Shown piece by piece: positions 1 through 64,000 of a stretch of 64,000 nucleotides of DNA. This DNA is from Escherichia phage FL31. The position numbers were made by a program, and so were the translations under genes. Positions within the stretch are counted from its first letter, which is position 1. Every line of letters starts with the position of its first letter. The notes beneath the pieces were generated by a model that was not told where the DNA came from, made no database searches, and saw nothing but the letters and a program-made list of their open reading frames with translations. The stretch lies in the sequence record PP400782. One strand, written 5' to 3'.

Positions 1-354
<354 letters not shown>

Positions 355-355
<1 letters not shown>

Positions 356-654
356 TATTTTATTCCTAAGAAAGTTTCAAGAATACGAATGTTATGCTCG
401 CGCCGGTCTTTATTAATTTCAGCAACGTTTTTATTAATTGACGTACTTCTAACGTTTGAAGAAATAAATTTAATCATATGACTTTTGAGTTGTTGCAAAT
501 CCAACCCTTTTTCTTTAGCAGCTTTACGAAGAGCTTTACCTGCTTCATCTAGTGCCTTTGCTGCATCTTTGTCATAATTGACAAGTGACATTCCACGGCA
601 GATATCAATATACTCATCAGACCGTTTGATGTAATTCTCTAGTAATGTTTTCAT
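355..654 (-). CDS. hypothetical protein (99 aa)
   Basis: ORF with GAGGAAA SD; preceded by early-promoter-like element. Confidence 0.4.
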
Positions 655-683
655 CTAGATTTCCTCAATTATCCATAGGAGCA

Positions 684-712
684 TTATACTCTGCTCCCGA
701 GAGTTTGTAAAC
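684..712 (-). promoter_or_regulatory. early promoter-like element (-35 GTTTAC, 17 bp spacer, -10 TATAAT)
   Basis: Minus strand reads GTTTACaaactctcgggagcagagTATAAT; near-identical cassette at 29846-29874. Confidence 0.45.
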
Positions 713-936
713 TATTTTACTAAAGATTCAATATACTCATGAAGAGCTTTAGTAGCTACTGCCCACTTATTCTGATATTCATTTTTCAGATTAGCACGAG
801 ACTGAACTAACAAGCTGTCATTAGTCGGAGGCAAAGATTCTAATCGTTGAATCTGGCGCCCATAAATCATAGCCGCCATTTCAGATTCATAGATAAGCCC
901 TTTAATGTGTTCAAGCTGTTCTTTAGTCATTGGCAT
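712..936 (-). CDS. hypothetical protein (74 aa)
   Basis: ORF with AAGAGGAAAA SD. Confidence 0.4.
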   Translation of the reverse strand: MPMTKEQLEHIKGLIYESEMAAMIYGRQIQRLESLPPTNDSLLVQSRANLKNEYQNKWAVATKALHEYIESLVK

Positions 937-1217
937 TTTTCCTCTTTTAAACCACTACGATAATAACATAACATAGTCTTCTGGTCATGTACATATCTTT
1001 TTACGTCGTTTAACCAGATACGAAATTCTTGAGAGTCTTCAAATGGCATTCCAACCCACGGATTACCATCAATAACCTTTACTTGCCATTTCTGGTTGTA
1101 TTCGGAAATAGGCGTAGGCCATGAAGGATGTAAAGTTTCTTTAGGGCTTACTGGCACATCCTGGGTACATCCAACTAGGAGACCAATAGATAATACAACT
1201 GCGGTTAATTTAATCAT
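927..1217 (-). CDS. o-spanin, outer-membrane lipoprotein (T4 PseT.2-like)
   Basis: N-terminal signal with lipobox LLVGC; C-terminal Cys; directly follows i-spanin-like gene with ATGA overlap. Confidence 0.6.
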   Translation of the reverse strand: MIKLTAVVLSIGLLVGCTQDVPVSPKETLHPSWPTPISEYNQKWQVKVIDGNPWVGMPFEDSQEFRIWLNDVKRYVHDQKTMLCYYRSGLKEEKCQ

Positions 1218-1570
1218 TCTGAGAGCTTCCTGAGGTCTTCTGCAAAGGAATCGAAGGACCTGTTGATTTGTTTTTCGACCAATCCTGGTTTACTTGCCAC
1301 CACGTTCTTCTTCTTCGAATCCTTACGGAGCTTTTCATTTTCAGCCTTAAGTTGGTCAACTAAAACACGGTTCTTATAAGTCATTTCTTCGATTGACTGA
1401 TATTGAACCTTGAAGTCGTCTAATACTTTAGCATTGTTTTTAGCAGTCTCTTTTACTGTAGCCAATTCAGTATTCAGCGAATCGACTTTATGGTTCAGAA
1501 ATGCTATTGTTACAGTAGCAACAACCGCAAAAGCTGCCACTACAATATATGATGCATTTACTTTAAGCAT
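1214..1570 (-). CDS. i-spanin (T4 PseT.3-like), N-terminal TM helix plus coiled coil
   Basis: Hydrophobic N-terminus then charged heptad-like region (ELATVKETAKNNAKVLDDFK...KLRKDSKKK). Confidence 0.6.
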   Translation of the reverse strand: MLKVNASYIVVAAFAVVATVTIAFLNHKVDSLNTELATVKETAKNNAKVLDDFKVQYQSIEEMTYKNRVLVDQLKAENEKLRKDSKKKNVVASKPGLVEKQINRSFDSFAEDLRKLSE

Positions 1571-2058
1571 GTTTGAATAATCTCAATGATTTCGTCTCGG
1601 GATAATCCATTGATAAGAACTGTTTTAGGCCCGTCAGTTTGGATTTTGTATGATTCAAACAATACACACAACTCTTCTGCTGTATGATATGGGCTTGAGA
1701 TTCCGAGACGGTTGAATTTGTCGGTAAGAGGGTCGCAAATGATGTAGAATTTGATACCTGCGATATGTACGTTTGGTTGACTAATATTAATGAACACATT
1801 AGCGTCATATTTAGTCAAATTGTTTTGAAGAAATTCTACCATAGCATTAACTGCTTCCGGCATCGCTTCGCGTTTCTCTTCAGCGTATCGGGTGGAATAC
1901 TCTTTTTGTTTTACTTTCTTTTTAAGATTTTTGGCCAGTGTAACACGTAGGTCAGTAAGATAACCAACTGGACGTCCTTTCTTAAAGACCCGGATTCCGT
2001 CAGTTGTGTCTCCAAAAGCGGTTACGACCATATCGTTAGTAATCAATTGCATATTCAT
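1558..2058 (-). CDS. hypothetical protein (~166 aa; start taken at MNMQ with GAGGAG SD)
   Basis: ORF; first ATG of the track ORF lies in the upstream promoter region. Confidence 0.45.
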   Translation of the reverse strand: MNMQLITNDMVVTAFGDTTDGIRVFKKGRPVGYLTDLRVTLAKNLKKKVKQKEYSTRYAEEKREAMPEAVNAMVEFLQNNLTKYDANVFINISQPNVHIAGIKFYIICDPLTDKFNRLGISSPYHTAEELCVLFESYKIQTDGPKTVLINGLSRDEIIEIIQTCLK

Positions 2059-2088
2059 AATTTTCTCCTCGTATTGTTGATAAAAGCC

Positions 2089-2118
2089 ATAGTAACACCT
2101 TCCTTGGTGTTTGTAAAC
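2089..2118 (-). promoter_or_regulatory. early promoter-like element (-35 GTTTAC, -10 TACTAT)
   Basis: Minus strand GTTTAC-N18-TACTAT upstream of 1558..2058. Confidence 0.4.
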
Positions 2119-2120
2119 CA

Positions 2121-3254
<1,134 letters not shown>

Positions 3255-3270
3255 TCAGTTAGTTTTTTAA

Positions 3271-3300
3271 ATTGTACCACAATCCTTGTGGTATGTAAAC
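3271..3300 (-). promoter_or_regulatory. early promoter-like element (-35 GTTTAC, -10 TACAAT)
   Basis: Minus strand GTTTACataccacaaggattgtgGTACAAT upstream of the RNA ligase start. Confidence 0.45.
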
Positions 3301-3710
3301 TACTTTTTCTTATGTTGGATATTCCAAGGCGGGTTGAACTTTTTGATAAAAAGCGGTTCTTCAAGGTCCATTGTTGCGATGGTCATTGAACCAAGTTCGT
3401 TGGTGACTGAAAGGTCAAAACATTGGCGGGCCCAGAATTCAACCTTTTTGCCTTGCATTAAGGCATCCAAAATCATAAGTGATTTTCTTGAATCTGAAGT
3501 CTGGTCTTTTCGATTTATGGCTGTTCGATAATAGTTAATGCGTTTCTTTAAATTCTTGGTTTTACCAATATACACAAGTTCGTCATCTATAGCAATAGCA
3601 TATATGACATTTTTCTTATTAGGGACATCAACTGTTTTAATTGTTGCATCTTCTAATAGCTCCAATTCTGTATATTTAATAAAGGAATATTCGGCGGCGA
3701 TATCTTTCAT
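3300..3710 (-). CDS. denA: endonuclease II (DenA), GIY-YIG-like nuclease
   Basis: 136 aa; VYIGKTKNLKKRINYY motif; position downstream of nrdB as in T4. Confidence 0.85.
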   Translation of the reverse strand: MKDIAAEYSFIKYTELELLEDATIKTVDVPNKKNVIYAIAIDDELVYIGKTKNLKKRINYYRTAINRKDQTSDSRKSLMILDALMQGKKVEFWARQCFDLSVTNELGSMTIATMDLEEPLFIKKFNPPWNIQHKKK

Positions 3711-3716
3711 AATAAA

Positions 3717-3734
3717 GTGGGACCGAAGTCCCGT
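3717..3734 (-). terminator. UUCG-tetraloop hairpin at the nrdB 3' end (weak terminator or stability element)
   Basis: gggac-ttcg-gtccc stem-loop on the minus strand overlapping the nrdB stop; poor U tract. Confidence 0.3.
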
Positions 3735-3736
3735 CC

Positions 3737-4258
3737 TTAGAAATATTTTTTGTATGAATTGATTACATTTTGGTCTACATCATTATCAATTTGTGCGACA
3801 AGATAAGAACTGATTTCAACTTCCTGAGGAGCTGCTTGAACTAAATCAGAGTTCAGATATTCACGAATCCAAGGATACGGATGCTTGGTCGGAGCATCAG
3901 TAATTGGACATGGCAAACCACACTGTTTCATACGAGACACAGTCAAGTAATCAACAAAAGCACACATACTCTGCGTATTGATACCTGGACATGTACCATC
4001 TTTAAAGAGGTGTGCAGCCCATTCCTTCTCTTGACTATTTACTTCCATAAAAATGTCAACTGCTTCTTGTTCACATTCTTTAGCAATTTGAACCCACTCA
4101 TCACCGTCAGTACCAGATTGAAGTTGACGGATAATGTACTGAGTACCCTTGAGATGGAGTTGTTCGTCACGAGCAATGAACTTCATAATCTTTGCATTAC
4201 CTTCCATAATTTCCATGTTCTTATGGAAGTTAAAGGTACCGTTATGTTCGATTGAGCT
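3737..4258 (-). CDS. nrdB: ribonucleotide reductase small subunit NrdB, exon 2 (5' boundary approximate)
   Basis: MEGNAKI...ARDEQLHL and C-terminal region match NrdB; reading frame open upstream to the predicted 3' splice site. Confidence 0.75.
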   Translation of the reverse strand, partial: SSIEHNGTFNFHKNMEIMEGNAKIMKFIARDEQLHLKGTQYIIRQLQSGTDGDEWVQIAKECEQEAVDIFMEVNSQEKEWAAHLFKDGTCPGINTQSMCAFVDYLTVSRMKQCGLPCPITDAPTKHPYPWIREYLNSDLVQAAPQEVEISSYLVAQIDNDVDQNVINSYKKYF

Positions 4259-4375
4259 CGCTAATTCTCAACCCGTTCTCTTATGAACTGCTACATATTA
4301 CTATGCAGACCAGACTATATCACAATCCCAGAGGGATTCTCCCCATTTCGAGTCGCTTGACCCTACGTCCGAAGA

Positions 4376-5185
4376 CTAGTCGTTGAACCTTGCTTTGCAA
4401 TTGTCGCCGTGCCATCGTTTATATGTTGATGGTGATAAATCTTTCTTATCACAATATGGACAATTCAATTGAATTCTATTTGGATTTAATTTACATCTAT
4501 CATTATGTTTTAGATAAAATCCAGGACCTTTACCAATGTGACCGCAGAAATCACATGTGATTTCTTTTTGTGCAGGATGGGTTCCGTTCTTAACCATTTC
4601 TAATGTTTTTGCTGATGTTCTTTTCTTATGGTCTTCTGACAAGAAATGATGTGAACCGTCATTTACCCGTTTTGATTGAGTTTCTGACTGCATTTTACCA
4701 CCGCAAAATACATGAGTACCTTCTTTTATAGCTGCAATATTGCGTTCTTTAACTTTTGCAATATGCTCAGCTTGTTGAAAATTATGTATACCTAATGCAA
4801 CTCTATTTAAATTAGATTTACGCTGTATTTCACCGTCTAAAAGATGAAATGTACCATTTTCTATCTTAGATTTAATAGAGGCAATATTTTTAGCTCGTAC
4901 TTCAGGGATATTAAAAATCTGGATTTCTCTAGATTTTGCGGCTTTAGAAGCTAATTCAGAAATTTCTTCAGGAGAATATTTCATTCTAAGCTTTATAGCG
5001 TGACAAGCCTGGTAATCTTTTTGAGCTAAATGTATATCATAATGTTCCTGTATAGAAAGGCACATCAAATTATCTAAATCATTATTTTCACGGTTACCGT
5101 CTTTATGATGGATTTCGTATGTTCTTCCATCAGAATCTTTAGGTATAGGTCCGTTAGCATCTATCCAAATTTTTCTATAGTTCAA
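4376..5185 (-). CDS. intron-encoded HNH homing endonuclease (I-TevIII-like, full length 269 aa)
   Basis: HNH motif EIHHKDGNRENNDLDNLMCLSIQEH; repeated NIAAIK..GTH modules; C-terminal Cys-rich zinc finger; apparent TTG start with AAGAGG SD. Confidence 0.8.
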   Translation of the reverse strand: MNYRKIWIDANGPIPKDSDGRTYEIHHKDGNRENNDLDNLMCLSIQEHYDIHLAQKDYQACHAIKLRMKYSPEEISELASKAAKSREIQIFNIPEVRAKNIASIKSKIENGTFHLLDGEIQRKSNLNRVALGIHNFQQAEHIAKVKERNIAAIKEGTHVFCGGKMQSETQSKRVNDGSHHFLSEDHKKRTSAKTLEMVKNGTHPAQKEITCDFCGHIGKGPGFYLKHNDRCKLNPNRIQLNCPYCDKKDLSPSTYKRWHGDNCKARFND

Positions 5186-5212
5186 TTGTGCATCCTCTTA
5201 AAAGTATAATCA

Positions 5213-5220
5213 TATTTATA
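5213..5220 (-). promoter_or_regulatory. late promoter TATAAATA inside the intron, upstream of the endonuclease ORF
   Basis: Exact TATAAATA on the minus strand about 28 nt upstream of the ORF start. Confidence 0.5.
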
Positions 5221-5334
5221 TTATACTAATTAAAGGTGCAAGCAAAACCTTGGCTGCTAGTTTTCCTATAAAGGACTTTCCAGCAATTAAAGGAGTTTTC
5301 GATAAACGTTACCGTTTAAAGGCGCATTTTACGC

Positions 5335-6018
5335 AAAAGATACATAAAAACGAATAGCTTCTAAGGCATTAATAACGTGTAAACAGAGGTAAAGAGATTT
5401 CATTAAAGCACGTTTAGCTTCGGCTTCTTGTTTAATAGCTCGGTTTAAACGAAAATCAGCATCAGGAGATTCTTTAGCTAGTTCTACAAATTCTTTAGCA
5501 TTTTCCCAATAACGAGTTTTAACCAGAACATCATCGTAATATTTACCTATTGATTCAGCTCGTTTCATGATTGCTTCGTCTAATACAATCTCATCAAATA
5601 CCTTAGATGGATCGGTATAAAGATTTCGCATAATATGAGTGTACGAACGAGAGTGAATAGTTTCACTGAATGTCCATGTTGCAACCCACGTATCTAATGA
5701 AGGGTCGGAAATCAGTGCCATAAGTACCGCAGATGGGGCCCTGCCTTGGATAGAATCTAATAATGATTGATACTTAAGATTGTTTGTAAAGATGTCCTGT
5801 TGGAACTGAGGAAGCTTATTGAACTGCGCAGAGTCCAACATCAAGTTTACCTCTTCTGGGCGCCAGAAAAACGACAATTGCTTTTCAATAAGTTCTTCAA
5901 AAACTTTATGTCGCTGAATATCATAACGTGCGAGGCCAAGACCAGAACCAAAGAACATTGGTTCATTCAAAACATCGACTTGTTGTGTGTTAAAAACTGT
6001 ACTCATTATATTTCTCAC
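5335..6018 (-). CDS. nrdB: ribonucleotide reductase small subunit NrdB, exon 1 (3' boundary approximate)
   Basis: Class Ia R2 N-terminal region ending ...LHVINALEAIRFYVSF; track ORF stops just inside the intron. Confidence 0.8.
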
Positions 6019-6060
6019 TTAGTTATTAACTCATCCATGAGTAAATTATAATCAAAAGTC

Positions 6061-8343
6061 TTAAAGCTTACAAGCAGAACAATCTTCAGCTTTAGGTGTT
6101 TCTAATTCATAGTCATCTGTACCTGACCCATCACGGGTGTTATGATAGTAGAGGTTTTTTCCGCCAAAGTACCAGAAGTAAAGCAGATCGTCAAGCATTA
6201 CTGACATTGGCACTTTACCTTTCTCAAATACTGCAGGGTCATAGTAAGTATTAGCAGAAGCAGATTGGCACACCCATTTCAACATGATAGCAACTTGGGT
6301 CAAATAAGGTTTATTACCTTTCTTAGCAAGTTTCCACGCGTAGTCGTAAAGACTCATGTTATGTTCTATATTAGGAACAACCTGTCGGAAGTTGCCTTCT
6401 TTAGATTCTTTAATACTTACTGGACCACGTGGGGGCTCAATCCCGTTTGTAGAGTTCGATACTTGACTGCTTGACTCACAAGGCATGAGTGCAGACAACG
6501 TTGAGTTACGAATTCCATGTTCTTTGAGTTCAGCTCGAAGTTCTTCCCAGTCACAGACATAGTTCGGGGCTGCGATTTGGTCAATCTTTTTATTGTACCA
6601 GTCGATAGGTAATTCGCCTCTAGACCATTTAGTGTCTGAATAATACTCACAAGGTCCTTTTTCTTTGGCGAGTTTGATTGATGCTTTGATAAGGCCATAT
6701 TGCAATCTCTCGAACAATTCATGGGTCAAATCGTTAGCGTCTTCATATGAAGCAAAGTTAGAAGCTAACCATGCAGCATAGTTCGTCACACCAACACCAA
6801 GATTACGACGCTTTTTAGCTTTTAAAGCTTCTGGAACCGGATAATCTTGATAGTCTAACAGGTTATCAAGTGCACGTACTTGTACTTCAGCAAGTTCATT
6901 AATTTTATCTTGGTCTTGCCAATCAAATTTATCTAATACAAAAGCAGATAATGTGCATAAACCAATTTCAGCATCAGGACCATTCACATCATTAGTTGGA
7001 ATAGCGATTTCACAACATAAGTTACTCTGACGAATTGGAGCTTTTTCACGAATAAACGGAGTGTAGTTATTCGTGTTATCAACAAACTGTGGATAAATTC
7101 GAGCAGTGCCAGAACGTTCAGTCATGAACAATTCAAAGAGTTCTAGTGCTTTGATTCTTTTCTTTCTGATTGTTGGGTCTTTTTCAGCTTTCTCATAAAG
7201 CTCACGGAATTTATCTTGATCTTCAAAGAACGAGTAGTATAGTTCGCCTGACATTTCGTGAGGGCTAAATAAAGTAATATAATCATTTTTACCAAGGCGT
7301 TCCATCATAAGGTCATTAATCTGAATTCCGTAGTCCATATGTCGAATACGGTTTTCATCCACGCCTTTGTTATTTTTCAGAACTAATAGGTTCTCTACTT
7401 CTAAGTGCCACATCGGATAATACGCTGTAGCAGCACCACCACGAATACCGCCTTGAGAACAAGATTTTACTGCAGTTTGGAAATGTTTCCAGAATGGAAT
7501 AACACCTGTATGTCGAACTTCACCCATACCGATCTTAGAACCTTCTGCACGAAGCATACCAACGTTGATACCAATACCAGCTCGTTTAGAAATATATTCA
7601 ATAATTGATGCTGAAGTTTTGTTAATAGATTTTAACGAATCACCGGCTTCAATAACTACACAACTAGAGAACTGGCGAGTCGGAGTACGAGCACCTGCCA
7701 TAATTGGAGTTGGCAATGAAACTTGATGAGTAGAAACGGCATCATAAAAACGAATAATATGTTTCAAACGGTCATGAGTTTCGTCTTGGTGTAAGGCCAT
7801 ACCAATAGCCATGATAGCAAACTGCGGAGTTTCATAAATCTTACCAGTTGTTTTATCTTTAACCAGGTATTTTTCTTTAAGCTGCATAGCACCAGCATAA
7901 GTCAGGTCAAAGTCTCGTTCATGTTTAATCTGTGAATCGAGATAAATGATTTCTTCTGCTGAATATTGAGACAACAGCTCAGGGTCATATTTGCCTTCAT
8001 TAACACAGTAAGAAATATGGTCGATAAAAGCAGGTGGTTCAAACTGCTCATATACATCTTTACGAAGTGCAAACATTAGACCTTTGGCGGCGACATACTG
8101 ATAATCAGGTTCTTCGACAGAAATCGAGTTAGCTGCAACTTTAATACAAATCTTCTGAATATCTTTGGTGCTCATCCCATCAACCAGATGAGTCTTAATT
8201 TCTTCATACAATTCGTATGGGTCAATTTGTGTTCCTTCACATTGCCAAGTTAAGACTTGAATAATTTTCTGTGCATCAAAATTTTGTGATACACCACTGC
8301 TCTTAGTTACTTGCATATATTCCTCGGATAGATTGATAGACAT
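6061..8343 (-). CDS. nrdA: ribonucleotide reductase large subunit NrdA (class Ia)
   Basis: 760 aa; catalytic Cys region NLCCEIAIP and C-terminal tail consistent with NrdA. Confidence 0.95.
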   Translation of the reverse strand: MSINLSEEYMQVTKSSGVSQNFDAQKIIQVLTWQCEGTQIDPYELYEEIKTHLVDGMSTKDIQKICIKVAANSISVEEPDYQYVAAKGLMFALRKDVYEQFEPPAFIDHISYCVNEGKYDPELLSQYSAEEIIYLDSQIKHERDFDLTYAGAMQLKEKYLVKDKTTGKIYETPQFAIMAIGMALHQDETHDRLKHIIRFYDAVSTHQVSLPTPIMAGARTPTRQFSSCVVIEAGDSLKSINKTSASIIEYISKRAGIGINVGMLRAEGSKIGMGEVRHTGVIPFWKHFQTAVKSCSQGGIRGGAATAYYPMWHLEVENLLVLKNNKGVDENRIRHMDYGIQINDLMMERLGKNDYITLFSPHEMSGELYYSFFEDQDKFRELYEKAEKDPTIRKKRIKALELFELFMTERSGTARIYPQFVDNTNNYTPFIREKAPIRQSNLCCEIAIPTNDVNGPDAEIGLCTLSAFVLDKFDWQDQDKINELAEVQVRALDNLLDYQDYPVPEALKAKKRRNLGVGVTNYAAWLASNFASYEDANDLTHELFERLQYGLIKASIKLAKEKGPCEYYSDTKWSRGELPIDWYNKKIDQIAAPNYVCDWEELRAELKEHGIRNSTLSALMPCESSSQVSNSTNGIEPPRGPVSIKESKEGNFRQVVPNIEHNMSLYDYAWKLAKKGNKPYLTQVAIMLKWVCQSASANTYYDPAVFEKGKVPMSVMLDDLLYFWYFGGKNLYYHNTRDGSGTDDYELETPKAEDCSACKL

Positions 8344-8402
8344 TACTCCAAACGGGATAGTATTTATCCCGTTAATTTATTATACACTTTTAAACTGAAG
8401 CG

Positions 8403-8657
8403 TTAATTATTCTTAGCAATAATTTCTTTGTATTCTTTAGGAGTCAAGACCGTAATATCGAAATAAACCAATGGTTCTTTTTCCATACCGTAACCACCAC
8501 AAAATTCGCGATATTCATAAATTCGTTCGTGTGAATGGCAAATGAATCGTTCACCTTTAACTGTGATTTCACTATTTGGTGAAGGGATATCCAGTTCACT
8601 TGGATTTTTCATTTCAAAAATTGTGGTGCCATATGAATTAATAAAACGTAAAATCAT
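8403..8657 (-). CDS. hypothetical protein (84 aa)
   Basis: ORF between td and nrdA. Confidence 0.4.
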   Translation of the reverse strand: MILRFINSYGTTIFEMKNPSELDIPSPNSEITVKGERFICHSHERIYEYREFCGGYGMEKEPLVYFDITVLTPKEYKEIIAKNN

Positions 8658-8658
8658 T

Positions 8659-10354
<1,696 letters not shown>

Positions 10355-10416
10355 TTTATTCTCCTTCACTTTTGATTTGATAGGGCTACTATAACATAAC
10401 CCTATCTGATTATACA

Positions 10417-10809
10417 CTACTTTTTAAAAGTTTTTTGCAAAAGTTTGATGATTTCGTCGACGTTGGTTTCATCTACGATACAATGGATTTTTGTTACACC
10501 TAAAGTTATACCTTCGTTAGTAGGTTGAGGCTTTACTAAATCTACCTCAGTAAAGTATTTGAACTCGTCATGATAAATCTCAAAATAAGTTTCAATTTCA
10601 CCACCGGCAGAACATACCGTACCGTCTTCCATAGTTACACTTACTACGTTTGACGTATCGCTATCATAATCAGGTTCCATTCCGTTTACAACAAAACTAG
10701 GCCCGTGGAGTTCAATCAATTTTAACATCTTAGCGTTATTGTGTGGTGCTTCTTGAACAAAGTCGTCTTTAAATAAAGGGTTAATGATATAAGATTTTCC
10801 GATTTTCAT
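10417..10809 (-). CDS. hypothetical protein (130 aa)
   Basis: ORF with GAGGAAAT SD. Confidence 0.45.
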   Translation of the reverse strand: MKIGKSYIINPLFKDDFVQEAPHNNAKMLKLIELHGPSFVVNGMEPDYDSDTSNVVSVTMEDGTVCSAGGEIETYFEIYHDEFKYFTEVDLVKPQPTNEGITLGVTKIHCIVDETNVDEIIKLLQKTFKK

Positions 10810-10838
10810 TTTGATTTCCTCATGTTGTTGATAGGTCT

Positions 10839-10867
10839 ATACTAACACATCCAGGTAAGAAGTAAAC
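10839..10867 (-). promoter_or_regulatory. early promoter-like element (-35 GTTTAC, -10 TAGTAT) with AGACCTATCAA box
   Basis: Minus strand GTTTACttcttacctggatgtgtTAGTATagacctatcaa. Confidence 0.4.
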
Positions 10868-10892
10868 AACTTTTTCGGCAATTTACAGATAC

Positions 10893-10916
10893 TCAAAAGG
10901 GAGACCGAAGTCTCCC
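10893..10916 (-). terminator. rho-independent terminator after gene 32
   Basis: Minus strand gggagac-UUCG-gtctccc followed by a U run, 7 nt past the gene 32 stop. Confidence 0.65.
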
Positions 10917-10922
10917 AATTTA

Positions 10923-11822
10923 TTATAGACCAGCTAACAGGTCATCGAGGTCGCCATCGTCAGAAGACGAGGAACTCATGAAGTCATCTTCAGTTTTTGC
11001 AGAACCAAAGGCTTCCATGTCTTTATCAAAATCGTCAAGGTCAGAAGCAACTTTATCTGCAACAGAAGCTGCTGCGGCTGCTGCACCACCAAGAGCGGCA
11101 GTACCAAGAACTTGATTAAATTTAGTATTCAATTCTTCAAACGATTTGAACTTATCTTTAGAAGTCATTTCAGAAAGGTCAACCATTTGTTCGAACAATT
11201 CTTTCTGGAAAGATTCATCATCAATGTTTGGAATCGCAGATTGATTCAGGAATTTAGATTCGTCGTAGTTACTGAAACCAGAAACCTGTTTAACTTTCAG
11301 CACAAAGTTAGCACCTTCCCATGGGCAAGTTACATCAACAGGAGTTTCACCCATTTCAGTATCGACTGCAATCATTGCATTGATTTTGTCCCAAATCTTT
11401 TTACCGAAACGATATTTGAATACTTTACCTTCATTATCTGGAGCTTGAGGGTCTTTAACAACCAGAATATTAGCCCAATAAGAAGTTTTACGTTTCAGTT
11501 GAGAATATTCAGTTTTGTTGGTATTGTACAGGTCATTTTTACTAATGTACTGACATACAGGACAAGAGTCATAATCGCCGTGTGTAGATGAACAGGTTTC
11601 AATATACCATTTACCATTTTTCTTGAACCCGTGGTTAACAAGAATTGTAAACGGAAGTGCGTCATCTGTTTTTGCCGGCAGGAAACGAATTACCGCTTGA
11701 CCATTACCGGATGCATCGAGTTTCAGCTTCCATTCACCTTTATCTTCTGAAGAGAAACCTTTGTTACCATTCAGTTTAGCCATCTGAGCTGCGAGGTCTG
11801 CGGTACTTTTACGTTTAAACAT
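10923..11822 (-). CDS. 32: single-stranded DNA-binding protein gp32
   Basis: 299 aa; zinc-binding region [11 protein letters not shown]; acidic C-terminus; matches recalled T4 gp32. Confidence 0.95.
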
Positions 11823-11902
11823 TTTATTTGCCTTTATTTAGATTATTAATTAAATTTTACAGTTGGTTGCTACGACACTTATACCTCGTAGCTGGTATGT
11901 TT
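11823..11902 (-). promoter_or_regulatory. gene 32 5' leader: AU-rich unstructured tract next to the start codon plus upstream hairpin (translational operator-like)
   Basis: mRNA-sense leader aaccaactgtaaaatttaattaataatctaaataaaggcaaataaaATG; 7-bp stem gctacga/tcgtagc upstream. Confidence 0.45.
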
Positions 11903-11910
11903 TATTTATA
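11903..11910 (-). promoter_or_regulatory. late promoter TATAAATA upstream of gene 32
   Basis: Exact TATAAATA on the minus strand; T4 gene 32 is known to have a late promoter. Confidence 0.5.
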
Positions 11911-11939
11911 CGGTAATTCTAACACAGATAAAATAAAGC

Positions 11940-12593
11940 TTAATACTTACATGATTTGATTGTTTCTATGAACAATTTCTTAGCAGCATTTCCATCGATT
12001 TGAAGTATTTTTCGATATGCCTTTAATTTGATAGAATAATTTTGCCAGACTAAGTTATCGGTGAGTTCGTCGTGCTTATCTATAATATTCAAAAATGAGT
12101 CCAACAATAAGAAAGTCTCAAATGAAATTATATTGCTTTGTAGCAATTTGAATATGTAGCTCGACTGAACGTTGTTATTATAATCAAATATCTCTTGAAG
12201 CGCACTAACTTCAACTTTCTTACTGAAATAGTAGATGTTACGTACGTCTTCAGCAAACGTCTCTTTAGCTTGTTTGAGACGTCCAATATATTCCCTATAG
12301 AAAACTAATGCATCAGCGTCTGATATCTCACCAATCCATGCGTCTTGGTTAGCAACTAAGTTGCTTATGAATATCAAGGTGAGTTCCTTCAATTTATATT
12401 TCTCTGCTAGTTTTTCAAAGAAATATTTATCTCGGCGTTTTTGATACGCATTATCCGAAACACGCATGCACCAGTTATATTTGATTACGTCATACCGACC
12501 ATTAAAATGTTGTTTGCACATCAAGTATAGTTTGTATACCGATTTTCCGTTAATATAACGTTCTCCATCAGGAGGCATGCGTATTTTAATCAT
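11940..12593 (-). CDS. 59: helicase loader gp59
   Basis: 217 aa; synteny between 33 and 32. Confidence 0.85.
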   Translation of the reverse strand: MIKIRMPPDGERYINGKSVYKLYLMCKQHFNGRYDVIKYNWCMRVSDNAYQKRRDKYFFEKLAEKYKLKELTLIFISNLVANQDAWIGEISDADALVFYREYIGRLKQAKETFAEDVRNIYYFSKKVEVSALQEIFDYNNNVQSSYIFKLLQSNIISFETFLLLDSFLNIIDKHDELTDNLVWQNYSIKLKAYRKILQIDGNAAKKLFIETIKSCKY

Positions 12594-12928
12594 AATAAGA
12601 AATCTAACGTATTAGTTTTTTCACCACGAGCAACTGACGGGCGAAGCATGTTTTCGTCAATTGCTTCGCTTGTAATTTTTTCAACAATTCCTGTAGGAAT
12701 AAATTTAGCAAATTGTGTTTCCGGAATAGAATTTTCTTCCAAGAAAGCAGTTGTTGCTTCTAAATAAGACATACCAAATTGTTCAACCATAGATTCGATA
12801 ATGAATCCGTTTTCTTGCCGGTCAAGCAATTTAGCGATATCATCTTTATCGTGTTTTACTGCTAATTCTTGTTCAGATAAACCGGCCTCATCAACCGGTT
12901 TAATATCACTTAGTGAAAACTGTGTCAT
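12590..12928 (-). CDS. 33: late transcription co-activator gp33
   Basis: 112 aa acidic protein; synteny. Confidence 0.8.
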   Translation of the reverse strand: MTQFSLSDIKPVDEAGLSEQELAVKHDKDDIAKLLDRQENGFIIESMVEQFGMSYLEATTAFLEENSIPETQFAKFIPTGIVEKITSEAIDENMLRPSVARGEKTNTLDFLL

Positions 12929-13175
12929 AAAGCTCGACTACCTCTTCGTTTTCAGCTTCAAATTGGTCACGAGCGTCTTTATGATAAAGAGCTAACAAAC
13001 GATTAAACATTTTTCCATCGACACCAAGCTCTTCTTTAGCACGAGTACGAATGTCTTTAATCAGTTCATTATAACCAGAAATTTTAAGTTTGTTATCGGA
13101 AGCTTCCTTGACTAGTTTAGCCAGTTCTTCACCGTGCACATCTTGATTAAATTCAACTGCTTCTTTCTTAGCCAT
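12906..13175 (-). CDS. dsbA: double-stranded DNA-binding protein DsbA (start taken at MAKKE)
   Basis: About 89 aa basic protein between rnh and 33, as in T4. Confidence 0.6.
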   Translation of the reverse strand: MAKKEAVEFNQDVHGEELAKLVKEASDNKLKISGYNELIKDIRTRAKEELGVDGKMFNRLLALYHKDARDQFEAENEEVVELYDTVFTK

Positions 13176-13182
13176 GTTTACC

Positions 13183-14100
13183 TCAGAATTCATTAATTAC
13201 ACTTGTTAATTTAGAAAGACCAGATTTTACAAAATATGAATAAATCTTGCCTTTAGGTTGTTGTTTATATGAGTTATAATACTCTATAATGGTTGAAGCA
13301 ATATTATCAGGGATATAATCAAAATCAATGAGAACCAAATTTTCTTGATACCGTTTATATTCTTCTGCACTTAATAATACTTCAGCTTGAGAACGATCGT
13401 TGGCAATTGCTTCAATAATCGTTGTTTTCATGCTCGGAGTTCGTTCACCATCAACTCTGGTAAACCAGAAATCGCCACGAACTCGAACAGATGCAACACC
13501 ATCCTTACGGTCGCCTTTAAGAATTTTAGTCATGCAATCAATTTCAGCAGAACCGTTCTTAATTTTAACCCATTTTTTCTGTGGTGGCGACCACTGTTTA
13601 ACGTTAGGATATTTGTGTAATTGTGTAAAGTCACCATCTGATGCAACAATACATACCTTATGACCAGCTAATGACAAATATTTAGTTAATACACCGATAT
13701 GGTCGTCCGCTTCATACTTGTCAATATCCATTACAACGTATGGCATGTATTTCTTAATCTCATCAACAACTTGATGGAGTGCAGTAAAATATCCTTCCCA
13801 ATCCCACTTTGAAGCTTCACGATCGGTTTTACGATTTTTCTTATAATAGTAAGCAAAGTCACGACGCCAATAACCTGAAGTAGCATTATCCATACACAAT
13901 ACAAATTTTGTATAGCCTTGCTTACGGAACATCACTACGTTTTTACGAATTGAATTCAAGATTACATGTCGAACCATTGGAACAGTAATTTTATCACCGT
14001 CTTCAAAGTTGTTTAATGCGGCTGCTAATGCAATGTTACTAAAGTCAGCAAGTGCAATACCTTCTTTGTAATCTTCATCCAACATCATTTCTAAATCCAT
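13183..14100 (-). CDS. rnh: RNase H (FEN-1 family 5'-3' exonuclease)
   Basis: 305 aa; acidic active-site clusters (DGDF...); synteny next to gene 34. Confidence 0.9.
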   Translation of the reverse strand: MDLEMMLDEDYKEGIALADFSNIALAAALNNFEDGDKITVPMVRHVILNSIRKNVVMFRKQGYTKFVLCMDNATSGYWRRDFAYYYKKNRKTDREASKWDWEGYFTALHQVVDEIKKYMPYVVMDIDKYEADDHIGVLTKYLSLAGHKVCIVASDGDFTQLHKYPNVKQWSPPQKKWVKIKNGSAEIDCMTKILKGDRKDGVASVRVRGDFWFTRVDGERTPSMKTTIIEAIANDRSQAEVLLSAEEYKRYQENLVLIDFDYIPDNIASTIIEYYNSYKQQPKGKIYSYFVKSGLSKLTSVINEF

Positions 14101-14133
14101 ATGAACCTCTTGTTCAGTTAGTCAACTTGGACT

Positions 14134-14163
14134 ATAGTAACATACTAGTTCGAAAGCGTAAAT
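14134..14163 (-). promoter_or_regulatory. early promoter-like element upstream of rnh (-35 TTTACG, -10 TACTAT)
   Basis: Minus-strand hexamers with 18 bp spacer; divergent from the gene 34 late promoter. Confidence 0.35.
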
Positions 14164-14178
14164 AGTCTTTTACTCATT

Positions 14179-14186
14179 TATAAATA
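14179..14186 (+). promoter_or_regulatory. late promoter TATAAATA for gene 34
   Basis: Exact TATAAATA 34 nt upstream of the gene 34 ATG; AAGAGGA SD follows. Confidence 0.7.
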
Positions 14187-14220
14187 GTAAAATAGAACAC
14201 ATAATGATAAGAGGACTACC

Positions 14221-17200
14221 ATGGTTGACATCAAACGTAAGTTCAGGGCCGAAGATGGTCTTGACGCAGGCGGTGATAAGATAGTTAACGTTGCGCTTGC
14301 TGACCGCACAGTTGGCACCGATGGCGTGAACGTTGACTTTTTGGTGCAAGAAAACACCGTACAGAATTATGACGATACGCGCGCGTATACAAAAGATTTT
14401 ATTGTTCTTTATGATAATCGTTTTTATCAAGCTTTAAGCGATATTCCAGCTCCGGCAGGCCCTTTCTCTTTGGGTAAATGGAAGGCAACTCGTACAGATG
14501 CAGATTGGATTACAGTTCAAGGCGGAGATTTCCAATTATCAGTAGGTAACTCTATTGCGGTTGATACTTCAGCTGGCACTGATATTAATTTCACTTTGCC
14601 TCAAAATCCTTTAGATGGCGATACAGTTATTTTGTCTGATATTGGCGGTAGAGTAGGCTATGTAAAAGTTCAAATTACTGCAGCGGCTCAAAGTATTGTA
14701 AACTTTAGAGGACAACAGGTTCGTTCAGTTTTAATGACGCACCCAAAATCTAAAATGGTCTTCATTTTTAGCAACCGCCTATGGCAAATGTATATTTCTG
14801 ATTATGAACGTAATGCAGTCACAGTAACTCCTGCTAAGCCGTATCAGGCGCAACCTAACGATTTTATCATTCGTCGTTTTACATCAGCCGCTCCTATTAA
14901 TATTACATTGCCTCGCAATGCTAATAATGGCGATATTATTAATTTAGTTGATTTAGACAAATTAAACCCGTTATATCACACAATTGTCAAAACTTACGAT
15001 GATACAACTTCTATACGAGAAGCTGGTGTTCATGTAGCAGAAGGACGTAATACTGCGGAAGCGTTCTTTGTTTATGATTCTGCTAATAGCTTATGGCGTG
15101 TTTGGGAAGGTGACCAGAAATCTCGTTTACGTATAGTTCGTAATGATACTGATTTACGCCCTAATGAAGAAGTTCTTGTGTTTGGAACTAATAATGATAC
15201 AATCTCGACGGTAAATCTTACTTTGCCTACAGATATTTTGTCTGGCGATACTGTTAAAATATCGTTGAATTATATGCGTAAAGGGCAAACTGTAAAAATT
15301 AAAGCTGCTGAAGGCGATACAATTGCTACCAGTATTTCTTTATTACAGTTCCCAAAACGTTCAGAGTATCCACCTGATGCACAATGGGTTTCTGTTAGTG
15401 AGCTGGAATTTAATGGCGATACTTCGTATGTACCTGTACTTGAGTTAGCTTATATAGAAGATTATTCATCTGAAACAAAATATTGGGTAGTTCAACAAAA
15501 CACTGTAACCGTCGAACGAGTCGATGCATCGAGCAATACAACTCGAGCTCGTTTAGGTGTTATTGCTCTTGCTTCTCAAGAGCAAGCAAATGTTGATTTA
15601 GAAAATGCTCCTGGTAAAGAACTGGCTATTACTCCGGAAACATTAGCAAATCGTACAGCAACTGAAACTCGTCGTGGTATTGCTCGTATTGCAACAACTG
15701 CACAAGTTAACCAGAATACCGATTTTGCATTCCAGGATGATTTGATTATTTCTCCTAAGAAATTGAACGAACGTACAGCAACTGAAACCCGTAGAGGTGT
15801 TGCTGAAGTTGCAACTCAGGCTGAAACTAATGCTGGCACAGATGATACCACTATTATTACTCCTAAGAAATTGGATGCCCGTCAAGGTTCTGAAGTTTTA
15901 TCCGGTATTGTAAAATACACATCTACGACTGGTACTACAGCTGCTACTATTCGTGGTAATGCTGGGACTAACGTTTATAACAAATCCGTAGATAATTTAA
16001 CTATTTCTCCAAAGGCTCTTGACCAGTATAAAGCTACCCCTACTCAACAGGGCTCAGTAATTCTTGCTATTGAAAGCGAAGTTATCGCTGGCGAATCACA
16101 AGCTGGTTGGGCTAATGCTGTAGTGACCCCTGAAACTCTGCATAAGAAAACTTCTACTGATGGACGTATTGGTTTAATTGAAATTGCTACGCAAGCAGAA
16201 ACTAACACTGGAACTGATTATACTAGAGCAGTAACGCCTAAGACGTTAAATGATAGGAAAGCTACGGAAGGATTATCTGGTATAGCCGAAATTGCTACGC
16301 AAGTTGAATTTGATACTGGAACTGATGATACTCGTATCTCAACTCCACTGAAAATTAAAACTCATTTTGATTCTTCTGACCGTACCAGTGTTAATTCTGA
16401 TTCCGGACTTATTGAAGAAGGAACCTTGTGGAACCATTATACTCTTGATATTTCTAAAGCAAATGAAACACAACGTGGTACACTTCGTGTAGCGACCCAA
16501 GCTGAATCTAATGCAGGAACTTTAGATGACGTTCTTATTACTCCTAAAAAGCTTTTAGGGACTAAGTCCACTGAAACATCTGAAGGTGTAATTAAGGTTG
16601 CTACTCAAGATGAAACTGTAACGGGAACTTCCACTAATACTGCTGTATCACCTAAGAATTTAAAATGGATTGTTCAATCAGAACCATCATGGACTGCTAC
16701 TACAGCAATTCGTGGATTCGTTAAAACTTCGTCTGGTTCTATTACATTCGTTGGTAATGATACAGTTGGTTCAACACAACCTTTAGAATCATATGAAAAA
16801 AATAGCTATGCTATATCTCCATATGAATTAAACCGTGTACTTGCTAACTATTTGCCATTAAAAGCAAAAGCAGCTGATAGTAATTTGTTAGATGGTCTAG
16901 ATTCTCTTCAGTTCATCCGTAGAGACATCGACCAGACGGTTAATGGTTCTTTAAGTCTTACTAAACAGACCAACCTGAGTGCCCCTTTGGTATCTACAAG
17001 CACCGCTTCTTTTGGTTCCGAAGCATCTGTTACTCGTAGATTAACTCTTAATGACTCTAGCGGTTCCGAAATAGTTTTCACTAAAGGAACCCAATCTCTT
17101 AGTAATAAAGAGAATTTCGTTGTTAGAGTATGGGGTAATAGCGCTACAGATGGTGCCCGCGATACAGTATTTGAAGCGGGTGACGAAACCGGATACCATT

Positions 17201-18054
17201 TCTATTCTCAGCGCGCTGCTGATAATAAAGTATCATTTAATATTAATGGAACACTTTATTCAACAGGTATTGTTTCTACAAATGGATTAAATGTTACAGG
17301 TGTTTCTACCTTTACCGGGTCTATTAGTGCTACAGGCGAAATTGTTTCTAGTTCTCCTATTGCATTCAGAGCTATTAACGGTAACTATGGTGTTATGCTT
17401 TATAACGCTGGTAACAGTTCTTATATTGCATTAACTAACTCAGGTGACCAGACCGGGACGTTTAATAACTTACGCCCGATCACGATTAACAACGCCACAG
17501 GCTTAGTTCGTCTTGACAATGGTGTTCAAATCACAAGTGGTGCAACAATAACTACCGGCGGGTTAACTGTAAATAACAGAATTATTTCTAACGGCGTTAA
17601 AACTGCCACGGTTTATACCGATAAACCAACAGCTTCTACTGTAGGTTTTTGGTCTATTGACATTAACGATTCTGCTGTATATAGCCAATTCCCTGGATAC
17701 TGGACGCGTGATAACAAAGGTAACCGTGACCAAGAAATTAAATATCCTGGTACTTTGACTCAATTCGGCAATAGCTTAGATTCGCTTTATCAGGATTGGA
17801 TTTGTTATCCTACGGGTGCAAATGGTGGTAGTATTCGTTATACTCGTACCTGGCAGAAAAATAAAGATGCTTGGACTTCATTTGCAATGGTATTTGATAG
17901 TGGCAACCCACCTTCACCTAGCGATGTCGGTGCTATCCCATCTGATAATGCTGTTATTGGAAACCTTACTGTTCGAGACTTCTTACAATTAGGAAATGTG
18001 AGAATTGTTCCAGACCCGGTTAACAAAACAGTTAAATTTATATGGGTTGAATAA
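14221..18054 (+). CDS. 34: long tail fibre proximal subunit gp34
   Basis: 1277 aa; N-terminus MVDIKRKFRAEDGLDAGGDKIVNVALADRTVGTDGVN matches recalled T4 gp34. Confidence 0.9.
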   Translation: MVDIKRKFRAEDGLDAGGDKIVNVALADRTVGTDGVNVDFLVQENTVQNYDDTRAYTKDFIVLYDNRFYQALSDIPAPAGPFSLGKWKATRTDADWITVQGGDFQLSVGNSIAVDTSAGTDINFTLPQNPLDGDTVILSDIGGRVGYVKVQITAAAQSIVNFRGQQVRSVLMTHPKSKMVFIFSNRLWQMYISDYERNAVTVTPAKPYQAQPNDFIIRRFTSAAPINITLPRNANNGDIINLVDLDKLNPLYHTIVKTYDDTTSIREAGVHVAEGRNTAEAFFVYDSANSLWRVWEGDQKSRLRIVRNDTDLRPNEEVLVFGTNNDTISTVNLTLPTDILSGDTVKISLNYMRKGQTVKIKAAEGDTIATSISLLQFPKRSEYPPDAQWVSVSELEFNGDTSYVPVLELAYIEDYSSETKYWVVQQNTVTVERVDASSNTTRARLGVIALASQEQANVDLENAPGKELAITPETLANRTATETRRGIARIATTAQVNQNTDFAFQDDLIISPKKLNERTATETRRGVAEVATQAETNAGTDDTTIITPKKLDARQGSEVLSGIVKYTSTTGTTAATIRGNAGTNVYNKSVDNLTISPKALDQYKATPTQQGSVILAIESEVIAGESQAGWANAVVTPETLHKKTSTDGRIGLIEIATQAETNTGTDYTRAVTPKTLNDRKATEGLSGIAEIATQVEFDTGTDDTRISTPLKIKTHFDSSDRTSVNSDSGLIEEGTLWNHYTLDISKANETQRGTLRVATQAESNAGTLDDVLITPKKLLGTKSTETSEGVIKVATQDETVTGTSTNTAVSPKNLKWIVQSEPSWTATTAIRGFVKTSSGSITFVGNDTVGSTQPLESYEKNSYAISPYELNRVLANYLPLKAKAADSNLLDGLDSLQFIRRDIDQTVNGSLSLTKQTNLSAPLVSTSTASFGSEASVTRRLTLNDSSGSEIVFTKGTQSLSNKENFVVRVWGNSATDGARDTVFEAGDETGYHFYSQRAADNKVSFNINGTLYSTGIVSTNGLNVTGVSTFTGSISATGEIVSSSPIAFRAINGNYGVMLYNAGNSSYIALTNSGDQTGTFNNLRPITINNATGLVRLDNGVQITSGATITTGGLTVNNRIISNGVKTATVYTDKPTASTVGFWSIDINDSAVYSQFPGYWTRDNKGNRDQEIKYPGTLTQFGNSLDSLYQDWICYPTGANGGSIRYTRTWQKNKDAWTSFAMVFDSGNPPSPSDVGAIPSDNAVIGNLTVRDFLQLGNVRIVPDPVNKTVKFIWVE

Positions 18055-18062
18055 GAGGTTAT

Positions 18063-19187
18063 ATGGAAAAATTTATGGCAAGGTTTGGACATGGATACGT
18101 CCAAACGCCGTTTTTATCGGAAAGCAATTCAGTTAGATTTAAGCTAAGTATAGCGGGTTCATGCCCGCTTTCAACAACTAATCCGTATATTTTGTTCCAA
18201 AACGAGCCTTTAGGGTTGCAGTCTTTTGGTATTGGACTAAATGTTAGGGTGATAAATCCTGAAAATGGAACTATAGTTGATAGTAAATTATACAATTTTG
18301 CGCCTACAAATAATGCAACTTCGGCAGCGTTTATTTCGTTTGTTAATACATACGCGGATAATTTCATTTTCGCATTTATTTCTAATAACAAATTTAATTT
18401 GCCACCAGAAATAATTGAATGGTTTAAAGCTGCTGGGAGTTCAGTTATACCGTCAATTGAAGTTGCTAGTCTTGTTGATATTTCATATTCAGCGTTTTAT
18501 GTTTCAGGTAAAAATACTATTGCATTAGAACACATAAAATACAGTAATAAGAAAACAATTTCTGATTACGCAACTCCATTAGATATTGTATATGACTCTA
18601 TTGCTGATATAGGTGCTACCGGCTATCCTAGACGCACATATGAAGCTCTAGAAACGTTTTTATCTCCTGTTGGAGGAACTAACAATGAAATAAAAAGGAT
18701 GCCTACATCATCCCTTGTTACTCCTATCGCAAACTATGGATTAAAGCCTACAGATTTTCTTTATTTGAAATTTCAATTAATGGCTGATGAAGAATTATTA
18801 GAGGAAGGAACCACAAGACTTTCAATTCGTTTCTTTAAGTCTCCATCTAGCTCTCCTATATCATCTAAAGATATAAACTTTGATGGAACTGCTGGTGAAT
18901 GGAAGTTATACGAAGAATATGTTGAAATACCAGCCGAAGCTGATGGCTTTACGGTATATTGTTACCGTACGGCCCCAGTCGGTCAAGGTGGACTAAGAAA
19001 TGTTATTTTCACTGAAGTATCATGTAACGGAAGTATAGCAAAACCTGCCGAGTTTGGTATAAACGGTATTCGTGTTAATTACATTGATGAATCATTAACC
19101 GGTAATGATATAATGGACTTGCCTACTCAGTTATCTAACGACACAGGTAAGGTATTTGGGCAGGAATTTAAAGAGTACACAGAATAA
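18063..19187 (+). CDS. 35: long tail fibre hinge protein gp35
   Basis: 374 aa; synteny between 34 and 36. Confidence 0.8.
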   Translation: MEKFMARFGHGYVQTPFLSESNSVRFKLSIAGSCPLSTTNPYILFQNEPLGLQSFGIGLNVRVINPENGTIVDSKLYNFAPTNNATSAAFISFVNTYADNFIFAFISNNKFNLPPEIIEWFKAAGSSVIPSIEVASLVDISYSAFYVSGKNTIALEHIKYSNKKTISDYATPLDIVYDSIADIGATGYPRRTYEALETFLSPVGGTNNEIKRMPTSSLVTPIANYGLKPTDFLYLKFQLMADEELLEEGTTRLSIRFFKSPSSSPISSKDINFDGTAGEWKLYEEYVEIPAEADGFTVYCYRTAPVGQGGLRNVIFTEVSCNGSIAKPAEFGINGIRVNYIDESLTGNDIMDLPTQLSNDTGKVFGQEFKEYTE

Positions 19188-19209
19188 AGGAGACTTCGGT
19201 CTCCTTTTC
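19188..19209 (+). terminator. rho-independent terminator after gene 35
   Basis: ggagac-UUCG-gtctcc hairpin then TTTT directly after the gene 35 stop. Confidence 0.65.
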
Positions 19210-19212
19210 GCG

Positions 19213-19220
19213 TATAAATA
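19213..19220 (+). promoter_or_regulatory. late promoter TATAAATA for genes 36-37
   Basis: Exact TATAAATA about 27 nt upstream of the gene 36 ATG. Confidence 0.7.
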
Positions 19221-19246
19221 CTTTAATATTAATAAGGAGACACGAA

Positions 19247-19903
19247 ATGGCCGATTTAAAAGCCGGAAGTACAGTTGGTGGTTCCGTCATATGGCATCAA
19301 GGCAATTTTCCTTTAATGCCAGCTGGCGATGACATCCTATATAAAACATTTAAATTATACACCGAATATAACAAGCCAAAAGCGGCTGATAACGATTTCG
19401 TATCTAAAGCAAATGGTGGGACATATCTCAAAAAGGTAATCTTTAACGAAGGTGTTGCAGTCAAAACAGCAGATGACCAAACGAATGGCATTTTTTCTGG
19501 CGGTGGTGACGCCGCGACATTCGACCAAACAAACATGGATATTGTTTCGTGGTATGGTATTGGGTTTAAATCATCTCAAGGTACAGGTGAAAGAACTGTT
19601 GTAATTGATACTCGCACCGGTAATATAAGTTCTAAAGGCGTTATTGAAGCATCTCAATTCAGAGCCACAACGTTAGCACCTTTAAATAATTACGACCTTA
19701 CTCGCAAAGATTATGTTGATAGTCAAATAAATACAGTTAATGCTAATGCAAACAGTCGTGTACTCCGTTCAGGAGATACGATGACCGGCGCGCTAACCGC
19801 CCCAAACTTTTTCTCACAGAATCCTGCATCTCAACCCTCGCATGTTCCACGATTTGACCAAATTGTTATTAAGGATTCTGTTCAAGATTTCGGCTATTAT
19901 TAA
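19247..19903 (+). CDS. 36: long tail fibre distal connector gp36
   Basis: 218 aa; N-terminus MADLKAGSTVGGSVIWHQGNF. Confidence 0.85.
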   Translation: MADLKAGSTVGGSVIWHQGNFPLMPAGDDILYKTFKLYTEYNKPKAADNDFVSKANGGTYLKKVIFNEGVAVKTADDQTNGIFSGGGDAATFDQTNMDIVSWYGIGFKSSQGTGERTVVIDTRTGNISSKGVIEASQFRATTLAPLNNYDLTRKDYVDSQINTVNANANSRVLRSGDTMTGALTAPNFFSQNPASQPSHVPRFDQIVIKDSVQDFGYY

Positions 19904-19911
19904 GAGGACTT

Positions 19912-22900
19912 ATGGCTACTTTAAAACAAATACAATTTAAAAGAAGCAAAACTGCAGGAGCACGTCCTGCCGCTTCAGTATTAGCCGAAGGTGAATTGGC
20001 TATAAACTTAAAAGACCGTGTACTTTTTACTAAAGATGACCAAGGAAATATTATTGATCTGGGTTTTGCTAAAGGTGGTAGTATTGACGGGAATGTTATT
20101 CATACTGGCAATTATAACCAAACTGGCGATTATACTTTAAATGGCACCTTCACTCAGACAGGTAATTTTAATTTAACCGGTATTGCTCGAGTAACTCGTG
20201 ATATTATTGCCGCTGGGCAGATTATGACTGAAGGCGGAGAACTTATTACAAAAAGTTCAGGTACAGCGCATGTTCGTTTTCATGATTCAGCTAATCGTGA
20301 ACGTGGAATCATTTATGCCCCGGCTAATGATGGATTAACTACGCAAGTAGTTAATATCCGCGTTCAAGACTACGCCGCCGGTGATGAAAGCACCTATGCA
20401 TTTTCAGGCAGTGGCCTATTTACTTCACCTGAAGTATCAGCATGGAAATCTATGTCAACTCCTCAGATTTTGACAAATAGAGTTATTACTAATAATAAAT
20501 CTACGAGCGATTATGATATTTATTCTATGGCAGACAACGTTCCATTGTCTGAAAGCACTACTGCTATTAATCATCTCCGTGTTATGCGCAATGCTGTAGA
20601 CGCTGGTGTATTCCATGAAGTTAAAGATAATGATGGAATAACTTGGTATACCGGAGATGGCTTAGACACTTATCTTTGGTCGTTTACCTGGTCCGGCGGA
20701 TTGAAAGCAGGCCATTCTATTTCTGTTGGTACTCCTGGTGGCAATAAAGGATACTCTGAATTAGGGACTGCTTCAATTTCTCTTGGCGATAATGATACCG
20801 GGCTAAAATGGCATCAGGATGGATATTATTTCAGCGTCAATAATGGAACGAAAACATTTTTATTTAGCCCTAGCGAAACAACTAGCCTAAGAAAATTTGT
20901 AGCTGGATATTCTACTAATGGAACAGATTTAACTACTCCTCCGACTGAAAACTATGCATTAGCCACTGTTGTTACTTACCATGATAATAACGCGTATGGT
21001 GACGGTCAAACTCTTTTAGGTTATTATCAGGGCGGTAATTATCACCACTATTTCCGCGGTAAGGGTACTACAAACATTAATACTCATGGCGGTTTGTTAG
21101 TTACTCCTGGTAATATTGACGTTATTGGTGGTTCTGTTAATATCGATGGTAGAAATAATTCTTCTACACTGATGTTTAGAGGTAACACAACTGGTGCTAG
21201 TTCAGTTGATAATATGACAATTTCTGTATGGGGTAATACGTTTACTAATCCTAGTGTAGGTAATCGTAAAAACGTTATGGAAATTTCTGACGCAACTAGT
21301 TGGATGAGCTATATTCAAAGACTTACTACTGGTGAAGTAGAAATGAACGTCAATGGTTCATTTGAATCATCTGGTGTTACTGCTGGAAATAGAGGAGTTC
21401 ACACAACAGGCGAAATTTCATCCGGAGCAGTGAATGCGCTTCGCATTTGGAATGCAGATTATGGAGCTATTTTTAGACGTTCAGAAGGCAGTCTTCATAT
21501 TATTCCAACTGCTTATGGTGAAGGTAAACATGGTGATATCGGTCCACTTCGCCCGTTTAGTATGGCTTTAGATACCGGTAAAGTTACTATTCCAGATTTA
21601 CAATCAAGTTACAATACGTTTGCTGCTAACGGTTATATTAAATTTGTTGGTCATGGAGCGGGTGCCGGCGGTTATGACATTCAATATGCTCAAGCGGCCC
21701 CTATTTTCCAGGAAATTGATGATGATGCTATAAGCAAATATTATCCTATTGTTAAACAGAAGTTTTTAAACGGCAAAGCTGTTTGGTCTTTAGGTACTGA
21801 AATTAATTCGGGTACATTCGTTATTCATCATCTGAAAGAAGATGGTTCACAAGGCCATACGTCTCGTTTTAATCAGGACGGTACTGTTAACTTCCCGGGT
21901 AACGTTCAAGTTGGTGGTGGCAGAGCTATTATTGCTGAAAATGGTAACATTTTCTCTGATATCTGGGAAACATTTACTTCAGCTGGAGACACTACAAATA
22001 TTCGTGATGCGATAGCTACTCGTGTTTCTAAAGAAGGTGACACGATGACTGGTAAATTGACTTTATCTGCTGGAAATGATGCCCTTGTTTTAACTGCAGG
22101 CGTGGGTGCTTCATCGCACATCCGTAGCGATGTAGGTGGTACAGGTAACTGGTATATAGGCAAAGGCGGCGGCGATAATGGTCTAGGTTTTTACAGTTAC
22201 ATTACACAAGGCGGTGTATACATAACAAATAATGGCGAAATATCGCTTTCTCCTCAAGGTCAAGGAACATTTAATTTTAATAGAGACCGCCTTCATATAA
22301 ACGGTACACAATGGGTTGCGCATAAATCTGGCGCCTGGGGTGACCAATGGGGTTTAGAAGCTCCTATATTTGTAGATTTTGGATCCGTCAGCAATGACTG
22401 CTATTATCCTATTATTAAAGGAAAATCTGGTATTACTAACGAAGGATATTTTTCCGGCGTAGATTTTGGTATGCGACGCATTACTAATACCTGGGCGCAA
22501 GGTATTATTCGTGTAGGTAACCAGGAAAATGGCCATGACCCACAGGCTGTCTATGAATTCAATCATAACGGCACTTTTTATTCTCCTAACATGGTTCAAA
22601 CCGGCGCAAAACTATCAGCTGGTGGTGGTGACCCGGTATGGACTGGACCGTGTCTTGTTATTGGTGATAATGACACTGGGTTAGTTCATGGCGGTGACGG
22701 CCGAATCAATATGGTTGCCAATGGTATACATATTGCAAACTGGGGAGCAGGCTATCAATCTCATCCTGGGCTTTGGGATTCAACCGGTGCTTTTTGGACA
22801 GAAGTTGGAAGAGCTATCGTTTCTCATGGGCATCTCGTTCAGGCAAATGATAGTTATTCAACGTTTGTCCGTGATGTTTATGTCCGTTCTGATATTCGTG

Positions 22901-23223
22901 TTAAAAAAGACCTTGTTAAATTTGAAAATGCTTCTGAGAAGCTTTCTAAAATTAACGGTTACACTTATATGCAGAAGCGAGGCCTAGATGAAGAAGGTAA
23001 TCAGAAATGGGAACCTAACGCCGGTTTGATAGCTCAAGAAGTTCAAGCTATTTTGCCTGAATTAGTTGAAGGTGACCCTGATGGCGAAGCTTTACTTCGT
23101 TTGAACTATAACGGTGTAATTGGTTTAAATACAGCTGCAATCAATGAGCATACTGCAGAAATTGCGGAACTTAAATCAGAAATTGAAGAACTTAAAGCAT
23201 TAGTTAAATCATTGTTAAAATAA
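19912..23223 (+). CDS. 37: long tail fibre distal subunit gp37 with C-terminal intramolecular-chaperone (peptidase S74-like) domain
   Basis: 1103 aa; N-terminus [22 protein letters not shown]; C-terminal ...SDIRVKKDL...[15 protein letters not shown]... coiled-coil tail. Confidence 0.9.
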
Positions 23224-23228
23224 TAAGA

Positions 23229-23242
23229 GGGGCTTCGGCCCC
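23229..23242 (+). promoter_or_regulatory. UUCG hairpin between genes 37 and 38, next to the gene 38 SD
   Basis: ggggc-UUCG-gcccc followed by ttGGAGGtttatATG; no U run, so not a typical terminator. Confidence 0.4.
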
Positions 23243-23254
23243 TTGGAGGTTTAT

Positions 23255-24028
23255 ATGGCAGTAACAGGACCATGGGTAGGATCGTCTGCAGTAGTTAATA
23301 CAGGACAAAATTGGATGGGTGGCGCGGCCCAACGATTAAGAATGGGCATTCCGTTTTGGATGAGTAATATGATAGGTCGATCTGTTGAAATAATTCACAC
23401 GCTTGGAGCAGACCATAACTTCAATGGCCAATGGTTCCGAGATAGATGTTTTGAGGCAGGTAGTGCACCTATAGTGTTTAATATCACTGGAGATTTAGTA
23501 TCATATTCTAAAGATGTTCCTTTATTCTTCATGTACGGAGATACACCAAATGAATATGTTACTTTGAATATTCATGGTGGAGTTCATATGTGGGGACGAG
23601 GTGGTAACGGTACTGTAAACGGAAACCCAGGTACAAATGGCGGCGATGTAATCCAAAATGATATCGGCGGAAGACTTCGTATTTGGAACTATGGCGTTAT
23701 TGCATCAGGCGGCGGTGGTGGTGGTGCAGTGTCATTACAGAATAGCTGGGCGCCAAATGCTACAGCAGGTGGCGGTGGTGGTAGACCATTTGGCCTCGGC
23801 GGCGGTGGCGTTAATTGGCCGGGTGGTAATGCTAGTTATGACGCCCCGGGCGGTGCCGGTTACACTTCCCAATTCGGCGGAGGCAATGGTGGTGATGCTG
23901 GAGGTCGGGGCGGAGATGGATGGGGTAATCACTTATCTAGATCTGGCGGTGGTGCTCCTGGCAGAGCAGTATTCGGAAGTTCACCGTCATGGGGTGCTAC
24001 AGGCACAATCTACGGCTCCTGGATTTAA
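23255..24028 (+). CDS. 38: receptor-recognising adhesin gp38 (T2/T6 type, glycine-rich motifs)
   Basis: N-terminus [21 protein letters not shown]; several poly-Gly GRM blocks; C-terminal TGTIYGSWI. Confidence 0.85.
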
Positions 24029-24046
24029 ACGATAATACCTCTCAAT

Positions 24047-24054
24047 TATAAATA
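24047..24054 (+). promoter_or_regulatory. late promoter TATAAATA for holin t
   Basis: Exact TATAAATA 19 nt upstream of the t ATG; GGGAGG SD. Confidence 0.7.
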
Positions 24055-24073
24055 TTGATAAATGGGAGGTAAT

Positions 24074-24733
24074 ATGGCAGCACCAAAAGTATCATTTTCG
24101 CCTAGTGATATTTTATTTGGGTTGCTAGACCGCATTTTCAAAGATAACGCCTCTGGAAATATTCTTATTTCCAGAGTTGCTGTTGTAGTTCTTTTGTTCC
24201 TAATGGCACTAATATGGTACAAAGGGAATATTTTTATGGATTATTACGTGAGGTCGAAATATGATACTTACACAGAAGTAATTCAAAAAGAAAGAAATAC
24301 ACGATTTGAATCTGCGGCTTTAGAACAACTACAAATAGTCCACGTCACATCAAGGGCGGATTTTAGTTCGGTGTATTCTTTCAGACCTAAAAATCTAAAT
24401 TATTTCGTCGACCTTATTGCGTATGAAGGTAAGTTACCTAGCACAGTAACTGAAAAATCTATGGGAGGATTTCCTGTCGATAAAACGACAGCAGAATATT
24501 CGGTCCATTTAAGTGGACTTCACTTTACTTCTAAAACAGATTTTGCTTTCTTACCTACCAAATCAAAAACTCCGGAACTGGCATATATGTATAGTTGTCC
24601 TTACTTCAATTTGGATAACATATATGCTGGAACTGTTTCTATGTATTGGTATAAGGGGTCAGATGTGTTAAATGAAGAACGCTTGGCCGCAATATGCAAC
24701 CAAGCTGCAAGGATATTAGGGCGGGCTAAATAA
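24074..24733 (+). CDS. t: holin T
   Basis: MAAPKVSFSPSDILFGLLDRIFKDN...AARILGRAK matches recalled T4 holin along its length. Confidence 0.9.
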   Translation: MAAPKVSFSPSDILFGLLDRIFKDNASGNILISRVAVVVLLFLMALIWYKGNIFMDYYVRSKYDTYTEVIQKERNTRFESAALEQLQIVHVTSRADFSSVYSFRPKNLNYFVDLIAYEGKLPSTVTEKSMGGFPVDKTTAEYSVHLSGLHFTSKTDFAFLPTKSKTPELAYMYSCPYFNLDNIYAGTVSMYWYKGSDVLNEERLAAICNQAARILGRAK

Positions 24734-25006
24734 TTAGTTGTTAGAATACATCGTCAAATGGCGATAAATATTTTCAAAACCTTCATTGAATTCACTAATC
24801 AGTGTTTTCTTTTCTTCGGCAGTTAAATTTGTAATTAGTTTTCTGAACGAATTCTGATTTAGCTGCCGACCATCTTTTTTAATTCCAATCTCATTCAAGA
24901 ATCCGATGAAATTTGCTCGGTCTTCAACAATATCTTCCCTCGAGAATTTAATCAAAATAGAAGCAACCGTAATAATTTCACGTACAATTTCAATATCTTT
25001 ATTCAT
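24734..25006 (-). CDS. asiA: anti-sigma-70 factor AsiA
   Basis: 90 aa; MNKDIEIVREIITVASILIKFSREDIVEDRANFIGFLNEIG near-identical to recalled T4 AsiA. Confidence 0.9.
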   Translation of the reverse strand: MNKDIEIVREIITVASILIKFSREDIVEDRANFIGFLNEIGIKKDGRQLNQNSFRKLITNLTAEEKKTLISEFNEGFENIYRHLTMYSNN

Positions 25007-25052
25007 AACGTTTTATTCATTCCATTTGGTTGATATGAGTATAGTACCATTA

Positions 25053-25214
25053 TCAGTGTTGATTGTAAACAGCTTTTTCTACACTTTTAACGTAATCAGT
25101 GTAGTCTTCCTGTTCATACGAGTGTAAGGCCAAGAACGTGGCTAATAGTTCATTATAGACTAAAGCCTCACGCTCACGTTCTGCCTCTACTACGTTCTGA
25201 AGATTATGGCTCAT
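25053..25214 (-). CDS. hypothetical protein (~53 aa; start at MSHN with AAGGAA SD)
   Basis: ORF; stop/start overlap TGAtATG with upstream gene. Confidence 0.3.
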   Translation of the reverse strand: MSHNLQNVVEAEREREALVYNELLATFLALHSYEQEDYTDYVKSVEKAVYNQH

Positions 25215-25215
25215 A

Positions 25216-25503
25216 TCATTCCTTATAACTATCAATGTAGTCCTGTATGTCAAAGAATGACATTTCATATTCTAGGACATTAAGAGCCCGTTCTTCAGTA
25301 TAGTCAGAACCAAATACGATAGTGATTTCACCAGGCTTCATATGATTGAAATCGACACTAAAAGGAATACGAGAACATACTTCGTCTGCCATATCTGCAA
25401 CAACACTACGATATACTTCTCGGTTAACCTGATAAAGCTCTGCAAGTTCTTCGCAACGAATAACAAGTTCAGTGGCAGGATTTTCTTTTATTTTAGTAAG
25501 CAT
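25216..25503 (-). CDS. hypothetical protein (95 aa)
   Basis: ORF with AAGGG SD. Confidence 0.4.
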   Translation of the reverse strand: MLTKIKENPATELVIRCEELAELYQVNREVYRSVVADMADEVCSRIPFSVDFNHMKPGEITIVFGSDYTEERALNVLEYEMSFFDIQDYIDSYKE

Positions 25504-25577
25504 AGTCTTTACCCTTATGTTTTTGTTTACGTTTAGATTGAAGTTCTGATTTCTTCTTGTCCTTATGGACAGAAGCC

Positions 25578-25805
25578 TTATTGAAATCGTGTTTTGCTAC
25601 AAGATTGTTCATAATGATTTATAACCTCATTTAAACATTTATCGGTAAAAGAAAACTTTTTAGCCACAGAACATTCGATGATGTGTTCTTTCAAATCTTT
25701 AGAGTCAGTATAACCCATCTCAGTAATAAAGTGGCGAATTAAAGCTTTATTCTTATCATTAACAGAATTAAAATAATCTGCTTTAGAATCAATTATTCTC
25801 ATCAT
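25578..25805 (-). CDS. hypothetical protein (75 aa)
   Basis: ORF with AAGGAAA SD. Confidence 0.35.
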   Translation of the reverse strand: MMRIIDSKADYFNSVNDKNKALIRHFITEMGYTDSKDLKEHIIECSVAKKFSFTDKCLNEVINHYEQSCSKTRFQ

Positions 25806-26070
25806 CTAATTTCCTTAATTGATATTGCAACGAGCTAATAATTTCTTCGTTCATTTTAATATACATGTCGCGCAAGAAAGGTTTTAACCCATCACGAATA
25901 ATTGCCAACGTATCACCTTTACATAAATTAACCAAATAAGGATGATCTAAAGCATCCCAACCCGGCTGATTAGCATACATACCATAGTTTTCTTCCATCA
26001 TATGATTAAGACGTTTGATATCTTGGATACGTGATTCAATAGCATCTTTCTGGAGTTGTTTAATATTCAT
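25789..26070 (-). CDS. hypothetical protein (93 aa)
   Basis: ORF in operon. Confidence 0.4.
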   Translation of the reverse strand: MNIKQLQKDAIESRIQDIKRLNHMMEENYGMYANQPGWDALDHPYLVNLCKGDTLAIIRDGLKPFLRDMYIKMNEEIISSLQYQLRKLDDENN

Positions 26071-26531
26071 TAATAAAGGTCCTCTGAATAAAGTTCTTTC
26101 TCACTTCCACCACGTTCAATATGTACCTGTCCAGCATACGTTGCAATAATCATTGCTTCTTCACGAGTCCAGTAATTAGAGTATTGGTCGATAAAGCCTT
26201 GGTCATCGCCACAAACTTGTTGCGAGACTAATTGAGGACCAACTATATCAAGTACTTCAGCCATATCTTTAGAGTAATGACGAACTCCAGGAATAACCAG
26301 AGTTCCACCGCTCTTCAATTTAAACCTATTAGCTGCACATACTATAACACGTTGAACTTTTTGGTCATTATTCCAATAGCACGTTTGCCAACAGATTTCA
26401 GGAACTTCATTCATTATATCATCAGCAGAATAATTATAACCGTAGGACTGGAATTTTTCTGCTAGACTTTCAGGAGTCTCACGAGACAAGGCCAAATCTA
26501 ATAGCTCTAAACGTTCTTTAAATGATTTCAT
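26070..26531 (-). CDS. hypothetical protein (153 aa)
   Basis: ORF in operon. Confidence 0.45.
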
Positions 26532-26857
26532 TTAAACCATTCCTTAATACGTTGCCAAATAGATTTTTGTGCTTGTTTATTTACACCAATCGAACGAATA
26601 ACCGGTTGTGACTGCTGGTATTCTTTGTAATCTTCTTTATAGATTTCGTAAGGTGCATCAACAAATGAACTGATCGCTGCCATGTAGTTTTTACGAAGGC
26701 CAAATGGCGCGTCATTATTTTCACGAATAACCGTATATTGGCCTGCTTTAATCTTTACAATTGTCCCTAAATAAGCCCCGTGGTACCAAATATCCCATCC
26801 TTCCTGAGTAGGTTCTGCACATTTACGAAGTTCGTTAATAATATTCAGCTTATTCAT
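26528..26857 (-). CDS. hypothetical protein (109 aa)
   Basis: ORF in operon. Confidence 0.45.
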
Positions 26858-26867
26858 TATGTATTCC

Positions 26868-27500
26868 TCACAGTACGTTAGTTACAAGGGTAATGATTTC
26901 TTTGGACACATTAGGGAAGTCAATGTAAGTATATTTACCACCGATCTTAATCTTAACATCATTTTCAAGAGAAGTAAACAGCTTTGATTCAGTTTCTGAC
27001 ATGTTGTATGCAAAGATTCTAAGAGCGCCATCTCGACGAATTTCGATCTGACGAATACCTAGAACTCGTTTTGCAAATCGAACTTCCAAGTTACTACGGT
27101 TTTCACCAATTTCCTTAACTTCAACTTTATCTTTAATATTTTCAAAAACAAAGTTTGCTAGTTCATGCATTTCAGGAGTAACTCCACGTGCTTTTCTAGT
27201 GTTACGTTTCTGAAGAAGTTCTGGAGCATTTTCTTGAGCAAATAGGTCTGCAGCTTTTTGGATAATATTCATTGCTTCGCCTGTTGCTACAAGTCCATCA
27301 CCAGATTTTTCGACTAAACCTTTCTTAATCAATACACCAATGTTAGAGTTAACAACCGATGCATTGTATTCTGCTTCCAGAGCTTCACGGACATTGGCAG
27401 CAGTGGTGAAGTTGTTCTTAATGATATAAACCATTATTGCAGCAGTTTTTTCATTCAGAACGTTTTCAGAAGCTTTGATGATGTAAGTAACTTTAGACAT
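26868..27500 (-). CDS. motA: middle-promoter transcription activator MotA
   Basis: 210 aa; MSKVTYIIKASENVLNEKTAAI...NSNIGVLIKKGLVEKSGDGL matches recalled T4 MotA. Confidence 0.9.
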   Translation of the reverse strand: MSKVTYIIKASENVLNEKTAAIMVYIIKNNFTTAANVREALEAEYNASVVNSNIGVLIKKGLVEKSGDGLVATGEAMNIIQKAADLFAQENAPELLQKRNTRKARGVTPEMHELANFVFENIKDKVEVKEIGENRSNLEVRFAKRVLGIRQIEIRRDGALRIFAYNMSETESKLFTSLENDVKIKIGGKYTYIDFPNVSKEIITLVTNVL

Positions 27501-27539
27501 TTTATTTCTCCAATTTGGTTGTTTTGTTTTGATAGGTCT

Positions 27540-27568
27540 ATAATATCATGTTTGAAGCACATGTAAAC
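27540..27568 (-). promoter_or_regulatory. early promoter-like element for motA (-35 GTTTAC, -10 TATTAT) with AGACCTATCAA box
   Basis: Minus strand GTTTACatgtgcttcaaacatgaTATTATagacctatcaaaac. Confidence 0.45.
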
Positions 27569-27577
27569 TGTTTTGTG

Positions 27578-27609
27578 AGAAAAATGCACAAAAGGGAGCC
27601 GAAGCTCCC
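27578..27609 (-). terminator. rho-independent terminator after gene 52
   Basis: Minus strand gggagc-UUCG-gctccc followed by UUUUGUGCAUUUUU. Confidence 0.6.
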
Positions 27610-27685
27610 TAATCATGTTTGTCCAACCAATACAGCCAAATCACTAGTGCAGCTATTGCACCGAGAAATCCTAAGGCTAGGGCAC

Positions 27686-29011
27686 TCAAAGTGCCTCCAA
27701 GTCTTTAGTGTACTCTGTCACAACATCAGTAGACTTCCAATACTCATTTTCTTCTTTCTTAGCTTTAGCTTCTTCTGCCAGTTTACGTGCTTCATCGGAA
27801 GTGATATGGAAGATATTAAGACCTACCAGTTTATCGACATGTTCTTTATACATTTCGATTTGTGCTAGCTCTTCAGTCAAAGCTTTACGGGTCTTGCCTT
27901 GAATCACAATTTCACCGTTGATAACTTTTTTGATGAAGTGTGCCTTAGCAAAAGCCAGTTTAAATGCTTTTTCAGATTCAAGGATTTTGTTATCAATACG
28001 TTTCTGAACGTAAGTCTTACGGACTTCAACAAAATCTTTGATTAAGTCCACTACGTTATCGTAGACCGCTAATTTACCCTTTTCATTAATCACTGTGATG
28101 TTTTGTGAACGACGTTCGATGAGACTAAAATCTTTCATGATTTTTTCATGACGTAGCTCTTCATCATCAGGAAGCGAGTACTCTTTACGGAACTTCACCT
28201 TAAACCCAAAGCCGTGTTCACCGCAATCATCTTCCCATGAGATTAGACCTTTGTCTTCCAACGGGTCAAGAACCTTACTCACATACGTTTCACGGTCGAA
28301 TTTATATGGGATTTCAGTTATCTGCATTTGAGTGCGAGATGTGAACTTATATGTTCCGTGAATCTCATAACGCCCATCAACTTCATGTACTTCGCCATGG
28401 AATTCCGGGAATTCAACTTTTGGCTTAGTGACATTTTTACCTTGAAGAGCTTGTAATACAGCCTTTTTGACTGATTTAAAACTATGAGGCAGAATATTTG
28501 TTGCGTAACCGGTTGCAATACCAGATACACCATTCAAAAGAACTGTCGGAATAATAGGAAGATAGAATTTTGGCGGAATGTGTTCTTTATCTTCATGAGC
28601 TGGAGCATATTCAGTATCTTTATATACGTTATAGAAATTTTTACTTACACGAGCAAAAATATAACGAGATGCTGCAGCCTTTTGGACTGTTCTAGAACCA
28701 AAGTTGCCTTGGCCATCTAACAGTGGATAGTTGTTATTCCATGTGTTAGCCATCAATGCACCTGCATCTTGTGCAGAAGATTCACCATGGTGATAACCTA
28801 AATCTGCAACACCTCCTGCAATTGACGCAAGTTTATGAAATTTTTCTTTATTACCACGAGCCAAATCTAATGCACGATGAACCACAAAACGTTGAACCGG
28901 CTTAAATCCATCAATCATGTTCGGGATTGCACGGTTTTCAACGGTGTACATCGCATATGCTAAGGCTTCGTTATCAATAATACTTTTTAGATTACGAGAA
29001 TTCAATTGCAT
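27686..29011 (-). CDS. 52: DNA topoisomerase II medium subunit gp52 (GyrA-like)
   Basis: 441 aa; MIDGFKPVQRFVV and catalytic-Tyr region typical of type II topoisomerase A subunit. Confidence 0.9.
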   Translation of the reverse strand: MQLNSRNLKSIIDNEALAYAMYTVENRAIPNMIDGFKPVQRFVVHRALDLARGNKEKFHKLASIAGGVADLGYHHGESSAQDAGALMANTWNNNYPLLDGQGNFGSRTVQKAAASRYIFARVSKNFYNVYKDTEYAPAHEDKEHIPPKFYLPIIPTVLLNGVSGIATGYATNILPHSFKSVKKAVLQALQGKNVTKPKVEFPEFHGEVHEVDGRYEIHGTYKFTSRTQMQITEIPYKFDRETYVSKVLDPLEDKGLISWEDDCGEHGFGFKVKFRKEYSLPDDEELRHEKIMKDFSLIERRSQNITVINEKGKLAVYDNVVDLIKDFVEVRKTYVQKRIDNKILESEKAFKLAFAKAHFIKKVINGEIVIQGKTRKALTEELAQIEMYKEHVDKLVGLNIFHITSDEARKLAEEAKAKKEENEYWKSTDVVTEYTKDLEAL

Positions 29012-29015
29012 ATTT

Positions 29016-29156
29016 TCACCATATTAATGAATGAATAACCATTATAACATCTGAAATGAAAAGCACTACTTGGACTAGTCCAAACATCACACCATAGTAC
29101 AGAACCGTAAGCAACAACAAGAGCCCGAAGGCTCCTGCTAAGATTTTCTTAATCAT
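29016..29156 (-). CDS. small hydrophobic peptide (46 aa), not in supplied track
   Basis: Manual translation MIKKILAGAFGLLLLLTVLYYGVMFGLVQVVLFISDVIMVIHSLIW. Confidence 0.3.
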   Translation of the reverse strand: MIKKILAGAFGLLLLLTVLYYGVMFGLVQVVLFISDVIMVIHSLIW

Positions 29157-29302
29157 TACTCGCCTTTTAACACGTTAAGAAGAGCTAAGACCGCTAAGGT
29201 ACCTTGTGATATGGCCTGTTGAAATACTGTTGTTTCGCCTGTAACTAAAGTGTTAACGAATAAAAACGACCAACACAGCAATGCAATAATCCATGCTACC
29301 AT
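29156..29302 (-). CDS. small hydrophobic peptide (48 aa), not in supplied track
   Basis: Manual translation MVAWIIALLCWSFLFVNTLVTGETTVFQQAISQGTLAVLALLNVLKGE; T4 carries small membrane genes (ac, stp) at this locus. Confidence 0.3.
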   Translation of the reverse strand: MVAWIIALLCWSFLFVNTLVTGETTVFQQAISQGTLAVLALLNVLKGE

Positions 29303-29354
29303 TTTAATTACCTCAAAAATAAATTAAAGGCCTAACTTAATAGGCCTGTATAAA

Positions 29355-29801
29355 TTAATAACTCTGCAGAATGAATTTGAAATTATCTGCCAGAAGACGG
29401 TTCATTTCAGTGAGTGTTTGATATTCTGATGTATGGTTGCGAGTGAATGCCAGAGCCAATTGACCTTTACCATAACCAGTGGTCAGTGGTTTCATGTTCT
29501 TAGCTGCAACAAAGATTACATCATATTCAATATTGTTAGTGCCCATGGTACGGGCTAGTTGCGAACGGCCTTGACGAATGTGAGAAAGAATTGCATCCAA
29601 CCCTTGTTTAGAACGTTGACGTCCTACAAAGAACCGTGCTGCTACTTGTCGCCAATCGGATGAACCTTTAACAAAGAAGTAAAAACCTTCACGAGAACGA
29701 AACTCTTTAGAAACTTCGGAACCGTATTCGCCATTACGAACTACTGCAACAACTTCACCGCCAACTGCCAGAAGGTCTTTACGAGTTAAATATTTGGACA
29801 T
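29355..29801 (-). CDS. ndd: nucleoid disruption protein Ndd
   Basis: 148 aa; [13 protein letters not shown]...[14 protein letters not shown]...[22 protein letters not shown] matches recalled T4 Ndd. Confidence 0.85.
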
Positions 29802-29845
29802 GCTAATTTCCTCAATTGATTAATGTTTTTGTAATCCATGAGAGC

Positions 29846-29874
29846 ATTATACTCTGCTCTCAAGAGTTTGTACA
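29846..29874 (-). promoter_or_regulatory. early promoter-like element for ndd (-35 TGTACA, -10 TATAAT)
   Basis: Minus strand TGTACAaactcttgagagcagagTATAAT; paralogous to cassette at 684-712. Confidence 0.45.
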
Positions 29875-29877
29875 ATT

Positions 29878-30078
29878 TTATTCGGCCATATCAGAACGTT
29901 CAAAAAGCTCTTCAACAGTTAAACATTCAGTGTCATCTTCAATAAAGAATCGAGTCCAACACGTTGGGGCGATACAGTTATGAGTTTGTCCGGCGATAGA
30001 AGCTACACGAATAAGCTGCTGACCATTATTCAGAACAAATTTTTCACCAATTTCAACATCTTTAAAAAGCTTAGCCAT
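29878..30078 (-). CDS. hypothetical protein (66 aa)
   Basis: ORF. Confidence 0.4.
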   Translation of the reverse strand: MAKLFKDVEIGEKFVLNNGQQLIRVASIAGQTHNCIAPTCWTRFFIEDDTECLTVEELFERSDMAE

Positions 30079-30328
30079 TTTGTGTTCCTCATGTTTCAGT
30101 AAGACTACTATACCATAATCCTACCGTGATGTAAACAATTAAATTACATTAAAATATGTTAAAGCCAACCATGTTCCAGTGAACGAACATGCAATGTAAA
30201 AAACCGTATCACAAATTGTTCTTAGTACAATAAGAAGTGCATTTTTCATAAGTACCTCAACACAATTGAAAATATTATACAAATCATTGGGATACTAAGC
30301 AACCATATTCCTATCCACATTTTAGAGC

Positions 30329-30592
30329 TCATATCTCAACTTCCGCGAGTTCCATATATCCTTTGTTGATAACCTCTTTAAGGTCTTTAGAAAGGATAAC
30401 ACTAAAATGGTCGTTCATATGTCCGTTAACTAAACGAGTTATTTCGGCTTCAGATGACATATAAGGCACGTCTGAGTCCCAGTGAGATAGTCCCAAATGG
30501 GTATAAATCATCCCTTCGTCATCTGCGGTGTTGTACATTGAAACAAATTCGCCTGTTACTTTATGTTTTGCGTAGAAAAATTTAAATTTCAT
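30329..30592 (-). CDS. hypothetical protein (87 aa)
   Basis: ORF with AAGAGGA SD. Confidence 0.4.
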   Translation of the reverse strand: MKFKFFYAKHKVTGEFVSMYNTADDEGMIYTHLGLSHWDSDVPYMSSEAEITRLVNGHMNDHFSVILSKDLKEVINKGYMELAEVEI

Positions 30593-30618
30593 GATGTTAT
30601 CCTCTTTTAGATAGGACT

Positions 30619-30648
30619 ACTATATCATAGTCCTACTTAGTTGTAAAC
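30619..30648 (-). promoter_or_regulatory. early promoter-like element (-35 GTTTAC, -10 TATAGT) with AGTCCTATC box
   Basis: Minus strand GTTTACaactaagtaggactatgaTATAGTagtcctatc. Confidence 0.4.
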
Positions 30649-30660
30649 ACTTTTATGAAA

Positions 30661-31218
30661 TTAAAGATGAAGATACCACCCGTTGTAGTTGCTCTTGCGG
30701 ACGATTTTCTTTAGGTCTTCATGGTCTCCCACGAACTTTATAGAATAAGAGAAGACGTCAGGTGAGGTTTCTTTGACATCTAATATAATAATACAATCTG
30801 CGACTCGATGATTCAAGAAGGGCCCTATGTTGATTCCGTTGCCACCCGGATAATCACCACCGTATCCTGTGGTAACCGAAATCCATTTCGAATCCATCTG
30901 ATGGGTCTTTACTTCTACGCGTAGACCACAGTACTTAGGATGAGCTAAAACGTCCCATGCATACGTGTACGGGTCTTCTACGTCTTCATTACCTTTATTA
31001 ACATATCCGTCTAGCCAATTTGCTACTACATACTCTGCAAAGACTGCAACCTTACAACGTCGAACAACGTCTTCTTTTATTTGACCTGGATCTTGTTTCA
31101 ACGAGTACCGAGCAGTATCAGCAATCTTAACCTTCATTTCGCTAGTCAAAAACTCATTCGACAGGATAAATGTCGGAAGACTCTTCAGCCTCAACAGTCC
31201 CAAGTTCGTCTTTACCAT
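30661..31218 (-). CDS. hypothetical protein; possible endonuclease IV (DenB) by position and length (start uncertain)
   Basis: ORF between ndd and rIIB where T4 has denB; 185 aa if started at the second Met; no motif-level confirmation. Confidence 0.35.
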   Translation of the reverse strand: MVKTNLGLLRLKSLPTFILSNEFLTSEMKVKIADTARYSLKQDPGQIKEDVVRRCKVAVFAEYVVANWLDGYVNKGNEDVEDPYTYAWDVLAHPKYCGLRVEVKTHQMDSKWISVTTGYGGDYPGGNGINIGPFLNHRVADCIIILDVKETSPDVFSYSIKFVGDHEDLKKIVRKSNYNGWYLHL

Positions 31219-31441
31219 AGATACCTCTGATGTGTAGTTCGCCAAAATAAATGCGGTCACCTTCTTCAAGATATTCAGCATCTACCGGTGGGATTTCAAT
31301 AACAACTTCGTCGCATTCTAACCAGCCGTAGTGTGCATCACCAGGATGTTTTACCAATTTAGCACAATAAACTGATTTACACTTATGATGACCACGAAGA
31401 TTAGCAATTTTGGATTCTGATACGTCAAATGGATGAATCAT
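31154..31441 (-). CDS. hypothetical protein (95 aa); overlaps the upstream alternative start of the neighbouring ORF
   Basis: ORF directly downstream of rIIB. Confidence 0.3.
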   Translation of the reverse strand: MIHPFDVSESKIANLRGHHKCKSVYCAKLVKHPGDAHYGWLECDEVVIEIPPVDAEYLEEGDRIYFGELHIRGIYGKDELGTVEAEESSDIYPVE

Positions 31442-31452
31442 AATTACCCCTA

Positions 31453-31477
31453 AAGAAAAAAGGGGACCGAAGTCCCC
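31453..31477 (-). terminator. rho-independent terminator after rIIB
   Basis: Minus strand gggga-cUUCGg-tcccc followed by UUUUUUU. Confidence 0.65.
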
Positions 31478-31482
31478 AATTA

Positions 31483-32409
31483 TTATTCTGCAAATAATTC
31501 AGTAACGTCTGAAATTACTTCGTAACGACAAGTACGCATCTTAGCATCGCCATAGTCAACTGGGATAGATACAACATCACGTGGATGAACTTTAACTTTC
31601 ACAACTTTATCTGAGCTTGAACCAAAGTGGCGAATATAAGATTTAGCACAAACGTGGAGACCGCGAGAACAGGTTTGAGTATCATCGTCGTTAACTCGAG
31701 TACGAGGCATTGAAACAACTTTACCTGGGGAGTTATCAAATGTACCACTATAGCAGTCTAAATAGTCCTTACGAACTACTTTCCACGCATAGAAATGACC
31801 ATCTTCAGTGATTTCAATATCGTTTGCAACCAAGAAGTCGAATAAACGTTGTACAGCTTTTTCGCTTGGGTTTTCTAACAGGTTTTCAAGGAATGGCAGA
31901 TAGAATTTAAAGTCTTCGCCTTTTTCCATAGAATCAATAATACGATTAACCAGGCCAGAACGAATCTCTATACCTTGATAAAATAAACTACCACCTTCAA
32001 TAACAACATTACCGTCAACAAACTTACTAATAGCTTTCTTGATGTTAATAAGTTCGACAGCTTTACTAAGGTTTCCTGCGACCAGATTAGCTTTAATTTC
32101 TTCAAAATTTGCATGACTTGATGGAGTCGCATTGTATGCTACGCGTCCTTCAATAATTGAAATAAATTTAGATGACGCATTCCATACGATTTCAGGACGA
32201 TGGCCGCCGATAATAGGTTCATCATTTTCTGGAACTTCTTCAACTTTCGAAGTCTCATCTTCGGCTTTAAAATTCTTAACAATCTTACGAAGAGTATCTG
32301 TTGAAATGTCAAAGTAATCGGCAATTTCTTTACGGGTCCATTTGCCTGATTCAACCAGGCCGTAAGCTTCTAACTGTTCTTCTTGGGACAAGCATTTGAT
32401 ATTGTACAT
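31483..32409 (-). CDS. rIIB: rIIB membrane-associated protein
   Basis: 308 aa; synteny next to rIIA. Confidence 0.85.
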   Translation of the reverse strand: MYNIKCLSQEEQLEAYGLVESGKWTRKEIADYFDISTDTLRKIVKNFKAEDETSKVEEVPENDEPIIGGHRPEIVWNASSKFISIIEGRVAYNATPSSHANFEEIKANLVAGNLSKAVELINIKKAISKFVDGNVVIEGGSLFYQGIEIRSGLVNRIIDSMEKGEDFKFYLPFLENLLENPSEKAVQRLFDFLVANDIEITEDGHFYAWKVVRKDYLDCYSGTFDNSPGKVVSMPRTRVNDDDTQTCSRGLHVCAKSYIRHFGSSSDKVVKVKVHPRDVVSIPVDYGDAKMRTCRYEVISDVTELFAE

Positions 32410-32418
32410 AATGTTTCC

Positions 32419-34632
32419 TTATTTGGCCGCTTCCACGGCCTTCATGAATTTAACGATTTGAGCGACCTGTTCTTTTGAAAGAGTACCACGTCGTCCCATG
32501 TATTCTGACACAATATGATAATTGGTTTCGAATTCGATAACCATTTTATCATCATTATCGTAAGCATTATCTTTAAGCTTATCGAAAATTTTAGCACACA
32601 ATTCTAACTTCTTATTCAGGTCTCTGTTATCAGCACCTGCGAATCGATTCCATCCCCAACGATTATTTACTGTTGAGAGTTTTGCAAAGTCTTTACTGAT
32701 TTCTTTGTTCTTAGAGCTAAAATACTTACTAAGGAAGTTAAGCTCTTCATTACGAGTAATATGATTCAAATAAGGCTGTGCTCTACGACTTGGTGATACA
32801 TACTCATCATAATCCACTTTATCGATTAGCGTAATATAGTCATTAATTGATTTTTCGAACAAGCATTCTACTTCACCAAGTTTACGAACTTTCTTAGCAA
32901 TCTGTGGACGAACTACAGTGAACTCTTTAATACCTGACAAATCAGCAATACGGGTCAAGAAATTGGAGTCATAGTTCAACCAACCTTTATCTGAGTCAAG
33001 ACATTCAGCATTAGAACGATTACGAACTATAGCATAACCTTGGATTTCATCTGCTTCACTTGCCGGAATAAAGAGGTCTTCTGATACCCAAACATCGTTT
33101 TCATTCTTAAAGAATCGATGAGCACTTGGGGATTTAGGACGAGGCTCATTAGTCCGTTTCCTGACTTCAATCCATGGCTTAACGATTTGTAAAAGCTCTG
33201 AAGTCTTGTACATGTTAATGTTGTCGCCATCAAAGATACCTTTAAGGCGTTCCAGAAGTTTCATTGCATCTTCGTCTGTAGGGTCAACGAATAGTACGCT
33301 TTTACCAAAACCGCGTGGAACTTTACCAGTTAATTTAACCTCGTCTTTAGACATTTCAATTGAATTAAGAGCTCGCATTAATGGAACGCGTCCCTTAACG
33401 TCGTCAATAACAATTTCAACGTTTTTAATGTTAATGCCAATCAGGCTGTTAATTGAAATGGTTGATGATGAGCTACCACTTTCACGAATACGACGAAGAC
33501 GAGGGGATTCAACGATATCGTATACGACGCCAAGATTACACCACTCAGGCCCCATTTTAAAACGTTTGTACAACTCGGAATAAGTTAGTTGTTCTTTAGA
33601 GTATTTCAGTGATTCAATATTAGACCCAGCCTTTTCCATGTATTTACGAGCGGTATAGCCAAGAGAATCAATTTCACGGAACACACGACGTGGGTATTTA
33701 CAATCAATCCATTTCTTAGAATCTTCAGCGAACAATTTAGCATCGATTTCTGCAACGCGTTTATGGATATTTGCTACTGTACGTTTATCAAATGACAACG
33801 CTTCACGAGACGGGGCTACATCTAGTTCACCCATAGGGAATTTAATATAAGCTGTAGTGCATCGCGTCATCATCCATGTTTGTTCTTTAATAACACTTCC
33901 GATTGGATATACAATACCACCATAAACAGCCATGATATTACCACGTTCACCCCATGGAGCTTCCTTGGCCAAATAAACGTCATCGAATTCCGGGAAGTAT
34001 TTGATATCTTTAACACCGCGAACTTCTGCAATATCACCTAGAGGACGCATAACATATGCAATTTCGGATGCGAACTTTTCAAAATCTTCTGGATTAACCG
34101 GTACAACTACTTCTACACCCGTACGGTCATCAGGGCCCATCTTATCTACAAAGGTTGGCTTAATTTGTGGACCTGTGTCATCTTGGTAGATTACGTAACC
34201 ACGAACTTCACCATTATGATAAGAAGTAATGTTAAACGTATCGGTATATGCTAGTGGAGCTTTAGAGCCGAGTCCGAAACCACCAATGAAATCGTTACTC
34301 GATGTTTTAGTTGAAGCAAAATATGAGTTATAGATTCCTGGCTCTTCATCATTACCACGAATAGTGAAATCACTCATACCAGGACCAAAGTCTCGAACTA
34401 CAAAACGTGGGTCTAAACGACCTGGAGCCTGAACAATAAACTTATCAGTGCAACCATTAAGAATTTGTCCATCGATACAGTTTGTGATTAATTCACGTAC
34501 ACAAGCCAATTCTTTGTTTGTATAAAGGTCATTAGACAAAATCTTATAAACTTTACTATTGCCTTGAATAGTAAATGCTGTGCTTTTACCACCAGAACCA
34601 ATAATCGTTTCTTTAGCCGTTTCAATAATCAT
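32419..34632 (-). CDS. rIIA: rIIA protein (N-terminal GHKL-type ATPase-like fold)
   Basis: 737 aa; N-terminal ELITNCIDG...DFGPGM motifs; synteny with rIIB. Confidence 0.9.
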   Translation of the reverse strand: MIIETAKETIIGSGGKSTAFTIQGNSKVYKILSNDLYTNKELACVRELITNCIDGQILNGCTDKFIVQAPGRLDPRFVVRDFGPGMSDFTIRGNDEEPGIYNSYFASTKTSSNDFIGGFGLGSKAPLAYTDTFNITSYHNGEVRGYVIYQDDTGPQIKPTFVDKMGPDDRTGVEVVVPVNPEDFEKFASEIAYVMRPLGDIAEVRGVKDIKYFPEFDDVYLAKEAPWGERGNIMAVYGGIVYPIGSVIKEQTWMMTRCTTAYIKFPMGELDVAPSREALSFDKRTVANIHKRVAEIDAKLFAEDSKKWIDCKYPRRVFREIDSLGYTARKYMEKAGSNIESLKYSKEQLTYSELYKRFKMGPEWCNLGVVYDIVESPRLRRIRESGSSSSTISINSLIGINIKNVEIVIDDVKGRVPLMRALNSIEMSKDEVKLTGKVPRGFGKSVLFVDPTDEDAMKLLERLKGIFDGDNINMYKTSELLQIVKPWIEVRKRTNEPRPKSPSAHRFFKNENDVWVSEDLFIPASEADEIQGYAIVRNRSNAECLDSDKGWLNYDSNFLTRIADLSGIKEFTVVRPQIAKKVRKLGEVECLFEKSINDYITLIDKVDYDEYVSPSRRAQPYLNHITRNEELNFLSKYFSSKNKEISKDFAKLSTVNNRWGWNRFAGADNRDLNKKLELCAKIFDKLKDNAYDNDDKMVIEFETNYHIVSEYMGRRGTLSKEQVAQIVKFMKAVEAAK

Positions 34633-34644
34633 ATTTTTCTCTCA

Positions 34645-34845
34645 TCACAAGTTACGTTTAAAAATTTCTGCCACTTCGAGAAGTTCTTCTTTAGTAGCTG
34701 TATCGGTTTGTATTTTATATCGAATTTCTTTAAAGCGTTCTTTAAAGGACTCTGCTGACTCGATATCAAAAAATCTTTGGATAAGCCGGAATTCCCGGAG
34801 CACTGCTTTATCAAAAAGTTCCAAGTCCACATTATATGTTCTCAT
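34645..34845 (-). CDS. hypothetical protein (66 aa)
   Basis: ORF immediately upstream of rIIA. Confidence 0.4.
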   Translation of the reverse strand: MRTYNVDLELFDKAVLREFRLIQRFFDIESAESFKERFKEIRYKIQTDTATKEELLEVAEIFKRNL

Positions 34846-34937
34846 AATATTCTCTTCAGTAGATTCCTAGGGCACTATTACTAAAGACCATATAATCTAT
34901 CATCTTATGTGTAATAGTGCCTCAGGCGATTCAGGAT

Positions 34938-36038
34938 TTACGCTGTGAAGATTTTATCCCACATCGCAACAACCGCATCTCGGTTATACTTCTTCCATAC
35001 TGCTTCAGCACGTTTAACTCGAGCTTCGTATGTGTCAGTGAATTCTAATACAGCTTTTGTGTAAAGCGCAACTACTTCTTTCTTAGGAGTAGAGGAATCA
35101 ATTTCTACACGCACAGTATCTGGGTCATATTCGAATGTCGCGTGCGGATAATCCTTAAAAACTAACTGGATTACAGGGACACCTTTAGAGATGGCTTCAA
35201 TAGAACTATTCTCTACCGTACCTGTGTCAGGACACGTATTAATAAGTGCTTTAGCTGTTTTAAGACGTTCCATGATTTCACTGTGTGGAGCATCAATAAT
35301 AACAGGATATTTAGCTGGTGGCGCCCATTTGCTTGGACAGTATCCTGCACCATTTTCGCCTAGTGCTTTAATCGCTTCAAGAGCAACATCAGTACGACGC
35401 ATTTTAGTGTCATAACGTTGTGCACTAATAATCAGATCCGTCGCCGGAAGAACTTCAGGTTTCTCATTCAAACAAATAACCGGATAATCTTCGGCTTCAA
35501 ACAACGGATTTGCTCGCCAATAATCATAATCAATTTTGTCAGTCAGACCTGAAGTCATATAACAATATTTGCGTTCAAATTCACGGAAGGCTTTAGTAGG
35601 AGCATAACTCTTACCACCGTTCTTATGAATTTGAATAGTCTGGTCCCAAATTTGAACAATGCCACGAGATACCGGTTCAAATGGTGTTGCCATAAAATTC
35701 TTATGAACTTTAGAGAGACCCGCGTCTTTAATTGCCTGAACGGTTAGTTTGGTCGGTTCCATTGTAACAACGAAATCATACTCATTAATGCCGGCTAGTT
35801 CAACAATCTTACGAGCCATAGTATAACTCATACCTAGACTGAATTTAGTCAGATGACCAACAGGATGATGATTAACCTTCCAGTCACCAAACGTGTCATT
35901 ATCAAAGCCGATATAATCAATATCAGCACCGATGGACACAAGATATTTCAACACATTTAAATGTACTGCTTCAAGACCACCTTGTACACGTTCTGGGTTA
36001 AATGGGACTGCGCGAGATGGGATAAACATAACTTTCAT
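34938..36038 (-). CDS. GT-B fold glycosyltransferase (GT4-like); candidate DNA sugar transferase
   Basis: N-terminal GGLE motif (PERVQGGLEAVHLN) and C-terminal E-x7-E / G-x-P-V-I signature (TVENSSIEAISKGVPVIQL); lies between gene 39 and rIIA where T4 has no such gene. Confidence 0.65.
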   Translation of the reverse strand: MKVMFIPSRAVPFNPERVQGGLEAVHLNVLKYLVSIGADIDYIGFDNDTFGDWKVNHHPVGHLTKFSLGMSYTMARKIVELAGINEYDFVVTMEPTKLTVQAIKDAGLSKVHKNFMATPFEPVSRGIVQIWDQTIQIHKNGGKSYAPTKAFREFERKYCYMTSGLTDKIDYDYWRANPLFEAEDYPVICLNEKPEVLPATDLIISAQRYDTKMRRTDVALEAIKALGENGAGYCPSKWAPPAKYPVIIDAPHSEIMERLKTAKALINTCPDTGTVENSSIEAISKGVPVIQLVFKDYPHATFEYDPDTVRVEIDSSTPKKEVVALYTKAVLEFTDTYEARVKRAEAVWKKYNRDAVVAMWDKIFTA

Positions 36039-36044
36039 AATTAA

Positions 36045-36082
36045 GCCTTATTAAAATTAAAATGAAGCTCCCGAAGGAGCTT
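36045..36082 (-). terminator. terminator-like hairpin after gene 39
   Basis: Minus strand agctcc-UUCG-ggagcu overlapping the gene 39 stop, followed by a U-rich tract. Confidence 0.5.
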
Positions 36083-37898
36083 AGGACATCCATTCTTTAC
36101 GAAGTTCTGAATCATCACCCAACAACATTTCAAAGAGTTCTTTCCAATTTTCAGGAAGTTTAACTACGTCGTACACAGGGTTCTGAATCATTTCACGATA
36201 CTCTGACTTTTCAAGGGAGCCTAATCCCTTGATGTATCGAATACTATGCTTAGGCAGTGTATCTTTAACTTCTTCATACTCAGCTACAGTATAAAACCAT
36301 TTTTGAGTTTTGCCAATTTGTGCAATAATTACAGGTGTTTTAACAAAGCGAATACGTCCTTGTTCAAACAATTCAGGCCAATTACTAAAGAAAGCAAGCA
36401 AAGCAGGATAAATACTTCCAAGACCGTCATGATCGGCATCGGTCATAATTGCAATATTACGATAGTTCGTATTCTCTGCCTTTTCACCAAGAATAAGACC
36501 TGTGATAGCACAGATATCGAAGAGCTCTTTGTTCTTCATCATATCAGCATATGACATACCCCAGCTATTCATCACCTTACCACGTAGTGGGAATCCGCCG
36601 TGTAGTTCACGGTCACGAACATCAATGAGATAACCAATTGCAGAATCACCTTCTGTTAAAAACAATGTCGTATCTGCATCTTTACCACATTGGTTAGCTT
36701 TAATATGCTTATGAACCTTAGCTTTAGTTGCCTTTTTAGCTGCTTTAGTTTCTGCAGCCTTTTCTGCCGCCAATTTACGAGCTAATGCTGCTTCAACAAT
36801 AGGCATAATCAAGGCTTCGTTTTTAAGAAGTGCTTGAGCAATTTTCTTAGCATCTAATTGGATATGATTACGAATATCACCATACGTTGACGTTAAACGT
36901 TCTTTAGTCTGAGAATCAAAACGCATGTTGCTCATGTCTCTAATAAACATCAACATTGTGAGACATTCTTTAACACGAGCTTTAGTGACTTCAATACCCT
37001 TATATTTCTTTTTAATACCCGGCAAAAGATGTTCGCAGATATCGTCCATTACACATTCAACATGATGTCCACCATTTTTAGTATGGATATTATTCACATA
37101 AGTTAAATGACGGAAGCCATCTGGTGATGTTGTGAATGCTATAGAGACTTTATCATTTTCTTGAATGATGTTATCTTCACCAAATTGTTTAGCAAATCGT
37201 TTAAAATTACCGTCAACCTTTTTACCATTAAATGTGAACTTGATATCAGGATAAACGACTGCCAATGTTTGAAGTCGGTCTAAAGTAATATCTAAATAAA
37301 TTTGAGATAAATTATGCTCTTCAAATGAAGAGAAATCAGGAGTGAAGATTACTTTAGTGCCTTTATCTTTAGATTTCTTAGAAGACCATGATTTGTTTTC
37401 CATTCCGTTTGAACAGTTAACAGTGATTTCGTTTTCGCCATCTGACGTGATGCCTGTAAACAACGTAGAGAAGATATTAGTTAAACTACTTCCGACGCCG
37501 TTCATACCACCAGTCTTGCGTTCAGAATCATCACCAAAGTTACCACCAGCCTTTGGAATAGTCCAGGCTGCTACAGGCCCAGGAATTTGTTCACCTGTTT
37601 GGTCGGTAACTAAACCTTGAGGAATACCACGTCCGTTATCTTCCACCGAAACTTGATTATTTTTAATTTGCACATCAATTTTATTTGCAAACTTAAATGA
37701 TGTACGAATAGCTTCATCAACCGAGTTGTCAATAATCTCATCGATTAATTTAACCAGACCAGGAACATATTCAACTTGTTGATATTTACCAAACAAAAAA
37801 CGCTCATGTGCTTCTTTAGCAGAAGAACCAATATACATACCACTACGTTTCTTAATATGTTCTACATCTGACAATACCTTAATTTCATTTTTAATCAT
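36081..37898 (-). CDS. 39: DNA topoisomerase II large subunit, 39 and 60 equivalents fused in one ORF (GyrB-like ATPase + TOPRIM)
   Basis: 605 aa; ATPase motifs IDNSVDEA...DNGRGIP; TOPRIM LTEGDSA and IMTDADHDG; continuous frame. Confidence 0.9.
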   Translation of the reverse strand: MIKNEIKVLSDVEHIKKRSGMYIGSSAKEAHERFLFGKYQQVEYVPGLVKLIDEIIDNSVDEAIRTSFKFANKIDVQIKNNQVSVEDNGRGIPQGLVTDQTGEQIPGPVAAWTIPKAGGNFGDDSERKTGGMNGVGSSLTNIFSTLFTGITSDGENEITVNCSNGMENKSWSSKKSKDKGTKVIFTPDFSSFEEHNLSQIYLDITLDRLQTLAVVYPDIKFTFNGKKVDGNFKRFAKQFGEDNIIQENDKVSIAFTTSPDGFRHLTYVNNIHTKNGGHHVECVMDDICEHLLPGIKKKYKGIEVTKARVKECLTMLMFIRDMSNMRFDSQTKERLTSTYGDIRNHIQLDAKKIAQALLKNEALIMPIVEAALARKLAAEKAAETKAAKKATKAKVHKHIKANQCGKDADTTLFLTEGDSAIGYLIDVRDRELHGGFPLRGKVMNSWGMSYADMMKNKELFDICAITGLILGEKAENTNYRNIAIMTDADHDGLGSIYPALLAFFSNWPELFEQGRIRFVKTPVIIAQIGKTQKWFYTVAEYEEVKDTLPKHSIRYIKGLGSLEKSEYREMIQNPVYDVVKLPENWKELFEMLLGDDSELRKEWMS

Positions 37899-37940
37899 GT
37901 TGTCTCCTCGTTATGAAGGTATTCTATCATCCGAAATCTA

Positions 37941-37962
37941 AAGCAAAAAGGGCCGAAGCCCT
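37941..37962 (-). terminator. rho-independent terminator
   Basis: Minus strand agggc-UUCG-gcccu followed by UUUUUUGC, directly after the 37962..38384 ORF. Confidence 0.6.
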
Positions 37963-38384
37963 TATTTAAATTTAATTTTCTGAAGTGCATCAATTGCAGC
38001 CAAACGTCCTTGTTCACTTTTAACTGTAATGACCACATCGCCTGATACGATCACCGAACCATCAACAAATTCTATAGAGCCTTTTTTGAAATCGACAGCT
38101 GTATCTGGTTCCGGAACTTCTTCAAAGAATTTAAATTCTGCACCATAAATTAGAATATCACCTTGCATACTAATGATTGTACGTCCAGGTCCATCGGTTT
38201 CAGCGGCAATCATTGAAACACCGTAACCAATCATCTCTTCTACAATAAAATCTCTTGATAATAAAACTGTATGCAGAGTAGTGTTAAGACGTTTACCAGT
38301 CGTATTAAGAATTCTCAAGAAATTATCTTCCTGTCCTTTGATAATACGATATTTCTTACCAACTTCAAAACCTTTAAAAGCCAT
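37962..38384 (-). CDS. hypothetical protein (140 aa)
   Basis: ORF upstream of gene 39. Confidence 0.45.
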   Translation of the reverse strand: MAFKGFEVGKKYRIIKGQEDNFLRILNTTGKRLNTTLHTVLLSRDFIVEEMIGYGVSMIAAETDGPGRTIISMQGDILIYGAEFKFFEEVPEPDTAVDFKKGSIEFVDGSVIVSGDVVITVKSEQGRLAAIDALQKIKFK

Positions 38385-38386
38385 AA

Positions 38387-38566
38387 TTAACCCTTCTTAA
38401 GTAAGTCGTAAAAACCACCGTTCACATGTTTAGGAGCAGAAACCCGACGAGTAGACAGACGATGACATTCAGGGCAAACATCGTTTTCTCGTTCAGAAAT
38501 CCTTTTAATTTTTTCATATTCATGTCCGCAATCTTCAGATTGGCATTTATAGTCGTATAACGGCAT
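38387..38566 (-). CDS. small zinc-ribbon protein (59 aa, CxxC...CxxC), not in supplied track
   Basis: Manual translation MPLYDYKCQSEDCGHEYEKIKRISERENDVCPECHRLSTRRVSAPKHVNGGFYDLLKKG. Confidence 0.4.
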   Translation of the reverse strand: MPLYDYKCQSEDCGHEYEKIKRISERENDVCPECHRLSTRRVSAPKHVNGGFYDLLKKG

Positions 38567-38568
38567 TA

Positions 38569-38979
38569 TTATTCCTTAAAATGTGCTTTCAACATTTGAT
38601 ACAAAGACCATGCCTGGTCGTTATTTTCGATAGTAATCGTCATCACCGGAAATTCAGACAATTCGTCAAGTTCACTAGAATCTTGCTCTTCGGACGCTTG
38701 ATACGGATTTCCAACTTCGTCAAAGAACTCTGCTTCATTCGTGGAAAGCCAGATAAAGTTTTCATCAAGAATATCACCGCCTGTTGCGTATCCAACCATG
38801 CCGGTAGATGTCACAATTTTAGTAGGACGACCAAGATGGTCAACATCTAATACTTTAAATGGTTCCATGCCAAGACGTCGTGCATAAATCCCATTATCAG
38901 TATGGTCTTTAATAAACTCTTCTTGGGCACGTTTATCTTTAAATTGGTACCACGAGTTAACGCGGAATTTATTAGCCAT
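38569..38979 (-). CDS. hypothetical protein (start at MANKF; track start is TTG)
   Basis: ORF; start overlaps upstream stop (TAATG). Confidence 0.45.
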
Positions 38980-39206
38980 TAGTAAGTTTCCTTCCAATAA
39001 GTTGTACCGTTTTCAGTGATTTCACGGAAGATACCATAGATAGGCATTTCATCACCAAGTTTTTCGTAAACGTAAACCACTTCGGTGTAGCATAAAAATC
39101 CGGTCCAGCTTTTCTGTACAACAACTAAATCAGGATTAAACAGAACATCTTCAAACTCATCGATGTTTGAATCAGTAGTTACGTTTTTAATGATTTGACG
39201 TTTCAT
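38979..39206 (-). CDS. hypothetical protein (75 aa)
   Basis: ORF with AGAGGAG SD. Confidence 0.4.
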
Positions 39207-39234
39207 AATATTCTCCTCTTGTTTTGATAGGTCT

Positions 39235-39263
39235 ATAGTATCATAGACTATAGTTGTTGTACA
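39235..39263 (-). promoter_or_regulatory. early promoter-like element (-35 TGTACA, -10 TACTAT) with AGACCTATCAA box
   Basis: Minus strand TGTACAacaactatagtctatgaTACTATagacctatcaaaac. Confidence 0.4.
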
Positions 39264-39788
39264 TCATTTTAGCAAAATAAAATCAACTTGTTCTGCCAAT
39301 GAACGTCTAAACATTAATTGACAACTTCCGAGGATGAAATCAGGTGCTTCATAGACCGCGATGTAGTATCCTTTAGCTTTCAAGAGTTCAACATCTACCT
39401 GGTCATCAAACCATGCATAAACCGCGTCAACGCTTTCAAATCCAAAATAGAACCCTTGAGCCCAATCTTCACTCAATTCAAATGTGTACTCAATTCTATG
39501 GTATCTTAAGATATTTTGTTCAAGAAGTTTGTCTTCATTTACTGTAGGACGATTAGGGACATTATAGTTGTCGCCGTGATGGTAGAAGTTACCTGAGAGT
39601 ATTCCATGCTTATCAAGGAACTCCCATGTTTCTTCAGAGTTGTCAGTGCCGGACCAACCATAAGGTGAGCGAGGTTCTTTATTCCAAGAGGTTTCCCAAA
39701 TTCTGACGGCTTTACCGTCTTCGATAGCAATTCCTGGTAATGATTCACGTTGAGTACAAAAACTACGTTCTACGCGGTAAACTAACAT
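39264..39788 (-). CDS. hypothetical protein (174 aa)
   Basis: ORF with GAGGAG SD. Confidence 0.45.
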   Translation of the reverse strand: MLVYRVERSFCTQRESLPGIAIEDGKAVRIWETSWNKEPRSPYGWSGTDNSEETWEFLDKHGILSGNFYHHGDNYNVPNRPTVNEDKLLEQNILRYHRIEYTFELSEDWAQGFYFGFESVDAVYAWFDDQVDVELLKAKGYYIAVYEAPDFILGSCQLMFRRSLAEQVDFILLK

Positions 39789-39814
39789 ATTATTCTCCTC
39801 TGGTTGATATGGTT

Positions 39815-39843
39815 ATAATATCAAAACCAGAGGAGAAGTAAAC
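39815..39843 (-). promoter_or_regulatory. early promoter-like element (-35 GTTTAC, -10 TATTAT) nested in a 12-bp inverted repeat that includes the downstream SD
   Basis: Minus strand GTTTACttctcctctggttttgaTATTATaaccatatcaaccagaggagaataatATG. Confidence 0.45.
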
Positions 39844-39847
39844 AACT

Positions 39848-40267
39848 TTATGCGAAAGCAGCTGGGCTATATTTTTTAATTTGGAATTCAGGAACTACCA
39901 TGAACTGACCAGCGAAAACGATGTTATAAAGCTTAACACCATCTTCTACCCAACGGTCGCTAATAAATCCGGCGATTTGCTTAGTTTTCCATGGCGTTCC
40001 ATCAGTTGCCGCAGCAATAGTGAATTCATGGTCTTTTTCAACAGAAACTGATCTGCATAGTCCCCATTTGAACGCTTTTTCTTCTGGCTCAATGAACTGG
40101 CTTGAGACGTAGCCAATATTACCATTAGCATCACGAACTTTAACTTGGTTACGACCAAAAACCGGATCACTCACAGAAAGAACTTCAACCAACTTCCCGG
40201 CAACTTTAGAGCGAGAAGCAACAGATACATATACGTAATCACCTGTAGAGAGATTTACAATATTCAT
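39848..40267 (-). CDS. hypothetical protein, member C of a triplicated paralog family
   Basis: Shares VSVASRSKVAGKLVEV and RWVEDGVKLYNIVFAGQF with the two adjacent ORFs. Confidence 0.5.
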   Translation of the reverse strand: MNIVNLSTGDYVYVSVASRSKVAGKLVEVLSVSDPVFGRNQVKVRDANGNIGYVSSQFIEPEEKAFKWGLCRSVSVEKDHEFTIAAATDGTPWKTKQIAGFISDRWVEDGVKLYNIVFAGQFMVVPEFQIKKYSPAAFA

Positions 40268-40276
40268 AATAATTCC

Positions 40277-40732
40277 TTAAGCTTTACGAGGAGACACGTA
40301 GCGAGTGATTTCAGATTCTTTAACAACTCGGAAGTCACCTAAGAATACGATATTGTATAACTTTTCACCATCTTCAACCCATTGGTCACTGATGAAGCCG
40401 CACATAATATCAGTTTTGTTTGGATAACCATATTCGTCGATGAAATCAAATTCTTTATCAGTCCGGAATTCAACGCCTTTGCAAAGGGCCCATTTGAACT
40501 GTACATTAGGTTCAGTAGAAGCAAAATGAGCGCTCACATGAGTTTCCAAGAATTTAGGACTTACGTAAGCGTACTGAGTTTCAGTTTTTCCAGAACTAGG
40601 AATGATTCGAACTTTAACTTCTTTAACACGACCAGTACCATTAGTACGAAGTCCTACCACTTCAACTAGACGACCTGCAGCTTTAGAACGAGATGCAGAC
40701 GATACACGCTTAATTTCACCAATAGTAATCAT
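40277..40732 (-). CDS. hypothetical protein, member B of a triplicated paralog family (start at MITIG with GAGAGAGA SD)
   Basis: VSSASRSKAAGRLVEV and DQWVEDGEKLYNIVFLGDF. Confidence 0.5.
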   Translation of the reverse strand: MITIGEIKRVSSASRSKAAGRLVEVVGLRTNGTGRVKEVKVRIIPSSGKTETQYAYVSPKFLETHVSAHFASTEPNVQFKWALCKGVEFRTDKEFDFIDEYGYPNKTDIMCGFISDQWVEDGEKLYNIVFLGDFRVVKESEITRYVSPRKA

Positions 40733-40794
40733 AATTTCTCTCTCTTTGTTTAAGTTGAATTCATTATACTCCATCCGTCCTTGGATGTACAACA

Positions 40795-41289
40795 TTAATT
40801 AAGGATATTAACCACAGCACTACGTGGAACTACACTAAAATCACCTGCATGAACTACGTTCAGAAGTTCAACACCGTCTTCAATCCACTGATCAGTTACC
40901 CATCCATTTACTGGACCAGCGAATGGGCGTCGAATTGAAACATATTTACACAACAAATCAGTAGGCTCAATAGGCTTAATCAGAGTACCGTACATACAAG
41001 CGATATCCATATCAATACAGATATCTTTAACGGGTTCTACTTCTTCAATCAACAGTTCAAAGTCGGTGCTTGGAATGGCGGTAGTAGAAATTGTACCATA
41101 TGAATTTTTAATTTCTAAGAATAACCAAGGGCCTTCGGCTTGTTTGATGAAGTTAACAATAGTGAAACTATTACCTTGAGTGGCGCCTAAAATTTCACAA
41201 AACTTTTCATAAGCTCGCACTGAAGCACCGTACCAGTTAATTTGTTTTTCGTCTTTCAGGATGTAAGTAGCCGTAGTATTGATATTCAT
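40795..41289 (-). CDS. hypothetical protein, member A of a triplicated paralog family
   Basis: C-terminal DQWIEDGVELLNVVHAGDFSVVP shared with the two downstream ORFs. Confidence 0.5.
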   Translation of the reverse strand: MNINTTATYILKDEKQINWYGASVRAYEKFCEILGATQGNSFTIVNFIKQAEGPWLFLEIKNSYGTISTTAIPSTDFELLIEEVEPVKDICIDMDIACMYGTLIKPIEPTDLLCKYVSIRRPFAGPVNGWVTDQWIEDGVELLNVVHAGDFSVVPRSAVVNILN

Positions 41290-41355
41290 AATGTTTTTCC
41301 TGTTTGGTTAGGATAGAAAGATTATACTCCAACCGTCCTTGGTTGTAAACTGGTT

Positions 41356-42033
41356 TTATCGCTGTTTTACACTTAACGGGTCAGGATTCTCAGGGACATC
41401 TTCAAGGCCAAGCGCATAACGCTGAGCATATTTTAACATCAAAATATCTTTAGCACAATCATGAATACTATCATGGGCAACGAATCCTTTTAGCGCACCC
41501 ATCGGTAATGGACACATACTTAATCCTCGTGTCAACGAGTAAGCTTCGATTGCCGTACGAATATCGCGTTGAGCCCAGAATTTAACAGGTTCTAATTTAT
41601 CGGTATCAATATCTGGTTCAAGAACACCTTCATCACGATAGAGGTCACGAATCAAATCGACCAAGATCGGGAAGTCAAAGCTCATACCACGGCACCACAT
41701 CTGTGATTTCCATTGGTCAACTTTATTAGCTCGACAATAATCTAAAAAGATTTTAATGCCTTCAAGCGTAGTGACATCGTCTTCAGACGGGGCCAAGTTT
41801 TTACGCGCTTCCGCCGATTGTTCTTTCCACCATTTCATAGTGGATTTAGCGAAAACTCGCTTCCCTTTCTGAGAAGCTAAATTAAATTTAATTCGCTTAC
41901 CTCGTTGAACAAGTTCTTCAAATGATTCAACAACTTCAGGGTCGGAATTATATGCAATAACCGCAAGATCAATAACAGCCGCTTTTGATGTATTGCCGAA
42001 TGTTTCAAAATCTATAATAACATCAGTGCTCAT
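41356..42033 (-). CDS. dexA: exonuclease A (DexA), DnaQ-like 3'-5' exonuclease
   Basis: 225 aa; N-terminal IIDFETFG exonuclease motif; synteny next to dda. Confidence 0.85.
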   Translation of the reverse strand: MSTDVIIDFETFGNTSKAAVIDLAVIAYNSDPEVVESFEELVQRGKRIKFNLASQKGKRVFAKSTMKWWKEQSAEARKNLAPSEDDVTTLEGIKIFLDYCRANKVDQWKSQMWCRGMSFDFPILVDLIRDLYRDEGVLEPDIDTDKLEPVKFWAQRDIRTAIEAYSLTRGLSMCPLPMGALKGFVAHDSIHDCAKDILMLKYAQRYALGLEDVPENPDPLSVKQR

Positions 42034-42042
42034 AATTTTCTC

Positions 42043-43356
42043 TCAAATAAAATGGACGTCAAAACGACCACGAGTTGTGCCGACATACAATAACTGTTTA
42101 GCTAGTTCTGAATCGGCATAATGGATACACGGTGTATAAACAAAGGCAGTGTCAACAGACATACCCTGGGCCTTATGGAAGGTTGATACTGGTAGTGCCT
42201 TCACCTTAGTGAACATACGTTTAGCATCCCAGAATTCGCTCCATGGAGCTTTACCACCTTTATTCCAGAATTTGTATGTTTCTGCGGTCTTAGCCAAAAA
42301 CAAATTGAATTTATAAAGCTCTTCTTCAGAAGAAATAACCTTTATATCTTCGCGGATGTATTCTTCATCATCCCCATATGTTTCTACTGTAAGATTCCAG
42401 TATCGTATCATATATTCGCCTGAAACACCACGCGCTTTAACGAATGTAGACGTTTCTACAGCATCTCGAATACGAACGAATTGCCCGTTATTGAAAAGCA
42501 TTTCGGTCATATTTTTACCGTCTAGCTTATATGTCTTAGTAAATGGCTCTTGTAGAACAATGACTTCATCTTTAATAAATGGTTTTTCTGTTTCAAGAAG
42601 TTTTCGGCGAATAATTGAATTTAACTTGTCCACCGACTTATTTGTGAATGCCATCATTCGATTTTCGAAAAGGTCTTCAGGAGTTTTAACAACGTTAAAA
42701 TAGTTCATCATATACGATTTAAGGTCTGTATATCCATGAACACCGTGCCCATCAACTACTTTATCGTAAATCCATTTGCCATTACGAATATCAGTCGCAA
42801 CATCAATAATTGGTGCATTGCTACGTTTAACTTCTGTAAGGTTGCATTGCACGAAGTCTTTGTGAGTGAAGAAAGGACTTAGATACGCAGTTGATTCGCC
42901 TGGGTCTACCGGACGGATCTGGCATCGGTCGCCGATTCCAATTACTGTACACCATTTAGGGATACTAGCTAACATTATTTTAAACAGAGAACGGTCGCAC
43001 ATTGACGCTTCATCAAATAACAGTACACGACACAAGGCTAAGTCGGGAACCTTTTTCTGTTCAAACAATACGTTTTCTTCGTATGTAGTTGGGTTGATTT
43101 TAAGAATGCTATGAATAGTCGATGCTTCTTGACCCGCAAGTTTGCTTAGAACCTTTTTAGCAGCATGTGTAGGGGCTGCTAAAATAATACCTGATTCTCC
43201 AGAAGAAATAAGGGCTTCAACGATGAATCTAGTAAGGGTTGTTTTACCTGTACCAGCAGGCCCGTTAATAGTTACGTGATGTTTCTTTTCTTTAATAGCG
43301 TTCATAACAACGTTGAAGGCGTTTTTCTGGCCTTCAGTCAAATCATCAAATGTCAT
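42043..43356 (-). CDS. dda: Dda DNA helicase (SF1B)
   Basis: 437 aa; MTFDDLTEGQKNAFNVVMNAIKEKKHHVTINGPAGTGKTT near-identical to recalled T4 Dda. Confidence 0.95.
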   Translation of the reverse strand: MTFDDLTEGQKNAFNVVMNAIKEKKHHVTINGPAGTGKTTLTRFIVEALISSGESGIILAAPTHAAKKVLSKLAGQEASTIHSILKINPTTYEENVLFEQKKVPDLALCRVLLFDEASMCDRSLFKIMLASIPKWCTVIGIGDRCQIRPVDPGESTAYLSPFFTHKDFVQCNLTEVKRSNAPIIDVATDIRNGKWIYDKVVDGHGVHGYTDLKSYMMNYFNVVKTPEDLFENRMMAFTNKSVDKLNSIIRRKLLETEKPFIKDEVIVLQEPFTKTYKLDGKNMTEMLFNNGQFVRIRDAVETSTFVKARGVSGEYMIRYWNLTVETYGDDEEYIREDIKVISSEEELYKFNLFLAKTAETYKFWNKGGKAPWSEFWDAKRMFTKVKALPVSTFHKAQGMSVDTAFVYTPCIHYADSELAKQLLYVGTTRGRFDVHFI

Positions 43357-43664
43357 CGTAAAGTCCCTGCAATTGGAATACTAACAATATGGCCTGTGTC
43401 CAGAATTCGTTGATACAATCTTTGCGTCTCCGCATCTAGTTTAACGTGTTTCATTTCAAGCTTATTAAACCAGAACTTACGCGGAGTTTCGACCATTCTT
43501 AGAACTCCCATTTTTAAATCTGTTTTATACTGTGTTTTCAAAGTATCGAAAACTTTATCTGCAATATCCTTTCTAAAAAATACTGCAGGACGATGCTCAT
43601 CAAGTGGAACCGGGACAGTAAATCCTTCCATATCTCGATAAACTATTGCATATACATAAACCAT
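43353..43664 (-). CDS. hypothetical protein (103 aa; dda.1 position)
   Basis: ORF overlapping the dda start. Confidence 0.45.
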   Translation of the reverse strand: MVYVYAIVYRDMEGFTVPVPLDEHRPAVFFRKDIADKVFDTLKTQYKTDLKMGVLRMVETPRKFWFNKLEMKHVKLDAETQRLYQRILDTGHIVSIPIAGTLR

Positions 43665-43666
43665 AA

Positions 43667-44413
43667 TTAACCTTTAATCAGTTGGAATAATGATGCGCTA
43701 AGTGGTAAGCCACGTTTCAATTTTAATTTACCAATGAAACCAATCTTTTCAAAACGTTGCAGACCTTGGATAACTTTATCATATGTATCGAAAAGCGATT
43801 CAGCGTCAGTTAATTTAGTTTTAGTTTTCCAGTCAGAGCCTTTAAGAAGAACGTTGAGTTTAGTAAGTTCATGGCCTTCTGCTTGATGTGAGCCATTAAT
43901 GCGTGCTTTCAAAGCAACAATTCTAAGTTTAGATTCGTTAGATAAATGTTGATTTTTCATCATGTTCGCCATATGCTTAACACGATTTTCACGTTTTGCT
44001 CGGATTTTTAAAATAGTATCATAAACCTTTTTAATTTGGGTCCATTTCTTCTCGTCGAGATTAAGTTTCTCTACTTTACGGACAGAAGGATTAGCAATAC
44101 GTCTTGCAACAGCGTCACGTTTCTCAATAAGTTCTTCTAATGTTAAATCAGAACGAGCCGTGTTATATTTTTTCTTAACTGGGATAACATTACCTTTAAT
44201 GTAGCCTATATCGTTATTAAAACGTTCTAAGGATAATTTCTCACCTTCAACAGAGTTATTAAAAGATTCACCTGAGTAAGCGCAGACCTTTTGATCAAGA
44301 ATGTTTTTAAGGTAATTAAAGTCTAAGTTAAAATCCTTAGAGCGTCTCTTCGCAGAAGCTCTGGTGTGGTCAAGACGACGATTGATTTTGTTAATTTTAT
44401 TATTTGATAACAT
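43667..44413 (-). CDS. hypothetical basic protein (248 aa); possible Srd by position and size
   Basis: Synteny between the mod-like genes and dda; no motif-level confirmation. Confidence 0.45.
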   Translation of the reverse strand: MLSNNKINKINRRLDHTRASAKRRSKDFNLDFNYLKNILDQKVCAYSGESFNNSVEGEKLSLERFNNDIGYIKGNVIPVKKKYNTARSDLTLEELIEKRDAVARRIANPSVRKVEKLNLDEKKWTQIKKVYDTILKIRAKRENRVKHMANMMKNQHLSNESKLRIVALKARINGSHQAEGHELTKLNVLLKGSDWKTKTKLTDAESLFDTYDKVIQGLQRFEKIGFIGKLKLKRGLPLSASLFQLIKG

Positions 44414-44462
44414 AATATTTTCCTCTGTCTTACGGACGTTAGGTCATTTAGCTGATAAGTTT

Positions 44463-44491
44463 ATAATATCATGCCCTCAGGTAGTGTACAC
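44463..44491 (-). promoter_or_regulatory. early promoter-like element (-35 GTGTAC, -10 TATTAT)
   Basis: Minus-strand hexamers with 17 bp spacer upstream of 43667..44413. Confidence 0.4.
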
Positions 44492-44565
44492 TCCTTTTTC
44501 ATAAAATGCTTTAATTTTTTATGTGTTATAATGGTTCTGAGTTCCATCCGGTTATTCCAATCCAG

Positions 44566-45174
44566 TCAGTAACTGACAATAGTCAGATTCCAGATTGTAT
44601 AATTTCCATCTTGAATAATAGAATCTACACGCAGTGTAGTCCCTATAGGGAGCATAAATTCACATTCGTCAGATATAAGTCTAGCATTAGACCGTCTTGT
44701 CGCTTCAGGGAAAGCTCCATTGAACTCACAAGATGGCGCAGCCAGAATCATGTTAAGCATATGTTCACGGAAGTTGAAAGCAAATGGTGCATCTTTGATG
44801 CAGAACATATTAAATGTTCCGTAAAAATTATACGAAGCAAAGTTACGTGCTACACCGAACACTGGGCTGAAGCTCATTACTCTGTCAAATTTAATAATAC
44901 TACCAATGCCTTTATCATCGAGTGTGGCCATAGTTTTCTTAGAGATTCCACGATACATTGTCTCAGGAACAGAAGACGTCCAATTTCTACGAACGATTGA
45001 ACTTAACTCCTGTTGAATACAATCTGGCTTGTTTTCCATACACTGCCACAATACACTTTGTTCAATGTCGCTGAATTGACTATCAATTTCGTACTGCAAT
45101 ACATCTTGATATTCGGGGTTTTGAGCACGACGAACCATTTCTTCAATTTCACACTCGTTATACGGCATAAACAT
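44566..45174 (-). CDS. modA: ADP-ribosyltransferase, ModA/ModB family (modA position)
   Basis: R-S-E triad-like motifs: TMYRG, SFSPVF, ECEFMLP; about 200 aa; tandem with a paralog. Confidence 0.6.
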   Translation of the reverse strand: MFMPYNECEIEEMVRRAQNPEYQDVLQYEIDSQFSDIEQSVLWQCMENKPDCIQQELSSIVRRNWTSSVPETMYRGISKKTMATLDDKGIGSIIKFDRVMSFSPVFGVARNFASYNFYGTFNMFCIKDAPFAFNFREHMLNMILAAPSCEFNGAFPEATRRSNARLISDECEFMLPIGTTLRVDSIIQDGNYTIWNLTIVSY

Positions 45175-45202
45175 TTAGGTTTCTCCTGTGGTTGATAAAG
45201 GT

Positions 45203-45231
45203 ATAGTATCATCATCGGAAGAGTTTGTACA
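45203..45231 (-). promoter_or_regulatory. early promoter-like element (-35 TGTACA, -10 TACTAT)
   Basis: Minus strand TGTACAaactcttccgatgatgaTACTAT; shares the AACTCT box with cassettes at 684 and 29846. Confidence 0.4.
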
Positions 45232-45813
45232 CTAAAAATTCAACATTTTCAAATGAATGATTTTGTATAATCTAGATAAAGGGTCATATTCTAAGTCTTC
45301 AATTTCCACAATCTCAAATCTAGAGATACCTGAGACCATGTACTCTTGTTCAGATTCAATCATATCTAGGACGTCAACACGCTTTTCTTCCATAACATGC
45401 TTAGGGTTCTTTCCGGCGAGTACAATGTTAATCATGTTTTGGTAGTAATCAAAAATGAATGGAGCATTCCTGAGACTAAGAATAGTGTACGTCTGATATT
45501 CCCATCTCCCAGAGAATTGACGAGCTGTACTGAAATCAGTTGTGAACGATGTTACTCGTCCAGGAGACCAATGGCATCCAACAGAAAGAAGAGAAAGACG
45601 TTCTACTTCTTCTGGAGTTACACCACGGTAGAGTTCTACTGGTACTGTAGAAGTCATATGCTTACGAACAAGATGGTCTAATTCATAGTGGAAATCCGGG
45701 TCTTCCTTAGAATCAGTGCAAGCCCAGAGAATGTTTTGTTCTTGGCGGGTGAATTTGCTATCAATAAGATTTGTTAGGTATTCACGTTCTTGAAGTTCAG
45801 ATTGACATGTCAT
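45232..45813 (-). CDS. modB: ADP-ribosyltransferase, ModA/ModB family (modB position)
   Basis: Motifs ELYRG, SFTTDFSTA, EQEYMVSG; 193 aa. Confidence 0.6.
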   Translation of the reverse strand: MTCQSELQEREYLTNLIDSKFTRQEQNILWACTDSKEDPDFHYELDHLVRKHMTSTVPVELYRGVTPEEVERLSLLSVGCHWSPGRVTSFTTDFSTARQFSGRWEYQTYTILSLRNAPFIFDYYQNMINIVLAGKNPKHVMEEKRVDVLDMIESEQEYMVSGISRFEIVEIEDLEYDPLSRLYKIIHLKMLNF

Positions 45814-45840
45814 GATAGACCTCCATTTAAAGATAAGCCT

Positions 45841-45869
45841 ATCATAACATGAGAGGAGGGAATGTAAAC
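45841..45869 (-). promoter_or_regulatory. early promoter-like element (-35 GTTTAC, -10 TATGAT)
   Basis: Minus strand GTTTACattccctcctctcatgtTATGAT. Confidence 0.4.
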
Positions 45870-46029
45870 TACTTTTTAAGCTTTCCTACTAAAGGTCCAT
45901 CAGGGCCAGGTTGTTCTAACATGAATAACGATGCTTTAAAAAGCAATGTCAACCCTTTCACCATTCGATACCATGTCTCAAAGTCTTTTTCCTTGATTTC
46001 TAGTAAGAATTTCTCTTTCAATTTCTCTT

Positions 46030-46218
46030 TCATTTCCAAGGACTCCATGGCGGAGGGTCGTCATAATAAGAGGCAAGGTCTTTCAGGGCTTCAACAGGTA
46101 AACTAAAGCCATGACGCTGTATAATACTATCTAGTTCATCAACAAGTTCACTACGATGCACTTTAGGAGCCTCAACTTCAGGCTCGTCAAACATACTCAT
46201 AAGGTCCATATTACTCAC
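46030..46218 (-). CDS. hypothetical protein (62 aa)
   Basis: ORF. Confidence 0.3.
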   Translation of the reverse strand: MSNMDLMSMFDEPEVEAPKVHRSELVDELDSIIQRHGFSLPVEALKDLASYYDDPPPWSPWK

Positions 46219-46675
46219 CTAAATAAAAACTAGGCTGCTCGGAGAATGTTTCTAGCGCTACACCTTTTGTCTTAAAAAATTTCCAAATAGCTCGTTGCAA
46301 ATGGATTAAATCTGCTAATGATGTAATAAAGTATTTTTTGGCAAAATACTTATGGTCTCGCTTTTCAAACAAGTCTAAACGCTTTTCAGGATTCACATAA
46401 ACGGCATTTTCCGTAGATTCATAACCTAAGTCCTTTATGCCTTCTTCAAGACTAAACGGAGAATTTTTAGAACGAGTAATAGCTCCAACTCGCTCTACAC
46501 GAATTTTGTAACCTTTAGGAATCTGCAATTTGCAGAATTCTTCTACGATATATTGCGGATTATTTAGACTTTTGTTAATGAGAATAGCTATTTCTAGTGG
46601 AGTCTTATCTTCCACTGGTATATGTTTAAATGACTTGGCTTCAAGCAAATACATTTTAAATAGCATAGCATCCAT
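46211..46675 (-). CDS. hypothetical protein (154 aa; mrh position)
   Basis: ORF; synteny only. Confidence 0.45.
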   Translation of the reverse strand: MDAMLFKMYLLEAKSFKHIPVEDKTPLEIAILINKSLNNPQYIVEEFCKLQIPKGYKIRVERVGAITRSKNSPFSLEEGIKDLGYESTENAVYVNPEKRLDLFEKRDHKYFAKKYFITSLADLIHLQRAIWKFFKTKGVALETFSEQPSFYLGE

Positions 46676-46881
46676 TATAATTTCCTCGATGGTTCACCCA
46701 TATAAAGTTTTACAATACGTTCGCCTTCATCTTCGACGAGCTTTTCTTCATGTTTCTGGAATTCTTTAGCCATATTCTCTTCAAGAACATCCAGCCAATC
46801 TTCTGGACCGACACCATCGTCCCAGCTTTTAAACCATTTAACTATCTTGTTCATTCGCAGCTCCCTGAGCTTGAACCACAA
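46675..46881 (-). CDS. hypothetical protein (68 aa)
   Basis: ORF. Confidence 0.3.
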   Translation of the reverse strand: MWFKLRELRMNKIVKWFKSWDDGVGPEDWLDVLEENMAKEFQKHEEKLVEDEGERIVKLYMGEPSRKL

Positions 46882-47099
46882 TCAGAATAACTTGACCCAG
46901 AATCACCAGGCCAAGACGATACGTATGAATGATTATAACTTGAAGAGCTTGAAGCATTAACCTGTTTTGTTTTTGGACGAACAACTTCTTCCATCATTCC
47001 ATCACCGATATATTCCCAACTTTTTTCGTGTGTATCAGGAATAGGCATCATACCTTCGCCTGGTTTAACAGCAAACAACTTCTTCAGTATCGTAAGCAT
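46851..47099 (-). CDS. hypothetical Ser-rich protein (start taken at an internal Met)
   Basis: ORF; upstream part overlaps the neighbouring ORF in another frame. Confidence 0.35.
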   Translation of the reverse strand: MLTILKKLFAVKPGEGMMPIPDTHEKSWEYIGDGMMEEVVRPKTKQVNASSSSSYNHSYVSSWPGDSGSSYSDCGSSSGSCE

Positions 47100-47292
47100 T
47101 AATTGTTCCTCGAACAAAACGAACACCACCATCATCCCAACGGATTTCGGCATTAAATTTGACGTCTTCACCATCCATCATGAATGAGTGTACGACTACA
47201 TCATCGTAATATCCAAGACCGTACTTTAATGAAACTTCTTGAGCAATCAAAGCACCTAATGTGTTATTAGGTTTAATCCAACGATTTAACAT
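47065..47292 (-). CDS. hypothetical protein (~75 aa; start at MLNRW with AAGAGGAG SD)
   Basis: ORF with strong SD. Confidence 0.4.
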   Translation of the reverse strand: MLNRWIKPNNTLGALIAQEVSLKYGLGYYDDVVVHSFMMDGEDVKFNAEIRWDDGGVRFVRGTINAYDTEEVVCC

Positions 47293-47356
47293 ATTGTTCT
47301 CCTCTTGAGTAAGTAAGAATATCTTAACACAGTTTTTAGCGGTTGTAAACTGTAGA

Positions 47357-47386
47357 AACAAAAAAAGGAATCCCGAAGGATTCCTT
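47357..47386 (-). terminator. rho-independent terminator after soc
   Basis: Minus strand aaggaaucc-UUCG-ggauuccuu followed by UUUUUUU. Confidence 0.7.
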
Positions 47387-47393
47387 AAATTAT

Positions 47394-47630
47394 TTAACCA
47401 CTTACTGGTGTAGGGGTAAACATTGCAGCGTTCTTAGTTTTCCAGTCAGCTGCATCAGAAACTACAGTAGAATAAGCTGCCTTTTCTGATGGAAAGATTT
47501 GGTAATGAGAATCTGCAATCCGATGTTCGTTTGAATAAATCTCAAACGGTACAGAAACTTCCATACCTTTAACTTCTTTGCCTTCACCAGCAGGATGCGT
47601 AAAGGTTTTGATATTAACGTAACCACCCAT
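47394..47630 (-). CDS. soc: small outer capsid protein Soc
   Basis: 78 aa; GYVNIKTF and HYQIFPSEKAAYSTV match recalled T4 Soc. Confidence 0.85.
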   Translation of the reverse strand: MGGYVNIKTFTHPAGEGKEVKGMEVSVPFEIYSNEHRIADSHYQIFPSEKAAYSTVVSDAADWKTKNAAMFTPTPVSG

Positions 47631-47632
47631 AA

Positions 47633-47971
47633 TTAACTCCTTTGTTGTTTAATTACAGGTGTATTTATAATGAATTTCTTCGGGACAATAAAATATCCGA
47701 ATTTAGCTAATATAACAACATCACCGTTAATTATTACCGGAGAATAATCATCTGGAGTATTAAATTTCCAGTGGAGTCTAGTATTATATCCATCAGAGCC
47801 GAATGCTTTATTAGCCGGTCTCCCGGCTTTTTGCCATGCATAAAAATCAAGTTTCATTTGCAACCCAATCAACCACATGTAGATGGTCTGATAATTGACT
47901 AACATGCTGAAGCTGATTAGACAGGAGCTTACAAATAAGCTCACTGTTATCATTTTTAAATAGTTGGTCAA
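47633..47971 (-). CDS. hypothetical membrane-anchored protein (112 aa)
   Basis: N-terminal hydrophobic segment. Confidence 0.4.
   Translation of the reverse strand: MTNYLKMITVSLFVSSCLISFSMLVNYQTIYMWLIGLQMKLDFYAWQKAGRPANKAFGSDGYNTRLHWKFNTPDDYSPVIINGDVVILAKFGYFIVPKKFIINTPVIKQQRS
47662..47669 (-). promoter_or_regulatory. late promoter TATAAATA for soc
   Basis: Exact TATAAATA on the minus strand about 32 nt upstream of the soc ATG. Confidence 0.65.
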
Positions 47972-48019
47972 TACGTTTCTTATGAGCTTTCTTAAGCTGA
48001 CGTTTATTTAAACGAGCCA

Positions 48020-48541
48020 TTAATAACCTCGGTCTTGACGAGCAAAGTTTTCAGCATTCTTCAGATAATACAGTTTAAAGATTTCTTCGGCAGAAAGACC
48101 CAGACCTTGGAACATGTTCAGAACGAAGTGCAGAATATCAATCATTTCGAATTTAATTTCGAGCTGGTCTTCAGGAGACAGTTCATCAATACGACGATTA
48201 CGATATTCAGCATGTTGTGCTTTCCATGGCTTCCACACAGAGCTGGCAGCTTTTTCACCGTTGGACATACCACCAAGTGAAGTCAGCAGTTCACGAAATT
48301 CATCATCAATATAATCTTTCTGATTACGCAGCCAATCAACAACATCGCCAGCAGTGGCCAATTCATCAGGATGTTTGTTATGTTCAGGCTTGTCATTTGC
48401 CAAACGAACCTGTAAAGATTTCTGCATATCAAGCATTACCTGCAGTGGGTCTTTATCTTCGTGAATCAGAGCATTAAAATAAGCTTCTTCTGCTTTATCA
48501 ACACCAGAAATAAGTTGTGAACATTCGTTAAAGTGTGCCAT
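48020..48541 (-). CDS. 56: dCTP pyrophosphatase gp56 (MazG-like)
   Basis: MAHFNEC...DPLQVMLDMQ...IDDEFRELLTSLG...EIFKLYYLKNAENFARQDRGY matches recalled T4 gp56. Confidence 0.9.
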   Translation of the reverse strand: MAHFNECSQLISGVDKAEEAYFNALIHEDKDPLQVMLDMQKSLQVRLANDKPEHNKHPDELATAGDVVDWLRNQKDYIDDEFRELLTSLGGMSNGEKAASSVWKPWKAQHAEYRNRRIDELSPEDQLEIKFEMIDILHFVLNMFQGLGLSAEEIFKLYYLKNAENFARQDRGY

Positions 48542-48629
48542 TATTTTTCCTTTCAATTCAGTATAAGAGAGTTAATTCTAACATTAATTTTATAAAGCGT
48601 AATAAATAATAGGTAACTAAGGAGATATC

Positions 48630-48827
48630 ATGTTTAAACTTCCATCGTTAATCAACGCTATTAAAGGCAATAAAAAGAAAACTGCTATCGCTGCAATAGT
48701 TGTAGGTGGCATTATTTCATGGAACTTCGGGATTGCACCATTGCTAGTTGCCCATGGTGTTATGGTTCCTTCTGTTCCATTGGATACTGTAGTTGATTTG
48801 GCCTTTGCTATTATAGGGCTTGTTTAA
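48630..48827 (+). CDS. small membrane protein (65 aa), lone plus-strand gene in the early region
   Basis: Strong SD TAAGGAGAT before the ATG; hydrophobic sequence; convergent with gene 61. Confidence 0.4.
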   Translation: MFKLPSLINAIKGNKKKTAIAAIVVGGIISWNFGIAPLLVAHGVMVPSVPLDTVVDLAFAIIGLV

Positions 48828-49846
48828 ATCTTCGAATAACGAGATAATCTCATTTTAGCATGCAACCCACTTGAAATATTCTGTTTCATATATTCTAAAA
48901 TTTCTTGTGGTGTTGCATTTTCTTTCATTACCATATCATTCACATCCTTTGATCTCCATGGAGCTCGATCCCAGAACATGACACGTTCGCCTGCATCAAC
49001 TAATCGCTTCATGCGAGCTATAGTATCCGGATGCCTAGGTTCATTATCCATTACCCATACCCGACGTTCTTTAAACGGTACCACATCTAAATCTATTGAG
49101 CCGCCTGTAATAGCGATTGCATTGGGTATGAATAAACTATCAATAGGGCCTTCCATTACCCAGACGTCCCCTTCCTTAACACGTTCAACACCATAAATTT
49201 TTGTTGCAGACTCAAACGCTTTAATAGTGATATATTTCTGAGGAGCATCTTTACGAAGTGCACGTCCTTGGAATGACTCGGCCTTCCCATCTTTATTAAA
49301 AATAGGAATCACTAAACGTGGTTCGGGGATCTCTTTCTTATACGTACCAGGTTGAATCTTGTTGACCAATTTGGGCCATTCTAATGTGAACCATAATCTG
49401 TTCCACGATTCTTTAGGAATACACCGAGACTTAACATATTTCACAATAGGATGCTCTTCAGGCAACTTGTCCAGACGAGAACAAGACGGCAAAGAATTTA
49501 TAGTCTTTTTCTCTGGCTCTGGCTTAGCTTCAGGAACCTTTTCAATCTTTGGTTCCATTCTAGCTTTTTCTTTACGAACTTCCATTAGATATTCGCGATA
49601 AAGCTCTTCATCATACTCCTTTAAGTATCCGGAAATTGTATTGTGGTATTGACAGTTATAGCAATGTACATTACCAGGAGTACCGCCATAATACCAACCG
49701 CGAGCTTTCATTGCATCTGTCTGAGAGTCGCCACAAACTGGACATCGAAATGTTAATTTAAATGTGCTTGAATTATTGATTTGTCTAAAACGAGGTAGGT
49801 GAGAAAACGCACGATAAGCAAATTCATTATCTATCCATTCAGCCAT
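48824..49846 (-). CDS. 61: DNA primase gp61
   Basis: 340 aa; zinc ribbon FRCPVCGDS...CYNC; TOPRIM region; matches recalled T4 gp61. Confidence 0.95.
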   Translation of the reverse strand: MAEWIDNEFAYRAFSHLPRFRQINNSSTFKLTFRCPVCGDSQTDAMKARGWYYGGTPGNVHCYNCQYHNTISGYLKEYDEELYREYLMEVRKEKARMEPKIEKVPEAKPEPEKKTINSLPSCSRLDKLPEEHPIVKYVKSRCIPKESWNRLWFTLEWPKLVNKIQPGTYKKEIPEPRLVIPIFNKDGKAESFQGRALRKDAPQKYITIKAFESATKIYGVERVKEGDVWVMEGPIDSLFIPNAIAITGGSIDLDVVPFKERRVWVMDNEPRHPDTIARMKRLVDAGERVMFWDRAPWRSKDVNDMVMKENATPQEILEYMKQNISSGLHAKMRLSRYSKI

Positions 49847-49885
49847 AGTATTCTCCAGAGGCCTTAAATTAATAAGGCCATCTTA

Positions 49886-50380
49886 TCACAACTTATTAAT
49901 ATTTACTTTAATTCGCTTTCTTTTCTTGGAAGGAATTTGTTCGGGACCTTTATTTACGACTGCACCTGTAGTAGTTCCTGATGCAATAGCTTGAGGACTG
50001 CCACCTGAATCACCAGCAACCATATCCTCAAATAAAGGGAGTTCTTTAAATATTTCTTTCTGCTGTTCTTCGGTAATGTTATAGCGTGAAGCTACAGCAC
50101 TCCAAGCAGACATCATTGAGGCCATTCCATTAAGACCTGGAACAGTGCTCATCATTCGCTTCATTGAACGAACTGAAGCATGAAAAGGTGTATAAGCCGC
50201 TTTCTCTTCAGGAGTGGAAGGGCGTTTAAGAACACTTCCACGTTCATCGATGATTTTGGCTTCGTATGCTTTCCATTCGGTAAAAGGTTTTTGCATTAGT
50301 CGAATAAACTTATATGCATAAACAGAATCTATTGCAGTGTTAATAATACCCATAGGTACCTCCTGAGTATATTTAATCAA
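49886..50380 (-). CDS. hypothetical protein (164 aa)
   Basis: ORF. Confidence 0.45.
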   Translation of the reverse strand: MIKYTQEVPMGIINTAIDSVYAYKFIRLMQKPFTEWKAYEAKIIDERGSVLKRPSTPEEKAAYTPFHASVRSMKRMMSTVPGLNGMASMMSAWSAVASRYNITEEQQKEIFKELPLFEDMVAGDSGGSPQAIASGTTTGAVVNKGPEQIPSKKRKRIKVNINKL

Positions 50381-50570
50381 TTACAAAGATTGCTTTGTCA
50401 CCATTTATATCTGTGACTTCATATGTAGTGCCTTCATACTGTGGAATATTCCAAATTACACCATCATTAGCTTTTACGCTAATATGGCATTGGTGTTTTG
50501 AAACAACTTCATAATCTTCAAAACTTGTAAAAACACTAATTTTAGAACCAGTGCAAATTGCAGTAGTCAT
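50373..50570 (-). CDS. hypothetical protein (65 aa)
   Basis: ORF. Confidence 0.3.
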   Translation of the reverse strand: MTTAICTGSKISVFTSFEDYEVVSKHQCHISVKANDGVIWNIPQYEGTTYEVTDINGDKAIFVID

Positions 50571-50571
50571 T

Positions 50572-51231
50572 TTAACCTCGATTCATAAATGCATTAAATA
50601 TTTGGTCATCAACAGAAATTTCTAATTCGACTTCAATTGCTTCAGCCTTTTCTTCAGGTGGTAATTCGTATCCACACACTACAATTTTTTCATCGATATC
50701 AAAATATACAGAAGCAATACGATTAATGTTATTTTCAGTTAAGTCCAAATCAACATCAACATCTTTTTGGCCTACACTTAGAGGATAACTAATACGGGTT
50801 ATTTTATTATCTTTAACAAAGAGTCCACCAACATACTCTGTACTGCGTTTGAAGTTTACACGTTTCCGAATTGAAAGATATGATACATCTTTACCGTGAG
50901 CTCGGCTCATAGGACATAATGAATAGCTAGAATAAGAGATGTCAAATCCTACACCTTCAATATGAGCCAACGCGTCATGATTAAACCAATTATAATCATA
51001 TGCCAAATCCATTATATTGTAATATGTGAAAGGCACTGGATTAACATCATATGTTGTACCTTTAAAATCAGCCCAGGCAACGATTTCGTTATCTTTAACA
51101 ATTACAAAAATTACACCAATATGGTATCCGTTATTATTTTCATTCGGCGTTATATTATAACATTGTGCATTAGGAAATTTACCATATTTAAATGGTGCGT
51201 TTTTGTGCATGTAATAAATCATATTATTCAC
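50572..51231 (-). CDS. hypothetical protein (219 aa)
   Basis: ORF. Confidence 0.45.
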   Translation of the reverse strand: MNNMIYYMHKNAPFKYGKFPNAQCYNITPNENNNGYHIGVIFVIVKDNEIVAWADFKGTTYDVNPVPFTYYNIMDLAYDYNWFNHDALAHIEGVGFDISYSSYSLCPMSRAHGKDVSYLSIRKRVNFKRSTEYVGGLFVKDNKITRISYPLSVGQKDVDVDLDLTENNINRIASVYFDIDEKIVVCGYELPPEEKAEAIEVELEISVDDQIFNAFMNRG

Positions 51232-51517
51232 CTGTGATTTCGGTTACGATATCTTTGTTATCGAAATTAGGGTCACAATACAAAACATAGTTGTACTGCA
51301 TAATACCGCCAGACTTAAGTTGTTCAACAACTTTATTAACCATGTTAGGACGGTCTCGTTTAGTGATGTTCATGATATCAGAGAAGATTTGTTGTTCAAC
51401 CTCTTCTTGATTTGCAGTCATTGACCACTCACAGAGGTCTTTATCATAACCTGCCGTAACTGGAGCCGGTGCACATGATACTGCAAGTAAGATTGCTGCC
51501 AATGATAACTTTTTCAT
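51224..51517 (-). CDS. hypothetical secreted/periplasmic protein (97 aa)
   Basis: N-terminal signal peptide MKKLSLAAILLAVSCAPAPVTA. Confidence 0.45.
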   Translation of the reverse strand: MKKLSLAAILLAVSCAPAPVTAGYDKDLCEWSMTANQEEVEQQIFSDIMNITKRDRPNMVNKVVEQLKSGGIMQYNYVLYCDPNFDNKDIVTEITGE

Positions 51518-51546
51518 TTTAACTCCTTAGTTGATTTGATAGGACT

Positions 51547-51576
51547 ACTATACTATAGTCCATCTATAATGTAAAC
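51547..51576 (-). promoter_or_regulatory. early promoter-like element (-35 GTTTAC, -10 TATAGT) with AGTCCTATCAAA box
   Basis: Minus strand GTTTACattatagatggactatagTATAGTagtcctatcaaatc. Confidence 0.4.
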
Positions 51577-51580
51577 AAGT

Positions 51581-51829
51581 TTATTCTTTTTCGCGAATAA
51601 TAATTACTTGTTGAGGCTGCTGAGCCGATTTCTTTTCGGCAACGATAGACCAAATTAAAGTTCCAATCCAACCAACCATCGTCCAGTTAAAGAGTAAAGA
51701 TACAAAGAAGATTGCTGTTGTGCTTTTTGTGCCACGAATAAGTGCGATTACCCAAGGCAACATGTAAATGATGATTGAACCAATACCTGCGATTAAAACT
51801 GCTACTGAACTAGCTACGAATAATTCCAT
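51581..51829 (-). CDS. superinfection immunity protein (Imm family) homolog
   Basis: 82 aa two-TM protein with LPWVIALIRG...AIFFVSLLFNWTMVGWIGTLIWSI, resembling the Imm-superinfection family motif. Confidence 0.55.
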   Translation of the reverse strand: MELFVASSVAVLIAGIGSIIIYMLPWVIALIRGTKSTTAIFFVSLLFNWTMVGWIGTLIWSIVAEKKSAQQPQQVIIIREKE

Positions 51830-51890
51830 GTTAATTTCCTCTTGATTTGTTATGTTTATAGTATCTTGTTTTAACTTTGGTGTAAACCAA

Positions 51891-52259
51891 TTAATTAAAT
51901 TTGTTTAAACGTTCAATACACTGGACGTAGTTATTCGCGATTTGTTTCTGGGTAGGCTCTTTACCAGTTGTTTCAACATAGCGAATGAATGCGATTTCAG
52001 TGGCCTGTAGACAATGTTCTTTAACGCGTTGTTCTTTTGACAATGCTACAGTATCAGAGTCACGATAACGTTGAGCATGGGCATCAGCTTGAATCATTCG
52101 ATTACCTACAGTAACCGGGTCTTCCACTTCAACTTTAGGTTGGTCATACTGTTTAACATTCGGATTGTAAATTAATTGGCCAACGTTATTAGGGATAAAG
52201 CCATGGGCACCACATCCGGTTAATCCAAATACCATTGCTAAAGCGATTAATTTTTTCAT
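51891..52259 (-). CDS. putative lipoprotein (122 aa)
   Basis: Signal peptide with lipobox LTGC. Confidence 0.5.
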   Translation of the reverse strand: MKKLIALAMVFGLTGCGAHGFIPNNVGQLIYNPNVKQYDQPKVEVEDPVTVGNRMIQADAHAQRYRDSDTVALSKEQRVKEHCLQATEIAFIRYVETTGKEPTQKQIANNYVQCIERLNKFN

Positions 52260-52287
52260 TTCAATTTCCTCTGTAGTTGATAGAAAG

Positions 52288-52317
52288 ATAGTAACACAGT
52301 ATGTGGTGCTTGTAAAC
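52288..52317 (-). promoter_or_regulatory. early promoter-like element (-35 GTTTAC, -10 TACTAT)
   Basis: Minus strand GTTTACaagcaccacatactgtgtTACTAT. Confidence 0.4.
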
Positions 52318-52330
52318 AGTTATTTTAAAA

Positions 52331-52540
52331 TTATTGAAAACCTGCTTCGAAAACTTTCTCGTCATTAATAAATGCTTTAACTAATGCTTTGTTCACTTCA
52401 GCAAGTTGTACCGTAACCCACTCGATTTCTTCGCGATCACCTGATAACATGATATCTTTAGTGAACATCTCACCGCTTTTAAACCAACCGATAAAAGTAA
52501 CTTTAGTTAATTTGCTCATATTTCCTCGCAAAATGCCCAT
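52331..52540 (-). CDS. hypothetical protein (69 aa); overlaps the end of the upstream ORF
   Basis: ORF only. Confidence 0.25.
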   Translation of the reverse strand: MGILRGNMSKLTKVTFIGWFKSGEMFTKDIMLSGDREEIEWVTVQLAEVNKALVKAFINDEKVFEAGFQ

Positions 52541-52833
52541 TCAGCGTGATAAACTGTAGCGCCTTTAGTATCATTCATTTGAACTACATCTACCGGAGAA
52601 ATTACTCGATAGAGACGTGGTTCACCTCCATAAGAGCGTGCTGCTCGTCCTGCATAAATCTTTGCTAAACCGATATCTTCAGTAAAGAATACACGATCCA
52701 AGTTTTTCTTACGTCCAGTTTCAGACAGAACTCCTGTTTCTTCAGGAGGACAAAGCATGTTTTCGATGTTAGCTGAACTACTTGAACCGTGATAAAAAAT
52801 CTTAAATTCTGCTTTACAATCGATGGTTTTCAT
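52516..52833 (-). CDS. small Arr-like (rifampin ADP-ribosyltransferase-like) domain protein
   Basis: FYHGSSS...RVFFTEDIGLAKIYAGRA...RLYRVISPVDV aligns by eye with recalled Arr motifs (FYHGT...IYFSALMEPAVWGAELA...YIYIVEP); from memory, not searched. Confidence 0.4.
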   Translation of the reverse strand: MKTIDCKAEFKIFYHGSSSSANIENMLCPPEETGVLSETGRKKNLDRVFFTEDIGLAKIYAGRAARSYGGEPRLYRVISPVDVVQMNDTKGATVYHAEWAFCEEI

Positions 52834-52859
52834 TTTGTTCTCCAGTAGTTGATAGGTCT

Positions 52860-52888
52860 ATAATAACACAACTACTGGAGAAGTAAAC
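52860..52888 (-). promoter_or_regulatory. early promoter-like element (-35 GTTTAC, -10 TATTAT) nested in an inverted repeat that includes the downstream SD
   Basis: Minus strand GTTTACttctccagtagttgtgtTATTATagacctatcaactactggagaacaaaATG. Confidence 0.45.
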
Positions 52889-53263
52889 TTAAAAACGTAA
52901 TTTAGATACATCTGCGTTGATTTCGGTTTGGTTTGCGTCGTATGCAATTAAACGAACCGCTTTAGATGGGTCATTCAATGCATAGAAATGATGGAACATT
53001 GCTCGAACGATATCACCATTTACGAGTTCTACCTGGATAGGAGAACCTTTTTCGAGTTGGAAATGTTCATAAGCTTTGATGGTTCGCAGATAATCAAGTT
53101 TTTGATTTCCGGCTCCAACAATTTGTACGATACGTTTGCCCATGTTTTCCATACGAGATACAATAGTTTTAGGAGCAAGAATAACGTAGGTTGCCAGCGG
53201 AGAAACTACTTCAACAGTTGTGTTTTCGGTGATTGCAGTAAAAATTGCTTGAGACATATTCAT
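52889..53263 (-). CDS. hypothetical protein (124 aa)
   Basis: ORF with AAGAGGAAAA SD. Confidence 0.45.
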   Translation of the reverse strand: MNMSQAIFTAITENTTVEVVSPLATYVILAPKTIVSRMENMGKRIVQIVGAGNQKLDYLRTIKAYEHFQLEKGSPIQVELVNGDIVRAMFHHFYALNDPSKAVRLIAYDANQTEINADVSKLRF

Positions 53264-53292
53264 AATGTTTTCCTCTTGGTTTGTGTAAGTAC

Positions 53293-53322
53293 ATCATATC
53301 ATGCCTAGAGGAAGATGTAAAC
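53293..53322 (-). promoter_or_regulatory. early promoter-like element (-35 GTTTAC, -10 TATGAT)
   Basis: Minus strand GTTTACatcttcctctaggcatgaTATGAT. Confidence 0.4.
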
Positions 53323-53345
53323 CCCGAAAGGAGACCGAAGTCTCC
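53320..53345 (-). terminator. UUCG hairpin/terminator after gene 41
   Basis: Minus strand ggagac-UUCG-gucucc followed by UUUCGGGGUUUAC (moderate U tract). Confidence 0.45.
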
Positions 53346-53351
53346 TTTTTA

Positions 53352-54794
53352 TTAAAATTTTAACTCATTGGCTAAGCTATCTAGGTCAGCACGTGTTGCT
53401 TTGGCTTTACCTACGCGTTCCGTACGATTCACCTCTGCCTGACGCATCTGAGCACCTGCGTTTTCATTTACTGTGTTAGGTGTGTTCATGCCTTCTTGCT
53501 CAATCTCAACCCATTTCTGGTTGCCTTTACGTACACCCATCAGGAATTTATTCCACTTATTCTTATCACCATATCGTGATTTGATTTGTTTGATAAGTTG
53601 TTGTTCAGCTTGTGCAAGTTCTTCGGTTTCAATTACAGCCAACATGAAATCTGCCGTTGCTGGTAAACCTGCTGATTCTGCGATATCACTCATGTTCATG
53701 TCTGAAGCATCCCATGCTGCACGTCCTACTTGAGCTGCAGTCCATAGAACTGTTTCAGATTCTACTGCTAATGCACGAAGTTCTTCTGCGATAGCTTTAA
53801 CTAATGTGTAGCTATTTTCAGTGTAAACTCTGATACGACAAGACCCACAAATACCTAAGTAATCAACCATGATTACAGATGGCACAAAGTTCTTCTTAAG
53901 TTTTAACTCATTAAGCAATGCACGAAATGTATTAGCGTTAGCTCCACCAGTAGGATACTGTTTAACTACTAAACGTCCTAATGTTGTTTTTGAACGCCAT
54001 TTTTCCATCTTGGCTTTATATTCAGCATAAGATACGTTACCATCATCGATATCATCGAGTGATACGTCAAGCATGTTTGCATCTATACGCTTAGCACAAA
54101 CTTCTTCAGCCATTTCCATGGAAATATAAAGAACATTATGACCTGTTTGAAGATAATCTGCAGCAAGTGAACAAAGGCCTAAAGATTTACCGACGTTAAC
54201 ACCGGCCATTAAAACGTTTAGTGTACCTGTTTCAGCACCACCTTTAGTGATTTTATTCAAAATGTTTAATTTGAACGGGACCTTACGTGCTTTATTTAGA
54301 TAAGAAAGCCAGCGTGCTTCGTAGTCTTCCATCCAGTCATGTCCAACATAACTATCGAACGAAATTGAAAGTGCTTGACGCATAATATCAGGAATAGCTC
54401 CTACGTCAGGCATTTTCTTGTTACGTTGTTCTGGAGGTAGTTCAGCATTAGACTGAATCTCAATGATTTTGGACGTAGCATTATACATCGCTTTTTGCTG
54501 GACATATTTCTCAGTTTCTTTAACCAACCATTCGTGGTCTTCAGGAGTATCAGCCAATTTTTCAATTAGGTCTGAAGTTCCTTTATATTCGGCTTCAGTT
54601 AAAGAACTGTTATCTAAAGCCACCTTTAACGCATTGATAGATGGCATTGCATTATATTCGTTAACGTGGCTCTTTATAATTTTAAAGACATTTTTTGCCG
54701 GTCCACGCTCAAAATACTCAGAATCCATATAAGGCCAGACCTTAGAAAAATAAGCCTGGTCATATACTAGATGAGACAAAATAATTTCTACCAC
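53352..54794 (-). CDS. 41: replicative DNA helicase gp41 (DnaB-like)
   Basis: 480 aa; Walker A GVNVGKS; DnaB-family helicase motifs; synteny. Confidence 0.95.
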   Translation of the reverse strand: MVEIILSHLVYDQAYFSKVWPYMDSEYFERGPAKNVFKIIKSHVNEYNAMPSINALKVALDNSSLTEAEYKGTSDLIEKLADTPEDHEWLVKETEKYVQQKAMYNATSKIIEIQSNAELPPEQRNKKMPDVGAIPDIMRQALSISFDSYVGHDWMEDYEARWLSYLNKARKVPFKLNILNKITKGGAETGTLNVLMAGVNVGKSLGLCSLAADYLQTGHNVLYISMEMAEEVCAKRIDANMLDVSLDDIDDGNVSYAEYKAKMEKWRSKTTLGRLVVKQYPTGGANANTFRALLNELKLKKNFVPSVIMVDYLGICGSCRIRVYTENSYTLVKAIAEELRALAVESETVLWTAAQVGRAAWDASDMNMSDIAESAGLPATADFMLAVIETEELAQAEQQLIKQIKSRYGDKNKWNKFLMGVRKGNQKWVEIEQEGMNTPNTVNENAGAQMRQAEVNRTERVGKAKATRADLDSLANELKF

Positions 54795-54803
54795 GATAAC
54801 TCC

Positions 54804-55166
54804 TTAAAAGAATTTAAATTTTTTCTTGGTCCGTTCATTAAAAGCTTGTTGTACTTGCATTGTAACACATTTTTCAACATGTGGTGCAAGTTCTGCTTTT
54901 CTGTCCTGGTCAAGAACTGCAAAGTCCATTACGATTTTACCATCAACCCAGTCTAGTTTTGTAATATAGACTATATGATGAGAACCATCTTCAAGCGTAA
55001 TCAGAATCTCTTGAATGACATTTTCCATTGCTGAACGGACAATTTTAAGAGATTCATTAAACACTCGTTCTTTGCGAATGTCTTCCCCTTCCGAAGAAGG
55101 GGATTCATCAACGATTTCTAGATTTAAATCATCGAGATTATTCATCGAAATCTTCCATTTCGTCAA
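54804..55166 (-). CDS. 40: gp40 (head vertex assembly protein) by position
   Basis: 120 aa ORF between uvsX and 41, as in T4; no motif-level confirmation. Confidence 0.5.
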   Translation of the reverse strand: MTKWKISMNNLDDLNLEIVDESPSSEGEDIRKERVFNESLKIVRSAMENVIQEILITLEDGSHHIVYITKLDWVDGKIVMDFAVLDQDRKAELAPHVEKCVTMQVQQAFNERTKKKFKFF

Positions 55167-56310
55167 GGTCGTTTTCTATATCTGCTGCAGACGGAGCATC
55201 AGAAGTTTTAACCGGAACTTTAGTTGTTGCTTTGCAATTAATAAGGTCGTTAACAGCGTCATCAACTTCTTTAATAGAAGAGATAGCACCTAGTTTATAT
55301 TTAGTTTCAATTGCATCTCGGAAAGGTTTGTGTTTAAACAACGGTCCCCAGAATTCTACACAATCAGTAGCTTTAGCACGCCATGATTTTTCTTCACGAA
55401 TCATTTCGCCTGTTTCTTCGTCAAGGAATTCACGAGCATACCACCCGGCTTTAGGCTTAACTACAAAACCAATTTCAGTTGCCATTTCTAACAAGCCACT
55501 GAATGGGTCAATACCGCCATCAAAATTAACCGTGATCGGGAAAGTAGATTTCTCTTTAACTGTACGAGATTTTTCTGCTTTCAACGTGAAGTCATAACCG
55601 GTCAATTCAGTGCCATCTTTAACCTGACGTTTAGAGATAAAGAATACAGTGTTAGCCGAGTAAAGAATACCTGTACCGCCGCCCATAATCTCTTTAGGAT
55701 ACAATCCGCCAATTTCCATTGCTGTATGGTTGATTGCAACACATGGAATATCTTTAATAGTCAGATAAGGAGTCACAATGCGGAACAGAGATTTAAGTGC
55801 CTTAGCACGAGACATATCACCTACGACTTTCTCGTTCAACGCATCTTCGGTTTCTTTCTTAGATGCAGTATTACCGATTGAATCGATAAAGATAATAACT
55901 TTATCACCGCGTTCAATCGCGTCAAGCTGATTAGTCATATCAACTTTAAGTTGTTCGACAGATTGAATAGGAGTATGAACTACACGGTCTAAATCAACAC
56001 CCATTGAACGAAAATAAGATTCCGAAGCACCAAATTCTGAATCATAGAACAAACAAATTGCATCTTTATATTTCTTCATATATGCTGCAACCATGGTCAG
56101 TCCAAACAATGTTTTAAAATGTTTAGAAGGTGCAGCAAAAATAGTCAAGCCTGATTGCAATCCTGCATTCAGTGCACCACCTAGTGCAATATTCAACATT
56201 GGAATACGAGTAGGGACTTCATCACGATTATTAAACAACTTAGACTTAGTCAAGTCTGCAGTCATTTTAGAAGTAGAAGCTTTAATCAGACGAGATTTTA
56301 GATCAGACAT
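55138..56310 (-). CDS. uvsX: UvsX recombinase (RecA-like)
   Basis: 390 aa; MSDLKSRLIKASTSK...GLTIFAAPSKHFKT...REFLDEETGEMIREEKSWRAK matches recalled T4 UvsX. Confidence 0.95.
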   Translation of the reverse strand: MSDLKSRLIKASTSKMTADLTKSKLFNNRDEVPTRIPMLNIALGGALNAGLQSGLTIFAAPSKHFKTLFGLTMVAAYMKKYKDAICLFYDSEFGASESYFRSMGVDLDRVVHTPIQSVEQLKVDMTNQLDAIERGDKVIIFIDSIGNTASKKETEDALNEKVVGDMSRAKALKSLFRIVTPYLTIKDIPCVAINHTAMEIGGLYPKEIMGGGTGILYSANTVFFISKRQVKDGTELTGYDFTLKAEKSRTVKEKSTFPITVNFDGGIDPFSGLLEMATEIGFVVKPKAGWYAREFLDEETGEMIREEKSWRAKATDCVEFWGPLFKHKPFRDAIETKYKLGAISSIKEVDDAVNDLINCKATTKVPVKTSDAPSAADIENDLDEMEDFDE

Positions 56311-56363
56311 TGTATTTTTCCATAGGCATCATTATATTTTACTCATGTTTAAAAGATAAGATG

Positions 56364-56388
56364 ATTATATACTAAGGGTTATACAGCA
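56364..56388 (-). promoter_or_regulatory. possible middle promoter upstream of uvsX (imperfect MotA box + -10 TATAAT)
   Basis: Minus strand aaaTGCTGTA-N12-TATAAT; one mismatch to the TGCTT core. Confidence 0.3.
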
Positions 56389-56408
56389 TTTAAAACTTTA
56401 AATGGCTC

Positions 56409-56957
56409 TTAACGAGCCCATTTGATGATTTCTGTAATCAAACCATTACGTTCGCTTGCATTAAATCCTATAACTTTGTTAGCACCATCATGATTAAGTA
56501 ATTGATACGTTTGGATTTTGTTATGAATTGCAAACTCTTCAAAATATGAAATGACTGTATTAAAACCGAATGAAGACAAAGTAATAAGGTCGTCTTCAAA
56601 ACTTTCAGTCATTTCGTTACGTGTTAAAATAATTGTGAACACATCATGGTTTTGGCAAAGACGAACATAGTCCTGTTCATAAACGTCAAGAATCGAGTCC
56701 GCATCTTGTCGAATACGTCCATAAACCCAGTTACTAATATATCCACGGTCTAACAGATAAATCTTAGTAGGGTCTAAATAATTCAACATCGTTTCGAAAC
56801 AGCCGACTTCATTTCGAGACTTAACATCGAAACGCCCATCAACTGTTCGTTTAGGGAAATCAATCTTTACATATCTTTCACTAATTTCCATTATGTCATT
56901 AATGAAAGTTGTTTTACCAGCATTATCTGGGCCATCTACTAAAATAATTTTAGCCAT
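56409..56957 (-). CDS. P-loop NTPase, nucleoside/nucleotide kinase-like (182 aa)
   Basis: Walker A ILVDGPDNAGKTT at the N-terminus, dNK/thymidylate-kinase-like layout; between 42 and uvsX. Confidence 0.55.
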   Translation of the reverse strand: MAKIILVDGPDNAGKTTFINDIMEISERYVKIDFPKRTVDGRFDVKSRNEVGCFETMLNYLDPTKIYLLDRGYISNWVYGRIRQDADSILDVYEQDYVRLCQNHDVFTIILTRNEMTESFEDDLITLSSFGFNTVISYFEEFAIHNKIQTYQLLNHDGANKVIGFNASERNGLITEIIKWAR

Positions 56958-56958
56958 T

Positions 56959-57858
56959 TTATTCCTCGATTACGACATCTTCATATTTAGGTATATTATA
57001 CGGCGAAGAAATTAAAGCGTTAAAGTAGATGAACTCACCAAGACCTGGATGGAATACTTCTTCAGGATTTTCGAAATATTGAATCTTCGGACGTCCTTTA
57101 AGAATTTGATAGTACTCAGTTTTAGTTGGTTTAAAAATTCGAATCAACGCTTCTTCAGGATACTTATTTCTGTCGAAGCTATTATTTGGATCAGTTATAT
57201 AAAGCGGTTGACCTAATTGAATTGCGCATTCAACAACTTGTTCAAAACGATAACACGGGTCACTAATTCGAAATGGATGAAAAATACCATCTAGATGAAT
57301 AGGAGCCAAATCACCTACAAGACGCTGCATGATGGAAGGACGTATAACTTTCTGCGTTACGATAATCTTATTACCATCTGCACCAGCGTTAACCAGCACT
57401 TCTTTTTGACGTTCATTCAACACAGTAGTTTGAAGTGAACGATTAACCGACAACATATCAGTTTTTAAGAATTCATCAATATAAAAACGTGGTTTATTAG
57501 GGTCTGCAGTGATATTGAAATTGAATTCCACATCAAAAGCGCCGTCATATCCAGTGATATCTGTGATTAGAAAATCACAGTCATAATAAGCAATTAATGA
57601 ATCAACCACAAATTCATTTTCAGACCAGAAATATTTACGAGTGTTATACGCGTTATCTTTATACCATAATGGAACAAACTTAAATTCTGGAAAAAGACGT
57701 TCGCATTCTTTAATATCAGATGCATTACGTGGATATGTAATCACATCACCCGGATTAGCACGGTGCAAATGAAGTTGGAAGTTGCCATCCTTAAGGATAG
57801 CATACTGTCCAGTTTCATAAGACCGCATACTCAAAATAGGTACGCGGAAAATAGCCAT
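56959..57858 (-). CDS. hypothetical protein (299 aa) at the locus where T4 encodes beta-glucosyltransferase
   Basis: ORF translationally coupled to gene 42 (TAATG); no recognisable beta-gt similarity. Confidence 0.5.
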   Translation of the reverse strand: MAIFRVPILSMRSYETGQYAILKDGNFQLHLHRANPGDVITYPRNASDIKECERLFPEFKFVPLWYKDNAYNTRKYFWSENEFVVDSLIAYYDCDFLITDITGYDGAFDVEFNFNITADPNKPRFYIDEFLKTDMLSVNRSLQTTVLNERQKEVLVNAGADGNKIIVTQKVIRPSIMQRLVGDLAPIHLDGIFHPFRISDPCYRFEQVVECAIQLGQPLYITDPNNSFDRNKYPEEALIRIFKPTKTEYYQILKGRPKIQYFENPEEVFHPGLGEFIYFNALISSPYNIPKYEDVVIEE

Positions 57859-58574
57859 TAGTCAAGGAATCCTTTAACATAATCAAAATCACGTTCAAAC
57901 ACATGGGCACTTACCATGGTATGAGTATAATCACCAACTTCTACATCACATTCGTTAGCGATATAATGAAGTAATTTTCCTTGGAGATAAAAATCCAACT
58001 GCATAACAACAGCACAGTTCTGAGAACGCATATGACAGTGGGTATAAAGCTTACCATCACGAATATAATAAGTCACTGAGTCAGTACATGGATATTCAAG
58101 CGTTTCGTCTGAATCAAGCAAAGCCTGATCAGAACTTTCTAGAATTTGGAACACAACTCTTCGGGAGTTAGGCTTCTCTTTAAGTTCTTTTAGAAGAGCT
58201 GGTAATTGGGCCGCAATGCGAGGACCATAGAAAGTGTTGAAGTTCGCCGGCAAAACATCTGATTTTGGTTTAGAAATAAATTTAGCGACATTAGGATATG
58301 CCTTAAACGCTTCTTCTGCGTTGGTACCACCAGAAATCATAAACTTCCAGAAGTCTTCAGCATATTCATAAGAGATGCGGTTAATACGTGGGTCGGTCAT
58401 TTTGAATGATGATGGAGTGTCAACAACTACTGTCATAGACCCAATTTCATTACAACGTCCAATACGAGAATCAGTTACGAATTCCGGGTTTTCTAAAATT
58501 TCACGATTGACTGCTTTAAATGCGGTTTGAAAATCTGCGGCTTTGATATATTTCATTGTGTTATGTTTTCCCAT
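57858..58574 (-). CDS. 42: dCMP hydroxymethylase-like enzyme (thymidylate-synthase fold; gene 42 equivalent)
   Basis: TS-family core YPCTDSVTYYIRDGKLYTHCHMRSQNCAVVMQLDFY with Asp at the position that is Asn in thymidylate synthases (cytosine-type); synteny after gene 43. Confidence 0.75.
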   Translation of the reverse strand: MGKHNTMKYIKAADFQTAFKAVNREILENPEFVTDSRIGRCNEIGSMTVVVDTPSSFKMTDPRINRISYEYAEDFWKFMISGGTNAEEAFKAYPNVAKFISKPKSDVLPANFNTFYGPRIAAQLPALLKELKEKPNSRRVVFQILESSDQALLDSDETLEYPCTDSVTYYIRDGKLYTHCHMRSQNCAVVMQLDFYLQGKLLHYIANECDVEVGDYTHTMVSAHVFERDFDYVKGFLD

Positions 58575-58593
58575 GTTTACCTCAATACAATTT

Positions 58594-58618
58594 ATTATAT
58601 ACTCAATTCGTAAAGCTT
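58594..58618 (-). promoter_or_regulatory. middle promoter candidate for gene 42 (MotA box-like GCTTTA + 11 bp + TATAAT)
   Basis: Minus strand aaGCTTTAcgaattgagtaTATAATaaattgtattGAGGtaaacATG. Confidence 0.4.
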
Positions 58619-58856
58619 ATTTGAATTTCTTGGCAATGTTGATATAACGTAAAGCTTCACCATCAATACTTCCAAGAACACTATGAAGAAATGCATCGGC
58701 GTAGTATTCCAATTGAACAGGTTCTTTAATCACTTTAGCCGCTTTAGTTTCAAACAGGCCCATCAGGGCCTTTTTAAGAATTTGTTCATTAGTGTTCAGA
58801 TTCATAGTCAAAATCTCTTCATTAAGTTGGTGGTTAAAAGTTTTTCTAGAAATCAT
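58617..58856 (-). CDS. hypothetical protein (79 aa)
   Basis: ORF overlapping the end of the upstream gene. Confidence 0.35.
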   Translation of the reverse strand: MISRKTFNHQLNEEILTMNLNTNEQILKKALMGLFETKAAKVIKEPVQLEYYADAFLHSVLGSIDGEALRYINIAKKFK

Positions 58857-60013
58857 TCCGGGTACCTCAAAGCGTCATCAGAGTTAGTTATATCAATAAT
58901 AGATATAGAGTTTTCTGCTAACCCGTTTTTAGATAATTGACGTTTATAATATCTTTCACAATATGTACACGTCGTCCCGCAGATTTCATTAGCACAATCG
59001 AAATCTGGATGTCTGAACCACCTTTTTTCTAAAAAGCCATCTAACAAAGAGGTTTCAATATTTACTGTATGTGAAAACTCAGTTTCGTTTTCAAGAGTGA
59101 AAATAGTCTCTAAAGGCTTCCACAGTTCTAACAAATTACCTTCAAACTTTTCAGAAGCGTATGCTTCAAGAACTTTCAAAATGTAGTCTGTGCTACCTGT
59201 ACGTCCTGAAACTTTGAATTGAGTGATACCAATATCATTATAAAGTTTCAAATCTTGAGGACGAACAAAACGAGTTCTCAACCAGTTAAATGGGTCTGTA
59301 TCACGAGCTTTAATACAGTGCTGCATAGGATATCCGTTTAAGGATTTAGCATCATCGGCTGTAACATCAGTACTATGGAAAATATAGCAAGAGTCACGAT
59401 AGCTACAATGTGTTGTATACCCTTTACCAGCATTAGAACAGAACTCATTTACAAGAACTTCAAATATTATATTGTTCTTATTGCAAAACTCTGCTGCACG
59501 CTTCAGGAAAGAAACTGAACGGTTCTTATGAATTCCACAGCAGACCTTTTTGATATTATACTGGTCATGCAAGTATTTGATTTGAGTTACAGCATCGACA
59601 TGTAGAATTGTTGAAACTTCAATCTCAATGTCTTTATTGACTTCACGAACAATTTCCATAACAACAGGGTTAGCGATAGTAATACGCCATACGCCTATTG
59701 ACCAAAGATACTGAACATAATCCTGAATAGCTTTCTTCTTCCACTCAACTAGTTCTCTTTTTGAACCAGGATTTATCGTGTTGAGTGTATAGTTAAAGCA
59801 AATACCTAATTCGTTACAACGTTTAACGTAATCTTCTAACATCTTTTTGTCAACGTCAGGAAGCCTAAAATCAGGTCTGGCTGCTACAAAAGCCATTTCT
59901 CTTGTAGAGCCGTATACTTCATTTATCAAGCTATTAGGATAAGTTTTATTGAGCTCTACGATTTTATCAAGAAGAGCTAAATCAAAATTCGTTCCGATTT
60001 TAAAAGTATTCAT
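58853..60013 (-). CDS. hypothetical Cys-rich protein (386 aa), possible metal/Fe-S binding; part of the sugar cluster
   Basis: Cys clusters CCGIHKN, FCSNAGKGYTTHCSYRDSC, C-terminal CANEICGTTCTYC; no confident family assignment. Confidence 0.5.
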   Translation of the reverse strand: MNTFKIGTNFDLALLDKIVELNKTYPNSLINEVYGSTREMAFVAARPDFRLPDVDKKMLEDYVKRCNELGICFNYTLNTINPGSKRELVEWKKKAIQDYVQYLWSIGVWRITIANPVVMEIVREVNKDIEIEVSTILHVDAVTQIKYLHDQYNIKKVCCGIHKNRSVSFLKRAAEFCNKNNIIFEVLVNEFCSNAGKGYTTHCSYRDSCYIFHSTDVTADDAKSLNGYPMQHCIKARDTDPFNWLRTRFVRPQDLKLYNDIGITQFKVSGRTGSTDYILKVLEAYASEKFEGNLLELWKPLETIFTLENETEFSHTVNIETSLLDGFLEKRWFRHPDFDCANEICGTTCTYCERYYKRQLSKNGLAENSISIIDITNSDDALRYPE

Positions 60014-60069
60014 TTTTTTGCATCTCGCGTTAATTAATGCGATGGTTTTTGCAGGTCTTACTTAAATTA

Positions 60070-60471
60070 TTATAGATTCGGTTTATATGATTTAAATGTT
60101 TCGAATTCGCCTTTATTCATAAGAGCTTTGAATTCGTCAGGACGCATAGCTTTGTCGTCGATAATCCAATCATATACTGGTTTATGTGTTAGCAAATTAT
60201 GGTACTTCAAGCCAATGTTCGCCAAGTTCTGAATCAGACTTGGGAGAATGTCAATTGCTATACGACCAGGACCTACTGACTTCATACCGCGAGCAGTGTA
60301 AAGCGTTATGGTATGCCCTGCATCATACAGGGCATTAATGGCAGTCACCATTTCGACGTCTGGTTTGAAGTTCACGTAATCACGATTGTTATTCCACTCT
60401 GTTATACAATCATCGACATCAAAACAAAGATTAAGCATGTTTTCTACACGGTGCATTAGATTCGTTCCCAT
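60070..60471 (-). CDS. HAD-superfamily phosphatase (small, sugar-phosphate phosphatase-like)
   Basis: HAD motif I FDVDDCIT; motif II ITLYTAR; motif III/IV K...WIIDDK. Confidence 0.6.
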   Translation of the reverse strand: MGTNLMHRVENMLNLCFDVDDCITEWNNNRDYVNFKPDVEMVTAINALYDAGHTITLYTARGMKSVGPGRIAIDILPSLIQNLANIGLKYHNLLTHKPVYDWIIDDKAMRPDEFKALMNKGEFETFKSYKPNL

Positions 60472-62141
60472 TGATGAGTGATATCGCCACCGATTGGACG
60501 ATAGGAAACACCAGTTTCTTTATCAGTTAGTACCCATTTACCAGGATTTTTTGTAATCAGAGTAGCCGTTACAGGTTCTGCTACGTCATAACTAATAGAG
60601 CCGTCTTGAAGTACACGGCCCATGTTACGTAATTGCTTAGTCAGAAGTTCCATACCTTTATAATATGCGGCTACCGCTTTAAGTGGATTATTCTTGAAAT
60701 AACCACCTAATGCAATCCAGATAATTGCTACAGCCAAATGATGATATTCATTAAACGAACTCAGCTTTCCATATTTGTAAACTAATGGATTGATGTTAAT
60801 AGTCACATTACAAGTTGTTTCATCAATAGTAAACTGTCCCCAGGTCGGATTAGCATTGAATTCATCATAACCTGAAACAGCATAAAGCACTTTAGCTTCA
60901 TCATACAATTTTGGCCCGTAAATCTTGGTTTCGCCAAAATATCCACGAGGGTCGATAAACTTGACTTCGCCGTTATCAGTAATCATAGTATTACTGAAGT
61001 TCGGGTCACCATGAATAACAGAGTACTGTCCCTGAGAACGGTTATGATAACGAATAAGGTGTTCTAAAGCTTGTTTCAGCATTGGCTTCAGACGTCTAAT
61101 CTTAGTGTAGTTCACATGTGTGATTTTACCAAATGAATCAATCAATGGTTGAATGCTTTCACAACGATCAATAACTTTCGTATAGAATTCTTTAGTGAAA
61201 TCACGACGAACAGTTTCAGGACTTACAAAATAAGTGTCTGTGCTGAATTTCAGTGCATCTAAAATTGCATCAACAATTTGTGGACGAGCAAGACTTGATT
61301 TGGATTTAATATATTCAAATGCCGGCTTACCTTTAATGCGTTCCATTTCAAAGTTATTTTCATTAACAGAAACTAACTGAGGAACTGAATCTGATTTCAC
61401 TTTCAAATACCACGAAATCTCATCTTTCTGAAGAGCTCGTCCCTGTTCGGTTAATGCGAATTTAGTTACAGTTTCTTCACCAATTTCAACTGCATTAAAA
61501 CTACGATTAAGTTCACGAACTTCATGGGCCTTTTCAAGTTTAGGCATATCACCTAAATCAATTAGATTCATAAGCTCTGATTTATTGAATGCGCTGCCGT
61601 AAAGGAATTCTACGAAATCACGTCCTTTGCAGTATTCATGAATTTCCTCATCAGTAGAACCCATATAGAATTCCCAGTCTTTGAACTGATAAATTCCTAC
61701 AACATTACCACCTGTTGAACCTACGTTAGTGATATTTTCACCGTCGAAATTATACCGACATTCATCACCCTTAACATAGATTGCGTTAACATTCCAAGAC
61801 CATGAACCAAAATCAGGAATAATATCACACCAGTTAACAATTACGTTATGGCCGTCTAAATCTTTGTGTAATTTAGCAAGAGCATAAGCAGAACCATACG
61901 CTTCATCAACTGTACGAATAGTCACATTGAACCCTTCTTGCTCACAATAAGCTCGAACAGTTTCAGCAAATTTTGAATGAACTACTACAATAATTTCATC
62001 TGCGCCAAGGTCAGAATAAATTGTATACAAATTGCTCAGAATAGTGTCTTGTTTATAGTTAACAAGCACCTTAGGAATATGATGCGTTATTGGATACAAA
62101 CGAGTTGCCAGTCCAGCACCAAGAATAACAGCTTTTTTCAT
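60456..62141 (-). CDS. bifunctional sugar-1-phosphate nucleotidyltransferase (N-terminal) / sugar kinase (C-terminal, APH/ChoK-like fold)
   Basis: N-terminal GAGLATRL nucleotidyltransferase signature; C-terminal Brenner-type IHGDPNFSNTMI and VKFIDPRG kinase motifs. Confidence 0.7.
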   Translation of the reverse strand: MKKAVILGAGLATRLYPITHHIPKVLVNYKQDTILSNLYTIYSDLGADEIIVVVHSKFAETVRAYCEQEGFNVTIRTVDEAYGSAYALAKLHKDLDGHNVIVNWCDIIPDFGSWSWNVNAIYVKGDECRYNFDGENITNVGSTGGNVVGIYQFKDWEFYMGSTDEEIHEYCKGRDFVEFLYGSAFNKSELMNLIDLGDMPKLEKAHEVRELNRSFNAVEIGEETVTKFALTEQGRALQKDEISWYLKVKSDSVPQLVSVNENNFEMERIKGKPAFEYIKSKSSLARPQIVDAILDALKFSTDTYFVSPETVRRDFTKEFYTKVIDRCESIQPLIDSFGKITHVNYTKIRRLKPMLKQALEHLIRYHNRSQGQYSVIHGDPNFSNTMITDNGEVKFIDPRGYFGETKIYGPKLYDEAKVLYAVSGYDEFNANPTWGQFTIDETTCNVTININPLVYKYGKLSSFNEYHHLAVAIIWIALGGYFKNNPLKAVAAYYKGMELLTKQLRNMGRVLQDGSISYDVAEPVTATLITKNPGKWVLTDKETGVSYRPIGGDITHQWERI

Positions 62142-62182
62142 GTTGAAGTCCTCATTGGTAAGTAGGAGTATTGTACACTATT

Positions 62183-62316
62183 CTAGTTAAAGCATTCATA
62201 CTTTGCTTGTAGTCCAATCATAATCCATCCAATTACAAGTGTTGGAATCATTACCGGAGCCGTTAAGCTCCAGTAGATAGTCATGACAAGCATCAATAGT
62301 AAAAGTCCTATTGTTA
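62183..62316 (-). CDS. small hydrophobic peptide (about 47 aa), not in supplied track
   Basis: Manual translation MKAITIGLLLLMLVMTIYWSLTAPVMIPTLVIGWIMIGLQAKYECFN; GAGG SD. Confidence 0.25.
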
Positions 62317-62322
62317 TTGCTT

Positions 62323-62958
62323 TCATTGTTCGCCTCGTAACATGGCACCTAGTGCACCGCCTGGATGGAACTTAAGGAAATCATTAGAGGTAAATCCACG
62401 TTCAGACGAAAGGTTGATAGCAAACGTATCGATAAGCGCTAACAATAATGTAGTGGACATTGTCGGAGCTAAAGAGTTCTCGTCAACTTCTACCGCGATA
62501 CCGGTACAGAACGTATAATCAAAAAGAGCTTCGTATTCTTGTGGAATGTCAGGGTTACAATGTAACAGAATCTGTTTAACCTGAGGACGAATCATACGAA
62601 GATGTTTAGCAACACCTATCATTTCTTCAGTCTTACCAGAACGACTGATGTGAACTAATACATCATTAGGTGCAATAAATCCTGCGTCACCATGAGAATA
62701 ATGCCCAGTGTTCAAGTACATACTTGGGATACCGAGTGAAGCAAAAGTCTCGGAAGCTTTAGTTGCGATATTAGCGTTCTTACCAACACCTGTAATAATT
62801 ACTCGGCTTTCATAATTACTAAGTCCCGGGCGTCGAAGAGTTTCTAGAATAGCATTATAACGAGCAGGGTTTTGACTAATTACTTTGGCCATAGCGGCCA
62901 AAGAAGAAGCTTGTTTTATGATTGCGTCAATAGCGATAGTAATAGGAGTAGTTTTCAT
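62323..62958 (-). CDS. SIS-domain sugar-phosphate isomerase (KdsD/KpsF arabinose-5-phosphate isomerase-like, lacking CBS domains)
   Basis: VIITGVGKNANIATKASETFASLGIPSMYLNTGHYSHGDAGFIAPNDVLVHISRSGKTEE parallels the recalled KdsD SIS core (GKSGHIG...ATFASTGTPS...HGDLGMV...AISNSGES). Confidence 0.7.
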   Translation of the reverse strand: MKTTPITIAIDAIIKQASSLAAMAKVISQNPARYNAILETLRRPGLSNYESRVIITGVGKNANIATKASETFASLGIPSMYLNTGHYSHGDAGFIAPNDVLVHISRSGKTEEMIGVAKHLRMIRPQVKQILLHCNPDIPQEYEALFDYTFCTGIAVEVDENSLAPTMSTTLLLALIDTFAINLSSERGFTSNDFLKFHPGGALGAMLRGEQ

Positions 62959-62998
62959 ATTTCTCTCATTTAATTAGTTTACCGTCCATGACATTATA

Positions 62999-64000
62999 TC
63001 AAAAATCGAACATATCGAACAGAGATGCTTTCTTCTCGTAATCGAGTTTCGCTGCTGATGTGAATCCTTCAAGTGGTTTAATAAATGTCTTCTCAAGGAG
63101 AACAGTGTAGTCCATCCAATGAAGTACATCGTCTTTAATTAAATCTGTGATTTCAGTACCAGAAGGCCATGCGATACATTTATCACCGAATGGGTTTCCT
63201 TCACGTAAAGGCAGAACATATACTTTTTCACCTTCTACAACTTGTGGTGCATCAATATTACCTTTGATAGCTCGGTTATATGTCAGAATTCCACGAATAT
63301 GGAACGGGCATTTGGGACCAGGGAATCCACCTACGTCATATTTAGCAATGTTATTCGCAGAAGATACCGACGCGATGCTAATATAATTCAATTGACGGAA
63401 TTCTTTTTCAAACTCTTTAAAATATTCTTGTAATGATTCTTCACCTTCTTGAAGCATACGACGAATACATTCTTTAAGAGCTTTCTGTACTGCTTTAGGA
63501 GTCGAAGATTTCTGAGTCTCTAGACCCATGATTTTGAGTTTAGGCTCGGCGTAACGAGTACCTTCCATATCCCACACGTTTAATGCATAACGTTTCTTAC
63601 CAGTCCAAAATCCACCAATACCTTTAGAACCGAGCGGAGGGCCAGCGATAGCTTCTCGGTCCATGAACATTAAGTGTTGTTTATTGTTCATGTATTCGCA
63701 CATTTCACGGAAACCTTTATCAATAGCAGGTTCCATACGTTCACGAGCGAACTTATCTAAGAAGTCTACCCAATGGTTAGTATCACGGAATTTAGATTCA
63801 CCAACCTTATCGATAATTTTATCAGCAGATACGTAAATAGAGTCTGTATCACCATATAGAACGAAAGCTTCACCTTCTGTACCACAAACTTCATTCAGAT
63901 ATTCATTAACTTTACGTTCAATCCACTGTAAAGCCATTTGACCAAATGTTGTGATTGCAGTAGCATTACGCAAATCATAATAACGGAACCAAACGTTGCC
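62999..64000 (-). CDS. 43: DNA polymerase gp43, C-terminal part (gene continues beyond the window end)
   Basis: Family B polymerase YGDTDS motif; frame stays open to the window edge (…GNVWFRYYDLRNATAITTFGQ…). Confidence 0.95.
   Translation of the reverse strand, partial: GNVWFRYYDLRNATAITTFGQMALQWIERKVNEYLNEVCGTEGEAFVLYGDTDSIYVSADKIIDKVGESKFRDTNHWVDFLDKFARERMEPAIDKGFREMCEYMNNKQHLMFMDREAIAGPPLGSKGIGGFWTGKKRYALNVWDMEGTRYAEPKLKIMGLETQKSSTPKAVQKALKECIRRMLQEGEESLQEYFKEFEKEFRQLNYISIASVSSANNIAKYDVGGFPGPKCPFHIRGILTYNRAIKGNIDAPQVVEGEKVYVLPLREGNPFGDKCIAWPSGTEITDLIKDDVLHWMDYTVLLEKTFIKPLEGFTSAAKLDYEKKASLFDMFDF

Follow-up and report, generated by a model that had tools for sequence, protein, structure and literature searches.

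Genes 37 and 38 in a 64,000-nt stretch of DNA from Escherichia phage FL31 (hereafter the window) most probably encode the tip with which the long tail fibre of an RB69-like coliphage, a Mosigvirus, recognizes its receptor, and we put the probability of this reading, together with the whole mechanism proposed below, at about 93%. Both products are identical from the first to the last residue to deposited FL31 proteins, gp37 to XAO15624.1 and gp38 to XAO15625.1, the latter annotated as 'adhesin protein'; no protein-level difference was found, FL31 is a Mosigvirus and the window is Mosigvirus-like. The pair was thus already deposited and its receptor use has been studied (PMC12032242), and the architecture and structure of such fibre tips, the cleavage step and loop-based specificity were established previously. 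The features described in an earlier note on this DNA were confirmed to be present, far beyond chance. Their coordinates are given in Table 1.

In the proposed mechanism, gp37 would be made late, probably from a 36-37-38 transcript, and would trimerize, assisted by the S74 chaperone domain that forms its last 111 residues. This domain is predicted to cut itself off thereafter at R992/S993 (S993 being the conserved serine and K998 the conserved lysine). Cleavage would bare a triangular fibre tip ending in ...DVYVR. One gp38 monomer may then dock on this threefold tip via its N-terminal helical domain, with W7, W20 and W35 entering three equivalent tip pockets. The glycine-rich motifs in the C-terminal half of gp38 would form a polyglycine-II sandwich, a scaffold displaying the hypervariable segments as distal loops, and these loops are expected to bind a porin of the outer membrane, in all likelihood OmpF, with Q206 in HVS3 as the putative decisive contact. 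The sequence analysis itself established the identity to the FL31 proteins, the homologies and domain boundaries, which residues are conserved, how variation is distributed and that the chaperone domain is linked with Gp38_N; we infer from homologues that gp37 is cleaved, that gp38 docks on it, and what fold and receptor gp38 has.

Table 1. Features of the gene 37 and gene 38 region (nucleotides are numbered as in the window, residues as in the encoded protein)
Feature	Residues	Nucleotides	Strand	Remarks
T4-type late promoter box TATAAATA		19213..19220	+	upstream of gene 36; function inferred
Gene 37, distal long-tail-fibre subunit	1103 aa + stop	19912..23223	+	
gp37 shaft domain	418-561	21163..21594	+	homologous to gp34 C-terminal trimerization domain
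gp37 mature distal tip	914-992	22651..22887	+	ends ...RDVYVR; predicted gp38 docking surface
Predicted gp37 self-cleavage site	R992/S993	22885..22890	+	VYVR/SDIRVKK; from S16 site alignment and conserved residues
Intramolecular chaperone domain (Peptidase_S74)	993-1103 (111 aa)	22888..23220	+	
Peptidase_S74 Pfam core	993-1052	22888-23067	+	
gp37 C-terminal helical tail	1073-1103 (31 aa)	23128-23220	+	putative coiled coil of the earlier note
Hairpin GGGGCUUCGGCCCC		23230..23243	+	between genes 37 and 38; gp38 ribosome-binding site directly 3'
Gene 38 Shine-Dalgarno sequence GGAGG		23245..23249	+	5 nt before ATG
Gene 38, monomeric tail-fibre tip adhesin	257 aa + stop	23255..24028	+	
gp38 N-terminal attachment domain	1-40	23255..23374	+	PF21721; invariant W7, W20, W35
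gp38 specificity region		23594..23971	+	approximate mapping onto Trojet scheme
GRM1	114-119			gp38, approximate
HVS1	120-151			gp38, approximate
GRM2	152-157			gp38, approximate
HVS2	158-171			gp38, approximate
GRM3	172-180			gp38, approximate
HVS3	181-207			gp38, approximate
GRM4	208-220			gp38, approximate
HVS4	221-230			gp38, approximate
GRM5	231-239			gp38, approximate
gp38 codon 206, CAA (Gln)	206	23870..23872	+	in HVS3

The gene positions are the same as in T4, and homology to the T4 protein extends over the N-terminal two thirds of gp37, whereas the T4 gp37 tip and T4 gp38 have no similarity to the proteins found here. In BLASTP, homology to T4 gp37 was limited to aa 1-640 of gp37 (35% identity) and T4 residues above 743 (approximately 744-1026) had no significant match in gp37; a PDB search likewise gave no match between the T4 tip structure and gp37. 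The absence of a T4-type distal tip, which the earlier note had proposed, was therefore supported by both searches. T4 has its receptor-binding site within gp37, and its gp38 is absent from the virion (PMC6851490, PMC3157838). The gp37 shaft domain was detected with Pfam PF21446 (aa 450-550, E 1.1e-7) and with PDB entries 4UXE and 5NXF (aa 418-561, E ~2e-12). At the distal end, the PDB search matched aa 914-1103 to the tip and chaperone domain of S16 gp37 (6F45_A, E 2.5e-43); the docking role suggested for aa 914-992 was taken from the S16 structure (PMC6851490, PMC7917993), with the tip aligned to 6F45_A.

The Peptidase_S74 family (PF13884) matched aa 993-1052 of the 1103 residues of gp37 with an E value of 1.1e-12 and 48.4 bits (cut-off 22), covering profile positions 1-57 of 58, and the SDIRVKK string begins at aa 993 (nt 22888). 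Together with the 6F45_A match, this agrees with the S74-like chaperone domain that had been noticed at the end of gp37; the feature is real, but the stretch given in the earlier note starts at 22850, 38 nt before the domain boundary at 22888. Multiple alignment showed that S993, D994, R996 and K998 are invariant in the gp37 proteins of T2, T6, S16, RB51 and RB69, the cleavage-site serine and the lysine five residues on thus being invariant in six T-even sequences. In an alignment with the MYRF domain (7dc3), S993 corresponds to A49 and K998 to K54, with the same position and spacing; the MYRF sequence at this place is ADLRAK. The S74 domains of endosialidases and phage fibres (K1F endoNF, T5 pb1) and the MYRF ICA belong to the same Pfam family; S74 domains elsewhere resemble this one in having the serine and lysine where the domain begins and in lying at the C-terminus of a trimeric fibre, but the non-T-even S74 entries in PDB are distant from the gp37 domain in sequence (E 0.02-0.04). 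Schwarzer 2007 and Schulz 2010 are said to have identified the S74 cleavage-site serine and the lysine five residues on as a catalytic dyad. A difference from other S74 proteins is that release of the gp37 domain would create a docking site for a separate adhesin.

S16 gp37 was reported to self-cleave at DLNVS^SDRRIKK (PMC7917993), a site which aligns with R992/S993 of gp37, and C-terminal proteolytic cleavage of gp37 was reported in T2 and T6 (PMC3157838). Cleavage of the FL31 protein and its location in the virion are predicted by extrapolation from T2, T6 and S16, the last being about 50% identical in the region concerned. It is very unlikely that the S74-like domain is instead a non-cleaving remnant kept on the mature fibre: the cleavage-site serine and lysine are invariant, the domain is 100% identical to that of RB51 and differs by 2 residues from that of RB69, and an uncleaved domain would cover the gp38 docking surface, according to the description of S16 (PMC7917993). 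Moreover, the chaperone domain co-occurs with Gp38_N, in that the ORF upstream of the Gp38_N ORF ended in a chaperone-like domain in all 35 of the 35 loci examined (E <= 2.5e-6).

Both Pfam Gp38 families matched gp38, PF05268 with an E value of 1.4e-83 (280.5 bits, cut-off 25) and PF21721 (Gp38_N) with 1.8e-21 (76.3 bits, cut-off 25). The PDB search returned the S16 adhesin 6F45_D as a full-length match (gp38 aa 1-257 to 1-249, E 2.7e-50) and the PP01 adhesin 9v85 (E 4.6e-75), whereas the T4 gp38 chaperone showed no similarity to gp38 in BLASTP (best E value 0.86). These sequence matches support the reading of gp38 as an adhesin, made in the earlier note, and place it with the T2/T6/S16 type and not with the T4-type chaperone. 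The RB69 record AY303349 and several others call the orthologue 'distal long tail fiber assembly catalyst', which would make gp38 an assembly catalyst or chaperone and no component of the virion, as in T4. However, this label is inherited from gene order and the RB69 annotation note itself calls the T2-subfamily gp38 the unrelated adhesin; given also the missing similarity to T4 gp38 and the strong homology to adhesins whose crystal structures place them on the fibre tip, we consider a catalyst role extremely improbable.

W7, W20, W35 and the glycine blocks were invariant in an alignment of gp38 with the RB51, RB69, T2, T6 and S16 proteins, and the role of the tryptophans is taken from the S16 structure (PMC6851490). 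The N-terminus is of the RB69/S16 subtype (MAVxGPWVGSS): over the first ~40 columns, 25/41 residues were identical in S16, 23/42 in T6 and 19/42 in T2, and the T2 and T6 proteins have an extra 'VP' insertion. Thus, what had been described as a conserved T2/T6 N-terminus is indeed conserved, but belongs to a different subtype. Of the gp38 residues, 25% are glycine, a share that rises to 34% in aa 110-257; the glycine runs are G6, G5, G4, G3 and G3. Among 25 gp38 homologues, the glycine-rich motifs (GRMs) were near-invariant and syntenic and the intervening segments (HVSs) hypervariable, with a mean column entropy of 0.60 bits for GRMs vs 1.98 bits for HVSs (Mann-Whitney p = 3e-11), a pattern that fits the earlier description of poly-glycine blocks flanking variable segments.

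We placed the gp38 start at ATG 23255, which is preceded by GGAGG at 23245-23249, and rejected TTG 23243, which opens the mechanical ORF. A 125-aa ORF in an alternate frame inside gp38 (23658-24035) was also rejected as a gene, being an expected by-product of GGN-rich coding. The hairpin between genes 37 and 38 had a folding energy which was not significant compared with shuffles (z = -1.63); hairpins are present at the equivalent intergenic place in T2, T6 and S16 with different stem sequences, and this kept position with differing stems is a better argument for the hairpin than its folding energy. In the G2133 record it is annotated as an intrinsic terminator, a reading we did not adopt because there is no U-run and the gp38 ribosome-binding site follows 2 nt downstream. 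The TATAAATA box upstream of gene 36 probably drives a late 36-37-38 transcript, judging by its position, and no further TATAAATA box was found between 19221 and 24046. This motif is not enriched in the whole window (6 found vs 7.9 expected). Three + strand boxes are located 8-35 nt before the ORF starts of gene 34, gene 36 and t, and it is this placement alone that favours a function, suggestively.

Our searches covered a phage collection, IMG/VR loci and PDB. Amino acid identity of gp38 was 99% to RB51 (2 differences), 96% to RB69 (9 differences), 64% to T6 and 49% to T2. RB51, RB68 (an OmpW variant) and RB69 have OmpF-subtype adhesins, all of 257 aa like gp38, and the same gp37 length; however, RB51 is a Tequatrovirus and its flanks are ~70% identical to the window. 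S16 (PDB 6F45; Dunne et al. 2018) has the same architecture: its gp37 tip is a trimer, its chaperone domain cleaves itself, and its gp38, a monomer, combines a beta-helix and a polyglycine sandwich with the three tryptophans. It is, however, ~50% identical and has different HVS loops and a shorter gp37 (749 aa vs 1103 aa). T2 and T6 (Trojet et al. 2011) share the gene order and the GRM/HVS plan, and C-terminal processing of gp37, predicted here, has been reported for them (PMC3157838). The C-terminal 204 aa of gp37 are 33% identical to T2 and 26% to T6. Besides the 'VP' subtype, the receptors differ: those of T2 are FadL/OmpF and that of T6 is Tsx. For S16, Marti et al. 2013 reportedly observed binding to Salmonella OmpC. 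The fibre locus has the mosaic structure, produced by recombination, that T-even phages typically show: the window joins a Mosigvirus backbone to a gp37 shaft found without change in a Tequatrovirus and to a specificity domain of RB51/RB69 type.

OmpF is the most likely receptor of gp38, as judged from homologues. I46V and L181I are the sole differences from RB51 gp38, and the HVSs are those of RB51 and RB69 except for L181I. RB51 gp38 is OmpF-specific, and a Q206L change redirects it to OmpW (bioRxiv 10.64898/2026.04.02.716166); RB69 and RB51 require OmpF (PMC3157838), and FL31 was grouped with OmpF-dependent phages (Npj Viruses 2025, PMC12032242). Since gp38 is two residues away from an OmpF-binding adhesin and has kept Q206, OmpF is a likely receptor. 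The candidates listed in the earlier note (OmpA/OmpC/FadL/Tsx) did not include OmpF.

On ompF and tolC mutants, the plating efficiency of FL31 decreased by ~1 log, which is under the authors' own threshold (PMC12032242), so OmpF was not strictly required in that assay, while RB51, whose HVSs differ by L181I, was scored as OmpF-specific. In addition, FhuA and a complete LPS core were reported to be needed by RB69 and RB51 as well (Trojet et al., PMC3157838), and the 21900-22400 region of gp37 diverges from RB69 (59-77% nucleotide identity) as much as any part of gp38. These data would suit a situation in which gp38 sets specificity only in part, a substantial share coming from a second receptor pathway or from the distal, mosaic third of gp37, such that the phage would not behave as a simple OmpF phage. 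We consider this unlikely. FL31 and RB51 were assayed by different methods (spot titration on MG1655 mutants vs RB-TnSeq), so the discrepancy between them may be methodological; in close relatives, swapping domains or mutating single residues of gp38 alone is enough to switch the receptor (bioRxiv 10.64898/2026.04.02.716166); and S16 gp38 caps the gp37 tip and is itself the distal end of the fibre (PMC6851490). Furthermore, G2133 has nearly the same gp37 (23 aa differences) and a different gp38 specificity domain, which fits gp37 as a generic shaft. Slightly less likely still is a redundant second entry route of the FL31 fibre through another porin, a TolC-linked factor or the mosaic distal region of gp37; if true, receptor use would be widened by the gp37 context or by two conservative substitutions in gp38.

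The practical gain lies in annotation: gp37 can be labelled with confidence as carrying a self-cleaving chaperone domain and gp38 as an adhesin. A prediction of OmpF can be attached to gp38, Q206 being the position to monitor for a switch from OmpF to OmpW, and the window provides a clean case of modular exchange.

The features described in the earlier note for gp37, the distal long-tail-fibre subunit, and gp38, the tail-fibre tip adhesin, are real and correctly located. The region belongs to the long-tail-fibre genes of a T-even-type phage, which all lie on the + strand. Exact-sequence look-up identified gp37 as XAO15624.1 and gp38 as XAO15625.1 ('adhesin protein'), both from Escherichia phage FL31. 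Over its first 25 kb, the window shared 96.8% identity with Escherichia phage vB_EcoM_PTE-Eco05 and 95.8% with RB69, which places the backbone in Mosigvirus, as reported for FL31 (PMC12032242).

Features of the long-tail-fibre region and their positions in the window
Feature	Position	Strand	Details
Late promoter box	14179	+	TATAAATA; just upstream of gene 34
Gene 34	14221-18054	+	ORF
Gene 35	18063-19187	+	ORF
Late promoter box	19213	+	just upstream of gene 36
Gene 36	19247-19903	+	ORF
Gene 37	19912-23223	+	ORF, 1103 aa
Match to gp34 trimerization domain	21163-21594		gp37 aa 418-561
High-GC interval	22001-24000		GC up to 44.5%, GC skew to +0.21, vs 35-39% GC elsewhere
SDIRVKK start	22888		gp37 aa 993
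Intergenic hairpin	23230-23243		GGGGCUUCGGCCCC, CUUCGG type
Gene 38	23255-24028	+	ORF
Alternate-frame ORF	23658-24035	+	125 aa, stop-free; rejected
gp38 codon 206	23870-23872		CAA (Gln)
Late promoter box	24047-24054	+	just upstream of gene t
Holin t	24062/24074-24733	+	ORF

The peptidase-S74-like chaperone domain proposed for the end of gp37 was recovered as Peptidase_S74 at aa 993-1052 (E 1.1e-12, 48.4 bits, cut-off 22), and the position of SDIRVKK makes the C-terminal domain 111 aa long. Residues 914-1103 aligned with the tip and chaperone construct of Salmonella phage S16 gp37 (6F45_A, E 2.5e-43). The chaperone domain alone also matched a second phage fibre (8jov) and the MYRF autoprocessing domain (7dc3), in which A49 and K54 of ADLRAK align to S993 and K998 with the same five-residue spacing. 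When the last 204 aa of gp37 were aligned with those of RB51, RB69, T2, T6 and S16, S993, D994, R996 and K998 were invariant. S16 gp37 is reported to cleave itself at DLNVS^SDRRIKK (PMC7917993), and in the alignment to the S16 structure this site fell at VYVR^SDIRVKK, the predicted cut in gp37. Serine and lysine are said to be the catalytic pair of the S74 family, from endosialidase work attributed to Schwarzer (2007) and Schulz (2010). In T2 and T6, the fibre C-terminus of gp37 is proteolytically cleaved and gp38 then caps it (Trojet et al., PMC3157838). The gp37 shaft carried a Gp34_trimer-like domain (PF21446, aa 450-550) within a wider match to the gp34 C-terminal trimerization domain (PDB 4UXE and 5NXF, E ~2e-12), an internal paralogy that links the distal half-fibre to the proximal one.

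The glycine-rich adhesin expected downstream was equally clear. It matched PF05268 (E 1.4e-83) and the N-terminal attachment domain Gp38_N (PF21721, E 1.8e-21). Glycine made up 25% of the protein and 34% of aa 110-257, and the longest run had six residues. The S16 adhesin (6F45_D) aligned end to end (E 2.7e-50), and a GFP fusion of 'receptor-recognizing protein gp38' (9v85), probably the PP01 adhesin, aligned at E 4.6e-75. W7, W20 and W35, invariant across six phages, are the counterparts of the three tryptophans through which the S16 adhesin inserts into the threefold gp37 tip (PMC6851490). Translation starts at ATG 23255, five bases past GGAGG; TTG 23243 merely opens the mechanical ORF and was rejected. 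The GGN codons for glycine in gp38 and in the distal part of gp37 cause the rise in GC content and skew, and the same bias accounts for the alternate-frame ORF inside gp38, almost certainly no gene.

At the sequence level neither protein was T4-type, in line with the proposed absence of a T4-type tip from gp37. By BLASTP, T4 gp37 aligned only with aa 1-640 (35% identity), its tip beyond residue 743 had no match in gp37, and the T4 gp38 chaperone showed no similarity to gp38 (E 0.86). At 35/35 loci with a Gp38_N-type ORF (29 on IMG/VR contigs, six in reference phages), the upstream ORF ended in a chaperone-like domain (E 7e-69 to 2.5e-6), even in phages where the attachment domain is all that the gp38-like protein shares. 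Several Klebsiella-type contigs (L027-L035, around 1950-2520) encoded such Gp38_N-only proteins of 164-190 aa, and another locus (L025:1953-3159) had two successive ORFs each opening with Gp38_N; all lay downstream of a gp37 ending in a chaperone-like domain. At L007:1477-1966 (IMGVR_UViG_2974741249_000001, 155101 nt), this domain was split over two frames immediately upstream of gene 38; either the gene is disrupted or the frameshift is a sequencing error.

A search of the window for the T4-type late promoter motif found no box before gene 38. Since the motif was not enriched overall in the window, it is from box placement that we infer co-transcription of genes 36, 37 and 38. The last box lies only 8 nt ahead of the first holin ATG (24062); the true start is probably ATG 24074, which gives a product of 219 aa (MAAPKVSF...) and agrees with the 660-nt gene annotated in PTE-Eco05, so that the 672 nt annotated in RB69 probably begin too early. 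The intergenic hairpin, 2 nt upstream of the gp38 Shine-Dalgarno sequence, has counterparts with different stems at the equivalent place in T2 (GAGGGCUUCGGCCCUC), T6 (GGGGCUUUGCCCC) and S16 (GAGCCUACGGGCUC). The record of vB_EcoM_G2133 labels it a terminator; no U-run follows it.

Variation in gp38 was measured as mean column entropy in 25 sequences (the window, reference phages and IMG/VR loci). Values were 0.25, 0.04 and 0.12 bits for glycine-rich motifs GRM1, GRM2 and GRM3, and 2.10, 2.26, 1.74 and 2.12 bits for hypervariable segments HVS1a, HVS2, HVS3 and HVS4. Pooled GRM columns averaged 0.60 bits vs 1.98 bits for HVS (Mann-Whitney p = 3e-11), bearing out the view that poly-glycine blocks flank variable segments and reproducing the published plan of four hypervariable segments separated by five glycine-rich motifs (Trojet et al., PMC3157838). 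In one T6-like gp38 (L018:1998-2831, IMGVR_UViG_2974787500_000001), the GRM2-HVS2 block was tandemly duplicated, with GGGGGGYYSPFSQMRLTF present twice, which suggests that a loop can be gained where poly-glycine motifs slip or recombine unequally.

Nucleotide identity to reference phages changed along the window. Up to ~19800 and from ~24000 it was 99-100% to RB69 and about 70% to Tequatrovirus phages. The gp37 body (~19800-22700) was essentially 100% identical to Tequatrovirus G2133, with RB69 dropping to 59-77% at 21900-22400; positions 21900-22750 were 99.6% identical to G2133 and OES_C-3. Positions 22700-22900 were 100% identical to PTE-Eco05 and 68-78% to others, the chaperone domain was conserved in all, and the gp38 specificity domain was of RB51/RB69 type. 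gp37 is a mosaic produced by recombination, set in a Mosigvirus backbone. G2133 (L037 1513-5629 vs window 19912-24028) encodes a gp37 that differs at just 23 of 1103 aa, whereas similarity in gp38 stops at ~23550-23600, near GRM1, with no match past ~23600, so that the same gp37 is paired with a different adhesin specificity domain. This is a natural adhesin-domain swap on a constant shaft, and it supports the proposal that specificity is carried by gp38, not by the gp37 shaft. Such modular exchange has already been described for T-even fibres (Trojet et al., PMC3157838).

At the amino acid level, gp38 was 99% identical to that of RB51 (only I46V and L181I), 96% to RB69 (nine differences, six in the attachment domain), 64% to T6, 50% to S16 and 49% to T2. 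RB69 and RB51 depend on OmpF and additionally require FhuA and a complete LPS core (Trojet et al., PMC3157838), and a 2026 preprint scored RB51 as OmpF-specific; there, Q206L in HVS3 turned RB51 to OmpW and the reverse change returned RB68 to OmpF (bioRxiv 10.64898/2026.04.02.716166). Codon 206 of gp38 encodes Gln. FL31 itself was grouped with OmpF/TolC-dependent phages, although its plating on ompF and tolC mutants was down only ~1 log, below the authors' threshold (PMC12032242). OmpF is therefore best regarded as the predicted receptor, with weak dependence. The receptor-tip observation is confirmed and its interpretation supported; all of it was already known, and the same protein pair has been published. 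Only one point does not fit: FL31 depends weakly on OmpF and RB51 is OmpF-specific, although their adhesins are almost identical. This offers a long-shot lead to redundant receptor use.

Follow-up and report, generated by a model that had tools for sequence, protein, structure and literature searches.

For phage RB69, it was shown by MS/MS and NMR that the DNA contains alpha-D-Araf and beta-D-Araf-(1->3)-alpha-D-Araf, ether-linked to C5 of 5-hydroxycytosine (5hoC) and not of 5-hydroxymethylcytosine (hmC) (PMC13326640). The same arabinosylation has been identified in the DNA of the Mosigvirus NP, with a mono:di ratio of 1:4 (PMC13390438). RB69 ORF003c was proposed as an arabinosyltransferase in 2018 on the basis of HMM and HHpred analysis (PMC6024577). 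In the pathway published in 2026, RB69 gp46:47 is designated arabinosyltransferase 1 and the ORF003c product, gp3, 'beta-arabinosyltransferase 2' (PMC13326640), an assignment which was also made by the authors of PMC13390438. In the portions of this literature accessible to us, the function of ORF003c is itself given as proposed. Di-arabinosylated cytosine protects phage DNA from restriction enzymes, CRISPR-Cas and DNA glycosylases, and Mosigvirus phages are common candidates for phage therapy; the gene described here bears on how these phages build the modified base.

A related system is that of Acinetobacter phage DLP3, in which gp77 and gp76 ('beta-arabinosyltransferase 2/3') share 43% and 41% full-length identity, respectively, with the protein described here, have the same invariant motifs and belong to the same 5hoC pathway. 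They differ from it in being two paralogues with 58% mutual identity, which are encoded within the modification cluster of a phage with a tri-arabinosyl chain, whereas the chain of Mosigvirus phages ends at two sugars.

The T4 alpha- and beta-glucosyltransferases (a-gt and b-gt) resemble the protein in their GT-B fold, in the use of a UDP-sugar and in acting on phage DNA, but are not members of its family by the sequence tests applied here. Phages T2 and T6 produce gentiobiosyl-hmC with a beta-1,6-glucosyl-alpha-glucose transferase (ba-gt), which adds a second sugar. Here, the likeness is functional and consists in the placing of a second sugar onto the sugar of a modified cytosine, while the base (hmC), the sugar (glucose) and the donor are different. 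Bacterial GT4 enzymes, like PimA, BshA, WaaG, MshA and BGluT, provide the closest folds after that of the phage HY126 glycosyltransferase (9iqz), and have a G-x-P-V-I motif and an N-terminal GG in common with the protein; it differs from them by the lack of a Pfam match, by E-x4-E in place of E-x7-E and by its proposed acceptor, a sugar on DNA.

The window analysed here is a stretch of 64,000 nucleotides from Escherichia phage FL31 (PP400782). A sequence-only reading had singled out one of its genes as the window's best candidate for transferring a sugar onto hmC in DNA. The gene is already known, from its nomination in 2018, from the structure of the HY126 protein with UDP released in 2025 and from the assignment to the second step in 2026. 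That reading was a correct spotting of this known gene, with an outdated acceptor and probably the wrong step, the addition of the first sugar. The present analysis adds that the base is predicted to be 5hoC instead of hmC, that the enzyme would be the second and not the first transferase, and that the motif typical of GT4 enzymes is changed.

The glycosyltransferase gene, its fold and its motifs

The gene and its neighbours are the following.

34938..36038, minus strand: 366-aa UDP-sugar glycosyltransferase with a GT-B (GT4-like) fold, orthologous to RB69 ORF003c/gp3 and to the glycosyltransferase of HY126; proposed to be the chain-extending DNA arabinofuranosyltransferase, which adds the second sugar
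36081..37898, minus strand: topoisomerase II large subunit, 605 aa, with genes 60 and 39 fused; upstream of the glycosyltransferase gene on the coding strand
34645..34845: rIIA.1 homologue, 66 aa; downstream of the glycosyltransferase gene
32419..34632: rIIA, 737 aa; downstream of the glycosyltransferase gene

The open reading frame starts with ATG and lies between the topoisomerase gene and rIIA, as described before, with the rIIA.1 homologue additionally placed between it and rIIA. It is a genuine gene, as the protein is matched over its full length (residues 1-366, E 1.6e-222) by PHROG 8302, a family of 'unknown function', has homologues in 211 phage records and is 98% identical to a protein of solved structure. 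To RB69 ORF003c (gp3; NP_861693; AAP75905), which is of equal length, 363 of the 366 residues are identical (99%). The two are one gene in sister phages, with three conservative substitutions between them and the same location, between rIIA.1 and the fused genes 60 and 39; the order in the RB69 annotation is 60plus39, RB69ORF003c, rIIA.1, rIIA. A matching order is also found in a Mosigvirus genome annotation, consisting of topoisomerase, 'putative glycosyl transferase', a small ORF, rIIA and rIIB. The topoisomerase gene of FL31 contains neither the translational-bypass segment of gene 60 nor 60.1 and mobA, and is also fused in RB69, whereas the T4 region is interrupted by these elements. In T4, the counterpart region consists of genes 60, 60.1, mobA and the split gene 39. 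The observation that no glycosyltransferase is present there held, since T4 b-gt is located between gene 42 and uvsX and a-gt adjoins gene 47.

The crystal structures of the HY126 glycosyltransferase, to which the FL31 protein is about 98% identical with no difference of substance, were released on 2025-07-16 in an apo form (PDB 9IQZ, titled 'phage HY126 glycosyltransferase') and with UDP (9IR0, '... with UDP'). The FL31 protein consists of two Rossmann-like domains with a cleft in between, as characteristic of the GT-B fold, and binding of a nucleotide-sugar donor is indicated by the UDP complex of the 98% identical HY126 protein (9ir0). The nearest structural neighbours after 9iqz are the GT-B/GT4 enzymes PimA, BshA, WaaG and BGluT. 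The protein is a soluble two-domain GT-B, GT4-like glycosyltransferase which binds a UDP-sugar and has a GT4-like C-terminal domain. These statements are based mainly on the identity to 9iqz/9ir0 and not on the AlphaFold model of the protein itself, which is weak (pLDDT 62), with about 80 for the C-terminal domain and values below 50 for residues 115-188. The poor model is due to a shallow alignment, because the family is tiny: only 5 clusters were identified in a collection of 5.8 billion proteins (90%-cluster search), and an exhaustive search of 1.84 billion cluster representatives gave about 10 true relatives. A profile search of the PDB sequences matched 9iqz and 9ir0 only.

On the sequence level, the relation to GT4 is less regular. 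The GGLE motif (residues 20-23) and the G-x-P-V-I signature (G-V-P-V-I at residues 286-290) were present as described. However, the C-terminal E-x7-E, which had been described along with them, is absent: the only E-x7-E of the protein is part of the N-terminal domain (residues 86-94), and the C-terminal motif is instead E276-x4-E281 (VENSSIEA), with both glutamates invariant among 13 family members. Residues 248-352 align at 35% identity with a remote relative that matches Pfam Glycos_transf_1, and in this alignment the canonical E-SFGITAL-E of the relative is placed opposite T-GTVENSSI-E, so that the canonical first glutamate aligns with T272/G273. The Pfam scan of the protein itself gave no family match, even at E<=10, and members of its family matched PF20706 (GT4-conflict) at sub-threshold level only (E 0.003-0.07). 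Therefore, the protein lacks the sequence hallmarks of GT4/Glycos_transf_1, namely the profile match and the C-terminal E-x7-E, despite its GT4-like fold. The assignment as a GT-B (GT4-like) enzyme stands for the fold and the structural neighbours, but not for the Pfam glycosyltransferase models and the C-terminal motif.

A structural comparison with T4 a-gt and b-gt and with GT4 enzymes had been suggested together with the original assignment. It gave the GT-B/GT4 neighbours named above, but for the T4 enzymes no similarity was found by hhalign between them and the family profile (probability 0.4% for a-gt and 0.2% for b-gt). With much deeper profiles, HHpred similarity to T4-type glucosyltransferases has been reported (Thomas et al. 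2018, PMC6024577).

The modified base and the donor-synthesis genes

The full gene set of RB69 for the modification is present in the window, between the genes for DNA polymerase and UvsX.

62323..62958, minus strand: SIS-domain sugar-phosphate isomerase, 211 aa (RB69 ORF055c), arabinose-5-phosphate isomerase (Pfam SIS; literature)
60456..62141, minus strand: bifunctional 561-aa protein with nucleotidyltransferase N-domain and kinase-like C-domain (RB69 ORF53_52c), making UDP-arabinofuranose (Pfam NTP_transferase and weak kinase families; literature)
60070..60471, minus strand: 133-aa RB69 ORF051c homologue, HAD-like phosphatase converting Araf-1,5-bisphosphate to Araf-1-P by analogy to HY126 AfhF (synteny; literature)
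58853..60013, minus strand: peptidase-U32-like protein, 386 aa (RB69 ORF050c), inside the arabinosylation cluster
57858..58574, minus strand: thymidylate-synthase (ThyA) homologue, 5-hydroxy-dCMP synthase (Pfam Thymidylat_synt; 99% identical to RB69 ORF048c/gp48)
56959..57858, minus strand: GT-B protein of 299 aa, homologous to RB69 gp46:47 and to DLP3 gp79 (AlphaFold, Foldseek, synteny)
56409..56957, minus strand: 182-aa RB69 ORF045c homologue, predicted thymidylate-type nucleotide kinase (synteny with RB69; structural assignment from PMC13326640, Table 1)

The sugar-nucleotide genes (60070..62958) are located about 24-27 kb from the glycosyltransferase gene, in agreement with the distance of about 25 kb given before. 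No Pfam match was obtained for the 133-aa protein. For RB69 ORF050c, the only entry in the 2026 paper is 'sugar or heterocycle reductase', and the DLP3 cluster contains no counterpart of this U32-like gene between gp80 and gp81.

For RB69 gp48, synthesis of 5-hydroxy-dCMP has been shown (PMC13326640). The FL31 homologue contains an asparagine (RSQN) at the position where T4 gp42 has an aspartate (RSND), an exchange of Asp to Asn by which Lee et al. recognise 5-hydroxy-dCMP synthases (PMC13326640). With an identity of 99% between the synthase and RB69 gp48, the modified base would be 5-hydroxycytosine and not hmC. Judged from the sequence of the synthase, cytosine in FL31 is thus predicted to be hydroxylated and not hydroxymethylated, so that 5-hydroxymethylcytosine, which had been named as the acceptor before, is replaced by 5hoC.

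The proposed transferases for the first and the second arabinose

For the 366-aa protein, a role as chain-extending DNA beta-arabinofuranosyltransferase, which adds the second arabinose, is considered probable. In the proposed pathway, the thymidylate-synthase homologue of the cluster would make 5-hydroxy-dCMP, as shown for the 99% identical RB69 gp48, and the modified nucleotide would then enter the DNA. There, the 299-aa GT-B protein would place the first alpha-D-arabinofuranose on O5 of the base. With UDP-arabinofuranose as the donor, expected to come from the genes at 60-63 kb for isomerase, kinase/uridylyltransferase and phosphatase, the 366-aa protein would add beta-D-arabinofuranose to the O3 position of the first, DNA-bound sugar, resulting in beta-D-Araf-(1->3)-alpha-D-Araf-O5-dC. 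The longer sugar chain would give phage DNA more shielding from host nucleases and other defences. The assignment to the second sugar is based on the phyletic pattern, the copy number and the activity of homologues.

The 299-aa protein has a GT-B-type structure predicted with high quality (AlphaFold pLDDT 94). Its Foldseek matches include UDP-GlcNAc 2-epimerases, MshA, HepE, BGluT and 9ir0. It has no Pfam match, and its family profile found nothing among the PDB sequences. To the 366-aa protein, no similarity was identified by BLASTP or by hhalign of the family profiles. Its gene abuts that of the 5hodCMP synthase, in the slot which is occupied by b-gt in T4, beside the gene 42 homologue. In the window the gene is intact, while the RB69 GenBank record contains the split ORF046c/047c, attributed to a sequencing error. 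The family is present in 348 phage records and tracks the synthase (342 records); it is universal in the pathway, whereas the family of the 366-aa protein (211 records) is accessory. The 299-aa family extends to Klebsiella, Serratia, Yersinia, Proteus, Providencia and Edwardsiella phages, to Dhakavirus and to Shewanella Thanatos phages, with no homologue of the 366-aa protein in any of these groups.

The 366-aa family, in turn, is confined to Mosigvirus-type and Acinetobacter phages, all of which carry the cluster for 5hodCMP synthase and UDP-arabinose. Among the 211 records obtained by tblastn, 155 are Mosigvirus-type coliphages and Shigella phages with at least 95% identity, and 55 are Acinetobacter phages with about 43%; apart from a few records with generic names, the complete organism tally contains only Escherichia, Shigella and Acinetobacter. 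One record named 'Tegunavirus' was also matched, while Yersinia Tegunavirus phages otherwise contain only the 299-aa protein. The number of copies per genome, two in Acinetobacter phages and one in Mosigvirus, follows the length of the sugar chain: Thanatos, with no copy, is mono-pentosyl, Mosigvirus, with one, is di-arabinosyl, and the DLP3-type Acinetobacter phages, with two, are tri-arabinosyl. The mono-pentosylation of Thanatos DNA has been reported in PMC13326640.

This distribution also bears on whether the 366-aa protein might be the transferase acting on 5hoC itself, with the 299-aa protein being epimerase-like or involved in sugar activation. Such an arrangement would agree with the proposal of ORF003c as 'the' arabinosyltransferase by Thomas et al. 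2018 (PMC6024577), with the UDP-GlcNAc 2-epimerases among the best Foldseek matches of the 299-aa protein and with the UDP-xylose pyrophosphorylase activity reported for the Thanatos homologue TH1_063. However, 137 phage records contain the synthase and the 299-aa protein without a homologue of the 366-aa protein, including Thanatos, whose DNA is still pentosylated. In addition, the DLP3 homologues were inactive on 5hoC DNA (PMC13326640), and it is the 299-aa gene which holds the slot of T4 b-gt beside the gene 42 homologue. We consider this arrangement improbable. For the transfer of the first, base-proximal arabinose (alpha), the 299-aa protein is likely the better candidate, and the 366-aa protein was not upheld as the window's best candidate for transfer to the base, given the 299-aa GT-B protein beside the synthase and its presence in 348 records as compared to 211.

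The activity of homologues has been characterized for DLP3. Here, gp76 and gp77 together transferred a third arabinose from UDP-Araf onto RB69 virion DNA, while each was inactive alone, and plain 5hoC DNA was not modified by any of the glycosyltransferases when assayed one at a time (PMC13326640). The inactivity of the single DLP3 homologues counts against the proposed role, as the protein may require a partner or a complex. It might accordingly be supposed that the 366-aa protein is active only when complexed to the first transferase or to a further protein of the phage, or that the second sugar is added to the nucleotide before replication. The joint activity of gp76 and gp77 would fit the former, and the latter would fit the experiments of the same authors, which leave both a mononucleotide and DNA as possible substrates of the first arabinosylation (PMC13326640). 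However, Mosigvirus contains a single member of the family, and the third sugar of DLP3 went onto virion DNA in vitro (PMC13326640). The timing in better-known phages also counts against these variants. The glucosyltransferases of the T-even phages act after replication. We therefore give either variant little credence, and addition of the second arabinose on DNA by the 366-aa protein is preferred.

In DLP3 (L002, 1643..3938), the homologues gp76 and gp77 are located inside the modification cluster. The single copy of Mosigvirus, about 20 kb from the cluster at the junction of rIIA and topoisomerase, represents the relocation of one pathway gene. Its being unlinked from the cluster might also suggest an acceptor other than DNA, for example a protein, a small molecule or a glycan of the host envelope, along with a function apart from DNA modification, the more so as the structural neighbours PimA, BshA, WaaG and BGluT use lipids, small molecules or polysaccharides. 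Against this, both Acinetobacter homologues are encoded inside the arabinosylation cluster, beside the kinase, the first glycosyltransferase and the synthase, the family is restricted to phages with the arabinosylation pathway, and the homologues act on DNA in vitro (PMC13326640). An acceptor other than DNA is therefore highly improbable, and the role in sugar modification of phage DNA, with the gene located apart from the donor cluster, was supported as originally suggested. For phage Bas46, PMC13216743, citing Mahler et al. 2025, states that deletion of the arabinosyltransferase Aat leads to sensitivity to a defence system; Aat is not equated here with the gene described.

In RB69, the linkage of the second sugar is beta-D-Araf (PMC13326640). 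An alpha linkage followed by a beta linkage, both probably built from one donor pathway, would imply two phage GT-B enzymes with opposite stereochemical outcomes. In a simple NJ tree, the FL31 protein branches outside the gp76/gp77 duplication, and its linkage specificity can therefore not be derived from orthology. Catalysis by GT4 enzymes is retaining. The remaining curiosity of the protein is its invariant E-x4-E variant of the GT4 motif, together with the stereochemical course. A GT4-like fold with E-x4-E in place of E-x7-E would here make a 1,2-cis beta-D-arabinofuranosyl linkage, and if the natural donor were the alpha anomer, the protein would be an inverting enzyme in an otherwise retaining clade. 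This is a speculative idea which we do not expect to hold; if true, it would represent a novel way of catalysing furanosyl transfer to a sugar attached to DNA.

Flanking elements and base composition

Two inverted repeats flank the glycosyltransferase gene.

36065..36082, minus strand: GC-rich tetraloop hairpin AAGCTCC-TTCG-GGAGCTT, followed by a T-rich tail (terminator scan and fold)
34871..34921, minus strand: perfect inverted repeat of 11 bp, GGCACTATTAC / GTAATAGTGCC, which folds into a long hairpin with a 29-nt loop, inside the 92-nt spacer between the stop codon of the glycosyltransferase gene and rIIA.1

The upstream hairpin overlaps the stop codon of the topoisomerase gene, is located 26 nt upstream of the start codon of the glycosyltransferase gene and looks terminator-like from its sequence. 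A promoter scan gave 6 sigma-70-like matches, compared to 5.1 expected from shuffled sequence, and thus no excess, and neither the T4 late motif TATAAATA nor a full MotA-box was present upstream of the glycosyltransferase gene. The spacer with the downstream repeat has an MFE of -28.5 kcal/mol, and its hairpin is not followed by a T-run; RNA processing, stability or regulation are conceivable roles.

A horizontal acquisition of the glycosyltransferase gene was also considered. Its GC content is 0.40 compared to 0.376 for the window, a gap too small to argue from. A local rise was observed elsewhere in the window, at 22001..24000 on the plus strand, with a GC content of 0.43-0.46 compared to about 0.37 and a strong positive GC skew of up to 0.26. 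It is located within and after a 1103-aa ORF (19912..23223) and the ORF at 23243..24028, and possibly corresponds to genes for a glycine-rich tail-fibre tip or adhesin.

Follow-up and report, generated by a model that had tools for sequence, protein, structure and literature searches.

Two early promoters of a T-even phage carry anti-Shine-Dalgarno segments predicted to close the next gene's ribosome-binding site on read-through RNA

Introduction

Bacteriophage T4 is a textbook model of temporal gene control, in which immediate-early confinement is only partly explained by promoter shut-off and RegB. At the other end of the program, the T4 genes e, soc, 49 and I-TevI have their ribosome-binding sites sequestered in read-through RNA, and a late promoter is located within the sequestering hairpin. 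The hairpin of gene e lowers lysozyme synthesis 100-fold. RegB/S1 targets consist of GGA(G/U) followed by an A-rich heptamer; they must be single-stranded, and RNA structure protects them. The leaders of T4 motB.2, regB and nrdC.8 are RegB substrates, and the motB.2 leader (GGAU) is cut by RegB in vivo.

Stem-loops that overlap early promoters have been described as PeSL cassettes, and neither PeSL paper (Arbiol et al. 2010; Comeau et al. 2014) mentions Shine-Dalgarno (SD) masking or translation. SD masking by early promoters is likewise not described in reviews of T4 transcription and post-transcriptional control, in the RB69 promoter survey (Nolan et al. 2006) or in the literature returned by keyword searches; an earlier remark is possible in Miller et al. 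2003 (PMC150520) or in older papers such as Liebig & Rüger 1989.

The DNA analyzed here is a 64,000-nucleotide stretch of Escherichia phage FL31 (the window), which is 97–99% identical to the RB69-like T-even phages FP43, SA79RD and JK45. A sequence-only reading had proposed that two early promoters of the window lie inside inverted repeats that couple translation to promoter choice, as in some T4 genes. The T4 precedent is apt in that e, soc, 49 and I-TevI contain a promoter within the hairpin, but those promoters are late and their temporal logic differs.

Results

Each of the two elements contains a predicted early promoter, a leader and a start codon, all on the minus strand. Site 1 (39786–39843) ends with the ATG of a motB.2 homolog, and site 2 (52831–52888) ends with the ATG of a 105-residue open reading frame (ORF). 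Both promoters match the T4 early type by consensus, GTTTAC-N17-TGnTATTAT, including the extended −10 TGn; GTTTAC is the −35 consensus of T4 early promoters (Nolan et al. 2006). Both early promoters are intergenic and sigma-70-like; each has AT-rich sequence upstream and leads into the next gene's SD and ATG.

Site 1 reads from 39843 to 39786 on the minus strand as GTTTAC TTCTCCTCTGGTT ttga TATTAT aaccatatc AACCAGAGGAGAA taat ATG, with TTCTCCTCTGGTTttga as the full spacer. The −35 hexamer GTTTAC occupies positions 39838–39843, and the extended −10 element TGa TATTAT occupies positions 39815–39823 (hexamer 39820–39815). The spacer accommodates the anti-SD 5′ arm TTCTCCTCTGGTT (39825–39837), which is present only in transcripts started upstream. 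The 3′ arm AACCAGAGGAGAA (39793–39805) includes the SD GGAG (39798–39795) and is followed by the start codon (39788–39786). An inner 6-bp stem forms between residues 39818–39823 and 39805–39810.

Site 2 reads from 52888 to 52831 on the minus strand as GTTTAC TTCTCCAGTAGTTG tgt TATTAT agacctat CAACTACTGGAGAA caaa ATG, with TTCTCCAGTAGTTGtgt as the full spacer. The −35 hexamer GTTTAC (52883–52888) is followed by the anti-SD 5′ arm TTCTCCAGTAGTTG in the spacer (52869–52882) and by the −10 hexamer TATTAT (52860–52865), which is preceded by TGt. The 3′ arm CAACTACTGGAGAA (52838–52851) includes the SD GGAG (52843–52840), and the start codon is located at 52833–52831. The spacer of each promoter holds a perfect complement of its own SD leader, spanning 13 nt at site 1 and 14 nt at site 2. 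Both repeats had been quoted correctly beforehand; the coordinates then given (39815–39843 and 52860–52888) cover the −35 to −10 part, but the 3′ arms lie just outside them and the strand was unstated. The main stems at both sites are perfectly Watson-Crick, so that the window by itself cannot tell an RNA-level from a DNA-level cause.

The motB.2 homolog (39264–39788, minus strand) encodes 174 residues, belongs to phrog_1106 and lies 3′ of three tandem motB-like genes. The 105-residue ORF (52516–52833, minus strand) belongs to phrog_2110, overlaps the start of the downstream dmd gene and lies 3′ of gene 41 and a 124-residue ORF. Both PHROGs are families of unknown function, and no Pfam domain was found in either protein. 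The genes around both sites are all on the minus strand. A plus-strand reading was discarded because TTGATA and TATAAT are just 4 nt apart there and the genes lie on the other strand. The three tandem motB-like paralogues (139, 172 and 164 residues; 39848–41289, minus strand) have a common C-terminal motif, ...SDxWVEDGxKLYNIVF.GxF.VV., and the 139-residue copy is matched by the Pfam motB family. A search of the whole window against Rfam 15 gave no match at the gathering score.

The repeats are not random. In the 64-kb window, these two loci alone hold perfect inverted repeats that reach 12 bp or more and enclose loops of 3–40 nt, and dinucleotide shuffling gives expectations of 0.22 for 12-mers and 0.04 for 13-mers. 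The duplex energies of the two spacers with their own leaders (−22.5 and −23.5 kcal/mol) lie beyond those of all 272 promoter/leader cross-pairs of the window (mean −5.6, s.d. 3.2, minimum −17.6). The promoter pattern GTTTAC-N16-18-TANNNT occurs 21 times in the window against an expected 3.45, an approximately six-fold enrichment that is nearly all on the coding strand (19 minus).

The predicted folding differs sharply between the two kinds of transcript. Own-promoter RNA was modelled from 7 nt after the −10 hexamer, the inferred start point, and read-through RNA was modelled with 60–150 nt of upstream sequence. The 5′ arm precedes the −10 hexamer, and RNA started at the promoter would therefore lack this arm whatever the exact start site. 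The hairpin has a minimum free energy (MFE) of −23.9 kcal/mol (z −7.3) at site 1 and −21.7 kcal/mol (z −5.5) at site 2, and none of 200 shuffled sequences was as good. The predicted unpaired probability of the SD decreases from 0.44 in own-promoter RNA to 0.02–0.04 in read-through RNA at site 1 and from 0.57 to 0.015–0.019 at site 2. The predicted energy required to open the region from −15 to +5 increases from 2.7 to 20.6 kcal/mol at site 1 and from 3.1 to 18.5 kcal/mol at site 2. For the other 14 promoters of the window, the mean change in opening energy is 2.5 kcal/mol, and 13 of them change by at most 4.9 kcal/mol. The models agree with the earlier proposals that own-promoter transcripts lack the upstream arm and leave the SD free and that read-through transcripts fold a hairpin over the SD, for which RNA folding had been named as the check. 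The reading that translation is coupled to promoter choice is supported by the models in every part that can be checked in silico.

The exception among the 14 control promoters is a third masking hairpin with a different geometry (45806–45869, minus strand). Its promoter has GTTTAC at 45869–45864 and the −10 hexamer TATGAT at 45846–45841. The 5′ arm (45851–45836) is composed of the −10 hexamer and its flanks, and the 3′ arm (45821–45806) extends over the last part of the SD GGAGG and over the ATG (45813–45811) of an ORF that starts with MTCQSELQ. The hairpin contains three G·U pairs at a predicted energy of −22.9 kcal/mol. Opening the translation initiation region would cost 5.6 kcal/mol in own-promoter RNA versus 18.0 kcal/mol in read-through RNA. 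An analogous pairing, ATGATAGC/GCTATCAT, is observed at the T4 modB promoter. The promoter at 53322 was considered as a further masking site (TCTTCCTCTAGG/CCAAGAGGAA) and rejected, as its MFE is −10.1 kcal/mol (z −1.4) and its SD stays approximately 50% open in read-through RNA. Other minus-strand promoters have shorter stem-loops that follow the published PeSL types and leave the SD uninvolved, one set at 30136, 30648, 51576 and 712 and another at 3300, 2118 and 41350. Examples are a hairpin flanking the −10 hexamer (GGUAGGAUUAUGG/…UAGUCUUACUG; −15.8 kcal/mol, z −3.5) and a hairpin wholly within the spacer (CCACAAGGATTGTGG).

Read-through RNA is expected at both sites because each has an early promoter upstream and no terminator-like site was found between them in the scans. 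The nearest upstream early promoters, which are the expected read-through sources, are located at 41321–41350 for site 1 and at 53293–53322 for site 2, both on the minus strand. Mot-box middle-promoter candidates (TGCTTNA-N11-13-TANNNT) number 11 in the window against 3.4 expected, with eight on the coding strand (minus-strand positions 62194, 60889, 46956, 37945, 16461, 13300, 9595 and 1569). Those that lie further upstream of the elements on this strand could supply middle-mode RNA that reads through the hairpins. Directly 3′ of gene 41, at approximately 53323–53350 on the minus strand, a UUCG tetraloop caps a GGAGACUUCGGUCUCC hairpin, which is followed by UUUCGGGG and abuts the −35 hexamer of promoter 53322, forming a terminator-plus-promoter junction. 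Relatives of the T4 group have a similar GGAGCUUCGGCUCC followed by U6 upstream of the homolog of the 105-residue ORF.

Read-through RNA could also be under translational coupling, whereby a ribosome finishing the upstream ORF would melt the hairpin and the gene would be translated on read-through RNA only together with its upstream neighbor. The upstream stop codons are indeed close, with TAA at 39850–39848, 10 nt before the site-1 5′ arm, and TAA at 52891–52889, 6 nt before the main stem of site 2. A terminating ribosome reaches approximately 5–9 nt past the stop codon, judging from its footprint and helicase geometry. Such a reach would open none of the site-1 stem (0 bp) and no more than 3 bp at site 2, and the pairing of CUCC with GGAG is unreached. 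Moreover, the distance between stop codon and stem is not conserved, the stop in phage JS98 being located 17 nt before the −35 hexamer. Translational coupling is thus extremely improbable.

A locus search with MotB.2 returned three near-identical loci only, and orthologues were therefore drawn from GenBank phages. At the orthologous motB.2 promoter, an SD-masking stem is kept in four genera with changing paired sequence. The window and its close relatives use the 13-bp arms TTCTCCTCTGGTT/AACCAGAGGAGAA. The arms are TTCTCCTCTAG/CTAGAGGAGAA (...CTAG/CTAG...) in ESCO47 and TTCTCCTCATG/CATGAGGAGAA (...CATG/CATG...) in the Dhakavirus members JS98, NC-G and KIT01. In T4, T6, e11/2, JK1, Killian and FL44, the arms TCCTCGGT(T)AG/CTACTGAGGA, i.e. 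UCCUCGGU(U)AG/CUACUGAGGA, are combined with an inner stem, for an energy of −23.7 kcal/mol with three G·U pairs, and one G·U pair of this T4-group stem is replaced by A-U in e11/2. Klebsiella phage vB_KM5a1-KLB31 (Kanagawavirus; positions 80–153 of locus L096) pairs GACCTCCT with AGGAGGTC, i.e. GACCUCCU/AGGAGGUC, and its 5′ arm is found outside the spacer, in the segment that separates the −10 hexamer from the expected start point. The KLB31 stem would have the predicted effect through an independent arrangement. Different sequences and geometry in the four genera would lead to the same outcome, namely an SD that is paired in read-through RNA only.

Two features of the relatives count against promoter-dependent masking. 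The site-1 stem contains single uncompensated mismatches in two close relatives (C·A in ST0 and U·C in ATK47). The long stem of site 2 is limited to the Mosigvirus lineage, as T4-group orthologues keep just TTCTCC/GGAGAA, and one relative (L013) has the site-2 leader with the 5′ arm absent. The Mosigvirus site-2 spacer differs from that of the T4 group at the positions through which it pairs with a leader that contains a TAC insertion. Among the relatives at site 2, different upstream halves are joined to the same leader. Phage ST2 (OM982647.1, L055), compared with window positions 39207–39843, is devoid of motB.2, and its site-1 promoter is fused to the cef leader. The junction in ST2, which leaves a 9-bp TTCTCCTCT/AGAGGAGAA stem, joins the site-1 promoter to that of cef within the −10 region. 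From its sequence, the loss of motB.2 in ST2 looks like a deletion by recombination between neighboring early promoters, as proposed for PeSL.

The orthologues also bear on whether the stem-loop acts as a terminator or attenuator, the role suggested for PeSL cassettes, and thereby shields the downstream gene at the level of transcription. In a transcriptional fusion, one RB49 PeSL stem-loop lowered lacZ expression as much as rrnB T1 did (Arbiol et al. 2010), and site 1 is annotated in SA79RD (OL960576.1 7373–7417; L001 2489–2533) as a rho-independent terminator from WebGeSTer/TransTermHP. Neither stem is followed by a U-tract (site 1, UAAUAUGUUAG; site 2, CAAAAUGAAAAC); the 3′ flanks are A-rich, and scans of both strands found no terminator-like site at either element. 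The loops of 7–19 nt are long for a terminator. In four genera and in front of unrelated genes, the 3′ arm is always the SD, even where the 5′ arm has moved, and a terminator needs no such placement. Transcriptional insulation is accordingly unlikely to account for the elements. The SA79RD label is probably a mis-annotation, given the missing U-tract and the overlap with a consensus early promoter and an SD, and such labels may recur in other T4-like genomes.

The pairing covaries beyond the motB.2 orthologues. IMG/VR was scanned for GTTTACTTCTCC…GGAGAA…ATG, a pattern that fixes the first six pairs and demands no pairing beyond the two hexamers. The scan yielded 26 distinct sequences, and 11 of the 26 have 11–16 contiguous perfect base pairs; these 11 precede seven or more unrelated genes, among them homologs of regB and denV. 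Stem positions 7–12 are paired in 62% of cases, a level reached in 0 of 2000 permutations, compared with 37% for permuted partners and 32–49% for slid registers. In a 17-sequence alignment, 35 cells are changed on both sides versus 16 ± 3, and the covariation score is 0.271 versus 0.084 (0 of 500) and versus 0.05–0.11 in slid registers. The sequences suggest that pairing is maintained by compensatory change, both across orthologues and across unrelated genes.

In the T4 genome (NC_000866), an SD and an ATG lie close to 31 promoters of the GTTTAC type. Seven of the 31 have a spacer/leader duplex of −17.8 kcal/mol or lower (range −18 to −24; the 1% quantile of cross-pairs is −15.8). These are the promoters of regB (62797), alc (136336), ndd.4 (166807), alt.-3 (123093), motB.2 (8218), nrdC.8 (53943) and denV (65413). 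Two or three G·U pairs are present in six of the seven, and the sense RNA is 5–10 kcal/mol more stable than the antisense RNA. This asymmetry argues for selection at the level of the mRNA-sense transcript rather than of antisense RNA or DNA cruciforms, and the sole mRNA-sense transcript on which it could act is the read-through RNA. The T4 members include regB, which is autoregulated by cutting its own SD, and the Mosigvirus regB homolog (L068, L074 and L086) has a 14-bp perfect version.

The T4 promoters are informative with respect to a DNA-level or neutral origin, in which quasi-palindrome template switching, recombination sites (PeSL shuffling) or cruciforms would produce the repeats without any RNA function. 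The perfect Watson-Crick main stems of the window would fit a recent template-switch correction, and the loss of motB.2 in ST2 by a crossover between the site-1 and cef promoters would fit PeSL-mediated recombination. The G·U pairs and the sense-strand advantage of the T4 members are unexpected for DNA hairpins, and the 3′ arm always lies over the SD or AUG at seven or more unrelated genes with different arm sequences. Recombination, in addition, requires similarity between promoters and not self-complementarity. An origin without RNA function is therefore regarded as very unlikely.

Both masked leaders resemble RegB/S1 sites. Compared with the consensus GGAGRAYARAA, site 1 (GGAGAAUAAUA, 39798–39788) matches at 10 of 11 positions and site 2 (GGAGAACAAAA, 52843–52833) at 11 of 11. 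Because the masked segment is a consensus RegB/S1 site that must be single-stranded, the hairpin probably also spares read-through RNA from RegB at the junction and leaves the short transcript cleavable, by analogy with known RegB targets. RNA processing or stability could even be the primary role, with the hairpin hiding a RegB/S1 site or protecting a 3′ or 5′ end after cleavage, thereby preserving the polycistronic RNA, and translational masking arising as a by-effect. The consensus matches, the single-strand requirement of RegB and the RegB-sensitive T4 leaders of motB.2, regB and nrdC.8 are in line with such a role. Several T4 members, however, are poor RegB sites (GGAC in alc, GGAA in alt.-3 and poor cleavage in denV), the scanned elements show no correlation between RegB-consensus score and stem length, and the third element of the window (45869) masks the AUG instead of GGAG. 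A primary role in RNA processing is improbable, and the poor T4 sites together with the lack of a relationship between consensus score and stem length indicate that the RegB link is probably secondary.

Discussion

Promoter-dependent translation is the probable, though by no means certain, explanation of the two elements: in the models, ribosomes would have access to the cistron on its own immediate-early transcript but not on longer RNAs. This reading is based on the arrangement common to all members, in which the 3′ arm is the next gene's ribosome-binding site and the 5′ arm is untranscribable by the gene's own promoter. Each element would be a sigma-70-type T-even early promoter with a built-in anti-Shine-Dalgarno, the 13–14 nt after the −35 hexamer being complementary to the leader and SD of the next gene. 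RNA polymerase at the internal promoter would start approximately 7 nt past the −10 hexamer and generate a transcript that lacks the 5′ arm and presents a strong, open ribosome-binding site (GGAG, a 4-nt spacer and AUG). RNA entering from an upstream early or middle promoter would carry both arms and fold into a hairpin of approximately −22 to −24 kcal/mol, in which the SD is buried and the cistron is silent on the polycistronic RNA. We infer that the gene would be translated essentially only from its own immediate-early transcript, with synthesis limited to the burst before early-promoter shut-off. The upstream early promoters fire simultaneously with the internal one, so that a benefit of silencing the read-through copies is hypothetical, which counts against this reading.

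A tentative extension is that approximately one-fifth of T-even early promoters (7 of 31 in T4 and 3 of about 17 in the window) may contain, within the spacer, the −10 hexamer or the pre-start region, a segment complementary to the SD or AUG; the cistron behind such a promoter would be translatable and RegB-cleavable only on its own immediate-early transcript and untranslated on all longer RNAs. If true, this arrangement would represent an unrecognized genome-wide layer of early-gene control and give PeSL stem-loops a translational function. It would also help to explain how RegB inactivates short early messages and spares longer early, middle and late RNAs with the same GGAG.

The anti-SD promoter is a compact device of approximately 58 nt that would tie translation to the promoter that made the RNA. 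If it is confirmed, T4-like genomes would need a new reading of some of their PeSL stem-loops and of certain automatically assigned "terminator" labels. The device would mark genes whose dose or timing is most tightly guarded (regB, alc, denV, motB.2, modB-type genes and several ORFs of unknown function) and could serve in synthetic biology as a part that insulates a cistron from read-through.

Several known systems resemble the window elements. Intrinsic terminators are likewise stable stem-loops between two genes; the window elements differ from them in the missing U-tract, the long loop and a 3′ arm that is the ribosome-binding site. In Aeromonas phage Aeh1 mobE and T4 segB, an RNA hairpin lowers translation initiation, as predicted here, but that hairpin is not made from the spacer of the gene's own early promoter. 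The RegB/S1 sites of T4 early leaders similarly consist of GGAG and an A-rich heptamer within the translation initiation region. They are defined as single-stranded, whereas the window site is predicted to be single-stranded in the promoter-proximal transcript only.

PeSL cassettes (Arbiol et al. 2010; Comeau et al. 2014) share with the window elements an intergenic early promoter, an AT-rich upstream region, a stem-loop that overlaps the promoter, and a 3′ end with an SD and ATG. Both are also associated with indels, which in the window elements correspond to the ST2 deletion and the swaps of upstream halves at site 2. The window elements have the structural features of PeSL; their stem-loop spans the −10 box, and the nearest of the five published positions is "overlapping the −10". 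The published stems are short (AGNA-loop-TCNT in T4/PST and Gn-loop-Cn in RB49), in contrast to the 13–14 bp observed here. They were interpreted as terminators or attenuators and as recombination sites, and their description includes no 3′ arm that reaches into the SD, whereas the 3′ arm of the window elements is the SD itself.

The closest likeness is to T4 e, soc, 49 and I-TevI, in which the SD, the AUG or both are paired in RNA started upstream and the gene's own transcripts lack the 5′ strand, as is predicted here. The hairpin of gene e is weaker than the window hairpins and yet has a 100-fold effect, and translational masking at the window sites is proposed by this analogy. The T4 promoters in question are late (gp55, TATAAATA), and expression is delayed to the late period. 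The window promoters read GTTTAC-N17-TGnTATTAT instead, and the elements are therefore a variant and not a strict member of the T4 class, with a sigma-70 early promoter, a 5′ strand in the −35/−10 spacer and predicted early confinement. A promoter inside a hairpin that sequesters the ribosome-binding site is known from the T4 late genes, and the models support an early-promoter version as the new element. Its temporal logic would mirror that of the late genes, with confinement to the early burst in place of postponement.

Follow-up and report, generated by a model that had tools for sequence, protein, structure and literature searches.

MotB of phage T4 is toxic to E. coli, binds unmodified as well as glucosyl-hmC DNA tightly and independently of sequence, co-purifies with H-NS/StpA, and raises the burst size two-fold (PMC6070864). 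It also alters the H-NS footprint and de-represses H-NS-regulated genes, with 75 host genes being up-regulated, about one-third of which are in the H-NS regulon (PMC7827196). Knockdown of motB, on the other hand, barely altered the transcriptome of T4 itself. DNA compaction and H-NS de-repression by MotB are reportedly the subject of work by Son et al. in 2021 (NAR 49:9229, cited in PMC13096335). As for the structure, either domain of MotB has been proposed as a potential DNA binder, and the C-terminal domain as a cold-shock-type OB-fold (PMC7827196, section 3.1). MotB and MotB.1 have a common C-terminal domain and differing N-terminal domains, and either gene may be a duplicate of the other (PMC7827196, section 3.2), and phage RB69 has two motB genes and one motB.1 (Patterson-West et al. 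2021, PMC7827196). The N-terminal domain of MotB.1 has an LSm-like fold that is common to GoF and Frd.2, and deletion of motB.1 from T4 produced no laboratory phenotype (PMC12152347). The gene family, the shared C-terminal domain, the variable N-termini and the RB69-type arrangement of three genes are already known.

The DNA analysed here (the window) is a stretch of 64,000 nucleotides from Escherichia phage FL31 (PP400782), in which three adjacent open reading frames had been predicted to be tandem paralogues. All three are present on the minus strand: ORF1 (39848..40267, 139 aa) is a second MotB paralogue and the counterpart of RB69p010 (NP_861700), ORF2 (40277..40732, 151 aa, or 172 aa if read from the first ATG at 40795) is the motB orthologue, and ORF3 (40795..41289, 164 aa) is the motB.1 orthologue. 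The cluster is bordered upstream by dexA, encoding exonuclease A (41356..42033, minus strand), and downstream by cef (38979..39206, minus strand; Pfam T4_Cef, 115.7 bits), so that the three genes lie between dexA and cef in the dispensable early region of T-even phages. A motB.2-like gene (39264..39788, minus strand; 174 aa, phrog_1106), which is annotated as motB.2 in RB69, lies next to ORF1; it has no Pfam match and is not a MotB-domain protein. The gene order in FL31, dda-dexA-ORF3-ORF2-ORF1-motB.2-like-cef-goF, is identical to that of the RB69 reference, and the order of the three genes is the same in RB69, LF82-4, JS09 and AV110. In T4 the order is dexA, motB.2, motB.1, motB, cef; motB.2 is thus upstream of motB.1 in T4 but placed differently in FL31. 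Across the region of the three genes, the sequence shows 98.6% identity to Escherichia phage LF82-4 as well as to many further genomes of Mosigvirus (RB69-like T-even phages), and the counterparts in GenBank relatives are annotated as MotB-like regulators.

ORF2 is 95% identical to RB69 MotB (P0006), 48% identical in the alignment to the T4-type MotB representative (P0094), and can be aligned with T4 MotB (NP_049626) from Met1 to the end. Both proteins have a KOW-like N-terminal domain, a linker and a C-terminal domain, although the linker of ORF2 is shorter than that of T4 MotB. The N-terminal domain of ORF2 (aa 1-62) is a basic KOW/SH3-like domain with a charge of +8 (pI 10.7), and is followed by a disordered linker and a C-terminal domain (aa 78-151) with a charge of -3. 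The AF2 model, built with the family alignment, had a pLDDT of 84. A PDB sequence search with ORF2 returned no match (best E 0.88), and Foldseek against viral models returned, below E 1e-3, only MotB-family proteins of T4-like phages. Like T4 motB, ORF2 lies in the early region between dexA and cef, and it is preceded by a strong promoter-like site, TGTACA-17-TATAAT (40763..40791, minus strand; 10/12). Because this site is inside the 172-aa reading, because the start Met of T4 MotB corresponds to the ATG at 40732, and because a 2-nt indel in phage SHSML-52-1 brings stop codons into the 21-codon extension, the true product of ORF2 is probably the 151-aa form, and the first-ATG start at 40795 is probably not real. 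The length of about 151 aa given for ORF2 in the original prediction is therefore a better one than 172 aa.

ORF1 consists of the N-terminal and C-terminal domains of MotB with almost no linker, each domain having a charge of +1. It matches phrog_1671 (E 7e-51), and it is 37% identical to MotB of T4 strain GT7 by tblastn. Both ORF1 and ORF2 combine a KOW/SH3-like domain containing S-R-S-K-A-A-G with a domain of the DQWVEDG..LYN.VF.G type, as expected for MotB. ORF1 starts 9 nt after ORF2 and has its own ribosome-binding site, AAGGAA. Since the 9-nt gap contains no promoter-like site, ORF1 is probably co-transcribed with ORF2.

ORF3 does not have the two domains of MotB. Because its N-terminal domain is unrelated to that of MotB, ORF3 belongs to the MotB.1 subfamily, and the same domain indeed aligns with the N-terminal domain of T4 MotB.1. 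ORF3 matches phrog_2333 (E 8e-83), and the protein is 47% identical to an intact T4-type MotB.1 (P0116) over 99% of its length. ORF3 has an LSm-like N-terminal domain (approximately aa 1-84), a linker, and a MotB-type C-terminal domain (approximately aa 109-164), the LSm-like label being given by orthology from a published fold assignment (PMC12152347). The C-terminal domain is of the short MotB.1 type, with PTDLLCK..RRPF..GWVTDQWIEDGVELLNVVHAG, the columns of which are nearly invariant in the MotB.1-type alignment. The net charge of ORF3 is -9 (pI 4.5). In the AF2 model (pLDDT 79), the N-terminal domain combines a beta-sheet with helices, and residues 86-103 are below 50. T4 MotB.1 (NP_049627; 143 aa in the intact form) has the same LSm-like N-terminal domain and the same type of short C-terminal domain, but has neither the 21-residue insertion that is found in the ORF3 linker nor the DMDIACMYGTLIKP motif that this insertion holds.

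The disordered linker of ORF3 carries CIDMDIACMYGTLIKP (approximately aa 90-105, with pLDDT below 50). The conserved motif, (I/V)-D-x-D-(V/I)-x-x-M-Y-x-T-x-(I/L)-x-P (DxDVxxMY), was also observed in the linker of distant KOW-type members, and at the extreme N-terminus of the MotB.1-like proteins of 180/250 aa. DxDVxxMY has the appearance of a portable short linear motif. Upstream of ORF3 there is a strong promoter-like site, TTTACA-17-TATAAT (41321..41349, minus strand; 11/12), which is nearly identical to the one before ORF2, as both have CCAAGGACGG(T/A)TGGAGTATAAT, and a third promoter-like site precedes the motB.2-like gene. We take the sites before ORF3, ORF2 and the motB.2-like gene to resemble the early-promoter pattern of T4.

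The deposited motB.1 sequences of RB69 and T4 deserve a separate comment. The RB69 locus (RB69p010-p013, NC_004928) contains the same genes in the same order as FL31, namely motB.1 (p013), a 29-aa ORF, motB (p011) and a MotB-like gene (p010). While FL31 has one intact motB.1 of 164 aa, two 1-nt insertions in the RB69 record split the gene into ORFs of 132 aa and 29 aa, and the 'Category 3' 29-aa peptide of RB69 is the tail of the broken motB.1. In the T4 reference (NC_000866.4/AF158101.6), an extra G in motB.1 (TGGATTGGAAGATGG vs TGGATTGAAGATGG) results in a protein of 119 aa that lacks most of the C-terminal domain, the rest of which can be read in a different frame (E 3e-14). T4 GT7 has a single G at the frameshift site. 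When GenBank phages were searched by tblastn, 13 other T4 or T4-like records encoded an intact 143-aa MotB.1 in one piece and only the reference was split. Neither form of the frameshift site turned up when IMG/VR was scanned for exact patterns. Judged from the GenBank records, the 119-aa MotB.1 of the T4 reference is either a frameshift artefact or a mutation private to this record. The 2025 study of MotB.1 used a synthesised motB.1, cited NC_000866.4 as the T4 sequence behind its constructs, and described a 13.8-kDa monomer (PMC12152347), and this size fits the short 119-aa form. As the other deposited T4-type genomes encode 143 aa with the full C-terminal domain, negative results obtained with the short MotB.1 may need to be repeated.

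The original prediction rested on a C-terminal module shared by the three genes, for which it had proposed pairwise alignment and a profile search as checks. BLASTP aligned ORF1 and ORF2 over their whole length with 43% identity (E 2e-31), while the matches of ORF3 to ORF1 (16/29 identical in the C-terminal block, E 1e-10) and to ORF2 (16/36 identical, E 3e-10) were confined to the last 30-36 residues of ORF3. The similarity is thus significant and does not come from short chance motifs. All three proteins also exceeded the curated cutoff (25 bits) of Pfam PF17613 (motB, 'modifier of transcription'), with 75.6 bits for ORF1, 131.7 bits for ORF2 and 35.0 bits for ORF3, although the ORF3 match (residues 84-159) was limited to the C-terminal half of the model. 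When all six reading frames of the 64-kb window were translated and searched with the module profile, just these three copies were recovered (E 6e-30 to 6e-24), and the next best match had an E of 1.7. Paralogy through a common C-terminal module was therefore borne out, with two adjustments: the module is present in all three proteins, but the proposed consensus beginning with DQW does not hold for ORF1, which has DRWVEDG; and the homology, although real, extends over an entire domain, about 55-75 aa in length, and not over a 19-aa motif. The N-terminal VSxASRSKxAGxLVEV block, described as common to two of the genes, falls within the full-length alignment of ORF1 and ORF2.

Profile-profile comparison by hhalign gave a probability of 99.3% (E 4e-20, 50 columns) for the C-terminal domains of MotB and MotB.1, but a probability of 0.0 (E 0.83), with no homology, for their N-terminal domains. 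Comparison of N-terminal with C-terminal domains gave no signal of internal duplication. Given a probability of 0 for the N-terminal domains against 99.3 for the C-terminal domains, the difference between the N-termini of MotB and MotB.1 is, by these profiles, the outcome of domain shuffling and not of divergence from one ancestral N-terminus. The description of the locus as a tandem triplication with divergent N-termini is not supported, as only ORF1 and ORF2 are full-length duplicates and the N-terminal domain of ORF3 is unrelated to theirs (hhalign 0.0).

The domains are combined in various ways in the family. In the AF2 models, ORF2 and ORF3 each have two beta-rich domains with a disordered linker between them. 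Five strands make up the C-terminal domain, and its first hairpin is a long one in MotB and a short one in MotB.1. There are two MotB.1-like N-terminal types, one in the form of 143-169 aa and one in the form of about 180/250 aa, which match each other with an hhalign probability of 93.9%. In relatives from Klebsiella and Enterobacter phages, the N-terminal domain is of the KOW type and the C-terminal domain of the MotB.1 type, one protein (P0104) has a T4-type MotB N-terminal domain fused to an ORF1-type C-terminal domain, and some relatives have extra or duplicated N-terminal domains. The family is narrow: when the profile of the C-terminal domain was searched against 1.84 billion protein cluster representatives, 28 matches were obtained, 26 of which were small phage-type proteins of the MotB family, and no occurrence of the module outside the MotB family was found among these representatives. 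The other two matches are long repeat proteins (P0242 and P0244) and look spurious. An apparent match outside the Tevenvirinae, in phage DCP80 (141 kb), belongs to Gaprivervirus and hence is still within the Tevenvirinae. Mosaicism can also be recognized at the level of the locus: window positions 39843-40968, from the C-terminal domain of motB.1 to motB', are 83% identical to Tequatrovirus RB10, compared with 69% for dexA. By this measure the locus is mosaic between genera.

We are fairly confident that the best explanation of the locus as a whole is that ORF3, ORF2 and ORF1 are motB.1, motB and the second motB of a Mosigvirus, that these are early, non-essential host-takeover genes, and that they work as follows. 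By orthology to T4 MotB, ORF2 would be produced in quantity from an early promoter and would coat the DNA of both host and phage irrespective of sequence; this coating would remodel the nucleoid and loosen silencing by H-NS/StpA, leading to a better phage yield. Judging from the charge pattern, the non-specific DNA binding would reside mainly in the basic N-terminal domain. The C-terminal domain, which ranges from neutral to acidic across the three proteins, may therefore be read as a common interaction or self-association module, through which the paralogues would work on one and the same target or come together there. On this view ORF1 would represent a compact form of MotB with little charge, and ORF3 (MotB.1) would serve as an acidic adaptor without DNA binding of its own. 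The suggestion of host takeover in the original prediction was right in this respect, by homology to T4 MotB (PMC6070864, PMC7827196).

A serious rival to the interaction-module reading is the published alternative in which the C-terminal domain is an OB-fold that binds nucleic acid. The shared domain itself, being OB-fold or cold-shock-like, would bind nucleic acid, and ORF1, ORF2 and ORF3 would all be DNA or RNA binders that differ in accessory N-termini. The charge pattern of the three proteins counts against DNA binding by the C-terminal domain, but this is weak evidence, and we consider the alternative somewhat unlikely while giving it real weight. If, instead, the C-terminal domain is an interaction module, it could be one for hetero-association that joins the basic MotB, the neutral second MotB and the acidic MotB.1 in one nucleoid-bound complex, with paralogue dosage and the D-x-D-V-x-x-M-Y linker motif tuning the compaction or recruiting a host factor. 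We regard this extension as doubtful; were it true, the trio would be a small phage-encoded chromatin system and not three redundant copies.

A different view of the locus, which follows from the diversifying selection originally proposed, is that the trio is an array of anti-defence effectors, each copy being fitted to another host defence target. The mosaic state of the locus, the shuffling of N-terminal and C-terminal domain combinations among phages, and the variation of copy number (ORF1 is missing from T4) would all suit such an array. We estimated pN/pS by the pooled pairwise Nei-Gojobori method from the window, LF82-4, SHSML-52-1, RB69, JS09, ST0 and AV110, that is, from seven genomes, or from six for ORF3, for which RB69 was excluded for its broken copy. 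Orthologues were used and not the three paralogues, because synonymous sites are saturated at 43% identity or less. The pN/pS was 0.12 for ORF3 (motB.1), 0.22 for ORF2 (motB) and 0.18 for ORF1 (the second motB), compared with 0.05 for dexA, 0.13 for the motB.2-like gene, 0.07 for cef and 0.17 for goF. Within the three ORFs, it was lowest in the C-terminal domains (0.06-0.18), intermediate in the N-terminal domains (0.13-0.29) and highest in the linkers (0.34-0.53). No gene, domain or linker had an omega above 1 (pN/pS 0.06-0.53, 6-7 Mosigvirus genomes), although single selected sites could escape such pooled pairwise values from 6-7 genomes. The dS of ORF1 and ORF2 (0.25-0.33) was two to four times higher than that of the flanking genes (0.07-0.15), and this elevation, together with the RB10 segment of 83% identity next to a dexA of 69%, is the mosaic signal that speaks for the array. 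The results demonstrated that ORF1, ORF2 and ORF3 are all maintained by purifying selection; with orthologue values of 0.12-0.22 and nothing approaching 1, the claim of diversifying selection was not upheld. Furthermore, the member that has been studied, T4 MotB, targets DNA and H-NS and not a dedicated immune system (PMC6070864, PMC7827196). An array of diversifying anti-defence effectors is thus improbable. Relief of xenogeneic silencing by H-NS could still be counted as anti-defence.

It is even less probable that ORF1 is a redundant duplicate in the course of being lost, so that its similarity to ORF2 would have no separate functional meaning. T4, like many Tequatroviruses, has no ORF1 counterpart and only a single motB, and ORF1 is shorter than MotB and does not have its net positive charge. 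However, among the 777 phage records having any match, 207 encode an intact protein of the ORF1 type at 80% identity or above, including Tequatrovirus RB10 of a different genus (in the order motB.2, motB.1, motB, motB'), and the pN/pS of 0.18 for ORF1 comes with constraint on both of its domains. A chance or low-complexity match behind the shared motif is ruled out by the pairwise E values of 1e-10 to 2e-31, the Pfam scores above the cutoff and the profile-profile E of 4e-20.

Since both the family and the arrangement have been published (PMC7827196, PMC12152347) and GenBank records of relatives carry annotations for the genes, the finding of these genes in FL31 is an ordinary one and matters little by itself. 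What is added for specialists is that purifying selection acts on the paralogues, that domain shuffling accounts for the differences between them, and that the charge pattern would put the likely surface for non-specific DNA binding in the N-terminal domain and not in the shared C-terminal one. If ORF2 acts as T4 MotB does, it would join T7 gp5.5 and T4 Arn, which like MotB are early phage proteins that relieve H-NS silencing (PMC7827196). Neither T7 gp5.5 nor T4 Arn is related to MotB in sequence or in fold, and the way in which H-NS is reached is also different: T7 gp5.5 and T4 Arn bind H-NS directly, whereas the association of MotB with H-NS needs DNA.

The motB.1 gene, which is intact in the window as a 164-residue ORF (ORF3), carries a frameshift in the T4 reference genome (NC_000866.4). 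We found that an extra G in TGGATTGGAAGATGG represents a 1-nt insertion in the T4 reference gene (minus strand, about 2222-2320 and 2295-2310; counterpart in the window, 40798-40890), which removes the core of the conserved C-terminal domain and leaves a MotB.1 of 119 residues. The 29 missing residues could be recovered in another frame (E = 3e-14), and MotB.1 was intact, with 143 residues, in 13 further records of T4 or T4-like phages, among them T4T, T4 GT7, MT984581, RB55 and RB59. Because a 2025 study of MotB.1 obtained motB.1 by gene synthesis and cited NC_000866.4 for its T4 constructs (PMC12152347), the truncated form was probably the one used there.

The motB.1 gene of RB69 (NC_004928) is also broken. 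Comparison with the intact ORF3 showed that two single-base insertions split the RB69 gene (3877-4373, minus strand), so that the 132-residue MotB.1 as annotated and the 29-residue ORF RB69p012, whose product is the 'Category 3 peptide' of the literature, are parts of a single gene. The break could be either a sequencing error or a mutation of the laboratory strain.

In a separate product, P0243 (43 residues, from a representative search), the T4-type MotB.2 N-terminus MKIYRVESSFSIL runs straight into EDGVELLNVVHAGDFSVVPRSAVVAILN, the tail of the C-terminal domain of MotB.1. This product seems to reflect a deletion that fused motB.2 with motB.1 in some phage.

Within ORF3, a segment predicted by AF2 to be disordered contains a short conserved motif, (I/V)-D-x-D-(V/I)-x-x-M-Y-x-T-x-(I/L)-x-P (residues 90-105; window 40975-41022), which was also found in the proteins P0134-P0216 and P0232-P0241. 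ORF3-type and distant KOW-type members of the family carry the motif in their linker, but in the 180/250-residue MotB.1-like proteins it lies at the extreme N-terminus. It is a putative short linear interaction motif, seemingly portable.

Promoter-like sequences precede both ORF3 (41321-41349, minus strand) and the motB orthologue ORF2 (40763-40791, minus strand). The two are nearly identical, with a -35 box TTTACA or TGTACA followed by CCAAGGACGG(T/A)TGGAGTATAAT, and the repetition of the spacer exceeds what a -35/-10 consensus requires. In Enterobacteria phage Kha5h (NC_054905.1, 31225-31716), an 'ori type 2 repeat' feature is annotated under the motB gene.

The window was further compared with Tequatrovirus RB10. 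The segment that starts with the C-terminal domain of motB.1 and takes in motB and the second motB (window 39843-40968; RB10 1569-2725) is 83% identical between the two phages, whereas identity is only 69% in the adjoining dexA, and the motB.2-like gene is located differently. This pattern suggests that cassettes have been exchanged between T-even genera at the motB locus.

Follow-up and report, generated by a model that had tools for sequence, protein, structure and literature searches.

The gene 41-61 interval of Escherichia phage FL31 carries a probable RB69-type version of a T-even early-gene cluster with homologues of exclusion and anti-toxin-antitoxin factors

A described counterpart of the locus analysed here is the "anti-TA island" of T4, which comprises dmd, tifA (61.4), sp, adfA (61.2) and 61.1 (Srikant et al. 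2022, PMC9391042), in the order 41, dmd, 61.4, sp, 61.2, 61.1, 61. Dmd inhibits the host RNase toxins RnlA and LsoA (PMC9391042). The anti-DarT function of AdfA was discovered in the RB69 protein, of which R164H is the evolved DarT1-neutralising form and wild-type R164 fails on the tested DarT1 (PMC11257639). The hyperplastic regions of T4-like phages contain promoter/stem-loop (PeSL) cassettes (Arbiol 2010, PMC2839356; Comeau 2014, PMC4122927), whose early promoter consensus is TTTACW-N17-TAYWAT (PMC4122927). In addition, a pair consisting of a "p0068-family ART toxin plus Dmd antitoxin" has been predicted in phages of Escherichia, Shigella and Salmonella (Iyer et al. 2022, PMC9503650).

We analysed a window of 64,000 nucleotides from Escherichia phage FL31 (PP400782), a Mosigvirus that is 98.5% identical to RB69. 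Between gene 61 (primase, 48824-49846) and gene 41 (helicase, 53352-54794) lies a gap of 3505 bp (49847-53351), 89% of it coding, and the nine small ORFs that a preliminary description had counted there are indeed present, tightly packed on the minus strand. We consider it very likely that this cluster is the RB69-type (Mosigvirus) version of a variable T-even early-gene cluster, transcribed early and encoding products that shield the infected cell on behalf of the resident phage. Five of the nine ORFs correspond to named genes, encoding Dmd, AdfA (gp61.2), Spackle, Imm and the Imm.1 lipoprotein, and these identities rest on homology. The names Dmd, AdfA and Spackle did not appear in the preliminary description. 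Since the T4 counterpart at the same place has already been named "anti-TA island", the proposal of an exclusion or anti-defence island is supported, and the finding itself is already known: this is a described early-gene cluster with blockers of toxin-antitoxin defences and of superinfecting phages. Imm and Spackle are the classical T-even superinfection-exclusion proteins, and Dmd and AdfA are homologues of experimentally established anti-toxin-antitoxin factors of RB69 and T4.

The 41-61 region of RB69 (NC_004928, RB69p031-p041) agrees with the window in its genes and their order, at DNA identities of 97.8-98.5% and protein identities of 95-100%. Over 6 kb, RB69 and about 150 Mosigvirus records showed 98.3-98.8% identity and the same gene order, and the 41-61 block is about 98% identical among about 150 phages in the database. 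Unlike RB69, the window lacks tifA/61.4, has an intact 61.1, encodes a different Dmd C-terminus and carries three substitutions in AdfA. With the T4 island, the cluster shares its position between 41 and 61, its orientation, its early expression, and dmd, sp, adfA and the C-terminal part of 61.1. On the other hand, the T4 block spans 1.6 kb with five genes and lacks ORF041c, the ADP-ribosyltransferase (ART) gene and ORF033c; it contains tifA and retains only the last third of 61.1, and imm and imm.1, which lie at 41-61 in the window, are located between genes 42 and 43 in T4. At the same junction, JS98 has dmd, sp and 61.1 in common with the window, and the ORF at its adfA position has a sub-threshold AdfA match only. 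We conclude that the cluster is old and has been remodelled at its present site, with imm, imm.1, ORF041c, ART and ORF033c gained relative to T4 and tifA lost relative to RB69. The comparison with relatives that the preliminary description had suggested thus finds the block in all close relatives, yet its known roles are not housekeeping ones, which leaves the island interpretation standing.

Each of the nine ORFs had a full-length match to a PHROG family, no antisense ORF had one, and purifying selection was found on all nine. In each ORF with a diverged relative, pN was far below pS, and dN/dS of the block ORFs, counted where dS was unsaturated, ranged from 0.11 to 0.41; the coding potential that the preliminary description had wished to see checked is therefore confirmed. 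Start codons were refined by gene overlaps, Shine-Dalgarno sites and profile alignments.

The dmd gene (52331..52519, minus strand, 62 aa) encodes the antitoxin mimic, and its ATG overlaps the TGA of the upstream ART ORF. Its product matched Pfam PF17587 with 72.9 bits and showed homology to Dmd structures determined alone and LsoA-bound (5I8J, RB69 Dmd, E 3e-35; 5HY3, E 5e-17), and 59 of its 62 residues are identical to RB69 Dmd. The C-terminus has been changed by an adjacent deletion, reading ...EAGFQ versus ...EADFRG in RB69. The scar of this deletion (52330..52340, minus strand) has its junction between two similar GCnnATTTC motifs, and about 208 bp have been lost relative to RB69, in which tifA (gene 61.4, ToxN inhibitor) is present between dmd and imm.1. 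No TifA-like sequence was found in the whole window by tblastn at E<=0.1, the sole match having an E-value of 0.9. The presence of tifA varies in the genus, with an RB69-type TifA in 69 records versus about 154 Mosigvirus-type records.

The adfA gene (gene 61.2, 50572..51222, minus strand, 216 aa) encodes anti-DarT factor A, which matched Pfam PF23813 with 397 bits over profile positions 1-211 of 211. It is identical to RB69 AdfA at 209 of 212 positions. The residue at RB69 position 164 is Arg, the wild-type RB69 allele, and the DarT1-neutralising His164 is absent. Considering that AdfA with this residue fails against the tested DarT1 in RB69, the target of AdfA in the window phage is uncertain.

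The product of imm (51581..51829, minus strand, 82 aa), the inner-membrane superinfection-immunity protein, is identical to RB69 Imm at 82 of 82 residues and 65% identical to T4 Imm. It exceeds the Imm_superinfect (PF14373) cut-off of 27.9 with 56.9 bits and has two hydrophobic segments (residues 1-34 and 40-59), so that the Imm-family homologue of the preliminary description was correctly recognised. The lipoprotein listed in that description is Imm.1 (51891..52259, minus strand, 122 aa), a predicted lipoprotein in which the lipobox LTGC, recognised at the level of a regular expression, occupies residues 13-16 after a hydrophobic segment. Imm.1 is identical to RB69 Imm.1 at 121 of 122 residues and 34% identical to T4 Imm.1, and its DUF5481 match, at 37.3 bits against a cut-off of 27, has a more modest margin than the Pfam matches of Dmd, AdfA, Spackle and Imm, which lie well beyond their curated cut-offs. 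The secreted protein of the preliminary description corresponds to Spackle (sp, 51224..51517, minus strand, 97 aa), the periplasmic inhibitor of the superinfecting phage's tail lysozyme gp5. Spackle matched T4_Spackle (PF25676) with 144.9 bits and PDB entries 6X6O/6XC0 (E 5e-40, residues 1-97 for 6X6O), and it has an N-terminal hydrophobic signal segment at residues 4-24.

Two further small ORFs correspond to RB69 genes. The 124-aa ORF (RB69 ORF041c, 52889..53263, minus strand) encodes a soluble protein of pI 8.0 that is identical to its RB69 counterpart at 122 of 124 residues and matches phrog_10668 over its full length. Its distribution is very narrow, as 5.8 billion proteins yielded only 2 clusters, and its dN/dS against a 52%-identical homologue was 0.23. 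The 65-aa ORF (RB69 ORF033c, 50373..50570, minus strand) is identical to RB69 at 65 of 65 residues and matches phrog_3249 over its full length, with a dN/dS of 0.18 against JS98 orf28.

The ORF immediately upstream of dmd (RB69 ORF040c, 52516..52833, minus strand) encodes a 105-aa minimal ADP-ribosyltransferase-fold protein, with an ART core in a confident model and a conserved NAD-site His. Its best structural matches are Arr (PDB 2HW2, Pfam PF12120) and the RNA 2'-phosphotransferase Tpt1/KptA. In a profile search of solved structures, the 105-aa family reached Arr alone (E 0.0016), and the YHG[ST] NAD-binding motif falls within the aligned region. Accordingly, the "Arr-like" assignment of the preliminary description is supported at the level of fold model and profile; as a domain assignment it fails, since Pfam Arr-ms (PF12120) did not match the window protein at E<=0.1. 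Only remote fused homologues pass Arr-ms (26.9-35.2 bits versus a cut-off of 25). Domains homologous to the protein are also found within large phage proteins of several domains, where their fusion partners are a portal domain, 2H/Acb1, NUDIX or ART-PolyVal. With respect to the H-Y-D motif of Arr, the His is aligned, Tyr49 of Arr stands opposite a nearly invariant Phe, and the alignment stops before Asp84; Arr has about 140 aa, and the 105-aa protein is about 40 residues shorter. No experimental study of this protein was found in the literature searched, and what Iyer et al. 2022 term the "p0068-family ART" is most probably this protein. It is possible, and we propose it tentatively, that the ART is an active early enzyme, co-translated with Dmd, with ADP-ribosylation directed at a conserved nucleic acid of the host or at a defence component.

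Alternatively, ART and Dmd could be a toxin-antitoxin system in their own right, encoded by the phage, in which ART would be a toxin, perhaps RNA-acting, and Dmd would mainly restrain it. This is what the pair of Iyer et al. 2022 (PMC9503650) suggests: the ART gene lies directly upstream of dmd in the window, as in Escherichia/Shigella T-even phages, and the two genes overlap by ATGA and are also adjacent in JS98 and the metagenomic relative L008. The ParT, RES and DarT toxins among the fold matches point in the same direction. However, the published pair is a computational prediction only, gene overlaps are frequent across T-even early regions, and each of the two genes is widely found on its own. 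The ART was present in 609 phage records, among them 116 of Klebsiella, 68 of Acinetobacter and 62 of Aeromonas phages, whereas these three genera are absent among the organism names listed for the 800 Dmd records. Moreover, no Dmd signature was found in the gene downstream of ART in three phages of this group, and T4 has Dmd without ART. Considering that the pairing is not obligate across lineages, we regard this alternative as unlikely.

The last ORF before gene 61 encodes an intact 61.1-like protein (49886..50353, minus strand, 155 aa), which starts with ATG and matches phrog_2086 over its full length; a TTG at 50380 was rejected as its start. In the RB69 reference, 61.1 is frameshifted by a 1-nt deletion and split into 61.1 and ORF032c. 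The protein has a helical N-terminal part, a conserved and apparently disordered motif MVAGDSGG..IASGTTTGAVVNKGP and a basic tail, and its AF2 model is poor (pLDDT 61). With ART near gene 41 and the 61.1-like ORF next to 61, both could serve replication, nucleotide or RNA metabolism, for example Tpt1-like RNA-end repair, rather than conflict. The two proteins are 74% and 57% identical, respectively, to those of Acinetobacter phage 133, versus 58% for the helicase, and relatives of the ART domain occur in fusion with 2H and NUDIX domains, which process ADP-ribose derivatives. However, neither is required for T-even replication, because T4 lacks ART and retains only part of 61.1. In addition, the N-lobe with which Tpt1 binds RNA has no counterpart in the 105-aa protein, and the solved-structure search with the family profile led to Arr and not to Tpt1. 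Accordingly, we consider a metabolic role quite improbable. From E. coli phages to Acinetobacter phages, ART and the 61.1-like protein are both conserved at least as well as the helicase. Such conservation is atypical of counter-defence genes, which evolve fast, and, judged from these identities, it may point to host takeover or other roles.

The preliminary description gave each ORF its own early promoter-like element. Such elements are present, but we predicted five promoters of T4-early type, in five intergenic gaps, for the nine ORFs. The pattern GTTTAC-N16-19-TAnnnT had 19 minus-strand matches in the window versus 1.8 expected, 5 of them inside the 3.5-kb block, whereas a generic promoter scan was not above background (27 sites versus 21.3 ± 4.2 in shuffles). 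All five promoter-like sites are on the minus strand. The first (53293..53322, GTTTACA-N17-TATGAT, TG-extended) lies upstream of the 124-aa ORF. The second (52838..52888, GTTTACT-N16-TATTAT) lies inside a 14-bp stem-loop, inverted repeat I2, which extends to the Shine-Dalgarno region of the ART gene (-21.5 kcal/mol, z -5.7; 0 of 200 shuffles equally stable). The third (52288..52317, GTTTACA-N17-TACTAT), upstream of imm.1, has a 33-nt leader repeat in common with the second. The fourth (51858..51887, GTTTACA-N17-TACTAT) precedes imm, and the fifth (51547..51576, GTTTACA-N17-TATAGT) precedes sp, adfA, the 65-aa ORF and the 61.1-like ORF. Directly 3' of the gene 41 stop codon, a 9-bp hairpin with a UUCG loop (53327..53348, minus strand; -16.2 kcal/mol, z -3.0) is followed by promoter 1 and the variable genes, and by its sequence this element is a PeSL-like terminator-promoter cassette at the upstream edge of the cluster. 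Another hairpin (49857..49883, minus strand; -15.0 kcal/mol, z -3.6) follows the 61.1-like ORF and precedes the Shine-Dalgarno site of gene 61. As in PeSL regions, a stem-loop precedes a TTTACW-N17-TAYWAT promoter 3' of gene 41, repeated promoter-leader modules separate small accessory genes, and a deletion has occurred between short homologies; unlike PeSL regions, a significant stem-loop is found at only two of the five promoters.

These cassettes could mediate shuffling, and the gene content of the 41-61 junction varies between genera, with variable cargo in T4, JS98, a Klebsiella phage (Kanagawavirus being among the relatives compared), Acinetobacter phage 133 and a metagenomic relative. 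However, recent horizontal acquisition of the block as a mobile island between two replication genes is highly improbable, considering that its GC content (0.32-0.40) is similar to that of the flanks, that an integrase, a homing endonuclease and a flanking repeat were looked for in the block and none was found, that T4 has the homologous core of dmd, sp, adfA and 61.1 at the same junction, with three of these four genes also in JS98, and that the block is so uniform across the Mosigvirus phages. To call the island "inserted", as the preliminary description did, is therefore misleading for such an old locus.

Returning to the cluster as an RB69-type early-gene cluster, its working can be proposed by transferring mechanisms from experiments on T4 and RB69 proteins, to which identities are 54-69% and 95-100%, respectively. 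The five sigma-70-type early promoters would transcribe the cluster right after infection, and the products would protect the resident phage at three sites: the cytoplasm, the inner membrane and the periplasm. In the cytoplasm, by analogy, Dmd would bind and block RnlA and LsoA, and AdfA would counter the DNA ADP-ribosyltransferase toxin DarT. The Arr/Tpt1-like ART, translationally coupled to Dmd, would, if active, probably modify a conserved host or defence target via NAD+. At the inner membrane, Imm is expected to block DNA entry of superinfecting T-even phages. In the periplasm, Spackle would inhibit the tail lysozyme gp5 of superinfecting T-even phages, and Imm.1 would be present as a predicted lipoprotein.

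If the proposal for the ART is true, T4-like phages would possess in it a counter-defence or host-takeover function that is both enzymatic and new. In that case the cluster would hold further unrecognised players in the 124-aa ORF, which is restricted to Mosigvirus, and the 61.1-like protein.

The block between gene 41 (helicase; 53352-54794, minus strand) and gene 61 (primase; 48824-49846, minus strand) was confirmed to hold nine minus-strand ORFs in a 3505-bp gap, with a coding density of 89%. The annotation of Escherichia phage RB69 places the same two genes at its flanks; in the window, uvsX and gene 40 lie upstream and gene 56 downstream. RB69 and about 150 other Mosigvirus records are 98.3-98.8% identical to the window over 6 kb around the block and share its gene order. 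All nine ORFs matched PHROG families over their full length (E 5e-29 to 4e-131). Against diverged relatives (T4, JS98 and a metagenomic contig), non-synonymous change was always far below synonymous change, with dN/dS of 0.11 for the 105-aa ORF (RB69 ORF040c), 0.23 for the 124-aa ORF (RB69 ORF041c) and 0.18 for the 65-aa ORF (RB69 ORF033c), and no family support was found for antisense ORFs. Accordingly, these ORFs are real genes, and the failure in coding-potential tests that the preliminary description had allowed for did not occur. Three starts were corrected: the ORF adjoining gene 61 (49886-50353, minus strand; 61.1-like) has its ATG start codon at 50353, preceded by an AGGAGG site, and encodes 155 aa, AdfA begins at 51222, and Dmd begins at 52519, where its ATG and the stop codon of the ORF before it overlap. 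At the other end of gene 61, a hydrophobic 65-aa ORF on the plus strand (48630-48827; RB69ORF029w, full-length phrog_2024 match) overlaps the gene's 3' end by 4 nt; it is encoded opposite to gene 61, and no other gene of the neighbourhood is on the plus strand. Close upstream of the gene 61 Shine-Dalgarno site is a stable hairpin (49857-49883; -15 kcal/mol, z -3.6) that might affect read-through or translation passing from the cluster to this gene.

Pfam names five of the nine genes: AdfA (gp61.2; 397 bits; 209/212 residues identical to RB69 AdfA), Spackle (144.9 bits; match to T4 Spackle 6X6O, E 5e-40), Dmd (72.9 bits; 59/62 identical to RB69 Dmd, with matches to 5I8J, RB69 Dmd, and 5HY3, T4 Dmd bound to LsoA), Imm (56.9 bits; two hydrophobic segments) and Imm.1 (DUF5481; 37.3 bits; lipobox LTGC). 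The last two are the Imm-family homologue and the lipoprotein recognized earlier. The T4 RefSeq label for Imm.1 (L003 11637-12014, on the T4 sequence) is "iduronate sulfatase", for which we found no support in this analysis; the homologue in the window is a predicted small lipoprotein with a match to DUF5481 only. It is established for T4 that Imm keeps the DNA of a superinfecting phage out of the cell and that Spackle is an inhibitor of this phage's gp5 lysozyme. With Dmd, AdfA, Spackle and Imm identified, the observation is confirmed and its interpretation as a superinfection-exclusion or anti-defence island is supported at the sequence level. Dmd inhibits the RnlA toxin, AdfA counters DarT, and TifA (gp61.4) inhibits ToxN (PMC9391042; PMC11257639), and Srikant et al. 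proposed the counterpart region of T4 as an "anti-TA island" (PMC9391042). The literature already covers the phage type, the genes and the idea of an island.

The comparison of the 41-61 junction with T-even relatives, which had been suggested as a check, showed that gene content varies by lineage. In T4, the junction spans 1.6 kb and reads 41, dmd, 61.4, sp, 61.2, 61.1, 61; imm and imm.1 are located elsewhere, between genes 42 and 43, whereas in the window they lie within the block. JS98 carries 41, ART (the 105-aa ORF; 52516-52833, minus strand), dmd, 61.4, sp, three small ORFs, 61.1 and 61. Other cargo occupies the junction in a Kanagawavirus, with ART included, and in Acinetobacter phage 133, with ART and 61.1 included. 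A metagenomic relative carries the 124-aa ORF, ART, Dmd and Sp as well as three further ORFs, of which two belong to DUF7279, the 155-aa ORF and a probable primase. Reading the block as a mobile island was rejected, as neither flanking repeats nor integrase-like or mobility genes were found at the block and its GC content is like that of the flanks. Considering that the same junction holds variable cargo across these relatives, we regard the locus as variable and long established, not as the site of a recent insertion, and the term "inserted" as misleading.

Identity to Acinetobacter phage 133 is 74% for ART, 57% for the 61.1-like ORF and 58% for the helicase, and identity to JS98 is 90% for ART and 69% for gp41. 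ART is thus more conserved than the adjoining replicative helicase. Measured against the helicase, both ends of the island are nearly core genes in T4-like phages, and the middle represents lineage-specific cargo. In T4, by contrast, one end (ART) has been lost and the other (61.1) shortened.

Compared with RB69, the window has lost tifA, the gene of the ToxN inhibitor, almost exactly, through a deletion of about 208 bp (window 52330-52340; RB69 sequence, L001 6034-6243). The junction lies between two similar short GCnnATTTC motifs and has changed the last residues of Dmd. RB69-type TifA was present in 69 phage records, compared with about 154 records of Mosigvirus type that have ART at 95% identity or more; tifA, carried by only about 45% of such records, is therefore polymorphic in the genus. 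In the RB69 reference, 61.1 is split into two annotated ORFs by a 1-nt deletion in an A-run (window 50203; L001 3586-4052), whereas the gene is intact in the window, with the 155-aa form seen in its PHROG profile and in over 100 homologues; the other eight differences in this gene are all synonymous. Position 164 of AdfA in the window is Arg, the wild-type RB69 allele, while R164H is the laboratory-selected form that neutralizes DarT1 (PMC11257639).

The label "Arr-like" holds in part for ART, a putative ADP-ribosyltransferase. ART had no match in Pfam, and direct searches of solved structures with the ART and AdfA sequences found nothing. On the other hand, a 55-member profile of the ART family reached only Arr among solved structures (E 0.0016), with the YHG[ST] motif aligned and Tyr49 of Arr opposite a conserved Phe of the family. 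The model built from a 40-sequence alignment was confident (pLDDT 83.6). An exhaustive profile search gave 221 relatives, many being domains within large proteins, and several multidomain relatives pass the Pfam Arr-ms cut-off or bear a portal domain, 2H/Acb1, NUDIX or ART-PolyVal. Based on the model and the profile match, the 105-aa protein is a minimal ART related to Arr, a relationship short of demonstrated membership in the Arr family. For such phages, a pair of a "p0068-family ART toxin" with Dmd as its antitoxin was predicted by Iyer et al. 2022 (PMC9503650), and the 105-aa protein most likely belongs to this family. This pairing is not obligate, because each partner occurs without the other. 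The phage records with ART number 609, and Klebsiella, Acinetobacter and Aeromonas phages are among them; these three hosts are absent from the organism names listed for Dmd records, and in three phages of this group the gene downstream of ART has no Dmd signature. T4 has Dmd without ART.

In terms of transcription, a generic sigma-70 scan gave 27 sites against a background of 21.3 ± 4.2 and was not above it, whereas the T4 early-promoter form GTTTAC-N16-19-TAnnnT had 19 minus-strand matches across the window, where about 1.8 would be expected; only this T4-specific motif is informative. Five of the 19 sites are in the block, one per intergenic gap. Early promoters are accordingly present, but five serve nine genes, rather than one for each ORF: the first serves the 124-aa ORF alone, the second ART and dmd, the third imm.1, the fourth imm, and the fifth sp, adfA, the 65-aa ORF and the 61.1-like ORF. 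The first promoter immediately follows a UUCG-loop hairpin directly 3' of gene 41 (-16.2 kcal/mol, z -3.0), and the second is enclosed by a 14-bp stem-loop (-21.5 kcal/mol, z -5.7). Both match the PeSL promoter/stem-loop cassettes known from variable parts of T4-like genomes, for which the T4-type consensus reads TTTACW-N17-TAYWAT (PMC4122927). The imm.1 and ART leaders share a 33-nt direct repeat (52266-52298 and 52838-52870; 76% identical) spanning the -10 element and 5' UTR, a possible substrate for module shuffling.

The 124-aa, 65-aa and 61.1-like ORFs had no match in Pfam, NCBIfam or PADLOC, and their PHROG matches were only to families of "unknown function". The homologue search with the 124-aa ORF gave only two clusters, and the AlphaFold model of the 61.1-like protein was poor (pLDDT 61, pTM 0.38). 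The N-terminus of T4 gp61.1 (L003 3967-4131), MKTFKEFIKE, is identical at 7/10 positions to the T4 capsid targeting sequence MKTYQEFIAE (10.1101/2021.01.19.427310), and the conserved MVAGDSGG... motif of the 155-aa form is often preceded by (L/I)-x-E, like prohead protease cut sites. As a lead, a 61.1-derived peptide could be packaged in the head.

In summary, our study provides the counter-defence inventory of this isolate: Dmd and the R164 allele of AdfA are present, and TifA is absent. From this inventory, the phage is predicted to be sensitive to ToxIN and the tested DarTG1, and resistant to RnlAB and LsoAB. The four co-located uncharacterized early genes are candidates for anti-defence screens. 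The most attractive candidate is ART, because it is unusually conserved and we found no experimental work in the literature on it (RB69 ORF040c), nor on ORF041c or gp61.1.
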